A DNA stretch of 64,000 nucleotides from a virus. This document shows, piece after piece, positions 1 to 64,000 of the stretch. Location: IMG/VR virus record IMGVR_UViG_3300010157_000059, positions 8,158 to 72,157 of that record; one strand, written 5' to 3'. The notes beneath the pieces are model-generated. The model was not told the DNA's origin and made no database searches. It worked only from the letters and a program-made list of their open reading frames with translations. The number at the start of each line of letters is the position of its first letter. The stretch's first letter is position 1. The position numbers and the translations under genes were made by a program.

Positions 1-2
1 TC

Positions 3-371
3 ATGGCTACATCATATAAAATTTTAGGCCAAAAAGTAATTGCTACCACCAATACAGGGCTAGTCCTTTATGTAGCAACACCAGCTAGCTTAACTTGTCA
101 GACTATTGTTTCTACTATTACAGTATGTAACACTAACAGTACTACATCTACTTACTCAATTGCTGTAAAGCAATTAGACGCAGCTACTAACCCAGTAGAT
201 CTTTTGCCATCTCTCACTAATGAGAGTTACGTAGTGTATAGCGCGTCAATTGCTCCTAATGAAACTGTTTCCTACACCCTAGGACTGACTCTAGACAAGT
301 TTGACAAAATAGTTGTAAATGGAACGGCAGGAGTATCCTTTAACGCGTATGGTTCGGAGACCCAAGCATGA
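3..371 (+). CDS. hypothetical virion structural protein (MATxYKILGQ-type small beta protein)
   Basis: 122-aa Thr/Ser/Val-rich ORF at the start of the structural gene run; overlaps the next ORF (ATGA). Confidence 0.6.
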   Translation: MATSYKILGQKVIATTNTGLVLYVATPASLTCQTIVSTITVCNTNSTTSTYSIAVKQLDAATNPVDLLPSLTNESYVVYSASIAPNETVSYTLGLTLDKFDKIVVNGTAGVSFNAYGSETQA

Positions 372-769
372 GCGTAAAATCTAATGGCGATAGCTCTAAG
401 CCAGATATTTTTTCTGGATCGGTAGTTTTTCCTTCAACAGCTTCCTGGCCAACTGGAGGAAGTGCAAACTTTTACACCTATACGGGCGTTGGAGGCACTC
501 TTTACAGAAGTTGTTCAGTAGTCTTTGTATCCACAGGAACTTACGTTTTTAAAAATTACCCAATTATTACTGCAACGATTAGTAATGGTGATTCGGCAAC
601 TTTTAGGCTAATTCCAAGAATAGCTAATGTTGGTAAAGACGGATTTGTACTCTATGTATATAACTCAGGAACTTCTGGGGTTGAACTAGCCAACCCACTA
701 ACTGTCAACTGGGTAGCTAGAGAAGCAACTATTGGTAAATCTGCCGAAGCTCCAAATCCAAACCAATGA
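368..769 (+). CDS. putative tail fibre/lectin-like structural protein
   Basis: F-x-x-x-P-x-I-x-A-T ... GF-x-L-Y-V ... VNWVA pattern resembles H-type lectin/gp53-like tail modules. Confidence 0.45.
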   Translation: MSVKSNGDSSKPDIFSGSVVFPSTASWPTGGSANFYTYTGVGGTLYRSCSVVFVSTGTYVFKNYPIITATISNGDSATFRLIPRIANVGKDGFVLYVYNSGTSGVELANPLTVNWVAREATIGKSAEAPNPNQ

Positions 770-1275
770 AAGCTAGCAGCCCAGGCGGTAGATTTAGTAT
801 CCCTTTTGAGCGTCGTTCAATACTCTCAGGGATTACTCAAGATCTACGCATACCCGTAGGCCAGACAGTAAATTGGTGGAGATGGGACGCTACCGCTACT
901 GGAGTAGACGATGTATATGATGTTGGCTCTCTAGGGACTGGTCGTGTATGGAAAACCGGATTTAATGTTCCTGCTGTAAATGCTGTCGTCTTTCAGGGCG
1001 TTACCCTTCAGGATGAGCGTGGGTTCTACAACACTGATGTTCTTAGAATTACTCTTAATATGGAAGATGTAGAGCGCCTACTTCCCACTCTCCCTACATC
1101 CCCAGATGATTTCCTAAGAGATCGAATTGTCTACCGCAACGAGGTTTTTAGGCCTACACACTTCTTCCCACGTGGTTTAATTAAGGGTAAATACACGTTG
1201 TTTACGTTGGACGCTTCTCAGGTCAACCCAGAAGAAATGGTCAACGACGATCAATTTACAGCATATTCAAACTAA
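766..1275 (+). CDS. putative head-tail joining/head closure protein
   Basis: 169 aa, DRIVYRNEVF motif, position upstream of tail genes. Confidence 0.5.
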   Translation: MKASSPGGRFSIPFERRSILSGITQDLRIPVGQTVNWWRWDATATGVDDVYDVGSLGTGRVWKTGFNVPAVNAVVFQGVTLQDERGFYNTDVLRITLNMEDVERLLPTLPTSPDDFLRDRIVYRNEVFRPTHFFPRGLIKGKYTLFTLDASQVNPEEMVNDDQFTAYSN

Positions 1276-1293
1276 AGGAAAAGGTAATAAATA

Positions 1294-1602
1294 ATGGCTC
1301 TTGACCATATCCCAGTACAGCCCGCTTCTGGTAAAAGTGTACTATTCACTGTTCCAAAGGGTACTCCACAGTGCCAAGTTACCATCCAAAATAGAAGTGC
1401 AACCATTGATATTGCTATTGGTGACGACACTATTGGTGCAGTGACTGGCGCTAACGCTGGTATTAAGATAGCGGCTGGTGGACAACTTCAGTTATTCTTA
1501 AACAGTGAAGATATTGTGTATGCTTACTCAGGTTCTGCATTTACTACAGAATATGTAGTTGTTTTGTTTTCATACGTACCCACGTGGGATGGGCGTAAAT
1601 AA
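1294..1602 (+). CDS. hypothetical structural protein
   Basis: 102-aa beta-rich ORF with an AAGG-type RBS. Confidence 0.55.
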   Translation: MALDHIPVQPASGKSVLFTVPKGTPQCQVTIQNRSATIDIAIGDDTIGAVTGANAGIKIAAGGQLQLFLNSEDIVYAYSGSAFTTEYVVVLFSYVPTWDGRK

Positions 1603-1607
1603 CAGGT

Positions 1608-1802
1608 ATGAAGCCTAAAAGTTCTCAGATTCGCATAGACGGTCAGACCCATAGAGTATATAAAAAAGGTTCTGACATATATGTGGATCATGTTGAAAAG
1701 CATGGTGGAGACTGGGATGTAATAAACTTGACTGATAAGTCAGGAGCAAAAACGATTTTACAGGGTGTAAAAGCGGTAAAAGATTGGCACGAGGAGCATT
1801 AA
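1608..1802 (+). CDS. hypothetical protein
   Basis: 64-aa ORF in a tightly packed operon. Confidence 0.55.
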   Translation: MKPKSSQIRIDGQTHRVYKKGSDIYVDHVEKHGGDWDVINLTDKSGAKTILQGVKAVKDWHEEH

Positions 1803-1919
1803 ATGTGTGCAACATGTGGCTGTGGAGCCCCAAAAAACAAGCACGGCGAAAAGACCCTAGCGGCTGCTAACAAGAAGTTCGCTAAGAAAACTACTACAAA
1901 GAAAGCTGGTAAGAAGTAA
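1803..1919 (+). CDS. small Cys/Lys-rich protein (38 aa, MCATCGCGAPKNKHG...KKAGKK)
   Basis: Read by hand, not in ORF track; GAGGAG RBS upstream; its stop overlaps the next start (TAATG). Confidence 0.7.
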   Translation: MCATCGCGAPKNKHGEKTLAAANKKFAKKTTTKKAGKK

Positions 1920-2059
1920 TGTGTAAAAAGTGTAAAAAAGCTAAGTGCGTATGCAAGAACAGCAAGTGCACAAATTGTGGAAAAGCCAGTTGCTCTTGCA
2001 GCAAGAAGGCTCCAGCTAAGAAGGCAGTAGCCAAGAAGGCTCCAGCTAAAAAGAAATAA
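1919..2059 (+). CDS. metallothionein-like/histone H1-like microprotein (46 aa)
   Basis: MCKKCKKAKCVCKNSKCTNCGKASCSCSKKAPAKKAVAKKAPAKKK; translationally coupled to the previous ORF. Confidence 0.7.
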   Translation: MCKKCKKAKCVCKNSKCTNCGKASCSCSKKAPAKKAVAKKAPAKKK

Positions 2060-2084
2060 GTTAAGCAGGATTATTTAATAGTTT

Positions 2085-2138
2085 GGCAGTACATTCATAG
2101 TGACGCCGGATTTATCCGGAACCTGCTGAAGTACTGCC
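2085..2138 (+). other. long intergenic hairpin (candidate structured RNA/processing site)
   Basis: GGCAGTAC/GTACTGCC closing stem, TTCA/TGAA, apical CCGGA-TTTA-TCCGG. Confidence 0.45.
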
Positions 2139-2159
2139 CCTCAAGAAGAGGATTTTGCG

Positions 2160-2315
2160 ATGTTAAATCTAGCCGAGCGCTTAGCTCGTATGGAAAGTGA
2201 TGCCGACCGCCGAGAGTTTCTCGTTGGTTTGCGAGGCACTGACCGAGTAAATCTTTTGTCTTTAGCAGCAGGTTGGGTTGGTACGTCCTTGCTGTTAAAG
2301 GCGATAAAAAAGTGA
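2160..2315 (+). CDS. small hypothetical protein (51 aa, MLNLAERLARMESDADRREF...)
   Basis: Read by hand; AGAGGA RBS; TGA overlaps the GTG of the next gene. Confidence 0.55.
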   Translation: MLNLAERLARMESDADRREFLVGLRGTDRVNLLSLAAGWVGTSLLLKAIKK

Positions 2316-2641
2316 CTGACATTCCAAAATTAGCAGCTAATTTTAAAGCTACAGGTGACTGGTCAGAAAGAAAATTGACCGCTAGACTTCGACGCCATGC
2401 CTATGAAAGTGGCTGGCCAGTAGAACTAGGGCACGCTTTAGAGGTAAAGCATAATGACAGTGGCGATTTTAACATTCAGTACCCTGAACACTTAGAAGGT
2501 CAGATTCTTGGCATTGAGTACGGAAACCAAGAGGTAGTTCAAAATCCTGCCATGCTAAGAGTAAGTAATCGCTCTGACGATATATTTGATGAGCACTTAT
2601 CTCGTATCTCCACCGCACTGAGTGAGGTGAAGTATATCTAA
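2312..2641 (+). CDS. putative neck/tail completion protein
   Basis: IEYG motif; the likely start is GTG at 2312 rather than TTG at 2273. Confidence 0.5.
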   Translation: MTDIPKLAANFKATGDWSERKLTARLRRHAYESGWPVELGHALEVKHNDSGDFNIQYPEHLEGQILGIEYGNQEVVQNPAMLRVSNRSDDIFDEHLSRISTALSEVKYI

Positions 2642-3234
2642 TGCCATTTTTACTTAGTGAAGATAAAGCTTTAAAAACACTTTTAAAAAGCAGAGTTGCA
2701 GTAACAGACTCTAAGAATAACCTACGTACTGTAGGTGTATGGTTTGGTCAACCAGATGTTGAAATCCGCGACCAGTCTTACCCATACATGACTATTGAGT
2801 TATCTGACATTTCTCACGCTAAAGATCGTCAGCACAGCGGAGTTACAGAACTTAACTACATCCCTGAAGCAAAAGACCTTAATGGAAATATACTTACAGC
2901 GTCTGCTAAAAGATGGACTGAGAGCCCTACTCCAGTAAATCTTGACTACCAAATTGTTTCTTACTGCCGTCAGCCATTGCATGATCGCCAGATCTTGTCA
3001 ACAGTGCTAACGGACCTATTGCCGTTTAGATTCGGCATGCTAGAGATTCCAGAAGACAATACTGCCCGCAGAATTGAACTTCTTGGATACGCCAAAAGAG
3101 ATACGACTGAGCAAGGGAAAAGGCTGTTTGTTAATGTCTTTTCCATTAGAGTTAATGCTGAGCTCTTTAGTACTGGAATTGTTCAGGAACTAAACTCTAT
3201 TGGCAATATTAAATATTCGAGTGAAAATTTATAG
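2641..3234 (+). CDS. putative tail terminator/sheath stabiliser
   Basis: YPYMTIEL...PTPVNLDYQI motifs; immediately upstream of the sheath gene. Confidence 0.65.
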   Translation: MPFLLSEDKALKTLLKSRVAVTDSKNNLRTVGVWFGQPDVEIRDQSYPYMTIELSDISHAKDRQHSGVTELNYIPEAKDLNGNILTASAKRWTESPTPVNLDYQIVSYCRQPLHDRQILSTVLTDLLPFRFGMLEIPEDNTARRIELLGYAKRDTTEQGKRLFVNVFSIRVNAELFSTGIVQELNSIGNIKYSSENL

Positions 3235-3307
3235 CAGCAGCAATGTTGTACCGCGCATAATTCCTAAACCTAAGATTAAAACACAACTATTAACTTAAGG
3301 AGTTAAA

Positions 3308-5446
3308 ATGGCTTCATTAGGCCGTCCTGGTGTATACATCCAGGAAACAACTGTGCAGCAGACGACCCCGTTAACGGCTCGTACTGATGCAATTGCTGCT
3401 TTCGTAGGCAGTACTGCAAGAGGACCACTTACCCCAGGTATTGTTTCTTCTTGGTCAGACTTTGTAAAAGCATACGGTGGCTTGGATTACAACTACCCAA
3501 CAACTGTTGCTGCTTACATGTTCTTTTCAAATGGTGGTCGTGACGCATACGTACGTCGTGTAGTTGCCACTGACTCAGCTGTCGCTTCAAGAACCCTAAA
3601 GCAGGCAGACGGTAGCACGGATGCCGTAACAGTAAAGGCAACTAACGCAGGTGCTTGGGGAAACGCTCTAAGTGTTCAGGTTACTTCTTCTGATGTTACT
3701 TCAAAGAAGTTTAGCCTTGCAGTGTTTGGTGCTCCACTATCCATTTCTGGAGGTAGCGGAACGTCTAACCTTCTAGAGCAGTTTAATGATTTGAGTTTGG
3801 ATTCAACAAACCCTCGTTATGCGCTTGCAATTGTTAACACATTCTCAAACTACATCTCACTTACTGCAGTTTCAGGTAATACAACGTTTATTCCTCCGGC
3901 ATACTCAGCTGTAGTAGCTCAGTTATCAAGTGGATCTGATGGTTCAGCTGTTGCTGGCACAGACATTACGTTAGCCCTTTCAGACTTTGACGTAGTTAAT
4001 GCCCCTATGCTGTTCAATGCCCCAGATATTGCTACTCTTGCTAGCGCATCAGCAACAAAGTCAGCAGCTATTACTGCTCAGGCTGCATTGCTACGTTACG
4101 CTGAAGCTCGTGGAGATGGATTTGTTATTGTAGACACTCCTTCAGGCCTAAGCGCATTTGACGCTCAGACTTACGCAAGCGATGTATACAATGCTGCAAC
4201 TGCTGCTTCTTCTACAGTTTCTTCATTCACAGTATCTGCTGCCGCTCCAAGCACTCCATCTGCTGGTTCGGTTACCTACACAACTGGTACTACCCCGCAT
4301 AACTTCATTGCTGGTCAGACAGTAACTCTTGCTGGTATGACTAACTCTGCAAACATTACAGGTACTGCTGCATCAGTAGTTCGCCCAGGCTACCAGGGAG
4401 CTACTCAGGTTGCAGGCTTTGTAACTATTACAACTGGCGCTGCCCATGGCTTCAAGAATAACGATACGGTAGTAGTTTCAGGTATTACAAATACTGCAGA
4501 TGGAAACTCAACAGGAACCTCCGCATACAACGGTACTTACACAATCACTGTTGTTGATACTACTAACTTCTACTTTGCTAACGCAAACACTGGAACAGTT
4601 ACAACTTTGACATCTGCAAAGGCAATTAGCCAAGGTTACTCAGGTAAGTTCACAATTACTTCGGTGCCTACAACTGTAACCTTTGTAACAAGTAACACTG
4701 AGAGTGGAACCGCTATCCTTTCAAGTGCTAGCGCTTCCGTAACCAATACTTGGACTACAAGTACTGCTAGTGGCGCTAACGCGGCTATCTACTACCCATG
4801 GATTGCAATTCCAGATACAAGCAAGTCAGTTCCTGGTGTTACCAAAAATGTTGCTCCTGGTGGCGCTATCCTAGGCGTTTACCAAGATACCGATGCTTCT
4901 CGTGGCGTATTTAAGTCCCCTGCAGGTTATTCAGCAAACATTAACATTGCTGTGGATCTTGAATACGATACTACAGGCAAGCCACGTCGCTTGACTAATG
5001 ATCAATTGGATACGCTAAACACTGCAGCCTATCCAGTTAACCCAATTCGTGTTGCCCCTGGTGCAGGTATTGTGGTTATGGGTGCCCGCACACTTAACAA
5101 CGTATCTCCTAACCGCTACGTCAACATGCGTCGAAGCATGATTTACATCAAGAAGCAAATTGAACTTCGTTCCCAGTTTGCAGTATTTGAGAACAATGAT
5201 GAATGGTTGTGGCGCCAATTGCGTTCAAGCCTCAGCAACTTCTTGAATATGTACTGGCAGCAAGGTGGCCTTCGTGGTGCAACTCCTGAGCAAGCTTTCT
5301 ATGTCAAGTGTGACGGCGTGACAACTGGCGATGTTGACATTGCCAATGGTCAGGTTAACATTCAGGTTGGTGTGGCTCTTGAGTACCCTGCCGAGTTTGT
5401 TGTTATCAATATTGGTCAGCTAACCGGTAGCGCGACCGCGTTCTAA
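3308..5446 (+). CDS. contractile tail sheath protein
   Basis: RPGVYIQE N-terminus, YYPWI, GARTL...RYVNMRR, FENND, PAEFVVINI C-terminus. Confidence 0.95.
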   Translation: MASLGRPGVYIQETTVQQTTPLTARTDAIAAFVGSTARGPLTPGIVSSWSDFVKAYGGLDYNYPTTVAAYMFFSNGGRDAYVRRVVATDSAVASRTLKQADGSTDAVTVKATNAGAWGNALSVQVTSSDVTSKKFSLAVFGAPLSISGGSGTSNLLEQFNDLSLDSTNPRYALAIVNTFSNYISLTAVSGNTTFIPPAYSAVVAQLSSGSDGSAVAGTDITLALSDFDVVNAPMLFNAPDIATLASASATKSAAITAQAALLRYAEARGDGFVIVDTPSGLSAFDAQTYASDVYNAATAASSTVSSFTVSAAAPSTPSAGSVTYTTGTTPHNFIAGQTVTLAGMTNSANITGTAASVVRPGYQGATQVAGFVTITTGAAHGFKNNDTVVVSGITNTADGNSTGTSAYNGTYTITVVDTTNFYFANANTGTVTTLTSAKAISQGYSGKFTITSVPTTVTFVTSNTESGTAILSSASASVTNTWTTSTASGANAAIYYPWIAIPDTSKSVPGVTKNVAPGGAILGVYQDTDASRGVFKSPAGYSANINIAVDLEYDTTGKPRRLTNDQLDTLNTAAYPVNPIRVAPGAGIVVMGARTLNNVSPNRYVNMRRSMIYIKKQIELRSQFAVFENNDEWLWRQLRSSLSNFLNMYWQQGGLRGATPEQAFYVKCDGVTTGDVDIANGQVNIQVGVALEYPAEFVVINIGQLTGSATAF

Positions 5447-5462
5447 TTAAGGAGAATATACA

Positions 5463-6125
5463 ATGTTAACATCCCCAGGTGGACCCGGAAGTGGCGGTAA
5501 CGCTTCAGGCGCTTCCAGCGTAAACATTTTTCCTTTCAGTAGCGTAGCTACGGACCCAATCCGTAACTTTAGGTTCTTGGTAGAATTTCTACCTCATGAC
5601 CAAACGTCGACTGCTAAGGTTAAATTTAAGAAGACTCTAGGCTTTACTAACGTGTCAGGTTTTGGCATGCAGGTAGACCCTATTGCCTATCGTGAAGGCG
5701 GATACAACACCGCTGTTCACCAGTTGCCAGGTCAGACCACTTTTGAGCCAATTAACTTTACAAGAGGTCAGACTCTAGGCAGCACCCAAAATAGCGACTG
5801 GATGCGTCAGTTGTTCTCGGTTATCTCAGGCCGCGCCCAAGCGGGTGCCGGACATGACTTCCGCTGTAACATTGATGTGTCGGTACTAAGTCATCCAAAC
5901 CCTGCGGGTACCACTGCAGAAAATGGGGCAGCTGCTAAGAACCCATGGGAACTTCACGTTTCTATGCGTTTCCGTATCTACAATGCGTGGATTCAGAGAC
6001 TGGTTTACGGCGATCTTCAGGCAGCAGGCAGCCTAATGGTTGAAGGCATGACAGTAGTACACGAAGGCTTTGACGTTAACTACGCTAACGATTACAAGAC
6101 TTCAGCCGCAACATTCACGATCTAA
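5463..6125 (+). CDS. tail tube protein (T4 gp19-like)
   Basis: DPIRNFRFLVEF, YREGG...HQLPGQ...INFTRG, FRIYNAW motifs; follows the sheath gene. Confidence 0.9.
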   Translation: MLTSPGGPGSGGNASGASSVNIFPFSSVATDPIRNFRFLVEFLPHDQTSTAKVKFKKTLGFTNVSGFGMQVDPIAYREGGYNTAVHQLPGQTTFEPINFTRGQTLGSTQNSDWMRQLFSVISGRAQAGAGHDFRCNIDVSVLSHPNPAGTTAENGAAAKNPWELHVSMRFRIYNAWIQRLVYGDLQAAGSLMVEGMTVVHEGFDVNYANDYKTSAATFTI

Positions 6126-6150
6126 AACCTAAATTAAGAGGGAACACAAT

Positions 6151-6999
6151 ATGTCAACTGAAACCGTAAGTGCACTCGATAACCCTGAACTAGCTGCACA
6201 GTTAGCTCAGGCCGCCATAGCAATGTCTAACTCCGTAGAGGAGGAGGAGACACAGGCTTCGCCTGTGGATGGTCCTGTAGAGATCACTCCTCCTCCTTCC
6301 GGAGATGTCAAGCTACTAGCGGGAATCTACAACTCCTTTAATGGGGAACTTGTAGATACCGCGGAAATCCGCGAACTGACTGGGGTAGATGAAGAAGCTA
6401 TTGCAAAGATCAACGACTATGGTCGTAGTCTTATGGCAATTCTTGATCGTGCAACAGTCAAAATTGGAGAAGAAAAGGCAACCCCAGCAGTACTAGATCG
6501 TCTCCTAGCCGGAGATCGTGAATATTTAATTATTCAGATTCGAATTGCTACTTTTGGAAATGAGCTTGCTCTAAAGGCCAAATGTGCAGATTGTAATGAA
6601 ATTTACGATTTTACAATTGATTTGAATACTGATGTACCAATTAATCGTTTTGAAGACCCAATCTCGGATAGATCAATTGTGGTTAATTGTAAGGTAGGCG
6701 AGGTACTTGTAGAGTTCCCTAATGGAGCTGTACAACGCAAGCTAATTAATCTTCAAGACCGTACTGCAGCCGAAATGGATACCGTACTTCTTAAAGAGTG
6801 CATCATTGAAATTAATGATCAGCCAGTAATTAGTGTGGATCAGGTTAAAAACTTGGGTATGCAAGATCGTCGTAAGATTTTAGCTGAACTCTCAGATAAA
6901 AACCCAGGACCAGATCTTTCCAAGTTGGTTAAAGATTGCCCTTCTTGTGGGCTGGAGGTACCACTTCCGCTTACCCTAGCGGATCTGTTTCTTCTTTAA
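6151..6999 (+). CDS. tail assembly chaperone / T4 gp26-like baseplate hub assembly protein
   Basis: ELTGVDEE, DREYLIIQIRIATFG, two CxxC pairs; located between tube and tape measure. Confidence 0.75.
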   Translation: MSTETVSALDNPELAAQLAQAAIAMSNSVEEEETQASPVDGPVEITPPPSGDVKLLAGIYNSFNGELVDTAEIRELTGVDEEAIAKINDYGRSLMAILDRATVKIGEEKATPAVLDRLLAGDREYLIIQIRIATFGNELALKAKCADCNEIYDFTIDLNTDVPINRFEDPISDRSIVVNCKVGEVLVEFPNGAVQRKLINLQDRTAAEMDTVLLKECIIEINDQPVISVDQVKNLGMQDRRKILAELSDKNPGPDLSKLVKDCPSCGLEVPLPLTLADLFLL

Positions 7000-7156
7000 T
7001 AGAAAAGAACAATACGAGTACTTGTTATTTTCATATGAAATAATAAGTAAGTATTTTCCCGGATGGGGCTTAATGGAAATTAAGTCTTTAAGCCGCCGGG
7101 AGAGGGAAATTTGGTTAAAGCTAGCTTTGCTTAGATTAGGACATGGAGTTAAATAA
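6995..7156 (+). CDS. +1-frame extension of the tail assembly chaperone (FNRKEQYEYLLFSYEIISKYFPGWGLMEIKSLSRREREIW...)
   Basis: Open frame 6980-7156 without a good RBS/start; GW-x-L-x-EI-x-x-L-x-x-x-x-R-x-x-W pattern typical of chaperone C-terminal extensions; stop overlaps the tape measure ATG. Confidence 0.7.
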   Translation, partial: FNRKEQYEYLLFSYEIISKYFPGWGLMEIKSLSRREREIWLKLALLRLGHGVK

Positions 7157-10100
7157 TGGCACTCAATGAAAATTTGCCTAAAGCTACCTCCCCTAATAGC
7201 ATGACGGCCCCTACCCGTCCATCTCAAGAAATTGAGCGTGTAGACAAGCTGTACGACAGCATCCTAATGAAGGTTACAAAGATGGAGACATCTTTGAAAA
7301 AATCTGCTGAGTACATGCAACAGATGGGTGGGGGCAAAGATTCTAATGTAAATATTGGCTCAAATAGTAACGTTTTTAGTAAAGTAAATGACGTTACTAA
7401 TGCCACTATGGAGCAACTTAATAAGATAGTTCCTCCTGGCGAAGGACCTTCTGGTTGGGACAGATTTAAAGCTGGGGTATCTAGCACTGCATACTATGCA
7501 GCTGCAATGATGCCTAATACTCTTGATGCAGTAACTCAAAGAATTAGCACTCAGGGTGTTGCTTCTATGATTGGGCGAGATCCTAACGCTCTTATTCGCC
7601 AAAGCAACCAGTTGCTCAAAGGTGGCATGACTGGTCCTTACTCTGCCCAAACTTCTACAGCTATTCTAGCCAGCCAGGGCATTATCCCAACTATGGGTTC
7701 ATACGGAAACATTATGAACCAAGTTGGTGGTCTAAGCGTCCTTACCGGTATGAGCAATGAGCAAACAGCTTCGGGTATGGGCGGCATTAATGGCATGAAC
7801 TTCCTAAGAATGGGAATTAATGCTCGTAATGCAAATGGGAGCTTAAGAGACCCTGCCTCTCTTTCTAGTGACCTTTACAAACGCATGTTTGGGGCCAAGA
7901 ATATTACGGCTGAACAAGCTGCGCAGGTCTTTAATAGAAATTCCCGTTCTTACCAAGATATTGCTATGGCTGCCGGTGGCGACGAAAACTTGATGGCAAC
8001 TCTTCAGAATACTATCTATTATCAAGCTAGAAATGGCGGGAAAAAACTAGATCTTAATGCTGAGAATGTTAAGAATAATATTCTTAAACTGCCTAAAGAT
8101 GATCCTATGCGGGCTATGTACCACTACCAGGGCTCTGAAGCTAACAAGCTGGAAGCAACTGGTACAGGTCTTGTAGGCGGCTACAGCGGTGCTTTGAACT
8201 CTACGGCAACTGTGAATGACCAATTTGCTAAACTTGCAAGAATTCTACCAGCATTGACTACCGCATTTGGTAACCTAAAAGGATTCTTAGACACTTTACC
8301 TACTGCCGGTAATACTGGTGCCGCTATGTATGGGGGCATCTCCCAGGTTGCTCAAAAATTCCTTGATGGTAAGTCGGCGCAGTTTACATCTAAAGCTTTA
8401 GATAAACTCTTTGGAACAAACACCTCAGGGCAAGGACAGCCAGGAGTATCAAACCAGTTAGCAATAACATCAGGGCCAGGCCAACTGGCAATAACAGCAG
8501 GTCCACACCAGGCCGCAAATACTCCTATGGGAGCGGCTACAAACGTTGCTAATCAACTTGCAGATAAAGGCCTACACGCTATGTGGGGCAAACTTACTGG
8601 TAAAGAAGGCCAAAGCAGCCTTATGCAAGATATTAAAAAATCTGGCGGTATGAAAGCATGGGGTAAAAACCTTTTTTCGGCAGTTAAAGATGCAACTGTA
8701 GGGTACGCAAAAGGTGGAGTTAAAGGCGCAGTTACGGCTGCCGCTAAAGATTTAGCACCTAAACTTGGACGAGCAGTAATGTCTGCAGGAGATGCTGCAT
8801 TTGGGTACGGAGATCAAACTCAAACGGGTGGTTGGTCAAACCAAACCTCTATGCAGCCAATTGCAGGAGTTGCAGGACCTTATGAGCCTAGCGGACCTTC
8901 TCAGGGTAGTGCTATTCAGTATCCGGAGGATTACCCAGGGGCGTACCGAGGAGATCCTAACGACCCATCAAAAGTTACTTGGGTTCCCGGAAGTGTTCAA
9001 GACCCTGTAACAGGTAAATTTGTCAGTAACATGGAAGCTCGCAATGCTTGGCTTGCCAGCCAAGGGCAAAAGCAGGGTGGAGACAGTGGGGGAGGCAGTA
9101 ACACTCTTCTTGCACCAGGCAGTATGAAGAACCTCCTTACTAAAGGTCGATCCTTTATGAAAAGCCCAATGGGCAAAATGGCTGGAAGAGTTGCTTTAGG
9201 TGCGGCAACTGTTATGGCTACAAACTGGGCCGTGCCTAAACTTCGTGCATGGGGTGCCAAGCATGGTATTAAAGACCATAGTTTAAAAGATAATATAGGT
9301 ACTACAGCGGCATACATGGGCGGATATGCTGCGGCTGGAGCAATGGTAGCTGGGCCAGCTGGAGCAGTAGTAGGGGCTTTAGCAGGACTTGCTAGAGGTC
9401 TTTGGTATTCAACTCATAAACCTGAAAAAGAAGAAAAGCCTAAGAAAGTTAAGCATGATAGGTGGGGTCAAATTTATGACCCTGTTACTGGTAATGCACT
9501 ACTACCTATTAACCAAACTACTGGTCAATTTGACTCAGACGAATTTGATCGTACAGGGTATGGTCAAGCAAACCCAGACCTAAAGCGTTGGCAACAAGGT
9601 GGGTATCCAACCCCAAGTACTAGCTGGCTTAATGAAGGTAAGGGCTCCTCAGAGAGTAGCCTTACAAACATTATTAAAAAGGCAGGCTTTGGGCCACGTG
9701 CTACTGACATTGCTTATGCTGTTGCAATGGCGGAATCTGGCGGTAAAGCAACCGCGCACAATACTAATAAAAAAACTGGTGACAACTCATACGGGCTATT
9801 CCAAATTAATATGATTGGAGATATGGGCCCTAACCGACGTAAACAATTCCACCTTAAGTCCAACGATGAACTACTTGACCCCTTAACAAATGCTAAGGCC
9901 GCTTACGCTATCTCTAATAAAGGAACAAATTGGAGTCCTTGGTCTACCTACAAGACTGGCGCATATAAAAAACATTTGCACAAGTCTGGGGCTAATGACA
10001 GCACAGACCTATCTAAGTTAAAAGCCAATCAAAACAATGAGACTAAGTCAGATCTTCCACGTAATGCTCGTGAAGCTGCACAATGGGCTATTCAACAAGT

Positions 10101-10860
10101 TAAGAGTGGATCAAGTGGTTGGAATAATTACTGTGAAAGATTTACAGAAACTGCTTGGGGTAAACCTGGCCGTTACAAGAGTGCACTTGCTGGATGGGAA
10201 GCGGCTAAAAAAGAAGGACGTGCTTACCAAGGTAAAACTCCTCCTCCAGGAGCTATGGTGTACTGGGGTGGAGGAGAGTATGGCCACGCCGCAGTCTCTA
10301 TTGGCGGTGGAAAGATTGTGTCTACTGATATCAAGCGTAAGGGCAAAGCTGATATTGTAACTATTGACTACTTAACAAAGCAGTGGAGTAAACCATACCT
10401 TGGTTGGGCAGACCCAGATAAGGGTACAAAGCTAAATGCAAGCGCATCACCTATTGACCCTGGCAGCGTCAACACGGACACCTCGGTAATAAGCGCACAG
10501 CAACACGCAAATAATGGGGATAAACCTTGGTGGAAAGATCTTGCAAATAGCGTAGGTAATTTTTTTGGTAGCAATACCAATAATAATAATAGCGCTAGTA
10601 GCTCTAACAGCAGTTCTGGTAATGAGCTAGCCACACTTTTGAATGTTACTGGTACTGGATTTAGTGTTAACTCAGCTTCAACCTCTGCGATGTTAGGTAT
10701 GGGCAGTTCTCCAAGTATGAGCGGATCAGATGGCGGGATAACTATCAATATGAATGTTAATATTGCAAGTGCAAGTACTGGGGATGCTCAAAGACTGGCA
10801 CGTCAAGTTAAAGACATTCTTCAAAGAGAACTAAGAACAGATAGCATAAGGAATTACTAA
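7156..10860 (+). CDS. tape measure protein with lytic transglycosylase-like and CHAP/NlpC-P60-like domains
   Basis: 1234 aa, Ala/Gly-rich; AMAESGG...SYGLFQIN (SLT-like); NYCERF...PPPGAMVYWGGGEYGHAAV (Cys-His amidase/peptidase). Confidence 0.9.
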   Translation: MALNENLPKATSPNSMTAPTRPSQEIERVDKLYDSILMKVTKMETSLKKSAEYMQQMGGGKDSNVNIGSNSNVFSKVNDVTNATMEQLNKIVPPGEGPSGWDRFKAGVSSTAYYAAAMMPNTLDAVTQRISTQGVASMIGRDPNALIRQSNQLLKGGMTGPYSAQTSTAILASQGIIPTMGSYGNIMNQVGGLSVLTGMSNEQTASGMGGINGMNFLRMGINARNANGSLRDPASLSSDLYKRMFGAKNITAEQAAQVFNRNSRSYQDIAMAAGGDENLMATLQNTIYYQARNGGKKLDLNAENVKNNILKLPKDDPMRAMYHYQGSEANKLEATGTGLVGGYSGALNSTATVNDQFAKLARILPALTTAFGNLKGFLDTLPTAGNTGAAMYGGISQVAQKFLDGKSAQFTSKALDKLFGTNTSGQGQPGVSNQLAITSGPGQLAITAGPHQAANTPMGAATNVANQLADKGLHAMWGKLTGKEGQSSLMQDIKKSGGMKAWGKNLFSAVKDATVGYAKGGVKGAVTAAAKDLAPKLGRAVMSAGDAAFGYGDQTQTGGWSNQTSMQPIAGVAGPYEPSGPSQGSAIQYPEDYPGAYRGDPNDPSKVTWVPGSVQDPVTGKFVSNMEARNAWLASQGQKQGGDSGGGSNTLLAPGSMKNLLTKGRSFMKSPMGKMAGRVALGAATVMATNWAVPKLRAWGAKHGIKDHSLKDNIGTTAAYMGGYAAAGAMVAGPAGAVVGALAGLARGLWYSTHKPEKEEKPKKVKHDRWGQIYDPVTGNALLPINQTTGQFDSDEFDRTGYGQANPDLKRWQQGGYPTPSTSWLNEGKGSSESSLTNIIKKAGFGPRATDIAYAVAMAESGGKATAHNTNKKTGDNSYGLFQINMIGDMGPNRRKQFHLKSNDELLDPLTNAKAAYAISNKGTNWSPWSTYKTGAYKKHLHKSGANDSTDLSKLKANQNNETKSDLPRNAREAAQWAIQQVKSGSSGWNNYCERFTETAWGKPGRYKSALAGWEAAKKEGRAYQGKTPPPGAMVYWGGGEYGHAAVSIGGGKIVSTDIKRKGKADIVTIDYLTKQWSKPYLGWADPDKGTKLNASASPIDPGSVNTDTSVISAQQHANNGDKPWWKDLANSVGNFFGSNTNNNNSASSSNSSSGNELATLLNVTGTGFSVNSASTSAMLGMGSSPSMSGSDGGITINMNVNIASASTGDAQRLARQVKDILQRELRTDSIRNY

Positions 10861-12239
10861 TGGCAGACGATACTGTTATACCTGTTGATTTTCAACACAA
10901 TATCCAACCTACTGTTCCTACAACTCTGCAAGATGGTCAGTTTGGTCTTGTTCATAATGGTAAAACTTACTGGTACCAGGTTAGCGAAAACGGTAAAAAC
11001 GTAGAGTTTTACACTAATAGTTACCTATTTGGGCAAATGATTAGTCCAACTCCAGATAATGGCATGTTTAATATGCGTGTAGACAGAAGCAGCGGCTTTG
11101 TTGAATCGCAAGCAGACAACTGGTTTCCTAAAAACGGTACTTTTCCTGTAGGTACTATTGTAAAATTAGAAGAATTTGATGTAGAAACAAAAGCTGACGG
11201 CACATTATCTAAAGTAAATTATGATGGCACGCACGCTATCTATGCTCAAACTGTGAGCCGAGTTGAAGGTGTTGAGACTAATCCATTTACTGGGCAAACT
11301 TATGACAACAAACGCCCATCTGATTTTTTCTCTGTTGCTAACGCTTTAAGTTACTCTGCAAAATTTGGCACGTTTAACCCTCCTCCTCATAAATCTAGTA
11401 GAACTATTGCCCCAACTGCTTTTCCAAATCTTAAAGTAGGCCAAGGCGTAAGTGCTTCTACAATTGCAAACTTACAAAAAGTAAATAAAAGAGGGTTTTT
11501 TTATCAAGATGTAGATACTGCATTTGATAATGATGGGCATAAAAAACACCGAGGGCATCTTTGGGGGTTTCAATTTATGTACAACCCAACAACTATTAAT
11601 TACACAAATAGTGTTTCTACCGGTATTGATTGGACTAATACCCAAGATGTTGCTACAGCTCTTTCTGGAAGCCAGCAATTTAACTTTACTTTATTTTTAA
11701 ATAGGCTTATAGACGTGTCTATGTTGAAGGGCTACGACACAACTATGGTATCAAAACAAAGTCGTGGTTCAGCACTGAACAATCCTTTAAATTACCTAGC
11801 TACTGGAACAGATGGTTCTTATGAGAGGACCCTTACAGCGGCTGACGCAACAGGTATCTTAACGCGAGGAACTGAGTATGACCTTGAGTATTTTTACCGA
11901 GTTATGAATGGTGACCCTTCTTTAGGACCTACTATGACTGCGCCAACTTCAGATTTTGGTTTTATGTCTGGCGTACCTGTTTGGCTTAAATTTAATGATA
12001 ATGTTAGATATAAAGTAACTATCCAATCTATTTCAGTAAACCATGTAATGTTTACTGAAGATATGGTCCCAGTTGTCACGGAAGTAACTCTGTCAATGAT
12101 TCGTATTCCTACGCCAAAGCTCGGCCCTACTTCGGATATACAAACTTGGTACGATCAACAATTTGGTATTAAGAAAGACGCTACTTGGCCTGGCATGCCT
12201 TACACTACAGGTACAGATTCTACAGATAGCGGAAACTAA
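10860..12239 (+). CDS. baseplate/tail tube initiator protein
   Basis: FQFMYNPTTINY ... SISVNHVMFTEDMVP pattern; follows the tape measure gene. Confidence 0.7.
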   Translation: MADDTVIPVDFQHNIQPTVPTTLQDGQFGLVHNGKTYWYQVSENGKNVEFYTNSYLFGQMISPTPDNGMFNMRVDRSSGFVESQADNWFPKNGTFPVGTIVKLEEFDVETKADGTLSKVNYDGTHAIYAQTVSRVEGVETNPFTGQTYDNKRPSDFFSVANALSYSAKFGTFNPPPHKSSRTIAPTAFPNLKVGQGVSASTIANLQKVNKRGFFYQDVDTAFDNDGHKKHRGHLWGFQFMYNPTTINYTNSVSTGIDWTNTQDVATALSGSQQFNFTLFLNRLIDVSMLKGYDTTMVSKQSRGSALNNPLNYLATGTDGSYERTLTAADATGILTRGTEYDLEYFYRVMNGDPSLGPTMTAPTSDFGFMSGVPVWLKFNDNVRYKVTIQSISVNHVMFTEDMVPVVTEVTLSMIRIPTPKLGPTSDIQTWYDQQFGIKKDATWPGMPYTTGTDSTDSGN

Positions 12240-12517
12240 TGATAGATAACACAGGTCGCTATTCCGGCGGAATAATTGGAAACGTTTACGATAAGAGATC
12301 CCCCTCTGCAAGTACGTATGTTTATAGAGATTTTAAAGTTCCTTTTAATAACTCTTATGCTGAACACATCTTTAGAGAAGGTGACAGATTAGATGTTATT
12401 GCAGCTAAGATATACGGTGACTCAAAACTATGGGCAAAAATAATGGACATTAATCCTGAAATTGCTGACCCTTTTTATATTAAACCAGGAACCGTTGTAA
12501 GGATCCCAGTTGACTAG
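12239..12517 (+). CDS. LysM-like baseplate protein (gp53/tail X-like)
   Basis: EGDRLDVIAAKIYGDSKLWAKIMDINP...PGTVVRIP. Confidence 0.85.
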   Translation: MIDNTGRYSGGIIGNVYDKRSPSASTYVYRDFKVPFNNSYAEHIFREGDRLDVIAAKIYGDSKLWAKIMDINPEIADPFYIKPGTVVRIPVD

Positions 12518-13328
12518 TGCAAAAGATAGAAAAGTTTTTTGGAGGATTAACTTTCCTAAATCCCCAAGTTTTAATATGTTTCTTCACTATGCTGAGGTAC
12601 ACCAGACACAAGCCCAGCATGATGTTTTAGTACTCTCTTTTAAAGGTTCGATACAAAATCACAGTACTAACAAAATTAAGGGTGGAGACCCAGTTAAATT
12701 TAACTGGTCTACGGGCCAAAACTTAGAACAAGAGTTTGTAGGTTTTGTGCACACTGTAGAAAAAAACGTAACCCCAAATAACACTTTTACAAAAGTTATC
12801 TGTGTAAATAACTCAGAACTATTAAAAGAATCCAGCAAACAAGTTCATCGTCCCCAAACTGCTGACAAGATCGTGTACAACCTTGCTCATAAGAGCGGGT
12901 TTTATCCAGACGTAGTAAAGCATTCTCTGATTAATGAGAGTATTGCACAAGCAGGCCAATCGCATTGGCAGGTAATGCGTCAACTATCTTCTAAGACGGG
13001 GTATGCTTTGCGGGCTTCAAATACTACGGTAATTTTTAAACCAAAAGAACACATTATTAAAGAAAAATACCGATATGCCCCAGTATTTAGGCACTATGTC
13101 ATGGGGCCTAGAGGCATAATTGGTCAGCAAACTCTTTTAAGTTTTACTGCTCAAGACTCTACTAGAACCCCAGAGCATGGTTCTCAGGGAGACTTACCTT
13201 TAGTACTACATAACAGTGATGGTAAAGAATACCGTTTTAAGCCTAATTGGAAAACCCAAAATGTATCAAGTCATAGCGTGTTTACTTACGCACCTATGGG
13301 TTGGAATGACGTTTATGAAGGACACTGA
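12510..13328 (+). CDS. baseplate hub protein, N-terminal part (gp27/GpD-like)
   Basis: Q-AGQSHWQVMRQLSSKTGY motif of late-control-D/hub proteins; synteny. Confidence 0.65.
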   Translation: MTSAKDRKVFWRINFPKSPSFNMFLHYAEVHQTQAQHDVLVLSFKGSIQNHSTNKIKGGDPVKFNWSTGQNLEQEFVGFVHTVEKNVTPNNTFTKVICVNNSELLKESSKQVHRPQTADKIVYNLAHKSGFYPDVVKHSLINESIAQAGQSHWQVMRQLSSKTGYALRASNTTVIFKPKEHIIKEKYRYAPVFRHYVMGPRGIIGQQTLLSFTAQDSTRTPEHGSQGDLPLVLHNSDGKEYRFKPNWKTQNVSSHSVFTYAPMGWNDVYEGH

Positions 13329-13900
13329 TGTTAGAGCAACATGATCTTCACATTACGCATGAAGTTGTTAATGACCCTAGAAAAGCTGAAAGCATAGCAA
13401 AAGCTAAAGCTAGTCAATCTAGATACAGGTACTTGGCAAACGCCTTACTATTGGGGTACCCCAAATTAGAGCCCTATGACCCTATTTACCTAAAAGGTTT
13501 GCCTGATGGTATGGAAGGTATCTGGGTTGTTATCTCAGTTGTTCACACAATTAACAAAGGCATGCCGTACACAATGTCTGTTCATATTGGCTCTAATGAC
13601 GAGTTATTGGCTCTTAAACCAGACTCTTTTGGAGATATCCTAGATACCCGCCACCATATTAGGGCAGTAATTAATAGTGACCCGTTTAAAAAAACTGGGA
13701 ACCACGTATTAAAGTCTAATGAGTTTACAATTACCCCTCTTTCAAAAGACCAGTCAACGCATGTTTCTAGTAGTCAAACTGCATTGTACAAAGTAGCAAA
13801 TAAGACTGACACTGGAGAACAGGCAATTGTTCCTAACCCAACTACTTACATCCCAGATATTGCTAGTAAAAAAGCACATATTCAATGGGTAAGGCAGTAA
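13328..13900 (+). CDS. baseplate hub protein, C-terminal part
   Basis: G-P-L-P...I-L-GL...GIWVVISVVHTI typical of hub C-termini. Confidence 0.6.
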   Translation: MLEQHDLHITHEVVNDPRKAESIAKAKASQSRYRYLANALLLGYPKLEPYDPIYLKGLPDGMEGIWVVISVVHTINKGMPYTMSVHIGSNDELLALKPDSFGDILDTRHHIRAVINSDPFKKTGNHVLKSNEFTITPLSKDQSTHVSSSQTALYKVANKTDTGEQAIVPNPTTYIPDIASKKAHIQWVRQ

Positions 13901-13901
13901 A

Positions 13902-14198
13902 ATGGCATATTCAGATTACACAAAATATTCACTAGATCCTACGGATAAGCCAAGGTTTTTTGGAATCTACAGAGGTATTGTTAAAAACAATAACGACCCT
14001 TTAAACTCTAATAGGTTACAAGTTTCTGTCCCCCAGATCACAGGTACAGAGTCATTGGATTGGGCAGAACCATGCTTACCACCATTTTCTGGGACAATTT
14101 CTATTCCATTAGTTGGGGATAGAGTATGGGTTAGTTTTGAATCTGGTGATACTAGTTATCCCGTATGGGTGGGAATTCATACTGTAACTGCAGTATAG
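13902..14198 (+). CDS. baseplate spike OB-fold protein (gp5/GpV-like)
   Basis: GIYRGIVKNNNDP...RLQVSVP...P-VGDRVWVSFESGD..YPVWVG. Confidence 0.85.
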   Translation: MAYSDYTKYSLDPTDKPRFFGIYRGIVKNNNDPLNSNRLQVSVPQITGTESLDWAEPCLPPFSGTISIPLVGDRVWVSFESGDTSYPVWVGIHTVTAV

Positions 14199-14273
14199 AT
14201 TAAGGATTACATACATTATGGGTTCAGGTACACTTAGAAAAGCATACTTTGTCAAAAAATTGGGAGTTCAATT

Positions 14274-14672
14274 GTGAAAGCTATTCGTTTTCCCTTTGAG
14301 ATAGATAAATCTGGGAAGATTGTTTCTACTACTAATTCTATTAAAATTTACCAGGATAGAGTATTAACTCTTCTTTCTACGGTCGTATACCAACGCCCAA
14401 TGATGCCAGAATATGGAGTAGACATTGCCAGAAGTCTCTACGAGACAATGGACAATGTGTATGGGTCAATTGGTGAGGCTATAACAAGGGCAATAGGCTA
14501 TTCGCTTCCTTACATTAAACTTCAAGATGTATTAATTGACTTAAATTCACCAATAGAAACTGGAACAAACGTTACCGTGTTAATAGCCCTTCCGGACGGA
14601 TCTGCTAGTGAGGTTAACGTTGCTTCCTCTACCTTCTTACCTAATGGCGAAAAATATGGGAGAACATTATGA
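14274..14672 (+). CDS. baseplate wedge gp25-like (sheath initiator)
   Basis: IRFPF...LLST...RPMMPEYG motif. Confidence 0.85.
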   Translation: MKAIRFPFEIDKSGKIVSTTNSIKIYQDRVLTLLSTVVYQRPMMPEYGVDIARSLYETMDNVYGSIGEAITRAIGYSLPYIKLQDVLIDLNSPIETGTNVTVLIALPDGSASEVNVASSTFLPNGEKYGRTL

Positions 14673-16477
14673 AAATTCCACAAATTGATTACACTTCAAG
14701 AGACTATTTAACTATTAGAGATGATCTTATAAAAGTTGTTAAAAACAGAATTCCTGAATGGCAAGCAAATGAGGAATCTGACTTTACCCTTGCTTTAGTG
14801 GAAGCTTTTGCTTATCTAGGCGATAACTTGTCTTATTACCTAGATCGTGCTGCAAATGAAGGTACTGTGCAATCTGCAACACAATTACAGAATATTCTTA
14901 ACTTTGCTGAAGTTTCGGGATACCACGTATCTGGACGATCACCTTCGTACATTTCACTAACTTTTACAAATACTAGCGGCTCTACACTGAATCTTCCGAT
15001 TGGAACTCAGGTTCGGGGGTATGTTGATACAGACACTTTTACGGAAATTTATTTTGAAACTTCCGCCCCAATTACGTCTCTGGCCAATGGCGCAAGCTCA
15101 ACTGTTACTGCATTTGAAGGCTACGTCTCAAATACCTTATCAAGTAGCGGCCTAGACACTAACAACCTCCCACTTCCTGTTACTTTAGGAACTGCAAGTG
15201 GATACGCATATGCTGAGTTTATACTTCCTGAAGTTGGAATTATTGATCTTTCTGTATCTGTTTACACAGGGCAAAGCACCTCATTTACTAAATGGCAATA
15301 CGTATTAAATCTTTCCGAATACGGCCCATTAGATAGAGTCTTTACAACTCGTGTAAATGCGGATAACACTGTGTCAGTTTTATTTGGCGATGGCGTTAAT
15401 GGAAAAATTCCTGAAGTAGGTACCCCTGTAAGCGCACTGTACCGAGTAAGTGTCGGTATTTCTGGGAACTTAGCCCTGAATAGCCCGTCTTTGATTAATG
15501 CGGATGGAACCAGCGCCCTGTCCCTTACTTACGTTCCAGGACTATCGCTATCTGGGGTAGGGGCGTTAGCTACAGTAATGCCAGTAAGTGCTTCAATTGG
15601 TGGCACAAATGGTGATATGCAAGAGCCTTATTACTCTATTCGTGGAAATATTCGCAAAGCTTTAAAGACTAAAAATCGCGCAGTTACCTTAAAAGATTAC
15701 GAAGATTTAGCAGTTCTTGTACCTCGTGTTGGTAGGGCATCAGCAACTGCAAGCGTGTACACACAAGTTAATCTTTTTGTACAGCCACTTAATGATGGAT
15801 CATCTACCCCCGGAGTTAAAAACGGAATTGAAGACACAACAGTATTTAGTCCAATTAGGAATGCTTTAACAAGTTTTGTGGGTACACGATGCCCAGTAAA
15901 CACCAAAATAAACATTAATCCCCCAACGTATGTCCCAATTTATTTACACATGACTGTGTATATCAGGGACGGTTTTTCTCAGTCTGATGTACAGCTAGCT
16001 GTAGGCAGCCTTATGTTAGACAAAGACACAGGGCTATTTTCTTATAATGGCTACGCTTTTGGTGAGGATGTAGTTCTTTCCGCAATCACCTATGAAGTTA
16101 TGCGCCACCCAGCTGTAACTAACGTAATTATTAATGGGCTAGGTAAAATTTCTACGGGGTATGGGACTACCACAGTAAATGGAACAGGTGCCTCAAATTA
16201 TACGCTTACCCTTAATAATATTGTAACAAGTACTTCTCCAGTAGCTGTTGGGCAATATATTTATGGAACAGGTATTCAAGCGGGAGCAAAAGTTGCTACA
16301 GTCACGCCATCAACTAACACCACTTCGGTAACCGTAGATAAACTTCATACCGGTGCTGTATCGGGCACTGTGACGTTTTTTACTGGTGCGCCTGCAGATA
16401 TCCCAATAGCGGTTTCAGAAATCCCTAGCTTGACAAATACGTATACAACAATCGTGCTTTCAGGCGGTATTTCCTAA
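14669..16477 (+). CDS. baseplate wedge protein (J-like/gp6-like)
   Basis: IDYTSRDY, LFGDGVNGKIP, RAVTLKDYE. Confidence 0.9.
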   Translation: MKIPQIDYTSRDYLTIRDDLIKVVKNRIPEWQANEESDFTLALVEAFAYLGDNLSYYLDRAANEGTVQSATQLQNILNFAEVSGYHVSGRSPSYISLTFTNTSGSTLNLPIGTQVRGYVDTDTFTEIYFETSAPITSLANGASSTVTAFEGYVSNTLSSSGLDTNNLPLPVTLGTASGYAYAEFILPEVGIIDLSVSVYTGQSTSFTKWQYVLNLSEYGPLDRVFTTRVNADNTVSVLFGDGVNGKIPEVGTPVSALYRVSVGISGNLALNSPSLINADGTSALSLTYVPGLSLSGVGALATVMPVSASIGGTNGDMQEPYYSIRGNIRKALKTKNRAVTLKDYEDLAVLVPRVGRASATASVYTQVNLFVQPLNDGSSTPGVKNGIEDTTVFSPIRNALTSFVGTRCPVNTKININPPTYVPIYLHMTVYIRDGFSQSDVQLAVGSLMLDKDTGLFSYNGYAFGEDVVLSAITYEVMRHPAVTNVIINGLGKISTGYGTTTVNGTGASNYTLTLNNIVTSTSPVAVGQYIYGTGIQAGAKVATVTPSTNTTSVTVDKLHTGAVSGTVTFFTGAPADIPIAVSEIPSLTNTYTTIVLSGGIS

Positions 16478-16541
16478 GTTTAAAAAGACTTATTTACAAA
16501 AATAAGTAATTATAGAAAAGATAAGTTTTTAAGGAGACTTT

Positions 16542-16817
16542 ATGACCACATTTCCCGGAGCAATAGTATCGTTTGGGCAAAATCACGTAGATTATTCTGA
16601 CACAATTTATGCCGCACACGTTAATAACTTGCAAGATGAAGTGGTAGCTATTGAAACAAAACTAGGCACAGCCCTAGTTACCTCCACTTGGTCGGGTACT
16701 CCTAGTGAAGTTACTACTACTTGGACAAATGTTGCAGAACGTATTAATAATATTGAAATTGGATTAAAAGCGTACGGGGGCTTTGCTCCTCATCCGTTTT
16801 TGCTGTCAGGAATGTAG
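16542..16817 (+). CDS. small virion protein
   Basis: AAHVNNLQDEVVAIE motif, C-terminal HPFLL; GGAG RBS. Confidence 0.6.
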   Translation: MTTFPGAIVSFGQNHVDYSDTIYAAHVNNLQDEVVAIETKLGTALVTSTWSGTPSEVTTTWTNVAERINNIEIGLKAYGGFAPHPFLLSGM

Positions 16818-16822
16818 GAAAA

Positions 16823-17134
16823 ATGGACATATCTTTACTCGCTAGTATTGTTGAAGTAGTTTCAGTAACTGTCGCTTTAATAGCGGCAATATGGGGCATC
16901 TGGCGAAGACTTGATCAAAGAAACACAGAATCTCGACTAGAAGTAGCAATTATTCAAGAAAGACTTGAATTTATTCAAACTCAATTTGGACCAAATGGCG
17001 GTGGTTTACGCCAAGCAGTAAACGAGATGTCTAGCAAGGTCGATAATATTGAAGAAAAAGTGTACAATATTAGTCAGGACGTATCAAAGTTGTCTGGTGA
17101 ATTTCACCAGCACATTGTTGAAACCAATAAATAA
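16823..17134 (+). CDS. membrane protein, holin-like (N-terminal TM + coiled coil, PNGG motif)
   Basis: One hydrophobic helix followed by FGPNGGGLRQAV coiled coil. Confidence 0.55.
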   Translation: MDISLLASIVEVVSVTVALIAAIWGIWRRLDQRNTESRLEVAIIQERLEFIQTQFGPNGGGLRQAVNEMSSKVDNIEEKVYNISQDVSKLSGEFHQHIVETNK

Positions 17135-17153
17135 TCACTAGAAGGTATAACAC

Positions 17154-20100
17154 ATGAGCCTATATGGCAGCAGTATCTATGGAATATCTACCTATGGTGA
17201 CTCAAAGTCTATTCCGTACAATATTGGGTTTACCGCAAACACTATTGATTACAGAACTGTAATTCTTTCGTGGAAAACTACTGCTGTAAATGATGCAGAT
17301 ATAGTTTATGCCTGGAAAATTATTAAAACAGCTGGCGGAGCCCCAGATTACCCTAATCAAGGACAGCTAGTAACACAATTTGTTGATACAACTCCTTATG
17401 CAGGTAAGTCCATTACCTACTACTCACCTTACAAAGATGTAGATGCCGTATTTCTTTCAAGCTCAATTATTACATATTCTTTTTGGGGACTAATTGGCGT
17501 TAACTCTACGGTAGCTACCTGGCAACTTTTAGGGGCTTCTGATGCTGTCATTGTGGATGCTTTTACAGACGATACAACTCTAAGAATTTTAAAACTTCTT
17601 CCAGGAGCCTGGACTAGCAATGCTTCAGAAGCTTTGGGAGAGCCAGATACAGACACCCAGCTTTACAACTTTGTGGGCGCATTTGCTTTTTACTACGACA
17701 AGCTTCGGGCTCAAGCAGGAGCTATTAACAATCTTTCTGATTATAGAAAATACCCTAAAGAATTGCTACCTTCTGCAGTCGTATCTCTAGGGTTTACCTA
17801 TGAGCCTAAACTTGGAGATAGCTTTCATAGGTCTTTGTACAAAAATGGCCATCTTATTAATTCCCTTAAAGGAACTTACCTTGGTATTAATAACTACATT
17901 AAATCGTTGACACATTTTAAATCAATGATTTCTGTAGGTAGAAATATGATGCTTGATTACTTACAGTCTTCTTTTGAAGGAGATGTAGGTACTTGGAAAG
18001 CTGACTCTATTAGCACGTTTGTTGCCGGAAGTCGTGCACAAACGTCTTTATCTAAACCTACGTTAAGTCTTGCAGGGACGTACCTAACAGATGGTTATGG
18101 TGTACTCACTAGAACTTCAGCAGCTACAGGTAACCCAACTATACTTTCCTATGGATCTTTAGCAGTAACCGACGTAACTACTAAAGGACTATTAGTTACC
18201 CCTGGCACACCATATTCATTTTCAGGATGGGCTTTATCACAGTCCAATAGCTCTATTACAGTTCAAGCTCAAATTCAATGGTTTGACTCAACAGGAAACT
18301 TATTAAGCACCTCGTCAGGAACTGCAGTTACCCTATCCACGTCTTCTTGGACAAAATTTGAATCTTCTAATACTTATTCTGCAGTCTTTGCACCAACAAA
18401 GGCTATGTATGCGGGGGTTAAAATTGTTACTTCCGCGATGGTTATAACTAACTCTATCTACTTTGATAATTTTATGTTTTCTCCATATCCAGGTCTTATT
18501 GGTAATAGAGAGTTTGGTTCAGGTGACGCAATTTATGAAGACGCAAAAAATATCAATATAAATTTAGAAGGCTATCGTACAAATCTTGTTAGTAACCCTG
18601 GATTTGAAGATGGGGTTGGTTTTTGGAATTCCATAAATGGTACTCTTCTATCTGACGATTCTCCAATAACAACCATTATGGCTGGAAGCACTAACGTAGG
18701 TAAGTTTATTTCTACCGCAGCGGATTCAAGCGCAGTTTATACCAACTGGATTAGAAATCTTAAACCTGGTACACAGTACACTTTTAGCGTATACGTCTTA
18801 GCCCCTTACAATAACTATAGAGCAACAGTAGGTATAGAATTTGATATGCCTCAAAGCATAGAAGATCAAACTAAAGTTATTACGTCAACAACAACTGGCT
18901 ATGAGGGTAAATACGTAGCGGCTGACCCTTCTTCTTGGAAAACAAGTTCTTTACCAACTAGTTTGACTAATAACTCTTGGACACGAATATCAGTTACCGC
19001 TACTGCACCTGAATTTACAAAAATGAACGGCTTTAGCTCAGCAATGCTTTCTGTTGAATTTAACGCTACTGCAGCAGATCAAATTTGGTATTTAGATTGC
19101 GCGTTATTTGAAGAAAGCCCCACAATAAACACTTATTTCCAGGGTAACGGAGGAGCTATTCCATCTTCCGTTGTTCCTCCTGGGGGAGCTATTGCCCCTA
19201 TCATTACTGATGATCTTATCCCTGTAGGAGACACTGCTTGGGAAACTAAGGCACGTACTAATCTTATTGACAACCCTAGTTTTGAGGGCAACGTAACCAC
19301 AGGGTGGACAGCTAAGGCTAACACAACAACATCATTTACTGTAGGTACGGCTAATCCTTCAGCTAAGTTTGGTACAAAAAGAGCAGAAATTGCTTACACC
19401 GGCACTACCATGCATAACTATGGTAGTCCTGAAGTATCTACAACTTTTAACTACCCTTCAAAGGCTTCTACAGGAGGAGTACCTCCTTTTCCTACGGGCG
19501 GGGAATTAATAACAGCTTCAGCTTATATAGCACATGACTCTATTTATACAATGACTGTTACGGTTACTTTTACAGATAACACTGCGTCTAGGACCAGTAG
19601 CCAAGTATTTAAAATACCTCCAGCAAGCACCACTACATCAACTGTTTCAAAATGGTACAGGGTAAACGTAACTGGAATAGTAGACAAGCCTTTATACGCT
19701 GGCCCTGCAGGAACACTGACTATTAACTTTAACTTCCCTTACGAATCAAATGGGAAAATTTACATTGACGGTGCTCAAGCTGAGTTTGGTAGCTACCCAA
19801 CTACTTTTGTAAATATTCAGCCAGACGCCGCAGCTTTATCAGGAACTACCCAATACGCGACAAATTCAATTATGACTGGCGTAGGTAGAAGTTACTACTG
19901 GCCAAATATTGATTTAAAGTACTCTCGGTTAATAAATACTATTTCTGCGTATCTACCTATTGGTAGCACATACAAAGTTAATAAAGGCGTTTCTGCTACC
20001 CCTAAAGATGAAAATATCTCCTCAATTGCTCCGTCATATTCATTTGAGAATAATCTTTATGGTTGGTCGGCATTAGAAAATAACACCATAATTAGGTACG

Positions 20101-20540
20101 TATCTAAAGGGTTTTTAAATGGCATAAAAGGGTACTCAAGTACTTCTTGGCTACGTGCTCGAAACAGTTCTGGGTCAGGGGTTATTGGAGCTAAAGCTGA
20201 ATTCCATGTCAATCCTGGAACTAAGTATCAGTTTGCCGCAAAAATGTATGCCCCAACTACGTACCTAACACCTAGTAGAACAGGAACACCTAAAATTCAA
20301 GTAACTTTCTATACTGATAGTACTAAAGCTACAGCTGTAGGATCAACAGTAGTTCTTACATCAGAAGTCTCTTCACGTAATCCAGAAGATAGATGGGCAG
20401 CATTATTTGGACAAACAGCTGCACCTACTCCAACAGCGTATTACGCAGTATTAGAAATTATCTACACCCCTAGTGCGTTTAGCGGAACTGCTAACGACAA
20501 TATTATTTACATAGACGACGTAATTGTAGTACCTGTGTAA
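17154..20540 (+). CDS. baseplate wedge/tail protein with repeated carbohydrate-binding-like modules
   Basis: LKGT motif of tail-I/gp7-like domains followed by several N-L-x-x-NP-x-FE-started beta-sandwich repeats. Confidence 0.75.
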   Translation: MSLYGSSIYGISTYGDSKSIPYNIGFTANTIDYRTVILSWKTTAVNDADIVYAWKIIKTAGGAPDYPNQGQLVTQFVDTTPYAGKSITYYSPYKDVDAVFLSSSIITYSFWGLIGVNSTVATWQLLGASDAVIVDAFTDDTTLRILKLLPGAWTSNASEALGEPDTDTQLYNFVGAFAFYYDKLRAQAGAINNLSDYRKYPKELLPSAVVSLGFTYEPKLGDSFHRSLYKNGHLINSLKGTYLGINNYIKSLTHFKSMISVGRNMMLDYLQSSFEGDVGTWKADSISTFVAGSRAQTSLSKPTLSLAGTYLTDGYGVLTRTSAATGNPTILSYGSLAVTDVTTKGLLVTPGTPYSFSGWALSQSNSSITVQAQIQWFDSTGNLLSTSSGTAVTLSTSSWTKFESSNTYSAVFAPTKAMYAGVKIVTSAMVITNSIYFDNFMFSPYPGLIGNREFGSGDAIYEDAKNININLEGYRTNLVSNPGFEDGVGFWNSINGTLLSDDSPITTIMAGSTNVGKFISTAADSSAVYTNWIRNLKPGTQYTFSVYVLAPYNNYRATVGIEFDMPQSIEDQTKVITSTTTGYEGKYVAADPSSWKTSSLPTSLTNNSWTRISVTATAPEFTKMNGFSSAMLSVEFNATAADQIWYLDCALFEESPTINTYFQGNGGAIPSSVVPPGGAIAPIITDDLIPVGDTAWETKARTNLIDNPSFEGNVTTGWTAKANTTTSFTVGTANPSAKFGTKRAEIAYTGTTMHNYGSPEVSTTFNYPSKASTGGVPPFPTGGELITASAYIAHDSIYTMTVTVTFTDNTASRTSSQVFKIPPASTTTSTVSKWYRVNVTGIVDKPLYAGPAGTLTINFNFPYESNGKIYIDGAQAEFGSYPTTFVNIQPDAAALSGTTQYATNSIMTGVGRSYYWPNIDLKYSRLINTISAYLPIGSTYKVNKGVSATPKDENISSIAPSYSFENNLYGWSALENNTIIRYVSKGFLNGIKGYSSTSWLRARNSSGSGVIGAKAEFHVNPGTKYQFAAKMYAPTTYLTPSRTGTPKIQVTFYTDSTKATAVGSTVVLTSEVSSRNPEDRWAALFGQTAAPTPTAYYAVLEIIYTPSAFSGTANDNIIYIDDVIVVPV

Positions 20541-20542
20541 GG

Positions 20543-20836
20543 GTGTATAGTGAGGGCATGACTGAATTAATTATTGTCTCTTTGTCCACAGCATTTGTAC
20601 TTACCGCTGTAGAAGAGTTACTTATTTCACTGGGCAAATGGCGTGGTCTTTTGGCCTTAGTAGTATCCCTATTTGCATCCTACTTTGTTATAGACCATAC
20701 TTGGGGTCTCATAGTTTTTACGTCTTTTGCTGCATCCTTTTTAGGAATGACTTGCACTATGCTCGTAAGGACTTTGCTTGAGGTAAATGATCCACGTACA
20801 CTACGAGGTGTGCCAAGGCGAGTACCGCCACTTTAA
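20543..20836 (+). CDS. small multi-pass membrane protein (holin candidate)
   Basis: About 3 hydrophobic segments and a basic C-terminal tail. Confidence 0.5.
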   Translation: MYSEGMTELIIVSLSTAFVLTAVEELLISLGKWRGLLALVVSLFASYFVIDHTWGLIVFTSFAASFLGMTCTMLVRTLLEVNDPRTLRGVPRRVPPL

Positions 20837-20853
20837 ATATCTAGGAGGGCTAG

Positions 20854-21741
20854 ATGATCGATCCTGCACCATTGCTGGATTCTAAACTATCGCTCCGTGC
20901 TAAAGGTATCTGGGCTCTATATATGTCAGCCGGCAAGGCACTCAGTGCTGCCGAAATATATCCCTTAGTACCTGAGGGCAGGGACGCGGTACGCAAAGCT
21001 GTGCGCGAATTGATCTCTGCCGGCTATGTTTCTGAGACCAGTTTTAGGACAGAAAATGGCCAATGGTCCTACCAGGTACGGGTTACCCAGGCCTGGATTA
21101 CCGGGGACGGATTTTCAGGCACCCTTTTATACGGTACAGCTAGTAAGCTAATAACTAATAGTACCTTAGTAGAACTTACTAACGTAAGTTCAACTAATGT
21201 ATCGGGCGAGCCCGAAGAGGAGTACATAGAAATGGCATGGCCAGGTTTTGATGAGCCAGAGACTAAGACCAAAGGCGAGGTTGGGGTTGTAGGCAAACTC
21301 ACAGACCCCGTAGACAAGAAAGAAATGCGTAAACTCAAGTACAAAAAGACTAGTTTTGAAGCAGTTCCTCCTAGCATGCTTAGGAACGAACGCCCAGAAG
21401 ATGAGTGGACCACTCAGGACCTAGTAGCTGAGTTTTATGATTTGACTAGGGAACATGCCAATAGCGCTCCTAGTCAGGTTAACGGTAAGAGCCTTGCATC
21501 TTGGATTAACCAACAGGTAGGCAAAGGAGTGCCCCGTCCCGGGATTCTAAGGGCTATTAGAGCCTTTTTTAATGACCCTAGGCTAATACGTGACCCAGGG
21601 GTTGGTAAGCCTTTCTGGAGGCGGTTTGTGGCTTATTACCCCACCGTCCACGGTTTGTTTGCAAATCCAAAAGAAGTTGAGTACGCTGATGATGATTTCT
21701 TGGCCCATCAGGCTAAGATGCTAAAACTCTTGGAGGGTTAA
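20854..21741 (+). CDS. helix-turn-helix replication initiator-like protein
   Basis: LSLRAKGI...EGRDAVRKAVRELISAGYV wHTH; directly upstream of a DnaC-like ATPase. Confidence 0.7.
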   Translation: MIDPAPLLDSKLSLRAKGIWALYMSAGKALSAAEIYPLVPEGRDAVRKAVRELISAGYVSETSFRTENGQWSYQVRVTQAWITGDGFSGTLLYGTASKLITNSTLVELTNVSSTNVSGEPEEEYIEMAWPGFDEPETKTKGEVGVVGKLTDPVDKKEMRKLKYKKTSFEAVPPSMLRNERPEDEWTTQDLVAEFYDLTREHANSAPSQVNGKSLASWINQQVGKGVPRPGILRAIRAFFNDPRLIRDPGVGKPFWRRFVAYYPTVHGLFANPKEVEYADDDFLAHQAKMLKLLEG

Positions 21742-22424
21742 TGTTTGATTTATCTAAACTTCGACCATCTGTACGTGCCCAAATAAACCATTCGGGTATC
21801 CCAGATCGTTTTATTGGTAAAGAGCTTGCTGACCTAGCCCCATATAGCCCCGTAGTAACCGCCACAATTAATCAATGGATTGAGTTTGTAGTAGACGGCA
21901 AGATTATTCGTGCACGTGGTACAGAATTATGTGGAAAAGGATTACTCTTAGTCGGCAAACCAGGACACGGTAAGACAACTCTTGCTAACCTTGTACTACA
22001 AGAAGTGTTACGTCGTGCAGATCCTTCAATTTGGGGTCAGTCTGACTCAATGGTTAAAAATCCCGTTATGTTCGTGGATTATCCCAAGTTACTTCGCATT
22101 CAGCAAAGGTCTTGGAAAGATGAGTCAGGAGATGATGCATACCTTATGGATCGAATTTTTGGCGATAATAAATCCGCAGATAACGTAAGTATTCTTGTAT
22201 TAGACGATTTAGGTAAAGAACACCGAACAGCATCCGGTTGGGCAGAGACTACCTTTGACGCAGTATTGCGTTCTAGGTACAATGCCGGTTTACCAACTAT
22301 AGTTACAACAAACGTTCCACTAAAAAGTTGGGGAGAAGTTTATGGGTCGGCAATGGAAAGCTTTGCCCATGAAGCGTTCTTTCCACTTGAAATAGTGTCA
22401 GAAGAGGGAGATCGACGAAAATGA
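21741..22424 (+). CDS. DnaC/IstB-like helicase loader ATPase
   Basis: Walker A GKPGHGKT, Walker B LVLDDLG, PTIVTTN. Confidence 0.85.
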   Translation: MFDLSKLRPSVRAQINHSGIPDRFIGKELADLAPYSPVVTATINQWIEFVVDGKIIRARGTELCGKGLLLVGKPGHGKTTLANLVLQEVLRRADPSIWGQSDSMVKNPVMFVDYPKLLRIQQRSWKDESGDDAYLMDRIFGDNKSADNVSILVLDDLGKEHRTASGWAETTFDAVLRSRYNAGLPTIVTTNVPLKSWGEVYGSAMESFAHEAFFPLEIVSEEGDRRK

Positions 22425-22726
22425 AGGATAAGACAATGGTAAAGGCAGAATGGCGTACAGTTCAATTCTTTCTTTCCGCCCGTGGAATTTTCGAAGTAAA
22501 AATAGATCTCGCAAGTGACGATGTAGAGTGCACCTGTCCAGGGTTTGAAGCCCGTGGAACTTGCAAGCATACTCGTTTTGTGGTGAAAAAGGCCCAAGAA
22601 AATAATGGAACTTACCCACTAAAAATATCAACCCGCGCACCTATGAGCGAAAGCAAAGCAATAAATAGTTCTACAGAGCTGTTTAGAGAGTTTGTAGTTA
22701 AATACGGGAAAATAGAAGTCTTGTAA
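22421..22726 (+). CDS. SWIM zinc-finger protein
   Basis: CTC-x8-CKH motif. Confidence 0.75.
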   Translation: MKDKTMVKAEWRTVQFFLSARGIFEVKIDLASDDVECTCPGFEARGTCKHTRFVVKKAQENNGTYPLKISTRAPMSESKAINSSTELFREFVVKYGKIEVL

Positions 22727-22729
22727 CAC

Positions 22730-23137
22730 ATGCTTGGAGGGGATCTTAGCAATGAAACACCTAAGCGTGTAGCAGTTACGACTGATTGTATTATTAAGCG
22801 TGTCCCGGTCATTTCTAAAATCTTAGGCGTAATACCTTACGCTCATGAAGATATTGAATATGACCGGGCTATGCTTTCTCGTCTTTGGAATTATTCTACA
22901 AAGAGCGGGTATATTTTAGAACTTGTAGGGTTTGGCGTTAAGCCAGATGATATGCAAGACTTCATGGATGACCTTGACAATTTAGGTACTAATCCATTTA
23001 ACTATGCAAAGGCTTACCGCGTTGTATCAGACTTGGTAGCCGAAATGCCTTACCGCAACGAGTTAGTTTGCGTGATTGATATACCATCACGTAGTCTTCG
23101 TTACGGTAGTTGGTACTACGATCTTGGGAGGGTGTAA
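22730..23137 (+). CDS. hypothetical protein
   Basis: 135-aa ORF coupled to the helicase gene. Confidence 0.6.
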   Translation: MLGGDLSNETPKRVAVTTDCIIKRVPVISKILGVIPYAHEDIEYDRAMLSRLWNYSTKSGYILELVGFGVKPDDMQDFMDDLDNLGTNPFNYAKAYRVVSDLVAEMPYRNELVCVIDIPSRSLRYGSWYYDLGRV

Positions 23138-24351
23138 TGGCTGCAGATAATGAGTTACGACTTATCAGCCGTGCTATACGCACACGGGACATAGCTGCTG
23201 TCCTTGAATACGGTCTTAAAGAAGACTGGTTTTATGTAGATGAAAATCGCTCAGTATGGAAGTTCATTGTTAGCCATTGGAGCAAGTACTCTGAGGTTCC
23301 TACAGCAGTAACGGTAAAGGATAACTTTCCTACCTACCGGTTGTTAGCTGTTGATGATTCTATTGAGTATCTGTTAGATCAACTAGTTGAGTATCGACGT
23401 CGTCAAAAGGCGATTCAGATTATTCAAGATGCTGCAGAGTCAATTGCAGAGGGCGATCACGATTTGGCCATTGCAACTATGAGTTCTGGGGTTGCAACAA
23501 TCTCTGACGAGGGCGTAGGCGCTAGCCGTGATGTAAACCTAACTAATTCCCCGTTAGAGCGTTATGACGAGTATCTTGCAGTCAAGACACGCCCTAATGG
23601 TTTGATTGGTATGGCTACTGGATTTTCTTTGATTGACCAAGCCACCGCAGGTTTACAACCAGGTCAGTTAATTGTGATCATTGCTCCACCAAAGACTGGT
23701 AAGTCTGTAGTGGCATTGCAAACAGCAGTTAACTTGCATAACGACGGGTTTGTCCCAATGTTTCAATCTTTTGAGATGAGCAGTCACGAGCAACAGACTC
23801 GTCACGACGCAATGCGCTCTAACATCTCCCATGCACGTTTGACACGTGGAGCACTTAAGGTAGACGAAGAGGCTCGTTACCAAAAGATGCTTAAGAAGAT
23901 GGAGACTATGCATAACTTTTATCTGACAGACGGCCCATCAGCAGACACTATCTCTGGACTTTCAGCAAAGATTGAGAAGCTACAGCCCGACATTATTTTT
24001 GTTGACGGCGTTTATCTTATGACCGACGAAATTAGTGGCGAGGCAAACACTTCCAAGGCTCTTACTAACTTAACTCGCTCATTGAAGAAACTTGCACAGA
24101 AAACAAAAAAACCAATTGTAGTTACTACACAGGTTCTTGAATGGAAGATGAAAAAGAGCCGCGTGTCTGCGTCATCTATTGGGTATTCATCATCGTTCTA
24201 TCAAGATGCTGACGTTATTTTGGCATTGGAACGGCAAGACGAGGAAGATGACTCTTCACGTTTGTTCCGTATCGAGGCCAGCCGTAACTGTGGCAAGGTT
24301 GAGATGGAACTGCTTTGGGATTGGGAAAACGGAAAGTTTCAGGAGTATTAA
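23137..24351 (+). CDS. dnaB: DnaB-like replicative helicase
   Basis: APPKTGKS Walker A, SFEMS, IFVDGVYLM, QDADVIL; start reassigned to ATG 23137 (GGAGG RBS). Confidence 0.9.
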   Translation: MAADNELRLISRAIRTRDIAAVLEYGLKEDWFYVDENRSVWKFIVSHWSKYSEVPTAVTVKDNFPTYRLLAVDDSIEYLLDQLVEYRRRQKAIQIIQDAAESIAEGDHDLAIATMSSGVATISDEGVGASRDVNLTNSPLERYDEYLAVKTRPNGLIGMATGFSLIDQATAGLQPGQLIVIIAPPKTGKSVVALQTAVNLHNDGFVPMFQSFEMSSHEQQTRHDAMRSNISHARLTRGALKVDEEARYQKMLKKMETMHNFYLTDGPSADTISGLSAKIEKLQPDIIFVDGVYLMTDEISGEANTSKALTNLTRSLKKLAQKTKKPIVVTTQVLEWKMKKSRVSASSIGYSSSFYQDADVILALERQDEEDDSSRLFRIEASRNCGKVEMELLWDWENGKFQEY

Positions 24352-24352
24352 A

Positions 24353-24613
24353 ATGGCCAAAATGCCTATTTTTGATGGAACACAAGCTTGTGTTGATTTA
24401 GATATCAATATCTTCTTTCCTGAGCCAGAAAATACTGCAGGAGTCCAAGCTGCTAAAAATATTTGCAATTCATGCAACCACTTAGAAAAGTGCTTTACTT
24501 ACGCTGTGTGGGAACCAAGTTTAGAAGGAATTTGGGGGGCAACTACCCCTCGTCAACGTGAGTCTTTTAGGGGACGTGCTAGGAAGGCTAAACGTAATGC
24601 CATTAACCAGTAA
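24353..24613 (+). CDS. whiB: WhiB-family Fe-S transcription factor
   Basis: C...FFP...AKNICNSC...C...GIWGATTPRQR; start at ATG 24353 after AGGAG. Confidence 0.9.
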   Translation: MAKMPIFDGTQACVDLDINIFFPEPENTAGVQAAKNICNSCNHLEKCFTYAVWEPSLEGIWGATTPRQRESFRGRARKAKRNAINQ

Positions 24614-25577
24614 CGAAGTCAAGTCTTTATTATTCAAGCTTGGTGTTGAGGCTTGGGCGGAACGTGGTGATGAGATCACCGCTTTATGCCCAGGGCACGA
24701 GCTACGTACAGGGGTTGTAGATAACAACCCGTCATGGTCTATTAATACTGAGAGTGGCGTACATCACTGTTTCTCTTGTGGGTACAAGGGCAATGTTCTA
24801 ACTCTTATTGCAGAACAAAAAGAATTTAAAACTGAGTGGGGGCGTTTAGATGTTGATGCTGCCAAGAATTGGCTTCGTGAAAACTCTCAGATTGATCTTG
24901 ATTTAATTGTTAAAGAAATGGAAGAAGTCAAGTATTCTTACATAGCTATACCAAAGCCAGTAGAGATGAGCGAGGCACGCCTTGCTGTTTATACTTCACA
25001 AATCCCTGTGTGGGCGTTAAATGCTAGGGGCTTGACAGCGGGCGCTTGTAGGATGTTCACCGTCAGGTGGGATACTCAGAACGAAGCCTGGATCCTTCCT
25101 ATTCGTGATTATGAAACTGGCAAACTAATTGGTTGGCAAGAAAAAGGTCAGGTCATTCGTCATTTTAAGAATAGGCCTACAGGGGTTTTAAAAAGTAGCA
25201 CGGTGTTTAATTCAGGTAGTTACCCTCAACCTGAGTCTTTTATAGTTGTAGAGAGTCCTCTAGATGCTGTACGTTTGCAGTCTTTAGGCATTCCTAATGC
25301 GGTAGCTACTTTTGGTGCCTCGGTTAGTCCTGCCCAATTGAACATCATTCGTTCTAACGCTGAAAGTATTGTTTTTGCTTTTGACAACGATACAGCCGGT
25401 CAAGCCGCTTCTTTACGTATGTTAGACTTGAGCCGCAAGACAGGATTTGAATGTAAGTTCTTTAACTACGGGGACTCCGAAGCTAAAGACGTAGGCGATA
25501 TGTCAGAAGATGCTATACGCTATGGCATAGAGACGGCCAAGCACTGTGTACTTGGCAAAGCAGCAATCTTAGGATAA
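24597..25577 (+). CDS. DNA primase (Zn-binding + TOPRIM)
   Basis: CPGH...PSWSIN...HCFSC; VVESPLD; FDNDTAG. Confidence 0.9.
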   Translation: MPLTSNEVKSLLFKLGVEAWAERGDEITALCPGHELRTGVVDNNPSWSINTESGVHHCFSCGYKGNVLTLIAEQKEFKTEWGRLDVDAAKNWLRENSQIDLDLIVKEMEEVKYSYIAIPKPVEMSEARLAVYTSQIPVWALNARGLTAGACRMFTVRWDTQNEAWILPIRDYETGKLIGWQEKGQVIRHFKNRPTGVLKSSTVFNSGSYPQPESFIVVESPLDAVRLQSLGIPNAVATFGASVSPAQLNIIRSNAESIVFAFDNDTAGQAASLRMLDLSRKTGFECKFFNYGDSEAKDVGDMSEDAIRYGIETAKHCVLGKAAILG

Positions 25578-25580
25578 CAA

Positions 25581-27134
25581 ATGAGTTTCACTGGCACCTT
25601 ACTTCCATATCAGGAAGAGGCTGTAGATCTAATGTGTGAACGGGGCAAAGTTCTTGTTGCGTACGATCTTGGTTTAGGTAAAACTGTTCTAACAATTGCT
25701 GCTATAGAACGCTTACGAGATGAAGGAAAAATTAATGGTCCAGGCCTTGTCATTTGTCTATCCAGCCTTAAATATCAATGGGCTAATGCTATTGATAATT
25801 TTACTGGACTCACGTCTTTCCCAGTAGTTATTGACGGTACGCCTAAGCAGCGTAAAGAACAGTACGAGCAGTTTAAACATTCTCAGGTTGACTACATCAT
25901 CATGAATTATGAGCAAGTAGTTTCTGATTGGGAAATAGTAAAGAAGCTGCCAAGGGCTTTTGTTGTAGCTGATGAGGCTACTGCGTTAAAGAGTTTTAAA
26001 TCAAAGCGTTCAAAAGCAGTAAAAAAATTGACGTGTCCGTACATGTTTGCTTTAACTGGAACCCCAGTAGAAAATGGCAAAGCAGAAGAAATTTTTTCAA
26101 TTATGGAGTTTGTAGATCGCCATGTATTAGGTTCATACCCTAATTTTGAAGCTAAATACATTAACCGTAATAATATGGGTTGGATTGATGGGTACAAGAA
26201 CCTCACGCAACTTCATGATGCTTTAAAGTCTACTTCAGTTCGTAAACGACAATCAGATTTTGATGTGTCTCCCTATTTGCCAGAAACAATTATGGCTGCC
26301 CCACTATTAGTTCCTTTTGACCCCTCTGGTCGCAAACTGTACAAAGCTATCTGTGAAATGCTTTTAGAAGATCTAGATGACGCTGCCGCATTTATAAATT
26401 CTGGTACAAGTATTTATACAAAAGACGGCGGGTTAATTGATGAGTTTCGTGGTCGCATTATGCCTAAGTTAATTGCTTTGCGTCAGGTGTGTGCCCACCC
26501 TCAGCTGTTAAAGAGTAGCGGGTTAAAGTTTGATGGCTTTGCTGGTAATGGCTCTTTATTTGCAGCAGAACTCTTAGAGTCTGGAGTTCTTGATAAAGAG
26601 TTTAAATCTCCAAAGTTAGATACCTTAAAAGAATCTATCTCTTTATTTCTAGCAGAAGACGTAAAAAACAAAGCAGTTATATTCACTACTTTTGTTAGTA
26701 TGACAGACATACTTGGTAAGGAATTGAAAGAACATGGGGCTAATGTATACACCGGCAAACTAAGCGCAAGGGAGAAAGAGCAGGCTAAAGTTGATTTTCA
26801 AACTAATCCAAACACTCGCTTGCTAATTAGTTCTGACGCTGGCGGTTATGGAGTAGATCTTCCTCAAGCTAATCTTTTGGTTAATTATGATCTTCCTTGG
26901 AACGCAGGACTTGCTCTTCAAAGGAACGGGCGCATACAACGAGCATCTAGCACCTGGGAACACGTTGTAATCCAAGATTTGCTTATGCTAGGTTCTATAG
27001 AACAGCGACAATACGACATGCTGCAGCAAAAAATGTCAGTGGCTAACGCTATTGTTGATGGAGAAGGTATTGGAAAAAATGGTGAGTTAAATCTAACACT
27101 TGGTACACTTAGGCAATTCTTGCAAAACAATTAA
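25581..27134 (+). CDS. SNF2-family helicase
   Basis: DLGLGKT, ADEAT, LTGTPVEN, YDLPWN...QRNGRI. Confidence 0.9.
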   Translation: MSFTGTLLPYQEEAVDLMCERGKVLVAYDLGLGKTVLTIAAIERLRDEGKINGPGLVICLSSLKYQWANAIDNFTGLTSFPVVIDGTPKQRKEQYEQFKHSQVDYIIMNYEQVVSDWEIVKKLPRAFVVADEATALKSFKSKRSKAVKKLTCPYMFALTGTPVENGKAEEIFSIMEFVDRHVLGSYPNFEAKYINRNNMGWIDGYKNLTQLHDALKSTSVRKRQSDFDVSPYLPETIMAAPLLVPFDPSGRKLYKAICEMLLEDLDDAAAFINSGTSIYTKDGGLIDEFRGRIMPKLIALRQVCAHPQLLKSSGLKFDGFAGNGSLFAAELLESGVLDKEFKSPKLDTLKESISLFLAEDVKNKAVIFTTFVSMTDILGKELKEHGANVYTGKLSAREKEQAKVDFQTNPNTRLLISSDAGGYGVDLPQANLLVNYDLPWNAGLALQRNGRIQRASSTWEHVVIQDLLMLGSIEQRQYDMLQQKMSVANAIVDGEGIGKNGELNLTLGTLRQFLQNN

Positions 27135-27178
27135 ATATAGAATAGTGTATATGCGGGGGCTAGGACCTAGGAGTTACA

Positions 27179-27316
27179 TTGTCCAACCTAACCCCAACAA
27201 GAGCCGTAAGAGTTTCTGATGAACTTTGGAATGCTGCAAAAGAAAAAGCAGTTGAAGAAGGAATTACGGTAACTGACGTACTTATTACAGCGCTTGAAGA
27301 ATTCATCGAAAGTTAA
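27179..27316 (+). CDS. ribbon-helix-helix DNA-binding protein (45 aa)
   Basis: Read by hand: MSNLTPTRAVRVSDELWNAAKEKAVEEGITVTDVLITALEEFIES; AGGAG RBS, TTG start. Confidence 0.75.
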   Translation: MSNLTPTRAVRVSDELWNAAKEKAVEEGITVTDVLITALEEFIES

Positions 27317-27333
27317 TTACCTAGGAGGGTAAC

Positions 27334-27780
27334 ATGGAAGTAATTAGTAAAAAGAATCTACCTACTGCAGACGATTTTGGTACAAACGACATTGAGTCGA
27401 TGTACAAAGAGTACGTACTCCTCAAAAAGAACATTGACGACCTTACTGCACGTCAGAACGTGATCAAGAAAGAATTAATGTCTTTTGTTGATGGTTACGG
27501 TTTAGAAGACGACAAGGGCCATAAGTGGTATGACATGCCTGAGTACGGCGGGTATAATGGTATGCAAAAGCAGCGCCGCGTATCTCAGTCAGTTGATGAA
27601 AATGCCGCCCAGTCTATTCTTGAAGACAAGGGCCTAGCAGAGCGTTGCTTTGAGGTCAAGCCTGTCCTTAACGAGCAGTCTGTAATGGACTGCGTATACG
27701 AAGGCTTGCTAACCGAAGATGACGTGGATACTATGTTCCCTCAGAAAGTAACTAACGCGTTTGTTTTAAAGAAGGCTTAG
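27334..27780 (+). CDS. hypothetical protein (coiled-coil N-terminus)
   Basis: 148-aa ORF with GGAGG RBS. Confidence 0.65.
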   Translation: MEVISKKNLPTADDFGTNDIESMYKEYVLLKKNIDDLTARQNVIKKELMSFVDGYGLEDDKGHKWYDMPEYGGYNGMQKQRRVSQSVDENAAQSILEDKGLAERCFEVKPVLNEQSVMDCVYEGLLTEDDVDTMFPQKVTNAFVLKKA

Positions 27781-27781
27781 C

Positions 27782-27895
27782 ATGTTTTGGAAAATTGTAT
27801 TTTGGTTTTGGCTGTCATTTAACTCACTTGTTGTAGTGCTAGGATTTCTAAGCGACAAGCACAAGGACTCTCGTAAAGAAAATTTACATGACTAG
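27782..27895 (+). CDS. small membrane protein (37 aa)
   Basis: Read by hand: MFWKIVFWFWLSFNSLVVVLGFLSDKHKDSRKENLHD. Confidence 0.5.
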   Translation: MFWKIVFWFWLSFNSLVVVLGFLSDKHKDSRKENLHD

Positions 27896-27986
27896 CCGTA
27901 TGATTCATATTTGTTCGTACTGTGAAGCAGCGTTTCAAGAACTACTAGATTTATTTGCACACATAGAGGAACATAAAGATGTTTGA
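27888..27986 (+). CDS. single C2H2 zinc-finger microprotein (32 aa)
   Basis: MTSRMIHICSYCEAAFQELLDLFAHIEEHKDV = C-x2-C-x3-F-x5-L-x2-H-x3-H. Confidence 0.6.
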   Translation: MTSRMIHICSYCEAAFQELLDLFAHIEEHKDV

Positions 27987-28149
27987 GCCAGAACTACCTG
28001 ATATCACCGAAGAACGCCTTTTGCATTTAGTTGCAGAAGGTTTAAAAGCTTGGGATCCTATGCTATTCTCTCGTGCAGAAGATAGCCATGGTGCAGCATT
28101 CATTGCGCTTGACATTTTTAAAAAAGCTATGCAAGGATTGATTAGCTAA
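27979..28149 (+). CDS. small hypothetical protein (56 aa)
   Basis: Read by hand; GAGGA RBS; stop overlaps the next ATG. Confidence 0.55.
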   Translation: MFEPELPDITEERLLHLVAEGLKAWDPMLFSRAEDSHGAAFIALDIFKKAMQGLIS

Positions 28150-28625
28150 TGTCTGAGGATAAAATCGACGAGATGTTTGGGCCTCTTAGCGAATTTTATC
28201 CAGGGTCTAAGAAAAAGCGACGTGCTGTAAATCCTGAGGTAGAAGCAAAGAAGAACCAAGTTGCTGAGCAGGACGCATGGGATAAACGCCCAATTGTAAA
28301 GAAATTTGCAAATGGTAAAGAAGTTGAGCTATTCTCAGCAGGTATGTTTGCAAATGCTTTAGGAAGGCCGCTAGTAACTGTAAGGCTATGGGAACGTAAA
28401 GGGTATATCCCTCGCGCCCCATATAGGCTAAGGTCTATAGTAGTAAAAGGTATAAAAAAGCCCGGATGGCGCATGTACAGCCGAGATATGATAGAGTCAA
28501 CAGTAGAAAGTTTTCGATCCAGGGATCTTCTTGAAGCCCCTAGGATTGAATGGGAAAGGGAAAGGGAATTGACAGTAGAACTGTTCAATACTTGGACTCA
28601 AATCCACAATCAAGAAACCAATTAA
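28149..28625 (+). CDS. MerR-like HTH DNA-binding protein
   Basis: FANALGRPLVTVRLWERKGYIP...WRMYS. Confidence 0.75.
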   Translation: MSEDKIDEMFGPLSEFYPGSKKKRRAVNPEVEAKKNQVAEQDAWDKRPIVKKFANGKEVELFSAGMFANALGRPLVTVRLWERKGYIPRAPYRLRSIVVKGIKKPGWRMYSRDMIESTVESFRSRDLLEAPRIEWERERELTVELFNTWTQIHNQETN

Positions 28626-28659
28626 CCAAAAGCCACAAGGCCATAAAAAAGGAAATAAA

Positions 28660-29343
28660 ATGCCAGTAAACCCAAATGTTTCGTCTTACCTTGATGAAGA
28701 CGAACTAGAAACCACTTCTCGTGAAGACGCAGTCTTCGAAACAGAAGATGAAGATGAGTCAGCAGATCGCTCATCTGTAATTCAAGTAGGCTGGGCTGCA
28801 GCCAAGAAAGTACAAGCTAAAGTAGCCAAGTCATACGCTAACGACTTCAAGTTTGAAGAAGACGTTCAGTTGATCAAGTTCCTCTCTCCAGAACCAATGA
28901 TCTTCTCTCAACACTGGGTACAGCGCACAGGCAAGAAGTCTTTTGTCTGTCTCGGTACATCACAGTGCCCACTATGCCGTGCAGGCAACAAGGCCGAAAA
29001 CAAGTTTGCATTTAGCGTTGTTAACTTGACAGACGAAGACCCATCAGTACAGCTAATGACTGTTGGTATGCGTTTGTGCGGTCAGTTGGAAAAGCTGAAC
29101 GGCGACCCTAAGACCGGTCCTCTAGATCGTATGTTCTGGGCAGTGAGCAAGTCAGGTCAAAGCACCAAGACTAGCTACTCCATCATGCCTGTTAAGGAAC
29201 GCGATCTTCCAGAAGATTGGGATCTTGATGCTGATGAGGTTCGTAAAATCATTAGTTCCTTTAGTCCTCTAGGAACAGACGCGCTACGCATGTCAACCAA
29301 GGCTGAACTGGTTGATATTGCTCGCGAAATCCCAGAAGACTAA
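28660..29343 (+). CDS. single-stranded DNA-binding protein (gp32-like)
   Basis: QHWV...C-x5-CPLC Zn site, KTSYSI, acidic termini; adjacent to the polymerase gene. Confidence 0.7.
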   Translation: MPVNPNVSSYLDEDELETTSREDAVFETEDEDESADRSSVIQVGWAAAKKVQAKVAKSYANDFKFEEDVQLIKFLSPEPMIFSQHWVQRTGKKSFVCLGTSQCPLCRAGNKAENKFAFSVVNLTDEDPSVQLMTVGMRLCGQLEKLNGDPKTGPLDRMFWAVSKSGQSTKTSYSIMPVKERDLPEDWDLDADEVRKIISSFSPLGTDALRMSTKAELVDIAREIPED

Positions 29344-29350
29344 TCCCCTA

Positions 29351-29406
29351 GGGGTAGGAAGCTAGGTCTCACCCTCCTTGATTTAGCTTCCTACCCCCTT
29401 TTCTTT
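29351..29406 (+). terminator. intrinsic terminator-like hairpin
   Basis: GGGGTAGGAAGCTAGGTC / GATTTAGCTTCCTACCCC followed by a T-run. Confidence 0.75.
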
Positions 29407-29421
29407 CTATTGGAGAACAGA

Positions 29422-31401
29422 ATGAAAAACATAGTACTTACTACCGATCAACTTCAAGAAGTGGTCGATGCCTACTCGCAAGTAGATGAATTTGTATTTG
29501 ACGTAGAAACCATGGGAGAAAACCGTGGGGATCCTCGTCAGAACCCTGTTGTATGGATTGCTTTGGCCACAGAAGGCCGAGTAGATGTAATTCCTATGGG
29601 GCACCCTAACGGCACATATGTGCGCACTGATTACCCTTTGCTTCCCTCTGCTAAATTGCGACAGTCTAAAGGCATGCTCTTACGTCCACAGGACTACAGC
29701 AAAGATGAGCGCAAAGCTACTAAAGTATTCACAGAAGCGCCTGAGCAGTTAACCCCAGGGGAAGTTTTTAAATCTCTTAAGCCTTTATTTATGAGTGACA
29801 AAGTAAAGGTAGGCCATAACGTAAAGTTTGACCTGCAGTCTATTTCTAAATACATTGGTGGACTACCGGCACCTACGTTTGCTTGCACCCTTAATGCCGC
29901 TTTCATTATTAATAATGAGCACCGTATCAATCTTGGGCTTGCTGATTGCCTAAAACGTGAGTTTGGCTACGAGATGGTCAAGGGTGTAGGTAAAGAAATT
30001 GAAGCGCATAGCTTTGAGGATGTTGCTACTTACGCTGGGTTAGATGCTGAATGGACATGGAAGCTGTGGAAGAAACTAGAGTCCCGTCTTAAAGAAGACC
30101 GTTTGTCTAAACTCTTTGCTTTAGAAATGGATGTATTAGAAGTAATCTGTAACATGGAACTTCGTGGTGCAGACATTGATGTATCAGCATTGTCTAAGTT
30201 GAAGACAGACATTGAGTTTCAATTAGAAGATTGCAAAGGGCGTATTTATAAGTCTGCCGGTAAGTCTTTTAACATTAATAGTGTTAAGGAAAAGCAAATT
30301 CTACTTTATACCCCAAAAACAGAGGGAGGCCGAGGCCTAAAGCCAAAAGTTCCCACTACTAATGGTGAGAAAAAGATCAACCAAGGACAGGCCACTACGG
30401 TGTCTGACTTCTCTGTTTCGGAGCCAGCATTAAAAGCATACGCAGGCAAAGACGATCTTGTAGATGGGTTGCTTGAGTACTCTGACCTTAATAAGTTGCT
30501 TACTACATATGTAATCCCATACTTAGGTGGAGATATTACCCGTACATTGGCCGGTAAGAGCAAAGTAGTTGCTAAGAAGAGTTTGTTATTAAAAGGGCGG
30601 ATTCATACTGACTTTGTACAGTATGGGACAGAGACTGGTCGTTTTAGTAGCCGTAATCCTAATCTTCAAAACGTTCCGGCCCCACATACCTCTAACGGCA
30701 AAGCAATTCGTAATTTATTTATTGCCCCCGAAGGCCATTCTTTAGTGGTAGCTGACTATTCTCAGATTGAGCCACGAGTCATTGCTTCTTTCTCTAAAGA
30801 CCGCATTATGTGTGGGTCTTACCTAGATGGTGGAGATATTTATACTACTGTTGGTGACACGATGGGTGTGGACCGTAAAGCTGGCAAGGTGTTAGTATTG
30901 GCTATGGCATACGGCGTAGGTCCAGATAAGATTGCAGAGCAAATTGGGTGTACACCTAGGGAAGCTAAAGATCTGCTAGACAACTTTGTTAAGAAGTTCC
31001 CAGCAGTAGGTCGATACAAGCGCACTGTTATAACTCAAAGTCGTAACCAAACTCCTGTACCATATGCTTCTACTATCTTAAAGCGTCGCAGGTATCTTCC
31101 TGATCTTCGTTCAAGTGAGATTTGGAAGCGTTCACGTGCAGAACGTCAAGCGTTTAACACTGTTATTCAAGGGTCTGCTGCAGACCTTATTAAAGTAGCA
31201 ATGGTTCGCGCTAACCGAATGATTCCAAAAGAATCTAATTTAATACTTACTGTGCACGATGAACTTGTCACAGTTACCCCTAATCATTTATTAGAGGAAA
31301 CTGCTGAGGCAATTCGTTCAGCAATGGAGGGAATCAATGTGCTTAGTATTCCATTACTAGCCGATGTAACAACTGTAGAAAGGTGGGGAGACGCAAAATG
31401 A
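29422..31401 (+). CDS. polA: DNA polymerase, family A (3'-5' exonuclease + polymerase)
   Basis: FDVET, GHNVKFD, TGRFSSRNPNLQN, ADYSQIEPR, IQGSAADLIK, VHDEL. Confidence 0.95.
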   Translation: MKNIVLTTDQLQEVVDAYSQVDEFVFDVETMGENRGDPRQNPVVWIALATEGRVDVIPMGHPNGTYVRTDYPLLPSAKLRQSKGMLLRPQDYSKDERKATKVFTEAPEQLTPGEVFKSLKPLFMSDKVKVGHNVKFDLQSISKYIGGLPAPTFACTLNAAFIINNEHRINLGLADCLKREFGYEMVKGVGKEIEAHSFEDVATYAGLDAEWTWKLWKKLESRLKEDRLSKLFALEMDVLEVICNMELRGADIDVSALSKLKTDIEFQLEDCKGRIYKSAGKSFNINSVKEKQILLYTPKTEGGRGLKPKVPTTNGEKKINQGQATTVSDFSVSEPALKAYAGKDDLVDGLLEYSDLNKLLTTYVIPYLGGDITRTLAGKSKVVAKKSLLLKGRIHTDFVQYGTETGRFSSRNPNLQNVPAPHTSNGKAIRNLFIAPEGHSLVVADYSQIEPRVIASFSKDRIMCGSYLDGGDIYTTVGDTMGVDRKAGKVLVLAMAYGVGPDKIAEQIGCTPREAKDLLDNFVKKFPAVGRYKRTVITQSRNQTPVPYASTILKRRRYLPDLRSSEIWKRSRAERQAFNTVIQGSAADLIKVAMVRANRMIPKESNLILTVHDELVTVTPNHLLEETAEAIRSAMEGINVLSIPLLADVTTVERWGDAK

Positions 31402-31808
31402 GTTTCTTTAACCGTAAGAAAAAGAATAAATTAACTGTTACCGCAATACCGCCACAAGTATTGATTCGTAAAATTATTTACGATAGTGGTTGTAGTGACC
31501 CAGAAGCTGTAGCAGTTGCACTTGGGTTATCGCCTGTTTCAGAAGAGGTAGCCGAAATGGAAGAGCAAGCAAGTTTTGACCGAGTTGCACGAATCGCAGC
31601 TTTGCTACCAATACTAGAAGCGCACGCACACATTGCAGCACAAGTTGCCGCAGCATCTTATACAACAGACTTAGAGGGCGTAGAGTTACCAGAAGAAGTA
31701 TTGGGGGCATTAGTTACTATCTTTAAGTTTGTTTCTTTTGCCTCTGCAATGACTTGCTTATCGTCATTAGTAGATATGAACATTCTTAATGAAAAGTATC
31801 GATCATGA
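31398..31808 (+). CDS. hypothetical protein
   Basis: ORF overlapping the polA stop. Confidence 0.6.
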   Translation: MSFFNRKKKNKLTVTAIPPQVLIRKIIYDSGCSDPEAVAVALGLSPVSEEVAEMEEQASFDRVARIAALLPILEAHAHIAAQVAAASYTTDLEGVELPEEVLGALVTIFKFVSFASAMTCLSSLVDMNILNEKYRS

Positions 31809-32206
31809 GCGATTGGTGGTCTCGTAAATTAGGAGAGCCTACTCCACAAGTTCCTCAACGTAGTGGTCTTCCTCCTACAAATAACCCAACTATCTCTGTG
31901 CGTTACGTACCAGAGGGCAATGTAACAGCTACTCCAGTTGCATACGATAGAGACTCAGACCAGCTAATGACTAAGTCTCAAGCAGCTAAACAAGTAGAGA
32001 CTTGTCCTAACTGTTACTCAGGCAACTACTTTGCTCCAATGGGAACTCAACGTAAGCGTTGCTATGACTGTGGGTATCCAATCCTTCAACAAGGCACTGG
32101 CGCAGGCATGCCCGGTGGCTCAGCCGGAGGTCCCTCAACACCTTCAAAACAAGTTTCACAAGGTGGGGGATATAACCCCAACATAATCGTAGACAGGATC
32201 GGGTAA
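31805..32206 (+). CDS. hypothetical Zn-ribbon protein
   Basis: CPNC...CYDC. Confidence 0.6.
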   Translation: MSDWWSRKLGEPTPQVPQRSGLPPTNNPTISVRYVPEGNVTATPVAYDRDSDQLMTKSQAAKQVETCPNCYSGNYFAPMGTQRKRCYDCGYPILQQGTGAGMPGGSAGGPSTPSKQVSQGGGYNPNIIVDRIG

Positions 32207-33261
32207 TGATGGCATTAAACCCAGAAGTACTAAAAGTAGTTGCACTTCTTAATAAGAAGCTAGGCCCAGGCACTGTTATTAAAGCAAGCGACGCACAACT
32301 TCCTACTCGTATTACTACAGGATCTCTTACTTTAGATGTTGTACTAGGAGGGGGATGGCCAGTAAACCAATGGACTGAAATTATTGGTGAGGCGTCTAAT
32401 GGTAAGACCGCTATTGCTCTTAAAACTGTTGCAGCTAATCAAGCTAAAGATCCAGACTTTACTACCGTATGGATTGCTGCAGAGCCTTTTGATGTTGGTT
32501 ATGCGCAAATGTGCGGCATTGATACTGACCGTGTATTTGTAGTATCAACAAATATTATGGAAGAAGCATATGAGGCTGCAATTCAATTCTGCGAGTCTAA
32601 AGCTGTTGATCTTATTGTTATTGATTCCCTTCCCGCTTTAGTTCCAACAGCAGAAGATGATAAGAACATGGATGAGATGACAGTAGGACGTGGAGCTTTG
32701 CTTACCAATAAGTTTTTCCGCAAGGTTTCTAAAGCCACTAAGCGTTCTCTCATTGAAAGCGAACGCGGGATTACTTGCCTATTGATTAACCAGTTCCGTA
32801 TGAAGATTGGGGTAATGCATGGTGACCCCCGTACTACTCCAGGTGGCTTAGGAAAAGATTATGCTATGGCTATTCGCGTAGAAGTAAAGCGTGATGACTG
32901 GCTAGAAGTCGGTGTTGGAGAAGGCAAACGCCGTTGTGGTCAGACTATCCGTGTACGTACGATTAAGAACAAGACATTCCCACCACAGCAAACTGCATAT
33001 CTAGATTTTTGGTTTGCAGATGGTGGTCCGTTAGACGCAGGCTCTTACGACTCAGCCAAAGAGATTATTTCTCTATCTATTCTCAATGGGATCGTAGAAC
33101 GTCGTGGAGGCTGGCTATACTATGAAGATAGGAAGTGGCAGGGTGCTGCTAACATGCTGGAGTCTATCCGTGAGGAACTTGATCTCAAGGATGCATTAAC
33201 TAAGGAAGTAATGGATACCCTCCGTACTTCCCCACTAATCAAAATAGAGGAAGAAGATTAA
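32206..33261 (+). CDS. recA: RecA-like recombinase
   Basis: TGSLTLDVVLGGG, GEASNGKT, VIDSLPALVP, INQFRMKIG...TTPGG. Confidence 0.95.
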   Translation: MMALNPEVLKVVALLNKKLGPGTVIKASDAQLPTRITTGSLTLDVVLGGGWPVNQWTEIIGEASNGKTAIALKTVAANQAKDPDFTTVWIAAEPFDVGYAQMCGIDTDRVFVVSTNIMEEAYEAAIQFCESKAVDLIVIDSLPALVPTAEDDKNMDEMTVGRGALLTNKFFRKVSKATKRSLIESERGITCLLINQFRMKIGVMHGDPRTTPGGLGKDYAMAIRVEVKRDDWLEVGVGEGKRRCGQTIRVRTIKNKTFPPQQTAYLDFWFADGGPLDAGSYDSAKEIISLSILNGIVERRGGWLYYEDRKWQGAANMLESIREELDLKDALTKEVMDTLRTSPLIKIEEED

Positions 33262-33262
33262 A

Positions 33263-33679
33263 ATGGTACTATCACGTATTACAGGAACGCAGGCATTCTC
33301 ACACATGAATGTATGGCGGTTGCAACATAAGAGCATTGCTGTAGGGCATTGTCATGCAACCTGTCAGAATGCCTGGGGACTTCCCGTCAAGTACGCGTCT
33401 GCAATTGACGCGTGGAATCATGTGCCTAAAGCTCACCGCCATATGGACCCAAAGAAAGCTCCTATTGGAGCTGTTCATTTTTGGGAGGGCGGAAATTATG
33501 GGCATGTGGCAATGCAGTCAGATAAGAAAGATGTAGTTATTACTACCGATGCTCCTACCCCTGGCTACATTGGGTTAGAGCACATGTCTTTCTTTGAAAA
33601 GAGTTGGGGCAAGAAGTATCTTGGTTGGGCTAGCCAGTACAACGATGTTGATCTTCAGCTCGGCAAGATGCCTAGCTAA
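33263..33679 (+). CDS. CHAP/NlpC-P60-like peptidoglycan hydrolase
   Basis: GHCHATCQNAWG...SAIDAW...APIGAVHFWEGGNYGHVA...YLGWA. Confidence 0.7.
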   Translation: MVLSRITGTQAFSHMNVWRLQHKSIAVGHCHATCQNAWGLPVKYASAIDAWNHVPKAHRHMDPKKAPIGAVHFWEGGNYGHVAMQSDKKDVVITTDAPTPGYIGLEHMSFFEKSWGKKYLGWASQYNDVDLQLGKMPS

Positions 33680-34053
33680 TGAAGTCGGAAGGTCAAAAGC
33701 AGTCTCTAAAGCACGAAAAGCGTTTAGAGAAAGCCCTCGGAGGCCAGCGTTCTGCTGGCTCCGGGGCCTTCTGGTCTCGTAAGGGTGATGTCAGGACTAA
33801 TGACTTCTTGATTGAACACAAGTGGACAGGTAAGAAGTCTTTCACTCTTAAATCAGATGTACTAGAAAAGATAGTTATGGAAGCTATCTTAGATAGTCGC
33901 ATAGCCGCATTGGGGATATCTTTGAACGGCAAAAATTACGTGCTCTTGGAGGAACACGATTTTATTGAACTCCGAGAATTTAGAAATGAGCACGTATGTA
34001 TGACGACAACGTCCCTTGGGCATGGCGATACGACGCCAAATGCAGAGGACTAG
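33679..34053 (+). CDS. Holliday junction resolvase-like PD-(D/E)xK nuclease
   Basis: HEKR...SGA...KGDV...LIEHK. Confidence 0.75.
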   Translation: MKSEGQKQSLKHEKRLEKALGGQRSAGSGAFWSRKGDVRTNDFLIEHKWTGKKSFTLKSDVLEKIVMEAILDSRIAALGISLNGKNYVLLEEHDFIELREFRNEHVCMTTTSLGHGDTTPNAED

Positions 34054-34298
34054 ACACTGAACTTTTCTTTCCCCCCAGGGATAAGAATCTTTACGCACCC
34101 ATAGCAGAAAAAGCTAAAGCAATTTGTTTTGGTTACGACGGTGAGCCGCCTTGCCCAGTCCGTAAAGACTGCCTAAAAGAGGCAATTAAAAATGACGAGC
34201 AACATGGTATCTTTGGCGGTTTGTCTCATCGTGAAAGAAACGCTATGGTTAGAAAATATAAAGATTCCGGTAAAACTTTGGATGAATGGTTGGAGTAA
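33996..34298 (+). CDS. whiB: WhiB-family Fe-S transcription factor
   Basis: WRYDAKCRGLDTELFFP...AKAIC...CPVRKDC...GIFGGLSHRER. Confidence 0.9.
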   Translation: MYDDNVPWAWRYDAKCRGLDTELFFPPRDKNLYAPIAEKAKAICFGYDGEPPCPVRKDCLKEAIKNDEQHGIFGGLSHRERNAMVRKYKDSGKTLDEWLE

Positions 34299-34300
34299 AA

Positions 34301-35200
34301 ATGTCGCCTAAGCCGCAGACGATTGCAAGTAAAGAATTAAAAGCGTACCTAAATGCTAATAAAAGGGTCACACGTCTGACGGGGCCATTAGAGCGTTACA
34401 TACTTACCCGTGACCCCGAATTTCGGGATCAATCATATCTACATCCAAGTGACTTGATTAAGTCTGAATGGTGTGCACTACATGCCTATCATCAATTGAC
34501 TGGCAATTATGTTGCCACCCAAGAGAAACCAACGCTTCGCTTACAGTCAATCTTTGACGAAGGCCATGCCATCCACCACAAGTGGCAGTCATGGATCACA
34601 AAGATGGGCAACATGTACGGCCTTTGGGAATGCGTGTACTGCAATGAATCTTTCTACGGTATTGCTCCAGATGGCTGCCAATTCTGTGATGAAGGCGGTT
34701 TAATCTACAAGGAAGTACCTTTATCGTCTGAAAAACATATGATCCGGGGCCACTCCGATGGTTGGGTTAAAGGTTTGGGAGATGATTTCCTCATTGAAAT
34801 TAAATCAATGGGGGCTGGCACAATTCGGATAGAAGCCCCAGGGCTACTAGCTGGTGCCAACGGTGACCTGGAAGCCGCGTGGAGGGCCATCAAACAGCCT
34901 TTCAGGTCACATATGCTTCAGGGTCAGGTTTACTTACACCTATGCCACTTAATGGTAGAAGAAGGACTTGCGGAGTCCGCACCAGAGTCAATAGTATTTC
35001 TATACGAACTCAAAGCTAATCAGGACTACAAAGAGTTTGAGGTCCAGTATGACCCTGAATATGTAGCCGATGTATTTGAGAACGCTCTGGATGTAAAGTG
35101 GGCAGTTGACAACAAGCGCCCACCTGCATGTAATATAGACCCAGTCAAGGGTTGCAAGCGTTGCTCAACCTTTAGGGAGGAATCTAATGAAGTGGTCTGA
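34301..35200 (+). CDS. Cas4-like PD-(D/E)xK exonuclease
   Basis: HPSD...WC, GHSDG...IEIKS, QGQVY, C-terminal C...CxxC. Confidence 0.8.
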   Translation: MSPKPQTIASKELKAYLNANKRVTRLTGPLERYILTRDPEFRDQSYLHPSDLIKSEWCALHAYHQLTGNYVATQEKPTLRLQSIFDEGHAIHHKWQSWITKMGNMYGLWECVYCNESFYGIAPDGCQFCDEGGLIYKEVPLSSEKHMIRGHSDGWVKGLGDDFLIEIKSMGAGTIRIEAPGLLAGANGDLEAAWRAIKQPFRSHMLQGQVYLHLCHLMVEEGLAESAPESIVFLYELKANQDYKEFEVQYDPEYVADVFENALDVKWAVDNKRPPACNIDPVKGCKRCSTFREESNEVV

Positions 35201-35369
35201 AGTAGATAATAGCCTTGAATATGCTTGGGAAGAAACTCGTCTCCTCAAAGAGGCTATAAAAAATATTCACAAAAAAATGACGCATATCTATGGTAAAGTT
35301 GCATGCACTGAGTGCGGACAAGCTTGGCCATGTCGTACAATTCAAGCTATAGGGGATACAAATGAGTAA
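35187..35369 (+). CDS. small Zn-binding protein (H...CxxC...PCxTI family)
   Basis: IH...CTECGQAWPCRTIQAI. Confidence 0.6.
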   Translation: MKWSEVDNSLEYAWEETRLLKEAIKNIHKKMTHIYGKVACTECGQAWPCRTIQAIGDTNE

Positions 35370-35841
35370 CAGTTCACACGCATTAAACTCACTCAGCACT
35401 AAGGGGTTTAAGATTCCGATTAAACCTACATACGAAATTCCAGATCTTCCTAGGGACATTACAGAACTTGATGATGATGATCTTATGGAACTTTTTGTTA
35501 CACTAACTAGTTGGACAGACTACGTTGCCCCACAAGTTGCTGTGTCAGCAATTGACGAGCGTGAGTGCGATCGTCTAGTATCTGTATTAGAGGCAACAGC
35601 CATGATTAATAATTGGAAAGGTGGTAGCGGTGATCGCATTACTATTGCTAAAGCACATATTCTCCTCGACCCACGGGTTACGGACGCACGTAAAGAACTT
35701 GATGAAAAACATGCCTACCGAAAATTGGTAGAAACCTTGTTACAAAATCTAGAACGCGATGCCGCATTAGTTTCTCGTGAACTAACCCGGCGTACATCAG
35801 ACAATGGAGTTAAGAACCGCTCACGGAGGTACACGGTATAG
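35362..35841 (+). CDS. helical protein, possible UvsY-like recombination mediator
   Basis: All-helical coiled coil ending SRELTRR, within the RecA/nuclease cluster. Confidence 0.45.
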   Translation: MSNSSHALNSLSTKGFKIPIKPTYEIPDLPRDITELDDDDLMELFVTLTSWTDYVAPQVAVSAIDERECDRLVSVLEATAMINNWKGGSGDRITIAKAHILLDPRVTDARKELDEKHAYRKLVETLLQNLERDAALVSRELTRRTSDNGVKNRSRRYTV

Positions 35842-36320
35842 TGAATGCAAAAATTTCAACGACTTACGCTACTAGTACTAGTAGAAGTACTATTAGTAGT
35901 TCTAGCTATAAACAGGCACAATACGCCACCGCTACTGTCGTCGCCCCAGCAGTTGATGTAAAAGGGGTTAAAGTTTTAACGGTAGAGGATGTTGAAGAGG
36001 TGGCACAGATGTTACACAATCTTTTGCAAGATTCATTAATTACTTGTGAGGAAGATTGTTGCATTGAGGAGAGTAATAAAATAGACTTTACTGATATAAG
36101 CCTTAATATAATTAAGCTCATTACTGCCGATTACTCTATTGGTGTAGAAGAAAAACAACAATTAATGAGTAAGTTAGCAGCTACTCAACTTGACCTTAGT
36201 AACCTTAAAAAACAAATGATTATGTCTAATCATAAAGAAGCCGAGGGTTTGCACGAAAAACGGTTAAATAATTTTAAAAGCCGTAGTTATAACAACCCTT
36301 ATATTGAAGAAAAGCAATGA
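35841..36320 (+). CDS. hypothetical protein
   Basis: 159-aa ORF with overlapping start and stop. Confidence 0.55.
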   Translation: MNAKISTTYATSTSRSTISSSSYKQAQYATATVVAPAVDVKGVKVLTVEDVEEVAQMLHNLLQDSLITCEEDCCIEESNKIDFTDISLNIIKLITADYSIGVEEKQQLMSKLAATQLDLSNLKKQMIMSNHKEAEGLHEKRLNNFKSRSYNNPYIEEKQ

Positions 36321-36847
36321 TAATTGGGGTGTCAGGTTACGCTCAGTCCGGTAAGGATGAGATAGCTAAATTTGCTTTAGAATACGGGTTTAATCGTGCA
36401 GCTTTTGCAGATACCCTGCGGGAAGCTATTGTAGCTTTAAACCCTTTGATTGGTGTAGGGGTGCGTGCTAACGATCTTGTAATGTTAATGGGTTGGGAAA
36501 AAGCTAAACGTCTGAGCCCAGAACTACGTATGCTATTACAACGTATGGGTACAGAAGCTGGTCGTGAAATCTTTGGGGAAAACATTTGGGTTGATAAAAC
36601 TCTAGGAGGGTTAGATCCTTCTAAGAACTACATCATTACCGATGTACGCTATAAGAATGAGGCAGACGCTATCCGTAACCTAGGTGGTCAGATGTGGCGT
36701 GTAAAGCGTCCAGGCACTGGCCCAGTAAACAAGCACAAGTCTGAGGTAGACCTAGACGATTATACTTTTGACTTTACAATTAAAAATGACGGTGACTTAG
36801 AAAATCTAAAGCACCTAGTAGACAAGATGATGTTGGTAGTAGCATGA
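36317..36847 (+). CDS. deoxynucleoside monophosphate kinase
   Basis: GVSGYAQSGKD, FADTLRE, LQRMGTE, ITDVRYKNE, HKSE. Confidence 0.9.
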   Translation: MIIGVSGYAQSGKDEIAKFALEYGFNRAAFADTLREAIVALNPLIGVGVRANDLVMLMGWEKAKRLSPELRMLLQRMGTEAGREIFGENIWVDKTLGGLDPSKNYIITDVRYKNEADAIRNLGGQMWRVKRPGTGPVNKHKSEVDLDDYTFDFTIKNDGDLENLKHLVDKMMLVVA

Positions 36848-37101
36848 GTGACAAGATTGAAACTATTGATGTAGGCAAAGTGGATTGGAACAAGACGGCT
36901 GTTCAGTACATGGAACTAAACAAGCAAAAGACTGAAGCCATTCAGCGTGTGCGTGAATTGCATAAATCAGTTACGCAAGACAACGCTGCTTGTGGTGACA
37001 TAGATTGCTGTGGCAGTTATGAAGAGTACGAACAATGTGCTGACTGCTTTAGTGCCTACCCCTGCGACACTATCAAAGCGTTAGACGGTGAGCAGGAATG
37101 A
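36844..37101 (+). CDS. small Zn-binding protein, RVRELH...YPCDTI family copy 1
   Basis: AIQRVRELHK...CADC...YPCDTIKALDGEQ. Confidence 0.7.
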   Translation: MSDKIETIDVGKVDWNKTAVQYMELNKQKTEAIQRVRELHKSVTQDNAACGDIDCCGSYEEYEQCADCFSAYPCDTIKALDGEQE

Positions 37102-37298
37102 CGATTAAAAGCGAGGGACTCGCAAAAGAATATATTCAAATGGCAAAATCTATTCATCGTGTGCGTGAACTGCATAAGCCAAGTGAAACGCTTGGAATTT
37201 GGGATGTAGTTTGTTCAGTCTGCATGGAGGGCGATGACCCTGCTGATTATGTTGAATACCCATGCGACACCATTAGAGCGTTAGACGGTGAACAGTAA
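37098..37298 (+). CDS. small Zn-binding protein, RVRELH...YPCDTI family copy 2
   Basis: SIHRVRELHK...CSVC...YPCDTIRALDGEQ. Confidence 0.7.
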   Translation: MTIKSEGLAKEYIQMAKSIHRVRELHKPSETLGIWDVVCSVCMEGDDPADYVEYPCDTIRALDGEQ

Positions 37299-37843
37299 TG
37301 GGCGTTAAAGTATTTGGAGTTCCAAACCTTAAAGGCCCAGTATGGGTTGGGGTCGATCAGTCATACTCAGGGTTTGCCATTACTGCTATAGACAAAGATG
37401 GAAACTACTACACGGAGGTAAAAAAGATTGAAGGAACTGGCGTGGAGCGTCTTCACCGGGCTCGTCTCTTTTTACTTGGGTTTCTTAGTGGGTACATGGT
37501 TGATGCGATTGCCATTGAAGGGTACGCGTTTGGGAGCCAAATGGCAAACATGGCAGGAGAACTCGGAGGAATGATCCGACTAGCATTGTTTGACAGCTAT
37601 AGGTTTGTTAATGAATCCTCAGCGTTCCCACTAGTTGTTCCTCCTACTAGTCTAAAGAAGTACATCACAGGTAAAGGTACTGGCATTAAAAAAAATCAAA
37701 TCTTACTATCTGTGTACAAAAAATGGGATGTAGAGTTTCACGACGACAATGCCGCAGACTCCTATGGCCTAGCTCGCATAGTTCGTAACCAGCATGACTT
37801 TGAGTATGAAAAAGAAGTTTACGATAAGTTAACTGGCAAATAA
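37298..37843 (+). CDS. RuvC-like Holliday junction resolvase
   Basis: GVDQS...IAIEGY...PPTSLKKYITGKG...DNAADS. Confidence 0.85.
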   Translation: MGVKVFGVPNLKGPVWVGVDQSYSGFAITAIDKDGNYYTEVKKIEGTGVERLHRARLFLLGFLSGYMVDAIAIEGYAFGSQMANMAGELGGMIRLALFDSYRFVNESSAFPLVVPPTSLKKYITGKGTGIKKNQILLSVYKKWDVEFHDDNAADSYGLARIVRNQHDFEYEKEVYDKLTGK

Positions 37844-37898
37844 TGGTAGGGTTTCCTTGAGGGCGCTCCAATAATCGAAACCATAAGGAATACTAATC

Positions 37899-38180
37899 GT
37901 GAGCGAAACACAAGAAGAAGAAAAATTTTTGCGGGTAAGCGGTGGATCTAATCCACAAGCTGTAGGGTCTGCTATAGCCCATGCGTTATATGAAAACCCT
38001 GTAATTAAAGTTCGTGCAGTAGGTGCTTCGGCAGTAAATCAAGCTGTTAAAGCTATTGCAATTGCCCGAGGGTATGTGGCCCCAAGAGGTTTAGATTTAG
38101 TTTGTAAGCCTGGATTTACATCTGTTGACTCCAGAGAAGGCACCATATCAGCAATTGTGTTTACAATTACTGCAAGTTAA
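37899..38180 (+). CDS. spoVS: SpoVS-family (Alba-like) nucleic-acid-binding protein
   Basis: LRVS..SNP.AVGSAIA...RAVGASAVNQAVKAIAIARGYVAP.GLDL...PGF...ISAI. Confidence 0.85.
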   Translation: MSETQEEEKFLRVSGGSNPQAVGSAIAHALYENPVIKVRAVGASAVNQAVKAIAIARGYVAPRGLDLVCKPGFTSVDSREGTISAIVFTITAS

Positions 38181-38246
38181 CGCTGATAATATGCCTGGTA
38201 AAGCTTACGGTTTAGGTATCAACTCTCTATTTAGAATGAGGTAAAA

Positions 38247-38615
38247 ATGGCTAATTCGTCAGAAGACGTTGACGCAGCCCTGGCCGGTATGGCACAGGTT
38301 GGTGCTCCCCGTGAGCCAATGGGTACATCTGCAATTGACACTACTTACTACGCTTCAGGAAATACTGGTAATCAGCACCTAATGCCACGTGGTAATGTTC
38401 AAGCAGGAGACCCTACAATTTCTAACAAGGCTATCCGTCCACAGGTTATGCTTGGTGCAGATCGTATGGGCGCTAAGTACACCGTCTTTACTAACCTAGT
38501 TCAGTCAAACGCCCCAGAAGCAGGCGCAACTCAGGCAAATGGCCGCATTGTTAAAGCCTCTACAAACCGTAGCCGTGGTGGATTCGATGATGGTATGGGT
38601 ACGTCTTACCTGTAA
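38247..38615 (+). CDS. hypothetical protein
   Basis: GAGGT RBS; 122 aa. Confidence 0.65.
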   Translation: MANSSEDVDAALAGMAQVGAPREPMGTSAIDTTYYASGNTGNQHLMPRGNVQAGDPTISNKAIRPQVMLGADRMGAKYTVFTNLVQSNAPEAGATQANGRIVKASTNRSRGGFDDGMGTSYL

Positions 38616-38638
38616 GATATAAGTAAATACATATGTGA

Positions 38639-38658
38639 GGTAGCCCTTCGGGGCTATC
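38639..38658 (+). terminator. UUCG-tetraloop hairpin
   Basis: GGTAGCCC-TTCG-GGGCTATC; no clear U-run. Confidence 0.45.
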
Positions 38659-38691
38659 TACACTAATCGGGATAATAATTGGAGGTATACT

Positions 38692-38931
38692 GTGCTATCA
38701 ACCGCACTTAGGGCATATAGAACTAGTAAGAAGAACGAGCGCAAGCTCTGTGTAATAGCCCAATGGGTAGAAACGCTTTTAGAAGAAGATACTTCAAGTT
38801 TTGAAGAAGCATTAACAGATTATTCTATTTCTAATAGACAATTACTTAATATTTTAAAATCAGTGGGGGCTCCATTTAGCTTAGAAGCACTCCGTAAACA
38901 CCGTAATCAGGAGTGCCCATGCCAAGCTTAG
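38692..38931 (+). CDS. hypothetical protein (C...HR...CxC Zn site)
   Basis: GGAGG RBS, GTG start. Confidence 0.6.
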   Translation: MLSTALRAYRTSKKNERKLCVIAQWVETLLEEDTSSFEEALTDYSISNRQLLNILKSVGAPFSLEALRKHRNQECPCQA

Positions 38932-39932
38932 GCGTTGAACTAGCCAAGCTACGTAAAGAGATGGCGTTTGATGGTCCAGAGTGGCCAGTAGTACAGCCAG
39001 CAAAGCCTATAGTAATCAAGCAACCTGCAAAACCTAAGAAAACTCCTGCCCTAACAGGTGGCTGGAAGACTGCAGTTATCTTGCCTGACCCACAGATTGG
39101 TTACCGCCAGTTTGAGGATAGCACTCTAGATCCTTTTCATGATGAAGCTGCTATGAATGTAGCCCTGCAGATTCTTAATGCTGAACAGCATGAGAGTGGT
39201 GTGCACCAGGTAGTAAATCTGGGGGATTACATTGATCTTCCAGCACAGGGCAAGTATGAGCAGGAAGCTGCTTTTGCCTTTACTACTCAGCATGCAATTG
39301 ACCGTGGTAGTTTATTTGCTGCTCAACAACGTGCTTATGCTCCATATGCAAAAATTATTATCCTTGAGGGTAATCACGATCGCCGTATGCAGAAGTTTGT
39401 ACAGGCTAATGCACTGTCAGCTTTTGGCCTACGCCGTGCTAACACACCCACGTCTTGGCCGGTAATGTCTATGCCTTACCTGCTACGCCTAGAGGACTTT
39501 GACGTAGACTACATTGATGCCTACCCAGCAGGTATGTGGTGGATTAACGACAAGCTACGTGCTATCCATGGTGACAAGGTGAACTCTGGTGGCTCAACAG
39601 CCATGAAGTACACCAATGAGATGCCACATATCTCTACAGTATTTGGGCACATTCACCGCCAAGAGATCCAGTCAAAGACTACCTTTGACCGTGAGGGTAA
39701 AGTTAAAGCTATGGCTATTAGCCCAGGCTGCCTATGCCGTATCGATGGTCACGTACCTAGTGTCAAGGGCTCTACAGATTCTAACGGCAAGCCAGTAACA
39801 TACTGGGAGAACTGGCAGCAAGGTATTGCAGTCATTCGTTACAAGGATGAAGGCTCATTCCATGTGGATCTAGTCCATATTGATGAAGGCAAAACTCTCT
39901 ATAAAGGACAAGAATTTATCTCTAAAGTCTGA
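38919..39932 (+). CDS. calcineurin-like metallophosphoesterase
   Basis: LPDPQ, LGDYID, EGNHD, IHGD, FGHIHR. Confidence 0.9.
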   Translation: MPSLGVELAKLRKEMAFDGPEWPVVQPAKPIVIKQPAKPKKTPALTGGWKTAVILPDPQIGYRQFEDSTLDPFHDEAAMNVALQILNAEQHESGVHQVVNLGDYIDLPAQGKYEQEAAFAFTTQHAIDRGSLFAAQQRAYAPYAKIIILEGNHDRRMQKFVQANALSAFGLRRANTPTSWPVMSMPYLLRLEDFDVDYIDAYPAGMWWINDKLRAIHGDKVNSGGSTAMKYTNEMPHISTVFGHIHRQEIQSKTTFDREGKVKAMAISPGCLCRIDGHVPSVKGSTDSNGKPVTYWENWQQGIAVIRYKDEGSFHVDLVHIDEGKTLYKGQEFISKV

Positions 39933-39982
39933 TAAAGTATAAATAATTGTTGGGCCCGGTCTTAGGATGCGGGCCCGATCTC

Positions 39983-40054
39983 GGCATAGTAGTCCAAGTT
40001 AGAGACCGCCTATACAACGGAGGGAATGTGCAGGTTCAAGTCCTGCCTATGCCA
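39983..40054 (+). tRNA. tRNA-like element with degenerate anticodon arm (pseudo-tRNA)
   Basis: Acceptor GGCATAG/CTATGCC, D-stem GTC/GAC, T-arm GCAGG-TTCAAGT-CCTGC; anticodon stem only 3 of 5 paired; no CCA. Confidence 0.55.
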
Positions 40055-40057
40055 CTC

Positions 40058-40095
40058 AGACCCACACCTCTGTACGCATGTGTGGGTTTCTTTTT
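40058..40095 (+). terminator. intrinsic terminator
   Basis: ACCCACAC / GTGTGGGT stem followed by a T-run. Confidence 0.65.
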
Positions 40096-40133
40096 AGCCG
40101 TACAACTCTCAATAATTAAAGGAAAATGAGAGT

Positions 40134-41429
40134 ATGGCTAAGGCAATTTTTGAACCCCCGGGCATACCACACATGTCTCAAAAAACTGACCCGACGTTTG
40201 ATGCCCCAGTAACTGTTAAAAGAAAAGATCTTGACAGTGTTGAAGACTCTTCCTCTAAAGCTTTTAGTGTAAAAGGTGCTGGTGGAAAAGCTATAGCTAA
40301 AGTTGTTCCCAAAGACGCTAAACCAATATACAGTAGTTCAGGCCGTACTGTTTCTGTAGCACCAGCTTCAATGACTGTTTATACACCAAGTGCAGGAGAT
40401 ATGGCTGCGCACATTCGTAAGCAAATGGGTGCAGCGCCTGCCGTATCAGAACCTTCTCCTTCAATTACCCCTGTACGAAATATAAATCGTGAATCAAGTT
40501 CCAATCGCGTTAGTGTAAGTGGGCCTTTGCGTAATACCACTGCTTACCGTCCAGGAAGTACACCAGGTACTGTTTACAGAAGTATGGGTGAAAACGAAGG
40601 GTATCAAAGAGGATACAACCCAGAACAAATGCGTAACGTACGTGACGCAGAAAATGCAGGGCATTTAACAATTGAATCTAGCGCGTCTACCATGCCTGAT
40701 CGACGCATTGGTAGAGGGCATCATGAGTTTGAAGAACACTTAACTCGTGAAGCGCTAGCCCGTAGCAGACAGCCTATACACGAAATTGCTAATGCTTCTA
40801 ACCCTCTTACCATTAATTTAGTAGATGCCCCTTCATCAGGAGCCGGCGGGCATTACGAACCTGTGCCAGATAACAATGGTAGATACAATATTTTTATAAA
40901 AGCGCAAAACGGTAGTATTAGAGCAGATGATGAAAAACGTGTTAGAGAAACTTTTGGTCACCGTAGCAAAACTATTATACACGAATTGGGTCACCATGCT
41001 GACCCTGATTTAAAAAAGTATTACGCTAACCCGTATAATTCTGGTAAAAAAGGCGTTTCTGAGTATGGGCGTGGAGAAGGTTTTGCTGATGCCTACCAAG
41101 ATAAAAACCATGTGCCAGATCCTAGATCTACAACTACTAGTAGATCTTTGTACCCATATTATGCTCAAATTTTACATCATTCTACTGATCCAGAAACTAA
41201 GAGTTGGTCTACGTCTTATGTTTCAGCTGGCGGAGAACTTGGGCCAACTAGATCGCCGTTATATGACCAAGTTTCTCTTGATACTCTACCTAAATATGCA
41301 GATGCTTTGGGTAACGCTGACAAGAATGAAAAAGAAATTGCTACTCACCAGCTTGATTTTATTCACCCAAAAACTGGGCGCCCTACTACCTACAATTTCT
41401 TAATACATCATTTAGCTAGGAATCAATAA
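40134..41429 (+). CDS. hypothetical protein with zincin HExxH motif
   Basis: TIIHELGHHAD...EGFADAY. Confidence 0.6.
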   Translation: MAKAIFEPPGIPHMSQKTDPTFDAPVTVKRKDLDSVEDSSSKAFSVKGAGGKAIAKVVPKDAKPIYSSSGRTVSVAPASMTVYTPSAGDMAAHIRKQMGAAPAVSEPSPSITPVRNINRESSSNRVSVSGPLRNTTAYRPGSTPGTVYRSMGENEGYQRGYNPEQMRNVRDAENAGHLTIESSASTMPDRRIGRGHHEFEEHLTREALARSRQPIHEIANASNPLTINLVDAPSSGAGGHYEPVPDNNGRYNIFIKAQNGSIRADDEKRVRETFGHRSKTIIHELGHHADPDLKKYYANPYNSGKKGVSEYGRGEGFADAYQDKNHVPDPRSTTTSRSLYPYYAQILHHSTDPETKSWSTSYVSAGGELGPTRSPLYDQVSLDTLPKYADALGNADKNEKEIATHQLDFIHPKTGRPTTYNFLIHHLARNQ

Positions 41430-42142
41430 TGTCTGGACCAACTCCAAGCCCTAAACAAGAATACCAATGCCCAGGTTGTCCCTTAAAAATCCGTGGGCAA
41501 GCTGCTGCTATTCTTCATAGAGATCGTGAACATCCTGACTCCTCTTTGGGACCCATAGAACATGGCGGGGTGTCTTTAATGCAAATTCCTCACAACCCTA
41601 AAGTTCCAGGATTAGCTACTCCAGGACCTACTTCGCATGCGCCAATCATTGACCATGCTGGGAGAAAAATGGTTGTAGCTAAGTACCACGATGTACAAGT
41701 ACCTTTTTACCTTAGCAGTGGAAAAGCTGGAAAAGATAGTGAAAACGTACACCCAGAAGATAGAGTTGCTGCAGGTAAATGGTACCCATTTTTTGGAATT
41801 GGTTCGGATGGATGGATTAATAAGGGTAATTCAGATCAAATTAACCATCATTATGGTAGCCCAGAATTAGAACATATTGCTAAAACGCTTGATGAGCATA
41901 TTGGTGATGTTAGGGACGATACCTCACACCCAGTTGTGGATCATTCGTATCGAGCACCGGGTAGTGAGCATCAACACGTATCTTTTATTAACTCTACTAT
42001 GCCAAATGAACCTGCCATTCACCCCAATTATGAAGACGTCCCTAAGTTTAGGGATCAAGCTATTGAAGGAAAAGAAACCCGCAAACAAAATATGTGGCAT
42101 ATTATCCGTGCTTTAAAAAACTCAAGGATGAGAAGTGCCTAG
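41429..42142 (+). CDS. hypothetical His-rich protein with N-terminal C2H2-like finger
   Basis: YQCPGC-x12-H-x4-H. Confidence 0.6.
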   Translation: MSGPTPSPKQEYQCPGCPLKIRGQAAAILHRDREHPDSSLGPIEHGGVSLMQIPHNPKVPGLATPGPTSHAPIIDHAGRKMVVAKYHDVQVPFYLSSGKAGKDSENVHPEDRVAAGKWYPFFGIGSDGWINKGNSDQINHHYGSPELEHIAKTLDEHIGDVRDDTSHPVVDHSYRAPGSEHQHVSFINSTMPNEPAIHPNYEDVPKFRDQAIEGKETRKQNMWHIIRALKNSRMRSA

Positions 42143-42665
42143 TTCGCATCAAAATTGGCAGTACCTGGGTGGTAATGGGTTTGTAGGTTCGTACACCACC
42201 ACAGGTGGAGGTGGTACGCCCGTAACTGGTCGTAGCGAGATGGACTTTGCCCGTATGGGTGTGGGTAAAACTCCCAATGCTGAGTACCCAGATGGTTACC
42301 TAGGAACAATCCGCTCACGCCGCGATGACCGTGGTAATGGTACCGACACGGTACTAGATTCTCTTAAGAATCGCCAAAATCAAAGAGCTTACCAGCGTGG
42401 AGTTCACAAGGGTGAGCGTATTGATCCAGGGCAATACTACTGGCCGGAGGGATTAGACCCAGATCGCAGCCTTTTAAACCGTCCAAAGATCATAGATAAT
42501 AACGGAGCAGTCAATATGATGATGCCTCGATACGCCCCAGAGTCCGTATTAGCTCCTGCTCCATCTCTTGTTAATGACGGTAAGGCTAATATCAAGGGCA
42601 ACGATCCAATAGAAATTAATCAGTCTAGGGCGCATGTCCTTAAACATTTAGCACCGAAGTGGTAA
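42135..42665 (+). CDS. hypothetical protein
   Basis: 176-aa ORF, GTG start overlapping the previous gene. Confidence 0.65.
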   Translation: MPSSHQNWQYLGGNGFVGSYTTTGGGGTPVTGRSEMDFARMGVGKTPNAEYPDGYLGTIRSRRDDRGNGTDTVLDSLKNRQNQRAYQRGVHKGERIDPGQYYWPEGLDPDRSLLNRPKIIDNNGAVNMMMPRYAPESVLAPAPSLVNDGKANIKGNDPIEINQSRAHVLKHLAPKW

Positions 42666-42669
42666 TCTA

Positions 42670-42891
42670 ATGCATCCAAAAGTAGCGCAAATAGTAAAAA
42701 GAGTTGGCTCTGACGCCATTGAAGCCGTGCAAACACGTGATTTAGGAAAAGGCTTAGGAGTTATTGCAGCCGGAGCTGCTATTGCTGCCCACCCTATTAT
42801 TGGTACAGCATTAGCTCCAAAGATTACTGAAGGAACTGAAGCGGTAGTAAATAACGTAAGAGACCGCATTAGAAATAGAAGAGAGTCCTAA
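42670..42891 (+). CDS. small hypothetical protein
   Basis: 73 aa with a hydrophobic Ala/Gly segment. Confidence 0.5.
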   Translation: MHPKVAQIVKRVGSDAIEAVQTRDLGKGLGVIAAGAAIAAHPIIGTALAPKITEGTEAVVNNVRDRIRNRRES

Positions 42892-43145
42892 TGTCAACTC
42901 GATCAGAAGAATTTTTAAATTCTATACATGTATCAAAAGGCGGGTTTACGGTTGACTCCTCAGGTGAGGCGACTCGCCGAGGTACTGAGTTAACTCCTGG
43001 GGGCATGGCTCTTATGATTAAACAGCATAAAGAAGGAAAACATGACCCTTTAAACACTAGTCTTAGATGGAAAGACGGCAGCCCCGTAAGCACCGACGAT
43101 TTATTAACAGTAAGATCAGTTTGCCCATTATGTAAGGGAGAGTAG
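42891..43145 (+). CDS. small hypothetical protein with C-terminal CxxC
   Basis: H-x3-H...CPLC. Confidence 0.5.
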   Translation: MSTRSEEFLNSIHVSKGGFTVDSSGEATRRGTELTPGGMALMIKQHKEGKHDPLNTSLRWKDGSPVSTDDLLTVRSVCPLCKGE

Positions 43146-43148
43146 TCA

Positions 43149-43517
43149 ATGGACGCAGCAGATACAGTATATGGACGTAGGCCTTGGAATAGAGGGCCAG
43201 ATGACAAAGAAACTGAGGATGACTCAGAACATACCAGATATGATTATTTAGGCCCTCATTCAAGTCGTGATCAAGCCATGATAGCTCAAGCTCTTGCCTC
43301 TAATACAACTCCTGGGCAATACTTAACAGATATTGTTCGACCACCCCTACCTCAAGTTCAACTATTTAGATCTCGTTATGGGTATAGGACTCGGGAAATA
43401 GGTATTTCTGACATTATGAATGTAGATGAGATCTATGCGGAGCCACGCACAGAAGTAACTGGAGCTGCTGGTTTTGAGGGCTCAAGCAGGAATTCATCCG
43501 GAAACGCTTCTTACTAA
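43149..43517 (+). CDS. hypothetical protein
   Basis: GGAG RBS; 122 aa. Confidence 0.6.
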   Translation: MDAADTVYGRRPWNRGPDDKETEDDSEHTRYDYLGPHSSRDQAMIAQALASNTTPGQYLTDIVRPPLPQVQLFRSRYGYRTREIGISDIMNVDEIYAEPRTEVTGAAGFEGSSRNSSGNASY

Positions 43518-43527
43518 GGATAAATAA

Positions 43528-44475
43528 ATGGGAATTAAAAAAAATCTGTCAGGCGCTGACATTCAAGTACTCGGTGAAGCCGAATTACGACGTCGCAAAG
43601 CTACTCAAGGTACTTGTCCTAATTGTTTTTTGAAAGCAAAGCTTACCCCTATGGGTGTTTGCCAAGACTGCGATGACGCAGTACGTCCTGCAACACGTCA
43701 AGAACAAGCTCCTGAACCTGAAGCTACTAGCTCTACACTTCGTAGGTATCCCTATGATGAAACAAAGAGCTGGATGGGTCGAGCAACTTATACAGAAGAG
43801 CGTGAATCAAGAACGGGAGGGGGAAGCCGTACTATCTACAAATTAGAAGGTCCTAAACATTCCCCGGCCTATTTAGGGTCTTGTGCACAGCACACAGCTC
43901 CAGAAAATCCTTCAAATCTAGAACCACACCCTAATGCATTGGGAACTTTGCCTATTAACGCAACTCTAGATGATTATGAGCACTATGCAGCTGCTCGTGG
44001 TGGGCGAGTACTAGGCGGGGTTATGCATGTTGATCTTAGAACTCCAGAGCAGCGCGACCCTAGTCATCGTTCTTACGTTCCAACTCCAATGCTTGTTAGC
44101 CAAAAAATTAATCACAACCCTACGCGCCCTACTTCAAAAGATAATAATTGGGGTGAAGATGCTCCTAAAATTACAACATGGACAGAATATACAACGCAAA
44201 AAGATTTCCATATTAATGCTTGGAGAGCTCACGAACTTTTAGAAGATGCTAGAGCTAGACTAACCCCAGAAGAACTAGAAGATCATAATATTAAGCATGG
44301 TGGTATTCTTGATTCAGATTCACCAGGTCAGCGTGACGAAAAGGGCATTCCTTGGAGAAATAAGCCAGATACTTGCCCATTATGTCGTGCAGTTGAGCAA
44401 GTTAAGACTGCTGAATACGAACACGACACTGGCCAGCACACACGGGATGTCCATCCATTATGTCCAAAGTGCTAA
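43528..44475 (+). CDS. hypothetical protein with several Cys/His Zn motifs
   Basis: CPNC...CQDC; CPLC; H..H...CPKC. Confidence 0.6.
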   Translation: MGIKKNLSGADIQVLGEAELRRRKATQGTCPNCFLKAKLTPMGVCQDCDDAVRPATRQEQAPEPEATSSTLRRYPYDETKSWMGRATYTEERESRTGGGSRTIYKLEGPKHSPAYLGSCAQHTAPENPSNLEPHPNALGTLPINATLDDYEHYAAARGGRVLGGVMHVDLRTPEQRDPSHRSYVPTPMLVSQKINHNPTRPTSKDNNWGEDAPKITTWTEYTTQKDFHINAWRAHELLEDARARLTPEELEDHNIKHGGILDSDSPGQRDEKGIPWRNKPDTCPLCRAVEQVKTAEYEHDTGQHTRDVHPLCPKC

Positions 44476-44624
44476 AAGGAACTATTAATACTAGTAATGC
44501 AGATTGCAAACTTTGCGGAAAACCTGTAGGAACTGTAGAAAATATATGGTCCCGAACTCCCAATAAGTGTGTAAACTGTAAGAATAAAGAATTTAAGAAA
44601 AAAGTAATGCAAGGCATGTTCTAA
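44469..44624 (+). CDS. Zn-ribbon microprotein (51 aa)
   Basis: Read by hand: ...CKLCGKP...CVNCK...; fills the gap between neighbours. Confidence 0.5.
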   Translation: MLKGTINTSNADCKLCGKPVGTVENIWSRTPNKCVNCKNKEFKKKVMQGMF

Positions 44625-44636
44625 TTAGGAGAACTC

Positions 44637-44912
44637 ATGGAAAGATCAAAAACAGAAGAACTTAACGAAGGCGCTACTGACGGTAAGTACCGTAAGGTTC
44701 GTCCTAATACTCATGTTGCCCAGGGGCTGGGAGATGAAATTGTTACGGCTAACCGTGCAGGCCTTCACCCGTTCTACAACTATGGCTTTATTGATACTGA
44801 GACTCCTTCAAAGGTATCTCCAGGAGCATCTAACGTCAAGACTGGTGCAGTCCCTTCATACAACAACACACCAGTTGCTGATCTCAACAACTATATGGGA
44901 GCAGGTCAGTAA
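44637..44912 (+). CDS. hypothetical protein
   Basis: AGGAG RBS; 91 aa. Confidence 0.65.
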   Translation: MERSKTEELNEGATDGKYRKVRPNTHVAQGLGDEIVTANRAGLHPFYNYGFIDTETPSKVSPGASNVKTGAVPSYNNTPVADLNNYMGAGQ

Positions 44913-44914
44913 TA

Positions 44915-45124
44915 ATGGCTTTTTTCTCAAGAGCGGGTAAGACCTCAGGAGTATGCAAAAGCTGCAAAAGAATTAAGAATGTAGAAGGAGAATGCTCCTG
45001 TAACTCTGGAGGCACGGACGCCGAATGTGGAAACTGTGGAGCTATAGGATATATTCCAGATCGTAGTGCTCCTGAAGCAGTTATTCGCCAAAAGATCGGC
45101 TGCACTTGCGGGTCGGCAGAATAA
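44915..45124 (+). CDS. Cys-rich small protein (8 Cys)
   Basis: CKSC...CSC...CGNC...CTC. Confidence 0.6.
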   Translation: MAFFSRAGKTSGVCKSCKRIKNVEGECSCNSGGTDAECGNCGAIGYIPDRSAPEAVIRQKIGCTCGSAE

Positions 45125-45270
45125 TGTTTTACGAGGAGGACGAGTACGAAACTTTAACCCATAAAGAAAGACAACTAAAAGAGTTACATGCAAGAAGGAC
45201 TGAAGATGAGCTTTATGTCCTACTAAATGAAGCTTTAGATAAGTTACATAATAATTTTCAGGAAGAGTAA
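45124..45270 (+). CDS. small acidic protein (48 aa)
   Basis: Read by hand; TAATG overlaps on both sides. Confidence 0.55.
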   Translation: MFYEEDEYETLTHKERQLKELHARRTEDELYVLLNEALDKLHNNFQEE

Positions 45271-47330
45271 TGGAAGAACAACCGAAAGCTGCTCCAAATT
45301 ATCGCGATGCCGCGGACGAGTTAGCAGTACTTCCAGAAAACAGTCAAAAATTAATTTTAAGAACCCACCATGGCTGCGATTACGCCGGTGTGGATGATCA
45401 TGGTGTTAGGACTACCTGTAGTAATCCTGCAGATACCGTTGTTTTTGCTACCGTACAACGCCCAGAAAGAGATGAAACTAACGCGTTAACGGGAAACTTA
45501 ACTCAGCCCAAAGTAATTTTGCCTTCTGAAGAAATTAAAGCGTATTGCCCTCTTCACGACCATATGGCTGTTGATGACCTTCACACAAAGCTAAGAAAAG
45601 GTTCTAATGAAAAATATAGGGAAACTTATATAGATGAAGATGGTACTCCTACCCACACTCATACTGCGGATGCATTGCCTATTTCTGTACTTTCAGAAGA
45701 TAACCCAAAAACACATGCTTGGAATCGTCAAAACGCTAATTTGGTAAAAAAACTTCGTGAAGGCCTATTGCTAAATACTCTTAGGCATTCTGGAAGAATT
45801 AAAAACGTACCCTCAAGAGGATTTGCCCGTGGAGCCTTTGATGACAGTGAAGACCTCTTCGAAGATGTTACTCGCGAAGAGTTTGGTACAACTGGTTTTG
45901 AAGAAGCTACTGGGTCTACTATCCAAGATATTGTTGAAGGCAGTGTGCACCAAGCACTTAATCCTAATTTTGTGCAAGATACAAAACCTACCGCTATTGA
46001 AAGTGCAAGGTTTGAAGATGAAGAATCTCAAACAACAAAGCAAGCTCAAGCACATAGAAATAAAATTGCTGCCGCTTTGTCAAGAGCTAAAAACAAAGGG
46101 CATAGATGGTGCACTAAATGCCAAAAGTCTACTAAGACAGACCCTTACTGCGATACTTGTTTCTCAGAAACTGTAGACTCCGGGTCTGTACCAAAAAAGA
46201 GTGCCGGAAGACCAATGAGGGTAGATGAAGAAAACCACGTAGTTGTCACTACAAATAGCACTACTAAAGCTGTACAAGCTGCTATTGGTAACGCTGTTCC
46301 AGTACCCGGACCAAATGGCACTAGCGTTACTCTTCCAAGTACTGTGGATAACACAAGAGACTTTCTTAAAGGAACTGGTTATGCGCCAGATTACCGTGCA
46401 ATTGAAGGTGCGCACGAGAAGTCTGATTTTACTGTCTCACATTTTGCTCCAACAGAAGATTACGAAGACCCAGAAACTATGGTTCCCTCTTTAGGAAAAG
46501 GAGGTAGTCAGTATGTTTCACGTACTGGAGCTCTTTCTGAGAGTGAAAGCAGAGCAGCTGTATTTCAAGGCCCGTCAAAAGCTGATACAGGCCCATTATT
46601 AGGAACTAATGCACGCCCTGGAGTTACGCAGAATTCTGAAACAGGAGAATATGAGCCTATTACAGCAACTTCTGAAGGTAAACTTATTGATTTTACAGAT
46701 GGTTCTATAGAAAACGTTGATCCTAATAAGAGCGTTAAGTCTAGAGAAAGAACATACGGGCTTAATGTAAAATTTGTTAACCATGTGGCTCCTTCTACTA
46801 CGTGCCATGAGTGCTCAATTACTGGAGAAGCATCCCCCGTAGTTAGAAAATTTGTTAAAGATCATAATGGAGAACTAAAAGGCGTTTGTGCCAAAGGTCA
46901 TAGAATGCCTACAAGCAATATCCCCGTTGCTTGGCATGAGGGCCGTGCTGTACACGTATATCCTCGCCCAACTGGTACTGAAGATAACCAAGGCCGTCCT
47001 GAATACAAATGGATTCCTACAGAAGAACCTGCAGTTCACAAAAGAGAAGATGGGGTTCGGGTTCTTGTTTCTCGTGATGAGGTAGTAAAAGCTGCTCCTT
47101 TTAGGCATAGTCAGGAAGCTTTTAGTAGAAGAAACCCATCAACAAGAGCTAGAATGGTCAGTGCAGCTCTTTGGAGAGTTCAAAACCGAAATGTTTTAGC
47201 TCCTACTGGGGCTGATTCATTGGTAGAACAACAAAAACTATTGTTGTTAAGAGAACATAACGCTAATTTCTTACAAGGCCAGCAAGAAGCTTCTCAAACT
47301 CCGCCTACAGAGGGAAACACTAATGGCTGA
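45270..47330 (+). CDS. large hypothetical protein with multiple Zn-binding motifs
   Basis: 686 aa; YCPLH, WCTKC...YCDTC, CHEC...CAKGH. Confidence 0.65.
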   Translation: MEEQPKAAPNYRDAADELAVLPENSQKLILRTHHGCDYAGVDDHGVRTTCSNPADTVVFATVQRPERDETNALTGNLTQPKVILPSEEIKAYCPLHDHMAVDDLHTKLRKGSNEKYRETYIDEDGTPTHTHTADALPISVLSEDNPKTHAWNRQNANLVKKLREGLLLNTLRHSGRIKNVPSRGFARGAFDDSEDLFEDVTREEFGTTGFEEATGSTIQDIVEGSVHQALNPNFVQDTKPTAIESARFEDEESQTTKQAQAHRNKIAAALSRAKNKGHRWCTKCQKSTKTDPYCDTCFSETVDSGSVPKKSAGRPMRVDEENHVVVTTNSTTKAVQAAIGNAVPVPGPNGTSVTLPSTVDNTRDFLKGTGYAPDYRAIEGAHEKSDFTVSHFAPTEDYEDPETMVPSLGKGGSQYVSRTGALSESESRAAVFQGPSKADTGPLLGTNARPGVTQNSETGEYEPITATSEGKLIDFTDGSIENVDPNKSVKSRERTYGLNVKFVNHVAPSTTCHECSITGEASPVVRKFVKDHNGELKGVCAKGHRMPTSNIPVAWHEGRAVHVYPRPTGTEDNQGRPEYKWIPTEEPAVHKREDGVRVLVSRDEVVKAAPFRHSQEAFSRRNPSTRARMVSAALWRVQNRNVLAPTGADSLVEQQKLLLLREHNANFLQGQQEASQTPPTEGNTNG

Positions 47331-48519
47331 TGATTATAATTTTGATATACCTGAGACCGGAGATAAAGGTCAAGAAGCGGTTGATCGTGAAAAAGGCAGA
47401 AAAAGTAAAAGCCGTCAATTTAAATTAGTTTCTCCAACACAGCGAGCACGTGCTGGTCGTACACGAGTACGCCTTGTTATTGACCCAAATGCTGAACTAA
47501 ATGACCGAGGTATTCCTCAAGGAAACCCAGCAGCAGTTGTGCGAGACGTCCCAGCATTGCCTTCTCGTATGTCGGATGTAGTGCCCAGCTCAGGGGTAGT
47601 TTCTGATACTGAGAATGTATTTTTTAATGCAGATCACGTTGCTGGAAACCATGCTGAAACCCCTGACTTAGAAAATTGCGCAGCTTGTCAACGTTCAGCT
47701 AGAAAAACAGCTAAGAATAGTGCTATTTTTGGGCACGCAGGCAATGAAGCTAAGTATCGTGCACACCCTGAACATGTACGAGAACACATTGATTCTATGA
47801 TGCAAAAAGGCGTAAGTTTAAAAAACGCTTTAGAGTATGTAAAGAAAAATCATTTTCTCTTTGGGTTAGATGAAGAAGACGAAGAGTCCGGTGCTGGAAC
47901 TGCGGGCGCTGGAAAAGTGTTAGGGCCAACAAGACCAAGACATCTTCGTCGTAGTAAACACATTGATTACGCTGAACAATTTCTTATAGAAAAAGGCGCT
48001 AGAACTAAAGGGTTTGAGCCTTGGGAAATTACGGCACATCAAGGTAAAACTGCACAACAAATTATTTTTGAGGCTATGCCTGAGTTAAAAGAACAAATCT
48101 ATAAAACTCCACCATCTACAACGGTTACTTTTTTGCCAATGGAAGGTGTGGAGCTAAAGCCTTTAGAAATGTACCATACTAGGTCAGATGGTACTAAAGT
48201 ACCTTATTCTCCTGCAGACTATGTAGATCACCATACGGCTGAGCATAAAAAAGCTGTAGCCATGGGTGATACAAGAGGGGCAAGATTTCATCAAGACCAA
48301 ATTAGAAAACATCAAAACCAAGCTCCTATATATGCTACAGTAACCCCAGATCCTAATGGAAAAGTATGGAAAAAGGGTATTATTAGCCGCGATGATGCCT
48401 GGGCAAGCCTAGCTAAAGCAGAAGAAACTGGAAACCCAGAGTGCGATTTAAAATGTGATTTAGGTACCCAACACGCTCAATGCCCAAAACATGGTCAACT
48501 GCTATTTCCTGAAGAATAA
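47323..48519 (+). CDS. hypothetical protein with His/Cys motifs
   Basis: H...H...CAAC; C-terminal C-x3-C...H..CPKH. Confidence 0.6.
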   Translation: MADDYNFDIPETGDKGQEAVDREKGRKSKSRQFKLVSPTQRARAGRTRVRLVIDPNAELNDRGIPQGNPAAVVRDVPALPSRMSDVVPSSGVVSDTENVFFNADHVAGNHAETPDLENCAACQRSARKTAKNSAIFGHAGNEAKYRAHPEHVREHIDSMMQKGVSLKNALEYVKKNHFLFGLDEEDEESGAGTAGAGKVLGPTRPRHLRRSKHIDYAEQFLIEKGARTKGFEPWEITAHQGKTAQQIIFEAMPELKEQIYKTPPSTTVTFLPMEGVELKPLEMYHTRSDGTKVPYSPADYVDHHTAEHKKAVAMGDTRGARFHQDQIRKHQNQAPIYATVTPDPNGKVWKKGIISRDDAWASLAKAEETGNPECDLKCDLGTQHAQCPKHGQLLFPEE

Positions 48520-48594
48520 AATAACAATCAGTAATTGCGGATAATCCTACAAACTGCATGTACAGTAGTACGTGTAACCTACGTAGGAGAGCTA

Positions 48595-49179
48595 ATGAGC
48601 ATACCGATTATTGGGCAGGGTCAGCGACCCTCTGCCGATAGCGGGCCTGTTAAAGAAATTATTGACAATGGCCCTAAAATTCGTATTCTTTACTGCTGGA
48701 ATTGCAAAACTATTGAAGAGCTTCCAGACTTTGAGGGTAACCCAGAAGATGATCTTTTATTAGAGATCTTAATTGAGCCTCATCAAAGTGCTGGCGTACC
48801 TCACAAGGGCACAGTATTTAAAGTACCCGTGGGTATTTGGTCTGTACAATCACAGCGTGAAGAAATTATCCGCCAAATGCGTGATCAGATCTCAGGCGGT
48901 CTAGATAACCTAGACGCAGGTTACTACGAGACTCGTGCTACCTTCTATGAAGATGCAATGACGTGTTACGCAACCCATCTTCGCCCTACAGATAGCTGCT
49001 CTGACTGGAAGTCAGAAACTAAGCGTCTGTTACCTAAGACAGATGCCCTGCGTAAAGATGCAGGGCTAATGTCAGCCAAGAGTTCAGCAAGCACAAGGGT
49101 GTACCTTTGTGACTTCTGTCCAGTAAAATCCGTAGTAATGACTAAGCAGCGCAATGCTGCTGGAATGTATAAGGAATAA
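48595..49179 (+). CDS. hypothetical Zn-binding protein
   Basis: YCWNC, C-x3-H, LCDFCP; AGGAG RBS before ATG 48595. Confidence 0.65.
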   Translation: MSIPIIGQGQRPSADSGPVKEIIDNGPKIRILYCWNCKTIEELPDFEGNPEDDLLLEILIEPHQSAGVPHKGTVFKVPVGIWSVQSQREEIIRQMRDQISGGLDNLDAGYYETRATFYEDAMTCYATHLRPTDSCSDWKSETKRLLPKTDALRKDAGLMSAKSSASTRVYLCDFCPVKSVVMTKQRNAAGMYKE

Positions 49180-49180
49180 A

Positions 49181-49474
49181 ATGTCAGAGATTAAGAATGA
49201 AGTTATTGACGCTATTGAAGAAGAACTAGCAGTAGAAGCAGATAAGCCTGTAATTGAGGCAGCTTTTATTGTAGCAATTGGTGAGGGTGGCCAGGTTTAC
49301 TTGGAACGTAATACCGAAGCTCTACGTCTTGATGTAAAGCGCGAAGCAACAATGATTGAAGTTCGCCGTTACATCTCAGAGATTCTCATGGATCTTCAGG
49401 CACAAGCAGCCGGTGAGTACACCCTCACAGCTCTTATGTCCGCACAAAATAACTCTGCACCAGCTGCAGAATAA
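49181..49474 (+). CDS. hypothetical protein
   Basis: AAGGA RBS before ATG 49181. Confidence 0.6.
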   Translation: MSEIKNEVIDAIEEELAVEADKPVIEAAFIVAIGEGGQVYLERNTEALRLDVKREATMIEVRRYISEILMDLQAQAAGEYTLTALMSAQNNSAPAAE

Positions 49475-49488
49475 CCTATTCGGATTGG

Positions 49489-49719
49489 ATGCCAAATATG
49501 TACGTTGAAATGGCTTGTTCATGTACCTCTTCTTTCTCTTTGGATACGCAAGAGGAGTATGTCGAGCCTATTTGGCATCTAATCTGGAGGTTTGCTAATG
49601 CCCACATTCGTTGTGGCTATGTTACTCCAGTAGTTAATGTTGATGAGGAAATTGACGCAGAGTTAGATAAAAAGAAGGCTAAGGTAACCTCAGCTCATGA
49701 AGAAGAGGATGATGAGTAA
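49489..49719 (+). CDS. hypothetical protein (CxC...H..C)
   Basis: 76 aa with an acidic tail. Confidence 0.55.
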   Translation: MPNMYVEMACSCTSSFSLDTQEEYVEPIWHLIWRFANAHIRCGYVTPVVNVDEEIDAELDKKKAKVTSAHEEEDDE

Positions 49720-50655
49720 ATGTCATATCTTAATTCTTTTAATGGAGATGATGTAAATGTTTCACCCAGCTCAACATCTTATTTTAGCGACCCATCCTCA
49801 GGATTAGATCCTAATCTTTTTGAGGGGATGCATATTCGCTCTTGGGTCAGAAATAGCATTCTAAGAATGTTGTTTGAACACCTTGCTGTTCTTTACCAAG
49901 ACCCAAATCGTTGGATATCTGCCTGGCTTGCAGGGTCTGGAGTCTCATATCAATGGGAAAGTGCTAGATCCCCTGGAGATCTAGATTGTCTAGTGGGCAT
50001 TGATTATGTTACTTTTAGGCGTTTTAATTCTGATTACTCAGGTTTAAGTGACGTTGAAATCTCTAAGATGTTTAACGAGTCTTTTCACAGAGATTTAATG
50101 CCAGACACCTCGAACTGGGAGGGTTACGAGCTAACTTTTTACGTAAATTCCCAGTCAAATATTGTTGACATCAACCCTTATGCAGCGTATGACCTAATTA
50201 ATGACACCTGGACTGTAGAGCCTAGTCGTTCCCAAAACCCTCCCTACTCAAAAATGTGGGAACAGCGTACTTCTAAAGACGAAGAAACTGCTGTTGGGTT
50301 AGTAAAAAAGTATTCTCAGGCATACTCAGAGTTTAAAAACTCTCTTAATAACCCTATAACAAGAGCTAATGCCGAGCGTAAGCTCAGGATGGCAATTGAT
50401 CAGTCTGCCGCTTTTTATGAGGAACTACACACTGGTCGTAAGACTGCTTTTAGTAAGACTGGGGCAGGTTACGCAGACTTTAACAATTACCGCTGGCAAG
50501 CAGGTAAACAATCTGGGATTGTACAAGCGCTTAAGTTAATTAAAAATTACCGCGACGAGGCTATTAAGAACAATGATTTGGAAATGTATGGCGTAGAGAT
50601 GCCTAGCCCAGACGTATTGATTCGCCGCAGCGCCACCTACAGGATTACTCAATGA
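49720..50655 (+). CDS. Pol-beta-superfamily nucleotidyltransferase
   Basis: LAGSG...GDLDCLV (GS...DxD), later YELTFY and AYDL. Confidence 0.75.
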   Translation: MSYLNSFNGDDVNVSPSSTSYFSDPSSGLDPNLFEGMHIRSWVRNSILRMLFEHLAVLYQDPNRWISAWLAGSGVSYQWESARSPGDLDCLVGIDYVTFRRFNSDYSGLSDVEISKMFNESFHRDLMPDTSNWEGYELTFYVNSQSNIVDINPYAAYDLINDTWTVEPSRSQNPPYSKMWEQRTSKDEETAVGLVKKYSQAYSEFKNSLNNPITRANAERKLRMAIDQSAAFYEELHTGRKTAFSKTGAGYADFNNYRWQAGKQSGIVQALKLIKNYRDEAIKNNDLEMYGVEMPSPDVLIRRSATYRITQ

Positions 50656-51122
50656 CCATTTTAATGAGCATAGAAGGTGTTTTAAAGAAAGAAAACGGTG
50701 ACCCTATTCCTGAGGGGTTTAAGCTTTATAGAACGCTTCTATCTTCTTACAGAATTGTTTTATCTATAGATGATGACCTTAAAAAAACGGATCATTGGTT
50801 AAAAACTAATTATTTATTTGATTACGCAGACGTGCTCACCAATAAAAACTTCTACAGTGGGCAAGAGTTGCGTCTTCGACACATAGATCTAGTAAAGCAG
50901 GGAGAAAAGTTAGAGTTATTTATTGATTCTGACCCCGAAATGTGCGCCAAAGTACTTGCTGATGGAATACCCACTTTGCTAGTTTCTACACCTAAATATT
51001 TTCAAACCCATAAAGATATTAAACCTTGGGATGTAATTACTAAAGAACAAGAACGACAAAAAGAAATTCTTGCCGAGATGTACACAAAGCAGATGAATGA
51101 AGAAGGGCAGCGTTGGGAGTAG
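50652..51122 (+). CDS. HAD-fold protein (degenerate)
   Basis: MSIEGVL in place of DxDGVL; C-terminal LFIDSDP...GIPTLL. Confidence 0.55.
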   Translation: MTILMSIEGVLKKENGDPIPEGFKLYRTLLSSYRIVLSIDDDLKKTDHWLKTNYLFDYADVLTNKNFYSGQELRLRHIDLVKQGEKLELFIDSDPEMCAKVLADGIPTLLVSTPKYFQTHKDIKPWDVITKEQERQKEILAEMYTKQMNEEGQRWE

Positions 51123-51125
51123 GCC

Positions 51126-52589
51126 ATGGAGATTATATTTCTGGGCGGTGAAGTACCTTCTAACCGAGAACTGCTCATCCGTAATAACGTTAAAGCTATT
51201 GGGCTTAACTACTGGGCCCTGAAGCGTAGGGGTTTACCTAAGACCAAAGACTATCTATTATCAGAAAGATATCCTGATGATGTCAAGGTGTACGTGGACG
51301 GCGGAACTACAGCTGCGGCTAAAGCTGGGCTATCTGTACTAGAGCTCGAAGAATACTGTGAGGAATACCAAGACTGGGTATCTCTCAATGAGGATAGAAT
51401 TTCTGGAGCTACCGAATTTACTAACCCAGCTCTTGGAGATGCCTGGACTAAAACTCAGCGGGAAACTTTCTGGGAATACACTCCTGAAGGCATGTTTTGG
51501 CCGGTATGGTCAGGTGGTCATATTGACTTAGCGCATTTGGCTAAAAATTATAGTAATTTTGCTATTCCAGGTGAGTTTGTAGAATCTGATAAAGCTCTAG
51601 CAGCTAAGGTGCGAGCTTTAGGGCATCAGTACGAATTTAACGTGCATGTTATTGCTTGTGCAAAACCCGATAATATGCGTCAAGTTCCCTTTGAAACGGC
51701 CAGCACTTTGTCATGGCTAAGTCCTATGATGAGGGGCGAGACTATCGTATGGGATGGTAAAAAGTTAGTTCGTTACCCAAAAAAGATGAAGGATCAAGCC
51801 CGTCCACGTTACAAAAGGATCATTGAGGAAGCAGGCTTAGATTTTGATAAGATACTTGAAGATGATCCTAATGAGGTAACTAACCTCGCAATTTGGTCAT
51901 ACTTAGAATTGGAGAAGACATTGGACAACAATGACCCACTGTTATCTGATAACAGCGATTACATAGATGATCCCGGTGACGCGGAAACAGGGGGTAATAA
52001 CCCTGATAACAGTGTGGTTCAGGTGCGGAAAGAACTTGCACAAATTCCTCTATCAGAGATGAAAACTTTGCCCGTTTTTGGGGTAGAAAATCGTACTGTA
52101 GTAGACCATGATTCAGACGGTAGAACAGTCATAAAGAGTGTCCCAGTACTCAGTTCTAATAGTGTATCTTTACGCCAATGTGACACCTGTTTTGTGGCAT
52201 CAAACTGCCCTGCATTCAAGCCTCAAAGCGCTTGTTCTTTTAGTCTTCCAGTAGAGGTAAAAACCAAAGATCAACTACGCGCATTGCTTAATGCAATCAT
52301 TGAAATGCAGGGCGCTCGTGTAGCATTTGCAAGGTTTTCTGAGGAATTAAATGGTGGCTACCCTGACCCAAATACTGGTCAAGAAATTGATAGACTATTC
52401 AAGTTAGTAGAACAGCTAAAGAAGTTAGAATCTAACAATGAGTTCGTTAGGATGACTGTTGAACGTCAAACTAGCGGGGGCGTTTTAAGTAATTTATTTG
52501 GTGATAAAGCAGCCCCTTTAAAGGACCTTCCTAACGGGGGTTTGGGCGAAGAACAGGTTACTAGAATCATCTCTGATTCTATAGATTAA
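51126..52589 (+). CDS. tRNA-guanine transglycosylase (TGT/DpdA)-like fold protein with C-terminal Cys cluster
   Basis: VYVDGG (cf. DSG), FWPVW, H-x-x-x...PFETASTLSW...RGE (cf. PF.S.DS.SW...G); C-terminal CxxC-x5-C-x8-C. Confidence 0.45.
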   Translation: MEIIFLGGEVPSNRELLIRNNVKAIGLNYWALKRRGLPKTKDYLLSERYPDDVKVYVDGGTTAAAKAGLSVLELEEYCEEYQDWVSLNEDRISGATEFTNPALGDAWTKTQRETFWEYTPEGMFWPVWSGGHIDLAHLAKNYSNFAIPGEFVESDKALAAKVRALGHQYEFNVHVIACAKPDNMRQVPFETASTLSWLSPMMRGETIVWDGKKLVRYPKKMKDQARPRYKRIIEEAGLDFDKILEDDPNEVTNLAIWSYLELEKTLDNNDPLLSDNSDYIDDPGDAETGGNNPDNSVVQVRKELAQIPLSEMKTLPVFGVENRTVVDHDSDGRTVIKSVPVLSSNSVSLRQCDTCFVASNCPAFKPQSACSFSLPVEVKTKDQLRALLNAIIEMQGARVAFARFSEELNGGYPDPNTGQEIDRLFKLVEQLKKLESNNEFVRMTVERQTSGGVLSNLFGDKAAPLKDLPNGGLGEEQVTRIISDSID

Positions 52590-52646
52590 GACTTGCACTG
52601 CTACCTGATAACAGTGCTATAACCACGTGAATTAAGTTTGTCTAAT

Positions 52647-52674
52647 TTGACATTTTATAAAGTGCTACTAGAGT
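52647..52674 (+). promoter_or_regulatory. sigma70-type promoter upstream of nrdJ
   Basis: TTGACA-16 nt-TAGAGT. Confidence 0.5.
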
Positions 52675-52707
52675 TATGAACTCAGCAACTAAAAATAAGG
52701 AGTAAGT

Positions 52708-54732
52708 GTGTTTTCTTTTCGACTAACCGATGACTTTGTCGCTTCATATGAGGGCCAACCGGTGCCTTGGGGTTACACCGACGCAGGTAAAAACTCCATT
52801 GGAGAAATTACTTTTATGCGCACGTATTCTCGTTTAAAAGCTGACGGTACCAAGGAAACTTGGGTAGATGTATGTCGTCGTGTTATTGAGGGTATGTACT
52901 CAATTCAGAAAGATCATTGTTGGAATAGCCGTCTGCCATGGAATGGTGTACAGGCTCAGGCATCTGCGCAAGAAGCGTTTGACCGCATGTTTAACCTCAA
53001 GTGGACACCTCCAGGTCGTGGACTTTGGATGATGGGTACTGAGTATGTAATGGAAAAGAAGAACTCGGCTGCTCTGCAGAACTGTGCTTTTGTTTCTACT
53101 GATTCAATGACCAAGCACAATCCTGCCAAACCATTTGCGTTCCTAATGGAAGCATCTATGCTCGGAATTGGGGTAGGTTTTGACACTAAGGGTAAGGACA
53201 AGGGATTCACAGTCCACAAGCCAACAGATAAAACTTACGAGATGAAGATTCTTGACTCTCGTGAGGGTTGGCGCGACTCTACAGCTCTTTTGATCAATAC
53301 GTATTTAAAGGCGGATATGCCAACTATGGTCTTTGATTATAGTGAGATTCGTGAAGCTGGTCTCCCAATCAAGGGATTTGGTGGAACATCCTCAGGCCCT
53401 GAGCCATTGATTAAGTTGCACAAGCAATTGGTAGATCTCTTTGAGTCTAAGATTGGTCAGTCAGTAGATTCAATTATGATTACTGATATTGCTAATCTCA
53501 TTGGAGTCTGTGTTGTATCCGGTAACGTTCGCCGCTCAGCCGAGCTAGCTCTTGGCCAGCCAGATGATGTGGACTTTATCAATGCTAAGAATGCAGAGGT
53601 ATTCCCAACCCGTAACTCTTACGATCCAAAAAAGCCAGGTTGGGGTTGGATGTCTAACAACTCTTTAGAAGCTACAGTTGGTATGGATTACACCCCATTT
53701 GTAGAGAATATTGCGCTAAACGGTGAGCCAGGATTCATTTGGCTTGATGTATCTCGTAAGTATGGGCGTTTAAATGACCCAATTAATAACAAAGACACTC
53801 GTGTAGCAGGGTACAACCCTTGCGCAGAGCAAAGCCTAGAGTCATACGAATGCTGTACTTTGGTAGAAACATATATCAACCGTCACGACAGCCTAGAAGA
53901 TTTCCACCGTACTCTTAAGTTTGCATATCTTTATGCCAAGACTGTTACGCTTCTACCTACACATTGGGAAGAAACTAACGCAATCATGCAGCGTAACCGT
54001 CGTATTGGCTGCTCAGTATCTGGCTTAGCAGCGTTTGCTGACGTCAAGGGCCTTCCAGTTCTTCGTGACTGGCTAGACAAGGGCTACGATGTAGTACAGA
54101 AGTGGGACACTATGTACTCTGAATGGTTGTGTATCCGTGAGTCAGTAAAGACTACAACCGTAAAGCCATCCGGCACGGTATCAATTCTTGCTGGTGAAAC
54201 TCCTGGAGTTCACTGGCCTGTAGGTGGGCAATACGTACTCCGCTCCATTAGGTTCTCTAAACTAGACCCTATGGTTCCCCTATTTGAAAAGGCAGGTTAC
54301 CTTGTTGAAGATTCTATTACAGATCCCGAGAACACTGTGGTGGTATATTTCCCAGTTAAATCGGTAGCAGTGCGCCCTGAGGGTGACGTTTCATTGTTTG
54401 AAAAGGCTAACCTGGCAGCATTCGCGCAGCAGTATTGGTCAGACAACTCAGTGTCAGTAACTCTCAGCTTTAATAAAGAAGAAGAGGCCAAGCATGTGGG
54501 TACAATTCTACACATGTACGAAGGCCGGTTGAAGACGGTATCGTTCCTGCCACAGGGTAAGGACGTTTACCCACAGCAGCCATACACTGAAATTTCAGAA
54601 GACGAATACAAGAATTATGTAGGTACCCTGAAGAAGATCAGCCTAGCTAGCATCTACAAGAAGAACGCGCTAGATGCTGCTGGTGAAGCCTACTGCACCA
54701 CAGACACATGCGAGATCCCTAGCAAGCCCTAA
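52708..54732 (+). CDS. nrdJ: class II (adenosylcobalamin-dependent) ribonucleotide reductase
   Basis: RTYSR, PPGRGLW, NCAF, GNVRRSA, NPCAEQ, CTLVE, VKPSGT, C-terminal CTTDTC. Confidence 0.95.
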   Translation: MFSFRLTDDFVASYEGQPVPWGYTDAGKNSIGEITFMRTYSRLKADGTKETWVDVCRRVIEGMYSIQKDHCWNSRLPWNGVQAQASAQEAFDRMFNLKWTPPGRGLWMMGTEYVMEKKNSAALQNCAFVSTDSMTKHNPAKPFAFLMEASMLGIGVGFDTKGKDKGFTVHKPTDKTYEMKILDSREGWRDSTALLINTYLKADMPTMVFDYSEIREAGLPIKGFGGTSSGPEPLIKLHKQLVDLFESKIGQSVDSIMITDIANLIGVCVVSGNVRRSAELALGQPDDVDFINAKNAEVFPTRNSYDPKKPGWGWMSNNSLEATVGMDYTPFVENIALNGEPGFIWLDVSRKYGRLNDPINNKDTRVAGYNPCAEQSLESYECCTLVETYINRHDSLEDFHRTLKFAYLYAKTVTLLPTHWEETNAIMQRNRRIGCSVSGLAAFADVKGLPVLRDWLDKGYDVVQKWDTMYSEWLCIRESVKTTTVKPSGTVSILAGETPGVHWPVGGQYVLRSIRFSKLDPMVPLFEKAGYLVEDSITDPENTVVVYFPVKSVAVRPEGDVSLFEKANLAAFAQQYWSDNSVSVTLSFNKEEEAKHVGTILHMYEGRLKTVSFLPQGKDVYPQQPYTEISEDEYKNYVGTLKKISLASIYKKNALDAAGEAYCTTDTCEIPSKP

Positions 54733-54743
54733 GAGCCCAACAT

Positions 54744-54784
54744 AAACAATAGCCCCCGGCCTTATGGTCGGGGGCTATTGTTTT
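54744..54784. terminator. bidirectional terminator at the strand switch
   Basis: AAACAATAGCCCCCGGCC / GGTCGGGGGCTATTGTTT between convergent gene blocks. Confidence 0.85.
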
Positions 54785-54789
54785 AGCGG

Positions 54790-54963
54790 TTAATCTTTAA
54801 AGCCTTGATCATTTATTTCTATGTAATTGTCATACAACTTAACGTCACCATCTTCCCATAGAGTGGTGTTAATCTTGTTATGCTCTTGCCACTTTATAGC
54901 GGCAGCAGCATCTGACTCAGCTTCAACCCAATAGTACTGTACATGCATAATTTTATGCTTCAT
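54790..54963 (-). CDS. small hypothetical protein
   Basis: MKHKIMH...VEAES; similar to 56532-56693. Confidence 0.55.
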   Translation of the reverse strand: MKHKIMHVQYYWVEAESDAAAAIKWQEHNKINTTLWEDGDVKLYDNYIEINDQGFKD

Positions 54964-54965
54964 TA

Positions 54966-55070
54966 TTATTCCCATTCTTGTAGATAGTAGGTATCGGTGC
55001 GAGCACCGTCTTCTCCGTCTTTAACTCCTAGAGCCCAGTTATAAATCCAACTATATAAACGATTCAGCAC
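54966..55070 (-). CDS. microprotein (34 aa)
   Basis: Read by hand; GGAGGT RBS + GTG; MLNRLYSWIYNWALGVKDGEDGARTDTYYLQEWE. Confidence 0.45.
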   Translation of the reverse strand: MLNRLYSWIYNWALGVKDGEDGARTDTYYLQEWE

Positions 55071-55575
55071 GTAGCACCTCCAAAGTATGTTCGTCTAAGT
55101 CTTGAACGCGTAGTACTTTATCTAAGTTACCTTGTACTACTCGTATAGGCCCAGGCTCAGGCCATATGTAGTCAAGGTTGTCGGGCACGTCCCAGCCGTA
55201 CCTGCCGTAGAACACAGGGTCTTTGCGTAGTAAGTTAGATTGATGGGATCTATGTAAGTACTCGTTACTATACCAATGAGGCATGACAACCCTACGGTTG
55301 GTATGCTCATCTATTAAAGCATTTATCTTGTCAGTGCAAGAGTCTTTGAACCCACGATCGATCCACTCTTCACACATTGCTATGCCGTACAAGCCAAGAG
55401 CTACTTCATGCCCCCGCCACATTACAGCAGCTGGGTGATTTACCCAACCCTTGGTTAAGCCAAAGTTAGCTTTTAGTAACTGTAGTACTTCTACACGTTG
55501 CTTACCTAAACGACGATAGTCTAGTAATTTAGCTGACTCTTCGTAGTCAGCTACAGGTAAAAAAGTATTAACCAT
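55051..55575 (-). CDS. pyrimidine-dimer DNA glycosylase-like protein (MSMEG_6728/DenV family)
   Basis: NTFLP...LDYRRLGKQRVE...HPAAVMWRG...CEEWIDRG...HRSHQSNLLRKDP.FY. Confidence 0.85.
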   Translation of the reverse strand: MVNTFLPVADYEESAKLLDYRRLGKQRVEVLQLLKANFGLTKGWVNHPAAVMWRGHEVALGLYGIAMCEEWIDRGFKDSCTDKINALIDEHTNRRVVMPHWYSNEYLHRSHQSNLLRKDPVFYGRYGWDVPDNLDYIWPEPGPIRVVQGNLDKVLRVQDLDEHTLEVLRAESFI

Positions 55576-55768
55576 TGTCCCTCTTGTTAATTGTTGTTTT
55601 AGCGCTTTCTATGACGCCAATCAGGTTAAGAACTGATACTTGACGTTCTCCATTTACGTCAATTGTTGAGAATTCAATTGCGCTTTTCATTACTACATCT
55701 AACACGCTAGTTACTAGATCGTTAGATGCTTTAACAATCTTGATCATGATTTCTTCTGTGTTATCCAT
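55568..55768 (-). CDS. hypothetical protein
   Basis: Start reassigned to ATG 55768. Confidence 0.5.
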   Translation of the reverse strand: MDNTEEIMIKIVKASNDLVTSVLDVVMKSAIEFSTIDVNGERQVSVLNLIGVIESAKTTINKRDNG

Positions 55769-56051
55769 CTGTCTTTTCCTTTTTCTTCTGGTTGGTACCC
55801 TTGAGTGTTGACACGTCAAAGCCTACTTGGCGTAGTGACATGTACATGTTTTGGCGTTGGCGGCCATTGCCAGCTGGCGTAGATGGGATAGATACTTGTT
55901 GCTTCGTTACGGGGTTAAGTACTTTGACGTGCTTATTACCTTTCTTACTAACAACAAAGCCGGCTCGTTCCAACTCACGAACAATCCGGCGTATCTCTTT
56001 ATCTGGAGAGATCATTGCTAGTGCAAAAATTACTTTTCTATATTCATTCAT
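55761..56051 (-). CDS. HicA-like (dsRBD-fold) protein
   Basis: IVRELERAGFVV..KGNKHVKV...VSIPSTP. Confidence 0.7.
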   Translation of the reverse strand: MNEYRKVIFALAMISPDKEIRRIVRELERAGFVVSKKGNKHVKVLNPVTKQQVSIPSTPAGNGRQRQNMYMSLRQVGFDVSTLKGTNQKKKEKTDG

Positions 56052-56196
56052 AATTTAACTCCTCTAAGTAATTTTGTACAAACTCTTCTACAGAGTTTTT
56101 AAACTCTTCCCAATCATCTTGATCCGTTATGTAATGCATACCAATTAAGTTTTCTGCACTCCATGAGATAGACTCATCTAACCATTGCTCATCCAT
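56044..56196 (-). CDS. small acidic protein
   Basis: AAGGAGG RBS before ATG 56196. Confidence 0.6.
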   Translation of the reverse strand: MDEQWLDESISWSAENLIGMHYITDQDDWEEFKNSVEEFVQNYLEELNYE

Positions 56197-56223
56197 TGTT
56201 CCTCCTTGTTTTTTGTGTAGAAA

Positions 56224-56301
56224 GAGTAGGGCCAGCCGGAAACGTTCGCTACTTTGACGCATTGCGACTTACATTTTGCTATGTTCGACTGCACCCTACT
56301 C
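56224..56301 (-). ncRNA. candidate structured ncRNA 3' of tRNA-Arg
   Basis: Ends pair: GAGTAGGG/CCCTACTC then CAGTCG/CGGCTG. Confidence 0.45.
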
Positions 56302-56306
56302 CTTAG

Positions 56307-56379
56307 TGCCCTCGGCTGGATTCGAACCAGCGGCACGCAGGGTAGAAACCTGCTGCTCTATCCCCTGAGCTACGAGGGC
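56307..56379 (-). tRNA. tRNA-Arg(UCU)
   Basis: GCCCTCG/CGAGGGC acceptor, GCTC/GAGC D-stem, GCAGG-TT TCT AC-CCTGC anticodon arm, GCTGG-TTCGAAT-CCAGC T-arm; CCA not encoded. Confidence 0.93.
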
Positions 56380-56395
56380 GGGCATTCACAATGCC

Positions 56396-56542
56396 CTATG
56401 AATCTATCACATTGTGACAGCTACAGCCACATACAAGACCAGGTTGAGTAGTCTCGTATGGGCATTTTTCATGCTCTTTGTATTCTTCTATGCCACCACA
56501 CCAACCTGTGACATAGACGCTTGCACTACGCTTAGTAGCCAT
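56396..56542 (-). CDS. small Cys/His protein (48 aa)
   Basis: Read by hand: WC...H..C...CGCSCH. Confidence 0.55.
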   Translation of the reverse strand: MATKRSASVYVTGWCGGIEEYKEHEKCPYETTQPGLVCGCSCHNVIDS

Positions 56543-56693
56543 TGATCTCTAAACGTTCATCATAAAGTTCAATGCCATCCTCTTGCCATGGAGACATTCC
56601 TATTTTTGGATGGTTAGCTGCTTTTAATAAAGCCTCATCCGATGTTTCAGCTGTTACTAAATAGCTTATTACTTGTGTGATTTCGTATTGCAT
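56532..56693 (-). CDS. small hypothetical protein (53 aa)
   Basis: Read by hand; AAGGA RBS; MQYEITQVISYLVTAETSDEA... Confidence 0.55.
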   Translation of the reverse strand: MQYEITQVISYLVTAETSDEALLKAANHPKIGMSPWQEDGIELYDERLEINGY

Positions 56694-56832
56694 GTGGGCG
56701 TCCTTTGTTTACGTTGGTTAAACGAGTTGTTAACCATTAAGGTATTTTAATTGTCTTGTGGGGGTCACTACTTAAGTCAGATAAGATTGAGATACAACCT
56801 CCTCCAAGGTGTGTAGTTATCCCCGTAACTAA

Positions 56833-56873
56833 TAAGAGGCTCCAGACTAACGGCTTTAGTCTGGAGCCTCTTA
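56833..56873. terminator. strong hairpin/terminator
   Basis: TAAGAGGCTCCAGACTAA / TTAGTCTGGAGCCTCTTA perfect stem. Confidence 0.75.
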
Positions 56874-56876
56874 CCT

Positions 56877-57059
56877 TTAGGTTACAGTAATACTTGGCTG
56901 GAATGACTGCTCGCCCGGCAGGTCTAACTCAGTGTCAAGGATGACGCAATTGTTAGCACTGTCGATGAGAATAACATTCCAGTTTGTTCGATCAGTAAGG
57001 TCGATATCACGACAATCATCTACATGTAATGTCATACTGATGTCTACTATTCGTATCAT
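56877..57059 (-). CDS. hypothetical protein
   Basis: GGAGG RBS. Confidence 0.55.
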   Translation of the reverse strand: MIRIVDISMTLHVDDCRDIDLTDRTNWNVILIDSANNCVILDTELDLPGEQSFQPSITVT

Positions 57060-57082
57060 GTTTCCCCTCCCATATTTAGTTA

Positions 57083-57550
57083 TTATTTATTTGGTTGAGA
57101 CTCTAGCAACAGAGTTGCTTTAAGCGAATCCCTCCAAACACTTGCTGCATTGTCGTTTGTAATGCAAAAAGTAAATAGTTTGCACAACGATGGGAGGTCG
57201 TCGATACAACTCACGTACTTTTTAGCACTATCTATTGCGTCTTTAACTAAGGAAATTTTGTCGTCGTAAAGTGCTACTCCTGCAAGTAGTGTAAGCATGG
57301 CAACTTTTATATCTTCGTCTTGGTAAGATAAATAATTTTTATTAACAGTCCACCATGCTATGAAATCATTGGGGTCAAGATTTTCATTTACTAAAGCTAA
57401 GAAGTATTGGTCCCGTCCTTTTACGGTACGTAGGTTTGATACTATTTGATCAAAGGAATAATCGTAAATACCTTTATGTATGGTGTTGACTACAAAATGT
57501 GTTGCTACTTCAGCAAGTTCTTTTGCAGTCTTCTCTGTTGTTTCTTCCAT
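57083..57550 (-). CDS. hypothetical protein
   Basis: AGGAG RBS before ATG 57550. Confidence 0.6.
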   Translation of the reverse strand: MEETTEKTAKELAEVATHFVVNTIHKGIYDYSFDQIVSNLRTVKGRDQYFLALVNENLDPNDFIAWWTVNKNYLSYQDEDIKVAMLTLLAGVALYDDKISLVKDAIDSAKKYVSCIDDLPSLCKLFTFCITNDNAASVWRDSLKATLLLESQPNK

Positions 57551-57558
57551 GTTATCTC

Positions 57559-57747
57559 CTAACAATTAGCCATAAGAATGTCATTCATATTTTCATGAAG
57601 CCATTCTTCTGGGCTGGTTAAGTCTAAAACTTCTAGACCTGCGTCACCTGAGGGGGATAGTTCTTCTACCTTAGCAATGAAGCTAACAGCATCCTCATAC
57701 GTGTCAAAAGGACCAATCTCATTGTCCGTGTTTGTAACTACGTACAT
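57559..57747 (-). CDS. hypothetical protein (IGPFDTYEDA motif)
   Basis: AAGGAG RBS. Confidence 0.6.
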   Translation of the reverse strand: MYVVTNTDNEIGPFDTYEDAVSFIAKVEELSPSGDAGLEVLDLTSPEEWLHENMNDILMANC

Positions 57748-57756
57748 AGTTTCTCC

Positions 57757-58464
57757 TTATATTTCTATGTAATTTCCATCAGCATCAATGCCAATGTCTT
57801 CTCCATTTGACCACACACGGCCACGTTTCTTATTACCGTAATCAACCTTGCCAGTACCGTTGCAACGGTAACAATCGTAACGATCTTTGTAAGCCATATG
57901 TTGATTAGATTTACCATGATTGCAAGTACCATGGCTGTGTGATAGCCTACGGGCTTTTTCATACAAGTCCATACGGGAGGCGTCCCTAAAACTTAAGGCG
58001 TAAGCCTGCTCCAGGTAACCCCTTGCTTTTGCATACACAGGGCAAATCATGTCGGTACAACTGCTTGGGCCAGGGCAATTACGTGCAAAATTACCTACTC
58101 CTTTGCAGGTACGACAACTACCAATTTTACTAGGTGTACACCCATCAGTTGGTAAGCTAATAATTAGGCTGCCTTTGCGTATCACCATGGTTAAGTTATT
58201 GACATACTCCATGTAAATGCGACGAACTGATTGGTACCTTGCACCATAATGTAGAATAGTAACGCCGTCTGAACGATAAGTTATAGCTCGGTTATTGCTA
58301 CTGCTAAACCCCCACCATTTAAGCACAACACTAATTTCTGTAGGCGATGTGCGTACTAACCTAACGCCAGGTTCGTACAGCGTACGTTCATTTTTATCTT
58401 TTGTTCGAGCACCTTGTAGCCAGCGTTCTGCTGAGCTATAGTCTCTAACACGTGCACGGTTCAT
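57757..58464 (-). CDS. hypothetical protein with DnaJ-type CxxCxGxG motifs
   Basis: CRTCKGVG...CYRCNGTG; AAGGAG RBS. Confidence 0.65.
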   Translation of the reverse strand: MNRARVRDYSSAERWLQGARTKDKNERTLYEPGVRLVRTSPTEISVVLKWWGFSSSNNRAITYRSDGVTILHYGARYQSVRRIYMEYVNNLTMVIRKGSLIISLPTDGCTPSKIGSCRTCKGVGNFARNCPGPSSCTDMICPVYAKARGYLEQAYALSFRDASRMDLYEKARRLSHSHGTCNHGKSNQHMAYKDRYDCYRCNGTGKVDYGNKKRGRVWSNGEDIGIDADGNYIEI

Positions 58465-58522
58465 TTGTTTCTCCTTGTTTATGTTGGACGGGCGCTGTTA
58501 CACGCCCGCCCAACGATATATA

Positions 58523-60469
58523 TTAACGACGCAGTGATTTCTTGATTGTGTTAGTCACTACTTGCTTGGCAAACGGTAGTAAGTCTGCAGCAGTTTCTAC
58601 AACACCACGAACAGAACATTCATGGAACATATCTTGACTGGTCCTTTCGTAATGCTCTTTGTAGTACTGTAGCTCAGACGGTGTAGCAATCAAGATCATT
58701 GCTGTGAGTACCCCCATAGAGTTGAGACGTTGGATAATCTCATCATTGCCCGCATGGTTGAACTGACCGTCTGTGACCAAGAACAAGATCTTAGACTTAG
58801 CACGGCTGGATTTGAGCAACCGCTCAGCACCAACTAATGCTGTCTTAGGATCAGTACCACCATTGCCAAAGATGAATGGCAAGTTGAGCTTGTCTACCTT
58901 TTGGGCACGATCAGCTACAAGCTCTGCCCTCTCATCGAATGAGTAGATAGTCACTGGGGCTTTGATTTGCTCCATAGCACGCTTGATAACGTATGATGCT
59001 TCGGAAGCACGCATGTCGTTATTGTTGCTACTCATAGAGCCGGAACGGTCAATAAGCATTACTGCTTCAATGTCTGTCCCATCAACCCCCTCTTCCCAAC
59101 GGTCAAAGGCTTCAGCAATCTCGCAACCCTTGATGATGCGCTGCACATTAATGCGACCGGCTGGCATTTCACGTTGCCACACTGGCTCGCACTCTTGCTT
59201 GAGACGCTCTAGCTCACGAGCAAAGCGACGAGCAGACATGATTACATTAGCTGGGGCAGGTATTGAATCGTACTTGCCGCGCTTGATGTTGTCATCATGC
59301 TTACCGTCGCCACCAATGATCACGCGTTGCTTGGTTTTGATGTCAGTTTGTACGTCCTTACGATCGTAGATACTGTCTTCAATATCCTGCATGATTTTTG
59401 CTAGGTTGTCTGGGATGCCACCAAGGCTTGGGGCATGCCCCGTACCAATGTCAGGTGATGATTCTAGATTGCTGTTGCGAGCATCTAACGCTTCTTGAAC
59501 CGTAGTAGGCGGTTTGAAGTTGTTGTTTGCTCCAGGCGCCATTTCATCACCATCAAGAGCATTGCCGTCTACGTTGTTTACTTTGGGGTCATCTTCGTTA
59601 CCCTCACTAACTTCTTGGGGCTTGTAGATGAACTCAGGCTCAGGATTACCCTGACCCTTGGCACGGTCTGAGTCACGCTGCTGGGCTTTGCTAGGCTCTG
59701 GCCTACCCAGTTTTGTAGGCATCCTATCCCCACAGCCTGATGGGCCGCCATCAGCTGGTGGTGGGGAATTAGGTAGGTCCATCTTATCTAGCACTTCCTC
59801 CTTAAAGCGCTTGATAAGTTCTTGAGCACGTGCGTAATCTTTGGAGAAGTGAAGAGTACGATACTCATCGATGATCTCCGCTGCTACTGGGATCAGACTA
59901 GGCATAAAGAACTGATCCCGGAATGCGATACGTAACTCAAGAGGTAAGTATTGGCGACCACGAATTGCTATGTAGTTCGACGCTACTTTTTCTGGGCTAT
60001 CCGCTAACCAACGAAGGATTGTCTTCGTTAGATACGGAACAATAGCAGGATACCGAGCAGTGAACAATGTCTCAATGCGCTGGTCTTCTAGCACATTAGC
60101 GGCACTGATGTAACCGCCGTAGATATTATCATTTTCGATAATCCATTGCATAATCGATGTACCCTTGCGAGGTGAATACAAGTGATGAGCAAGCTCATGG
60201 TAGTTAAGCCCATTAATCTGCACCAATTCCTCAAGATCAAAGAACTCAATCTCAGACTTGTTGATGTAGATATCTGAACCGTCAGACCATGCCGGTGCTT
60301 GACCATCGTTGACTACGTGTACTTGGATTGGATCCTGAGTAAGCACGCGGTCAGTCTGCTCGTAGACACGACACAATGAGCCTAAACGAACTGCTAGCTC
60401 TTGTGCATCTGCATCAGTGCTAGGTTTGGGCGCATAGTAGTTTCCACTACCTAAATTGTCTTGGTAGAT
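58523..60469 (-). CDS. vWA-domain protein with N-terminal HExxH domain (CobT-like MoxR partner)
   Basis: YHELAH, NVLEDQRIE; MIDAS DRSGSM...GGT...VTDG; true start uncertain (TTG 60376 or ATC 60469). Confidence 0.8.
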   Translation of the reverse strand: MYQDNLGSGNYYAPKPSTDADAQELAVRLGSLCRVYEQTDRVLTQDPIQVHVVNDGQAPAWSDGSDIYINKSEIEFFDLEELVQINGLNYHELAHHLYSPRKGTSIMQWIIENDNIYGGYISAANVLEDQRIETLFTARYPAIVPYLTKTILRWLADSPEKVASNYIAIRGRQYLPLELRIAFRDQFFMPSLIPVAAEIIDEYRTLHFSKDYARAQELIKRFKEEVLDKMDLPNSPPPADGGPSGCGDRMPTKLGRPEPSKAQQRDSDRAKGQGNPEPEFIYKPQEVSEGNEDDPKVNNVDGNALDGDEMAPGANNNFKPPTTVQEALDARNSNLESSPDIGTGHAPSLGGIPDNLAKIMQDIEDSIYDRKDVQTDIKTKQRVIIGGDGKHDDNIKRGKYDSIPAPANVIMSARRFARELERLKQECEPVWQREMPAGRINVQRIIKGCEIAEAFDRWEEGVDGTDIEAVMLIDRSGSMSSNNNDMRASEASYVIKRAMEQIKAPVTIYSFDERAELVADRAQKVDKLNLPFIFGNGGTDPKTALVGAERLLKSSRAKSKILFLVTDGQFNHAGNDEIIQRLNSMGVLTAMILIATPSELQYYKEHYERTSQDMFHECSVRGVVETAADLLPFAKQVVTNTIKKSLRR

Positions 60470-60504
60470 GTCGTTACCTTCTCTCTGTACTAACTAATGG
60501 ATAG

Positions 60505-61959
60505 TTAGATGTTTACAATCACTGGGTTAGTGACTGCATTTGGTTGCTGAAGAACTGGGGGGATGAACTGTCCCGCACCCTCTTCACGCTCCGCATTGAC
60601 ATTGGTAATGTCTTCAGCGGTTGTTTGTGTTGGCTTGATTTCGATACCGAAGTCAGGCTTGAGGTTGTACTCGTGAGTCTGGAACACGAGACGAACTGAC
60701 GGCTGCTCTTCATTCGCAAAGTGAGCGACGAAGTTCTCAACCGCAAAGTCGTAACCGAGTCCCTGTACAAGTTCACCAAACTCAATCAACATGTTGGTTG
60801 AGATGGGTGTCTCGTACTGGCCCTTGTCTGCTTCAGTGCGCAACTGCTTGGCAAGTACCAAGAGGTTCTTGGACTTGACTAGCTTGGACTCTACCTTTTC
60901 GTCGTAGTCCCAAGGGATCTGCATGTCGAAACGGTTACGGAACGCAGCATTGAGTTGACCGGTACCGATGTAGTCTGGATTCATTGTGGCAAAGATAGTG
61001 AGGTCTGGATGAGCCTCAATAACTTCACCGTGGTGATCAAGCAGCGAGATGATACGCTGGCTGGTCAACAATGGATACAGCACGGTGTAGATCTTAGGTG
61101 AGATGAAGTTGACCTCATCAAGGTTAAGAACACCGCCGTTACGAACAACGTCAGTCACTGGACCATCGACCCAGGCGAAGCTGCCGTGACCATCTGGCAC
61201 AAGACGACCGAACAAGTGGCTAGGCTCAAGAGCAGCGTTACCTGATACCTGAGCCAAGCGCAGGCTACGTGCAGCACACCATGCTTCGATTGATGTAGTC
61301 TTACCAGGACCGGTAGGACCATAGATCAACACGTTGAGGTGATTGGCACGAGCGTAATCGTAAGCCTTGTAATCCTCAACGCCGCCGGCTAGGTCACGAT
61401 GGACATAGCGGTCATCCAATTCCTTGCGGGGGATGGATGCAAGCGCTGCATGGATGACAGGTGCTTCAAACTGCTCAACCTGTGCTTCGGTAGTTACTTG
61501 GGTAACAGGTGCAGGCTGTGGTGCAGCAGGAGCAACAAAGGTTGTTACTTCCTTACGGCGGTCAATAATCATGTTGGCTAGGTTATCATCGTTATTGATG
61601 ATAGCTTCGTACAACTTAAAGACACGCTGAACAGAATCATCCGTAGTTGTGGATGAGTTACCGTGCGCAGCAACTGACTTGGTACCGAGAACAGGTGAGT
61701 ACCCAAGCTCACGAATCTGACGTTCATCAGACACGGTAACTTGAATGCCTACTGGCTCAGCAGTTAGCTTTTCGTTAGCATAGAAGTCATCGCCCAGTGC
61801 TTCGATGTTGGTTTCGAGCCACTTGTTGTGTGGACCTTTAGCACCATCGGTTACACGAGAGTACACGCGAACGGTACCATCGATTGGCACGAGCATTACT
61901 TGGCGACGATGGTTGCCCATAGTAGCGTCGTATGACTCTGTGAATACGGAAATTGCCAT
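60505..61959 (-). CDS. MoxR/CobS-like AAA+ ATPase
   Basis: GPTGPGKT, LNLDEVN, ATMNP.Y.GT..LN.AF.NRF. Confidence 0.9.
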   Translation of the reverse strand: MAISVFTESYDATMGNHRRQVMLVPIDGTVRVYSRVTDGAKGPHNKWLETNIEALGDDFYANEKLTAEPVGIQVTVSDERQIRELGYSPVLGTKSVAAHGNSSTTTDDSVQRVFKLYEAIINNDDNLANMIIDRRKEVTTFVAPAAPQPAPVTQVTTEAQVEQFEAPVIHAALASIPRKELDDRYVHRDLAGGVEDYKAYDYARANHLNVLIYGPTGPGKTTSIEAWCAARSLRLAQVSGNAALEPSHLFGRLVPDGHGSFAWVDGPVTDVVRNGGVLNLDEVNFISPKIYTVLYPLLTSQRIISLLDHHGEVIEAHPDLTIFATMNPDYIGTGQLNAAFRNRFDMQIPWDYDEKVESKLVKSKNLLVLAKQLRTEADKGQYETPISTNMLIEFGELVQGLGYDFAVENFVAHFANEEQPSVRLVFQTHEYNLKPDFGIEIKPTQTTAEDITNVNAEREEGAGQFIPPVLQQPNAVTNPVIVNI

Positions 61960-62008
61960 AGTTAGTATCTCTTTTCTCTTTTTTTGTTATAGTTACATTA
62001 ATGTGTAA

Positions 62009-62224
62009 CTAGTCTTCAATCCCGAACGAGTCGGGGTCTATTGCTGCATTTATCATTACAAATGCCTGCTGATAAGCAATCATCCTTTCTTTAGACCAAT
62101 TCGTTATTGCGTCAAACAGAGAGCAATTTAACTCAATGTTTTCCATGACAGCAGTCGAGAACGCCGCATAAGCTTCTATTTCTTCCTCATCCGGAGGTTC
62201 GAATTGCTGACGGTCTATGAACAT
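62009..62224 (-). CDS. hypothetical protein
   Basis: AAGGAG RBS. Confidence 0.6.
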   Translation of the reverse strand: MFIDRQQFEPPDEEEIEAYAAFSTAVMENIELNCSLFDAITNWSKERMIAYQQAFVMINAAIDPDSFGIED

Positions 62225-62248
62225 ATTTGCTCCTTGCTTTAGGGGATG

Positions 62249-62293
62249 AAAAAGTCTCGCTGTGATTGATTTTCAGCAACCACAGCGAGACTT
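62249..62293 (-). terminator. intrinsic terminator
   Basis: AAGTCTCGCTGTGGTTG / CAATCACAGCGAGACTT followed by a T-run on the minus strand. Confidence 0.75.
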
Positions 62294-62438
62294 AATAACT
62301 AACTACTCACGAATAATGCGTTAACTTCCGAGTCCTCACCGGAGCAGGCCCAGTTGTAAAAAGTTATTACAGAGCTTGGCACCTCTACCGTTCTATACCC
62401 TCTTTCAGTGATACTTTATGATTGCCTGTTAGTTATTA
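62293..62438 (-). ncRNA. candidate structured RNA/leader closed by an 11-bp stem
   Basis: TAATAACTAAC (62293-62303) / GTTAGTTATTA (62428-62438); no convincing ORF inside. Confidence 0.45.
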
Positions 62439-62473
62439 TCCTTTCGGTTGAGCCGCAGCTAACCTAGGGAATG

Positions 62474-62767
62474 TTATTGTTGTTTATGTTGGAGCCTTGG
62501 TGATCTACGCAATAATGGTGCTGAATCGTATTCTTCAGGCCACTCATCTAAATGTATTCCACGATCAGCTAGATACGCAAGCAGTTCTTTGGTAGCAACG
62601 TATGCATCTACTGCTGGGTTGAGTAACTGAGCCCACAAGGGATTGCCTCCCTCACTACCTCCCTCTTCAAACCACAAACGTATCCGATCGTACGGTGATA
62701 CGTTTGTGAGTCTTGGTTCCTCGTCTTCATCAAATGAATCCCATTGCATATCCTCTGGAATGAGCAT
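62474..62767 (-). CDS. hypothetical protein
   Basis: AAGGAG RBS. Confidence 0.6.
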   Translation of the reverse strand: MLIPEDMQWDSFDEDEEPRLTNVSPYDRIRLWFEEGGSEGGNPLWAQLLNPAVDAYVATKELLAYLADRGIHLDEWPEEYDSAPLLRRSPRLQHKQQ

Positions 62768-62787
62768 TGATGTTTCTCCTTAAGGTA

Positions 62788-63102
62788 TTAGTCGCAAAAA
62801 TCTAATGCGAATTCTGGCTCTTGTAACTCTAAGCGTGCGTGCACTATGTTAGCTACGCCGGTCTCTTCATATGGCATGAAACGATATGAGAGCGCATCTC
62901 CACGCTTGATGATTGCGTACTGAGGCACATCTTTATCACTGATTAATGAGAGTGCAGCACGTAAGCCTGTTGCTGAACCACGATGGTAATCAGACAAATC
63001 AAGGTCTGCATCTTCTATTTCAGCAAGGTCAGCAAGTTCAATCATCTTAACTAGGTCATTGATGAGTCGTTTGACTTTCTTTTTCTTTATTTTCTTAGGC
63101 AT
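62788..63102 (-). CDS. hypothetical protein
   Basis: AGGAG RBS; Lys-rich N-terminus. Confidence 0.6.
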   Translation of the reverse strand: MPKKIKKKKVKRLINDLVKMIELADLAEIEDADLDLSDYHRGSATGLRAALSLISDKDVPQYAIIKRGDALSYRFMPYEETGVANIVHARLELQEPEFALDFCD

Positions 63103-63607
63103 TGTTATCTTCTCCTATAGTGTTGAGATCATGACCTTCTTTAGGGCAGCAGTCTTCAGTGTCCTCACACATGTAAGACCCCATTTTGGAACCTCGCACC
63201 CACAAGATGTCTCTATACATAGGCGTACAACCTGTTGGTGGAAGTATGAAATTGAGCCTGGACTGCACGTCTTCAAGTGTAAATTCTTCAGGATAATTAG
63301 CGAAGATTACAACAGTTTCTTTATTGTCTACCGCCATTTCTAAGTATTCTTTAGGAAACATGTGATTACCTGTGTACCAAAATACTTTTTGTAGCCTGCC
63401 TCCTGAGCTTGTGTCTACTACTGCAATGCACACGGCACGTTGGCTAAACTCCGCATGGCTTTGCAACTCTTTAGTTAGAAATACAGGGCCTTCTATATAT
63501 GGAGACATACCAATTGCGGTGTAATCTACTATACGTTCAGTACCAAGTACTATTTCTTTTGCTTCCTCAGCAGTAACTGAGGTAACCCCTGGGCTTATTT
63601 CTTCCAT
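63095..63607 (-). CDS. hypothetical protein (C-terminal SYMC.....CCP..G)
   Basis: AAAGG RBS; 170 aa. Confidence 0.6.
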   Translation of the reverse strand: MEEISPGVTSVTAEEAKEIVLGTERIVDYTAIGMSPYIEGPVFLTKELQSHAEFSQRAVCIAVVDTSSGGRLQKVFWYTGNHMFPKEYLEMAVDNKETVVIFANYPEEFTLEDVQSRLNFILPPTGCTPMYRDILWVRGSKMGSYMCEDTEDCCPKEGHDLNTIGEDNNA

Positions 63608-63639
63608 TTACTTGCCTTTCTATTTACATAGATTAATGA

Positions 63640-63940
63640 AGAGAGAAGAGAGATTTATTTATTCAAGTGCGTTACCGAAATGATTGTCTGTTAACTGTCT
63701 GATTAACAATACGATGCATAGCCTATAGTTTGTTGTCCCGCAGGAAACTAACTATTACTACACGAATCCATACCTACAGCTTCCTCATCGACCACCTGAA
63801 GACTAGTACTAAGGGACAGTAATTGGTACAATAGTATTTACTGTTTTCTACATTGCTTACTCTGAACGCCTATTGGATTCTTCAGTTTTCCTATCATTTA
63901 GTTTGCATTGGGCACTGATAATGTAATCTCTCTTCTCTCT
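63640..63940 (-). ncRNA. candidate ~300-nt highly structured ncRNA
   Basis: 16-bp perfect terminal inverted repeat plus several nested helices; no sizeable ORF. Confidence 0.55.
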
Positions 63941-64000
63941 TTCCCTCCTGATGATGGTCAGGCTGCGAGTGGCTGGTCTGGCAATGTTTATGTTGGACCA

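Follow-up and report, generated by a model that had tools for sequence, protein, structure and literature searches.

A conserved, probably RNA-level element in contigs of WhiB-encoding myoviruses

A non-coding element of about 300 nt, located close to the end of an uncultured virus contig, is probably conserved at the RNA level and represents a new small family in contigs of WhiB-encoding myoviruses. The minus strand, which is the sense strand of the genes around the element, is supported as the better candidate for the RNA. The DNA analyzed here, referred to as the window, is a stretch of 64,000 nucleotides that corresponds to bases 8158-72157 of a linear IMG/VR virus record of 72,157 b, which is rated 77% complete. 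Position 64000 of the window is the end of the contig, and the 303-nt element stops 59 nt short of it. The contig codes for tail sheath, tube and baseplate proteins, DnaB, a primase, a family A polymerase, RecA, a B12-type ribonucleotide reductase and WhiB. By this gene set, including the tail genes and WhiB, the source phage is a myovirus, most likely with an actinobacterial host, and the WhiB gene fits the guess of an actinophage made in an earlier, model-written note on the same stretch. Scans against Pfam and PHROG assigned no family to the 170-, 104- and 71-aa proteins of the locus or to the upstream genes of the relatives described below, and gave a single sub-threshold match to DnaT_2 for the 97-aa downstream protein.

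The element is closed by an exact terminal inverted repeat of 17 nt (AAGAGAGAAGAGAGATT at 63639-63655 and its reverse complement at 63925-63941), which encloses a segment of 303 nt free of any sizeable ORF. The earlier note had called this repeat exact and 16 nt long; the exactness stood, the length did not. Every string quoted there was found where it had been placed. With up to three mismatches allowed, the 17-mer matched four times in the window, compared to a mean of 0.24 in shuffles, and none of 100 shuffles reached four matches. The whole 72-kb contig was also scanned on both strands for stems of at least 14 bp with G-U pairs allowed and arms 200-400 nt apart; the terminal stem was the longest of the six stems obtained, and the other four were all 14 bp long. 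Compared with shuffles, the whole 301 nt had the better fold whichever strand was taken (z -4.05 on the plus and -3.61 on the minus strand). For the 269-nt interior without the terminal stem, the z values were -0.30 (minus) and -0.18 (plus), and 78 and 82 of 200 shuffles, respectively, folded at least equally well. Better folding than shuffles, a check proposed in the earlier note, was thus found for the whole segment but not for the interior alone, and the folding signal of the 301-nt segment comes entirely from the terminal stem. As the interior does no better than shuffles, the inner helices, judged from the window sequence alone, do not go beyond chance, and the window by itself proves the closing stem and no more.

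Support for an inner architecture came from three homologues in other virus contigs. The first (L002, IMGVR_UViG_3300027969_000087) was found via the neighboring AAA ATPase, and its element region matched with an nhmmer E value of 4e-27. The second (L003, IMGVR_UViG_3300032309_001647), a weak nhmmer match (E 3e-4), was confirmed by the motif AACTGWARAAT upstream of TTCYTGCGRGACA, the spacing between the two being 141, 137 and 141 nt in the window, L002 and L003; in the third homologue the motif has a shortened form. An ATPase alignment led to this third one (L085, IMGVR_UViG_3300028392_002400), which was then recognized by its 14-bp closing stem around 271 nt and by the UGCG motif. By sequence comparison, the family comprises these four members. 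Each of them combines a purine/pyrimidine closing stem of 14-19 bp around 255-270 nt with a bulged, UGCG-looped hairpin (TTCYTGCGRGAC), and upstream of both lies a hairpin whose loop reads CRACAWAAACA. The four homologues share no reading frame on either strand, and the segment itself holds no sizeable one, as the earlier note had observed.

Wider searches did not enlarge the family. A pattern scan of viral contigs for the exact repeat arms gave no match. The conserved 16-mer occurred in 36 stretches of viral contigs, and only the one on the L002 contig was real by nhmmer. A two-motif pattern matched two viral contigs, both already known members, and 32 stretches of metagenome contigs; only one of the latter (L079) was real, and it was the L002 contig again. 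A pattern combining the hairpin loop with UGCG returned two known contigs among the viral contigs; its seven stretches in genome contigs of unrelated phyla had no nhmmer match and were dismissed as chance. Among 50,697 phage records, blastn in 'distant' mode found no cultured-phage relative. The 170-aa protein encoded directly downstream returned only itself from a collection of 5.8 billion proteins, on five contigs, the longest of 93,969 b, and led to no close relative among viral contigs. A 263-nt stem-closed element in L011/L012 was rejected as a member on account of its lack of sequence similarity to the family, and the covariance model described below found nothing in L011. The same model had no match in L097, a complete relative of 94.1 kb with direct terminal repeats and a 61% identical ATPase, where a different non-coding block of 630 nt occupies the place of the element.

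The element is embedded in a recurrent gene order, consisting of an upstream gene, the element, an ORF for a Lys/Arg-rich peptide of 28-29 aa, a 170-aa family, a 104-aa family, the AAA ATPase and a vWA protein. The small basic ORF is found in L002, L003 and L085 and is absent from the window's contig, while the 170-aa family has a member in the window, L002 and L085. The gap between element and basic ORF is about 20 nt in L002 and L085, and a further non-coding stretch of 340 nt is inserted in L003. The upstream gene differs, belonging to a 156-aa family in L002 and a 146-aa family in L085 and being a 129-aa ORF in L003. The orientation of the interior relative to the flanking genes is the same in all four assemblies, and each locus, like the window's contig, carries a single copy. 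Between the window and L002, nucleotide identity amounts to 66.7% in the element, 78% in the upstream linker and 59% in the adjacent 170-aa gene, and identical blocks of 11-17 bases are kept while the 170-aa proteins are 40% identical.

Four members are too few for covariation statistics of the R-scape type. Since MAFFT alignments misplaced the 3' arms and bulges, column-wise pair counts from them were unusable, and per-sequence helix tables and a model-fitted alignment were used instead. The manually defined helices contain standard pairs in 216 of 216 cells, 20 of them G-U, a count that is biased because the helices were picked by eye and only standard pairs were accepted. Read on the opposite strand, those 20 pairs would turn into A-C mismatches. 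The closing stem P1 measures 17, 19, 18 and 14 bp in the window, L002, L003 and L085, with a 5' arm that is purine-rich around GAGAG or GGGAG and a pyrimidine-rich 3' arm. Of its 18 aligned pair columns, 11 are altered on both sides and three are invariant, and in the remaining four a change on one side always leaves a G-U pair in the gene-sense RNA; on the model-fitted alignment, both sides are altered in 8 of 16 pairs. The three helices of the UGCG hairpin show changes on both sides in 10 of 17 columns. Helix P1b reads AGUGC/GCACU in the window and UACGC/GCGUA in L002, so that three of five pairs are altered on both sides, a comparison of two sequences only. Helix P2 occupies the same anchored place in the four members with 7, 8, 5 and 4 bp (window, L002, L003, L085), and all seven aligned pairs are altered on both sides. 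As two random 12-nt windows form such helices with a chance of 0.028 (at least 7 bp), 0.007 (at least 8 bp), 0.27 (at least 5 bp) and 0.62 (at least 4 bp), P2 is well supported in the window and L002 but only weakly so in L003 and L085.

A covariance model was built from the window and L002 rows only, with the structure obtained from RNAalifold. It aligned L003 over all 323 positions with 21.2 bits (E 2e-4 over 245 kb and 7.5e-5 over 86 kb). The resulting three-row alignment, which is fitted to the model, derives its structure from two of the three rows and leaves the middle 134 nt of L003 unaligned, pairs in 99.4% of 154 cells and has 25 of 58 pairs altered on both sides. Neither value was reached by any of 500 shuffles, and sliding the partners by 1-3 columns reduced pairing to 37-50% of the cells and the pairs altered on both sides to 0-4. 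In L085, the model picked up the UGCG loop only (E 9.2). The comparison of the sequences demonstrates conservation and helix-preserving changes in the element and, for the most part, a preference for the sense strand. The earlier note's proposal of a structured non-coding element is borne out by this conservation with helix-preserving changes among the homologues.

Positions of the element's parts and of the first downstream gene in the window, listed in 5' to 3' order of the minus strand
Feature	Position	Strand	Remarks
H0, upstream hairpin, cut by the contig end	63969..64000	-	loop CAACAUAAACAU at 63984-63995; 3' arm GACCAGCCAC at 63969-63978
Hb, small hairpin CCUGA/UCAGG	63947..63962	-	3' arm purine-rich, Shine-Dalgarno-like, just 5' of the closing stem
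P1 5' arm, purine-rich AAGAGAGAAGAGAGAUU	63925..63941	-	exact 17-nt complement of 63639-63655
P1b 5' arm AGUGC	63912..63916	-	pairs with 63666-63670
P2 5' arm AAAUGAU	63893..63899	-	pairs with 63678-63684
Motif A AACUGAAGAAUCC	63875..63887	-	last bases form the helix Y 5' arm (63874-63880)
H3 hairpin ACAGUAA...UUACUGU, inner UAC/GUA	63816..63844	-	L002: ACAGUC/GGCUGU with AUAC-GAAA-GUAU
Helix Y 3' arm UGGAUUC	63764..63770	-	pairs with 63874-63880; abuts the UGCG hairpin
Bulged UGCG hairpin	63716..63763	-	tetraloop 63739-63742; bulged C after the 3-bp loop-closing helix
H5 hairpin UUGUUAAU/GUUAACAG, variable region	63688..63709	-	present in the window
P2 3' arm AUCAUUU	63678..63684	-	directly after the conserved CAGAC
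P1b 3' arm GCACU	63666..63670	-	pairs with 63912-63916
P1 3' arm, pyrimidine-rich AAUCUCUCUUCUCUCUU	63639..63655	-	pairs with 63925-63941
170-aa ORF, first downstream gene	63095..63607	-	start codon 31 nt past the end of P1; without family match

The comparative model from the four sequences consists of a long basal rod (P1, P1b and P2) followed by a multi-helix junction. It extends beyond the approximately 300 nt given in the earlier note, as two conserved upstream hairpins carry the element to the contig end at 64000. The outer one, H0, comes after the stop codon of the upstream gene, and the order of the parts is the same in every member. The contig end reduces its 5' arm to 5 nt in the window, whereas L002, L003 and L085 have the hairpin complete, with 11-12 bp stems that differ in sequence below a shared loop motif (z -5.3, -4.0 and -5.95). 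The H0 loop reads C(A/G)ACA(U/A)AAACA and is one copy of a motif, CAACA[T/C/G]AAACA, that is repeated across the phage. The inner one, Hb, has equivalents in L002 (CCUU/AAGG), L003 (CCCCU/AGGGG) and L085 (CCCUUU/AAAGGG), which were read manually with no separate statistical control. Two further repeated non-coding motifs occur near the same genes, and the phage also has CCUGAGCAUG...UAUAAACUGCUCA hairpins.

Within the interior, the UGCG hairpin keeps its design in sequence-divergent form. It spans 39-48 nt in the four members, and below its tetraloop come a loop-closing helix of 3 bp, a bulged C and two more stems. Each member has stem sequences of its own, yet the minimum-energy structure from RNAfold follows one design throughout. 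Helix Y is formed by GAAUCCA/UGGAUUC in the window and by GAAUGGU/GUUAUUC in L002, where three G-U or U-G pairs allow pairing on the minus strand only. Its short forms in L003 (UCC/GGA) and L085 (AUCC/GGAU) are weak evidence and lie within chance. L003 and L085 have in common a hairpin with a GAUAA loop at another distance from the anchors, and its homology with H3 is uncertain. The H5 region is variable, with a 9-nt deletion in L002 and a different hairpin at the same place in L003.

Of the fold drawn in the earlier note, four helices, namely the terminal stem, AGTGC/GCACT, GAATCCA/TGGATTC and ACAGTAA/TTACTGT, were backed by the comparison with the three homologues. The AGGAAACTAA/TCAGTTTTCCT helix, by contrast, conflicts with the conserved UGCG-capped hairpin, as it uses bases of the latter, and is unpaired in L002 according to a manual reading of the alignment. 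The TGTTAA/TTAACA hairpin falls into the stretch deleted in L002, and ATGCA/TGCAT as well as TGTCCC/GGGACA cross or overlap helices supported by the homologues.

Minimum free energies were compared between the two strands. For the UGCG hairpin, the sense strand gave -16.4, -14.2, -14.3 and -13.8 kcal/mol (z -3.35, -2.00, -2.66 and -2.65) in the window, L002, L003 and L085, versus -8.2, -5.0, -11.0 and -10.2 kcal/mol (z -0.77, +0.59, -1.82 and -2.48) on the antisense strand, the sense strand being lower in all four. The whole element favored the sense strand in three of four members (window -82.4 versus -80.1, L002 -91.7 versus -79.5, L085 -82.1 versus -73.1 kcal/mol), while L003 slightly favored antisense (-89.5 versus -87.3 kcal/mol for sense). 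Each of the four mismatches between P1 arms is a G-T whose G belongs to the 5' arm of the sense strand, and thus becomes G-U in the sense RNA; under random transitions, the chance of this is about 1 in 16. These mismatches and the UGCG hairpin energies are less biased evidence on the strand than the 20 G-U pairs of the helix tables, and they favor the minus strand, as the earlier note had suggested.

The sense strand beside the element showed neither a promoter-like (sigma-70-like) nor an intrinsic terminator-like site, so co-transcription with the neighboring genes is the simplest picture, and the standalone RNA of the earlier note is not supported. With moderate confidence, we read the element as a structured RNA domain of the minus strand that would be made within a transcript covering the upstream gene and continuing into the downstream operon, and released by cutting at the closing duplex. 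RNase III is known to cut long duplexes flanking structured RNAs, as in rRNA precursors and at the processing sites of the T7 early message. The continuous duplex of 14-19 bp, which may insulate the fold, is a substrate of the type cut by such double-strand-specific RNases, and release of an RNA of 270-300 nt is for this reason the mechanism we prefer. RNase III-type cutting would free a stable RNA of about this length and would at the same time separate the upstream from the downstream messages. Like the stem-flanked RNAs cut by RNase III, the element has a long near-perfect duplex that keeps pairing while its sequence changes between relatives. The T7-type sites, unlike the element, are single hairpins without a conserved interior of 260 nt, and the interior of the element corresponds neither to ribosomal RNA nor to another known RNA.

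Within this domain, P2 is the junction helix and the conserved AACUG..AAUCC single-stranded motif closes a variable hairpin domain; the conserved loops and single-stranded motifs together with the bulged UGCG hairpin could form a platform for protein binding. A candidate partner would be the conserved Lys/Arg-rich peptide of 28-29 residues encoded downstream in three of the four genomes; the absence of this small basic ORF from the window's contig speaks against it. RNase III cleavage and peptide binding are both purely conjectural steps. The interior of the window copy with its z of -0.30 and the slightly better antisense fold of L003 also speak against this reading. In a bolder version, which we consider a long shot, the element would be the RNA half of a phage ribonucleoprotein, in which the RNA of about 300 nt and the basic peptide capture a host machine as a host-takeover mimic in Actinobacteria. 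The target could then be RNA polymerase, in the manner of 6S/Ms1, or the anti-Shine-Dalgarno end of the ribosome, via the GAGAG-rich and CUCUC-rich arms.

A released RNA and its main rival, an RNA that stays attached, are both inferences. According to the latter reading, which is possible and on balance rather unlikely, the element would be a cis-acting 5' leader of the downstream operon that is never released and steers read-through, message stability or translation, perhaps via a phage protein, with the Shine-Dalgarno-like stretch locked in hairpin Hb. The position of the element fits a leader: it precedes the same gene cluster in each of the four genomes, and in three of them no other non-coding feature separates it from the first downstream ORF (at 31 nt in the window and about 20 nt in L002 and L085). 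The lack of a sense-strand terminator-like site before the downstream genes and of a promoter of its own points the same way, and the upstream hairpin of L003, which is followed by a U-run and is terminator-like, would suit a new transcription unit or an attenuation point. However, the downstream start sites lie outside every conserved helix, the distance to the next ORF varies from about 20 to 340 nt, and the first downstream item differs, being the 170-aa gene in the window, the small ORF in L002 and L085 and a non-coding block in L003. A leader of about 300 nt, clamped by 14-19 bp, would also be large, and the gene content implies no ligand or protein. A leader peptide was rejected as well: short start codons occur in or before the 5' arm in three of four genomes, but they open frames for different peptides.

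The arms of a long inverted repeat would likewise be expected to stay complementary in a DNA site that is bound or recombined by one protein. The arms could accordingly be inverted binding or crossover sites, as in an invertible promoter segment, a looping operator pair or an origin-type site, a reading we regard as improbable. Invertible DNA segments between inverted repeats are known from the fim switch and the invertons of Bacteroides, and the element resembles them in that inverted repeats of 14-19 bp enclose some 260-270 bp in an intergenic position upstream of an operon. Co-changing arms would be expected if one protein must recognize both, the two strands of the window copy fold equally well, with antisense slightly better in L003, and about 23% of the genome lies outside the contig and could encode a recombinase. 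A DNA site, however, does not need the helix-preserving changes of the interior (UGCG hairpin, P2 and P1b), nor does it account for four of four arm mismatches being G-U in the sense RNA at a chance of about 1 in 16. Pfam searches found no recombinase, integrase or transposase family among the 63 ORFs of the window (E up to 1e-4) or among the proteins flanking the element, seven from the window and five from its relatives (E up to 0.01). In contrast to invertons, the interior has one orientation in the four assemblies, and the contig is unbroken at the repeat arms. DNA readings are ranked low because the interior helices are compensated, no recombinase or transposase was found and there is one copy per record.

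Very unlikely in our view is an element with no function of its own, either a spacer in which only the long duplex is selected as a message stabilizer or processing site, or a decayed mobile element with terminal inverted repeats. The interior that folds no better than shuffles, the tiny family of four and the complete 94.1-kb relative with a different non-coding block in place of the element would all agree with this. Set against it are the blocks of 11-17 identical bases kept between the window and L002 despite the 40% identity of the 170-aa protein, the motif spacing of 137-141 nt held in three genomes and the interior hairpin design kept with different sequences in four. As to a mobile origin, the earlier note had named the ends of a miniature inverted-repeat transposable element as an alternative; the single copy per record and the absence of a direct repeat of flanking bases beside the arms in the window are unlike such a miniature transposon, and the syntenic position across four diverged genomes indicates vertical descent.

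The released RNA that we prefer was also compared with known RNA families. Rfam 15, searched at E up to 10 with window positions 62500-64000 and L002 positions 3500-4200, returned only chance-level matches to eukaryotic snoRNAs, lncRNAs and miRNAs (10-22 bits, compared to thresholds of 40-120), in agreement with the earlier note, whose author could not match the element to tmRNA, RNase P, group I/II introns or known riboswitches. At gathering score, the L003, L085 and L097 loci contained tRNAs only, located elsewhere in the loci, and no other structured-RNA family; ARAGORN found no tRNA or tmRNA at the element. A literature search by words, rather than by sequence, found no description of the element in the accessible parts of the publications. 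The four-member family is probably previously uncatalogued, as suggested by the lack of an Rfam 15 match.

Retrons have an msr-msd RNA closed by terminal inverted repeats and a reverse transcriptase gene directly downstream. The terminal repeats of P1 fit this architecture, but the downstream proteins (28-29, 170, 104 and 97 aa) have no reverse transcriptase domain, and no reverse transcriptase Pfam family was found among the 63 window ORFs or the 12 flanking proteins, so the element is not a retron RNA. A group I or II intron was rejected because the flanking genes differ between the genomes; no intron model of Rfam matched either.

In the available text of a preprint (bioRxiv 10.1101/2024.12.08.627333), GOLLD and ROOL are large structured RNAs associated with phages or prophages to which no function has been assigned. 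The element likewise is a candidate for a large ornate non-coding RNA in phage DNA that is known from comparative analysis alone, and its region also holds tRNA genes in relatives (L003, L085 and L097). It differs from GOLLD and ROOL by having no Rfam model match, provided that Rfam 15 includes those families, and by being much shorter (about 300-380 nt) and restricted to four members in one narrow phage group. A second likeness is to the 6S/Ms1 RNAs, in which the 5' and 3' sequences pair. The length of Ms1 is given as about 230-300 nt in the accessible part of its description (PMC9130861), which places the element in the same size class and, with the host inferred from the WhiB gene, in the same host group, the Actinobacteria. 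The same text describes 6S/Ms1 as a rod-like hairpin with a central bubble; the comparative model of the element, drawn from four sequences, has a basal rod too but then appears to form a multi-branched junction with a variable domain. It further states that the divergence of Ms1 sequences defeats Rfam and structure-based homology searches beyond close relatives (PMC9130861), so that, going by this source, the empty Rfam result leaves room for kinship to Ms1. A 6S/Ms1-like role, with binding to RNA polymerase, is conceivable for the element.

Few large structured RNAs are, to our knowledge, known from phages, and most of them have no known function. The present weight of the finding is limited by the narrow family of four and the guessed function; comparative support is good, and there is no functional lead. 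The two other repeated non-coding motifs close by suggest that control at the RNA level or at DNA or RNA sites may have a hub in this region in this group of uncultured actinobacterial myoviruses. If the ribonucleoprotein version were true, the element would be part of a phage-made mimic for host takeover in Actinobacteria. More generally, each new phage RNA family backed by comparison gives the search for RNA-based host takeover, regulation or anti-defence a place to begin.

The contig terminus (position 64000 of the window) falls within the 5' arm of the strong hairpin upstream of the candidate structured RNA element. The 170-aa protein that adjoins the element is on record for five contigs, the longest comprising 93,969 b, and the public data therefore contain a fuller assembly of the window phage.

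An oriented motif, CCAACA[T/C/G]AAACA(A), recurs across the whole phage group. The window holds 19 matches to it (allowing up to 2 mismatches) compared to 9.1 expected, and numerous sites also occur in L002-L011 and L085, which are loci of related contigs. In the relatives L004-L010, CAACACAAACA is present in 6-13 copies per 13-kb locus, nearly all of which are in gene-sense orientation. The motif is often placed directly 3' of a stop codon, past a hairpin and immediately ahead of a Shine-Dalgarno site; some copies lie within ORFs. It may serve as a promoter, as a binding site for a protein, or as a site of the start-associated or stoperator-like type. Selected copies are listed in the table together with the other features of the window and its relatives, among them a protein resembling queuine tRNA-ribosyltransferase, a possible sign that DNA bases are modified.

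Positions of motif copies, genes and non-coding features in the window and in related loci
Feature	Location	Strand	Remark
CCAACA[T/C/G]AAACA(A) copy	window 54738-54749	+	
CCAACA[T/C/G]AAACA(A) copy	window 56705-56716	-	
CCAACA[T/C/G]AAACA(A) copy	window 58475-58486	-	
CCAACA[T/C/G]AAACA(A) copy	window 62480-62491	-	
CCAACA[T/C/G]AAACA(A) copy	window 63984-63995	-	loop of the element's upstream hairpin
WhiB regulator	window 33996-34298	+	
SpoVS-like protein	window 37899-38180	+	
Queuine tRNA-ribosyltransferase-like protein	window 51126-52589	+	PHROG 887
Possible HicA-toxin-like protein	window 55761-56051	-	weak match under Pfam's cut-off
Conserved non-coding modules	L002:2621-2680; L003:3994-4262; L085:3345-3460; L097:3223-3858		
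Lys/Arg-rich ORF, 28-29 residues	L002:4047-4136; L003:4279-4365; L085:4314-4403; L097:3853-3939		
tRNA gene	L003:5153-5226; L085:5336-5409; L097:4380-4453		
263-nt ORF-free element	L011:1327-1589		identical copy in L012

A second group of conserved non-coding modules, of three kinds, was observed in the relatives, with single copies in L006-L011. The first is a hairpin, CCUGAGCAUG..UAUAAACUGCUCA, often followed by a start codon 20-35 nt downstream; the second, a unit GAUUCCG..UAAUAAG, lies 5' of this hairpin. Immediately 5' of a small basic, Lys/Arg-rich ORF (e.g. MPKKDKELILSLSRANSKRK...) lies the third, a block spanning about 150 nt in which L003 and L097 share about 80% identity. This ORF is conserved in four relatives, has its own Shine-Dalgarno site and is located after the non-coding elements in all four. 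A regex scan of the window's contig with the patterns used found none of the modules, and no counterpart of the ORF was found there. About 1 kb 3' of the non-coding elements, L003, L085 and L097 carry a tRNA gene, with the 104-aa gene family on one side and the 97-aa family on the other. No tRNA lies at this place in the window, whose tRNAs are located at 39983 and 56306.

A more distant relative, L011 (ATPase identity 61%), carries a 263-nt element without ORFs, whose closing stem is a perfect duplex of 16 bp and is purine-rich in its 5' arm; a small hairpin and an intrinsic terminator lie 3' of the element. The folding energy of the element's sense strand is -90.4 kcal/mol (z -4.1), compared to -66.2 for the antisense strand. 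Neither sequence similarity to the four-member family (window, L002, L003 and L085) nor an Rfam match was found for this element, which may be an RNA gene, either analogous or highly diverged.
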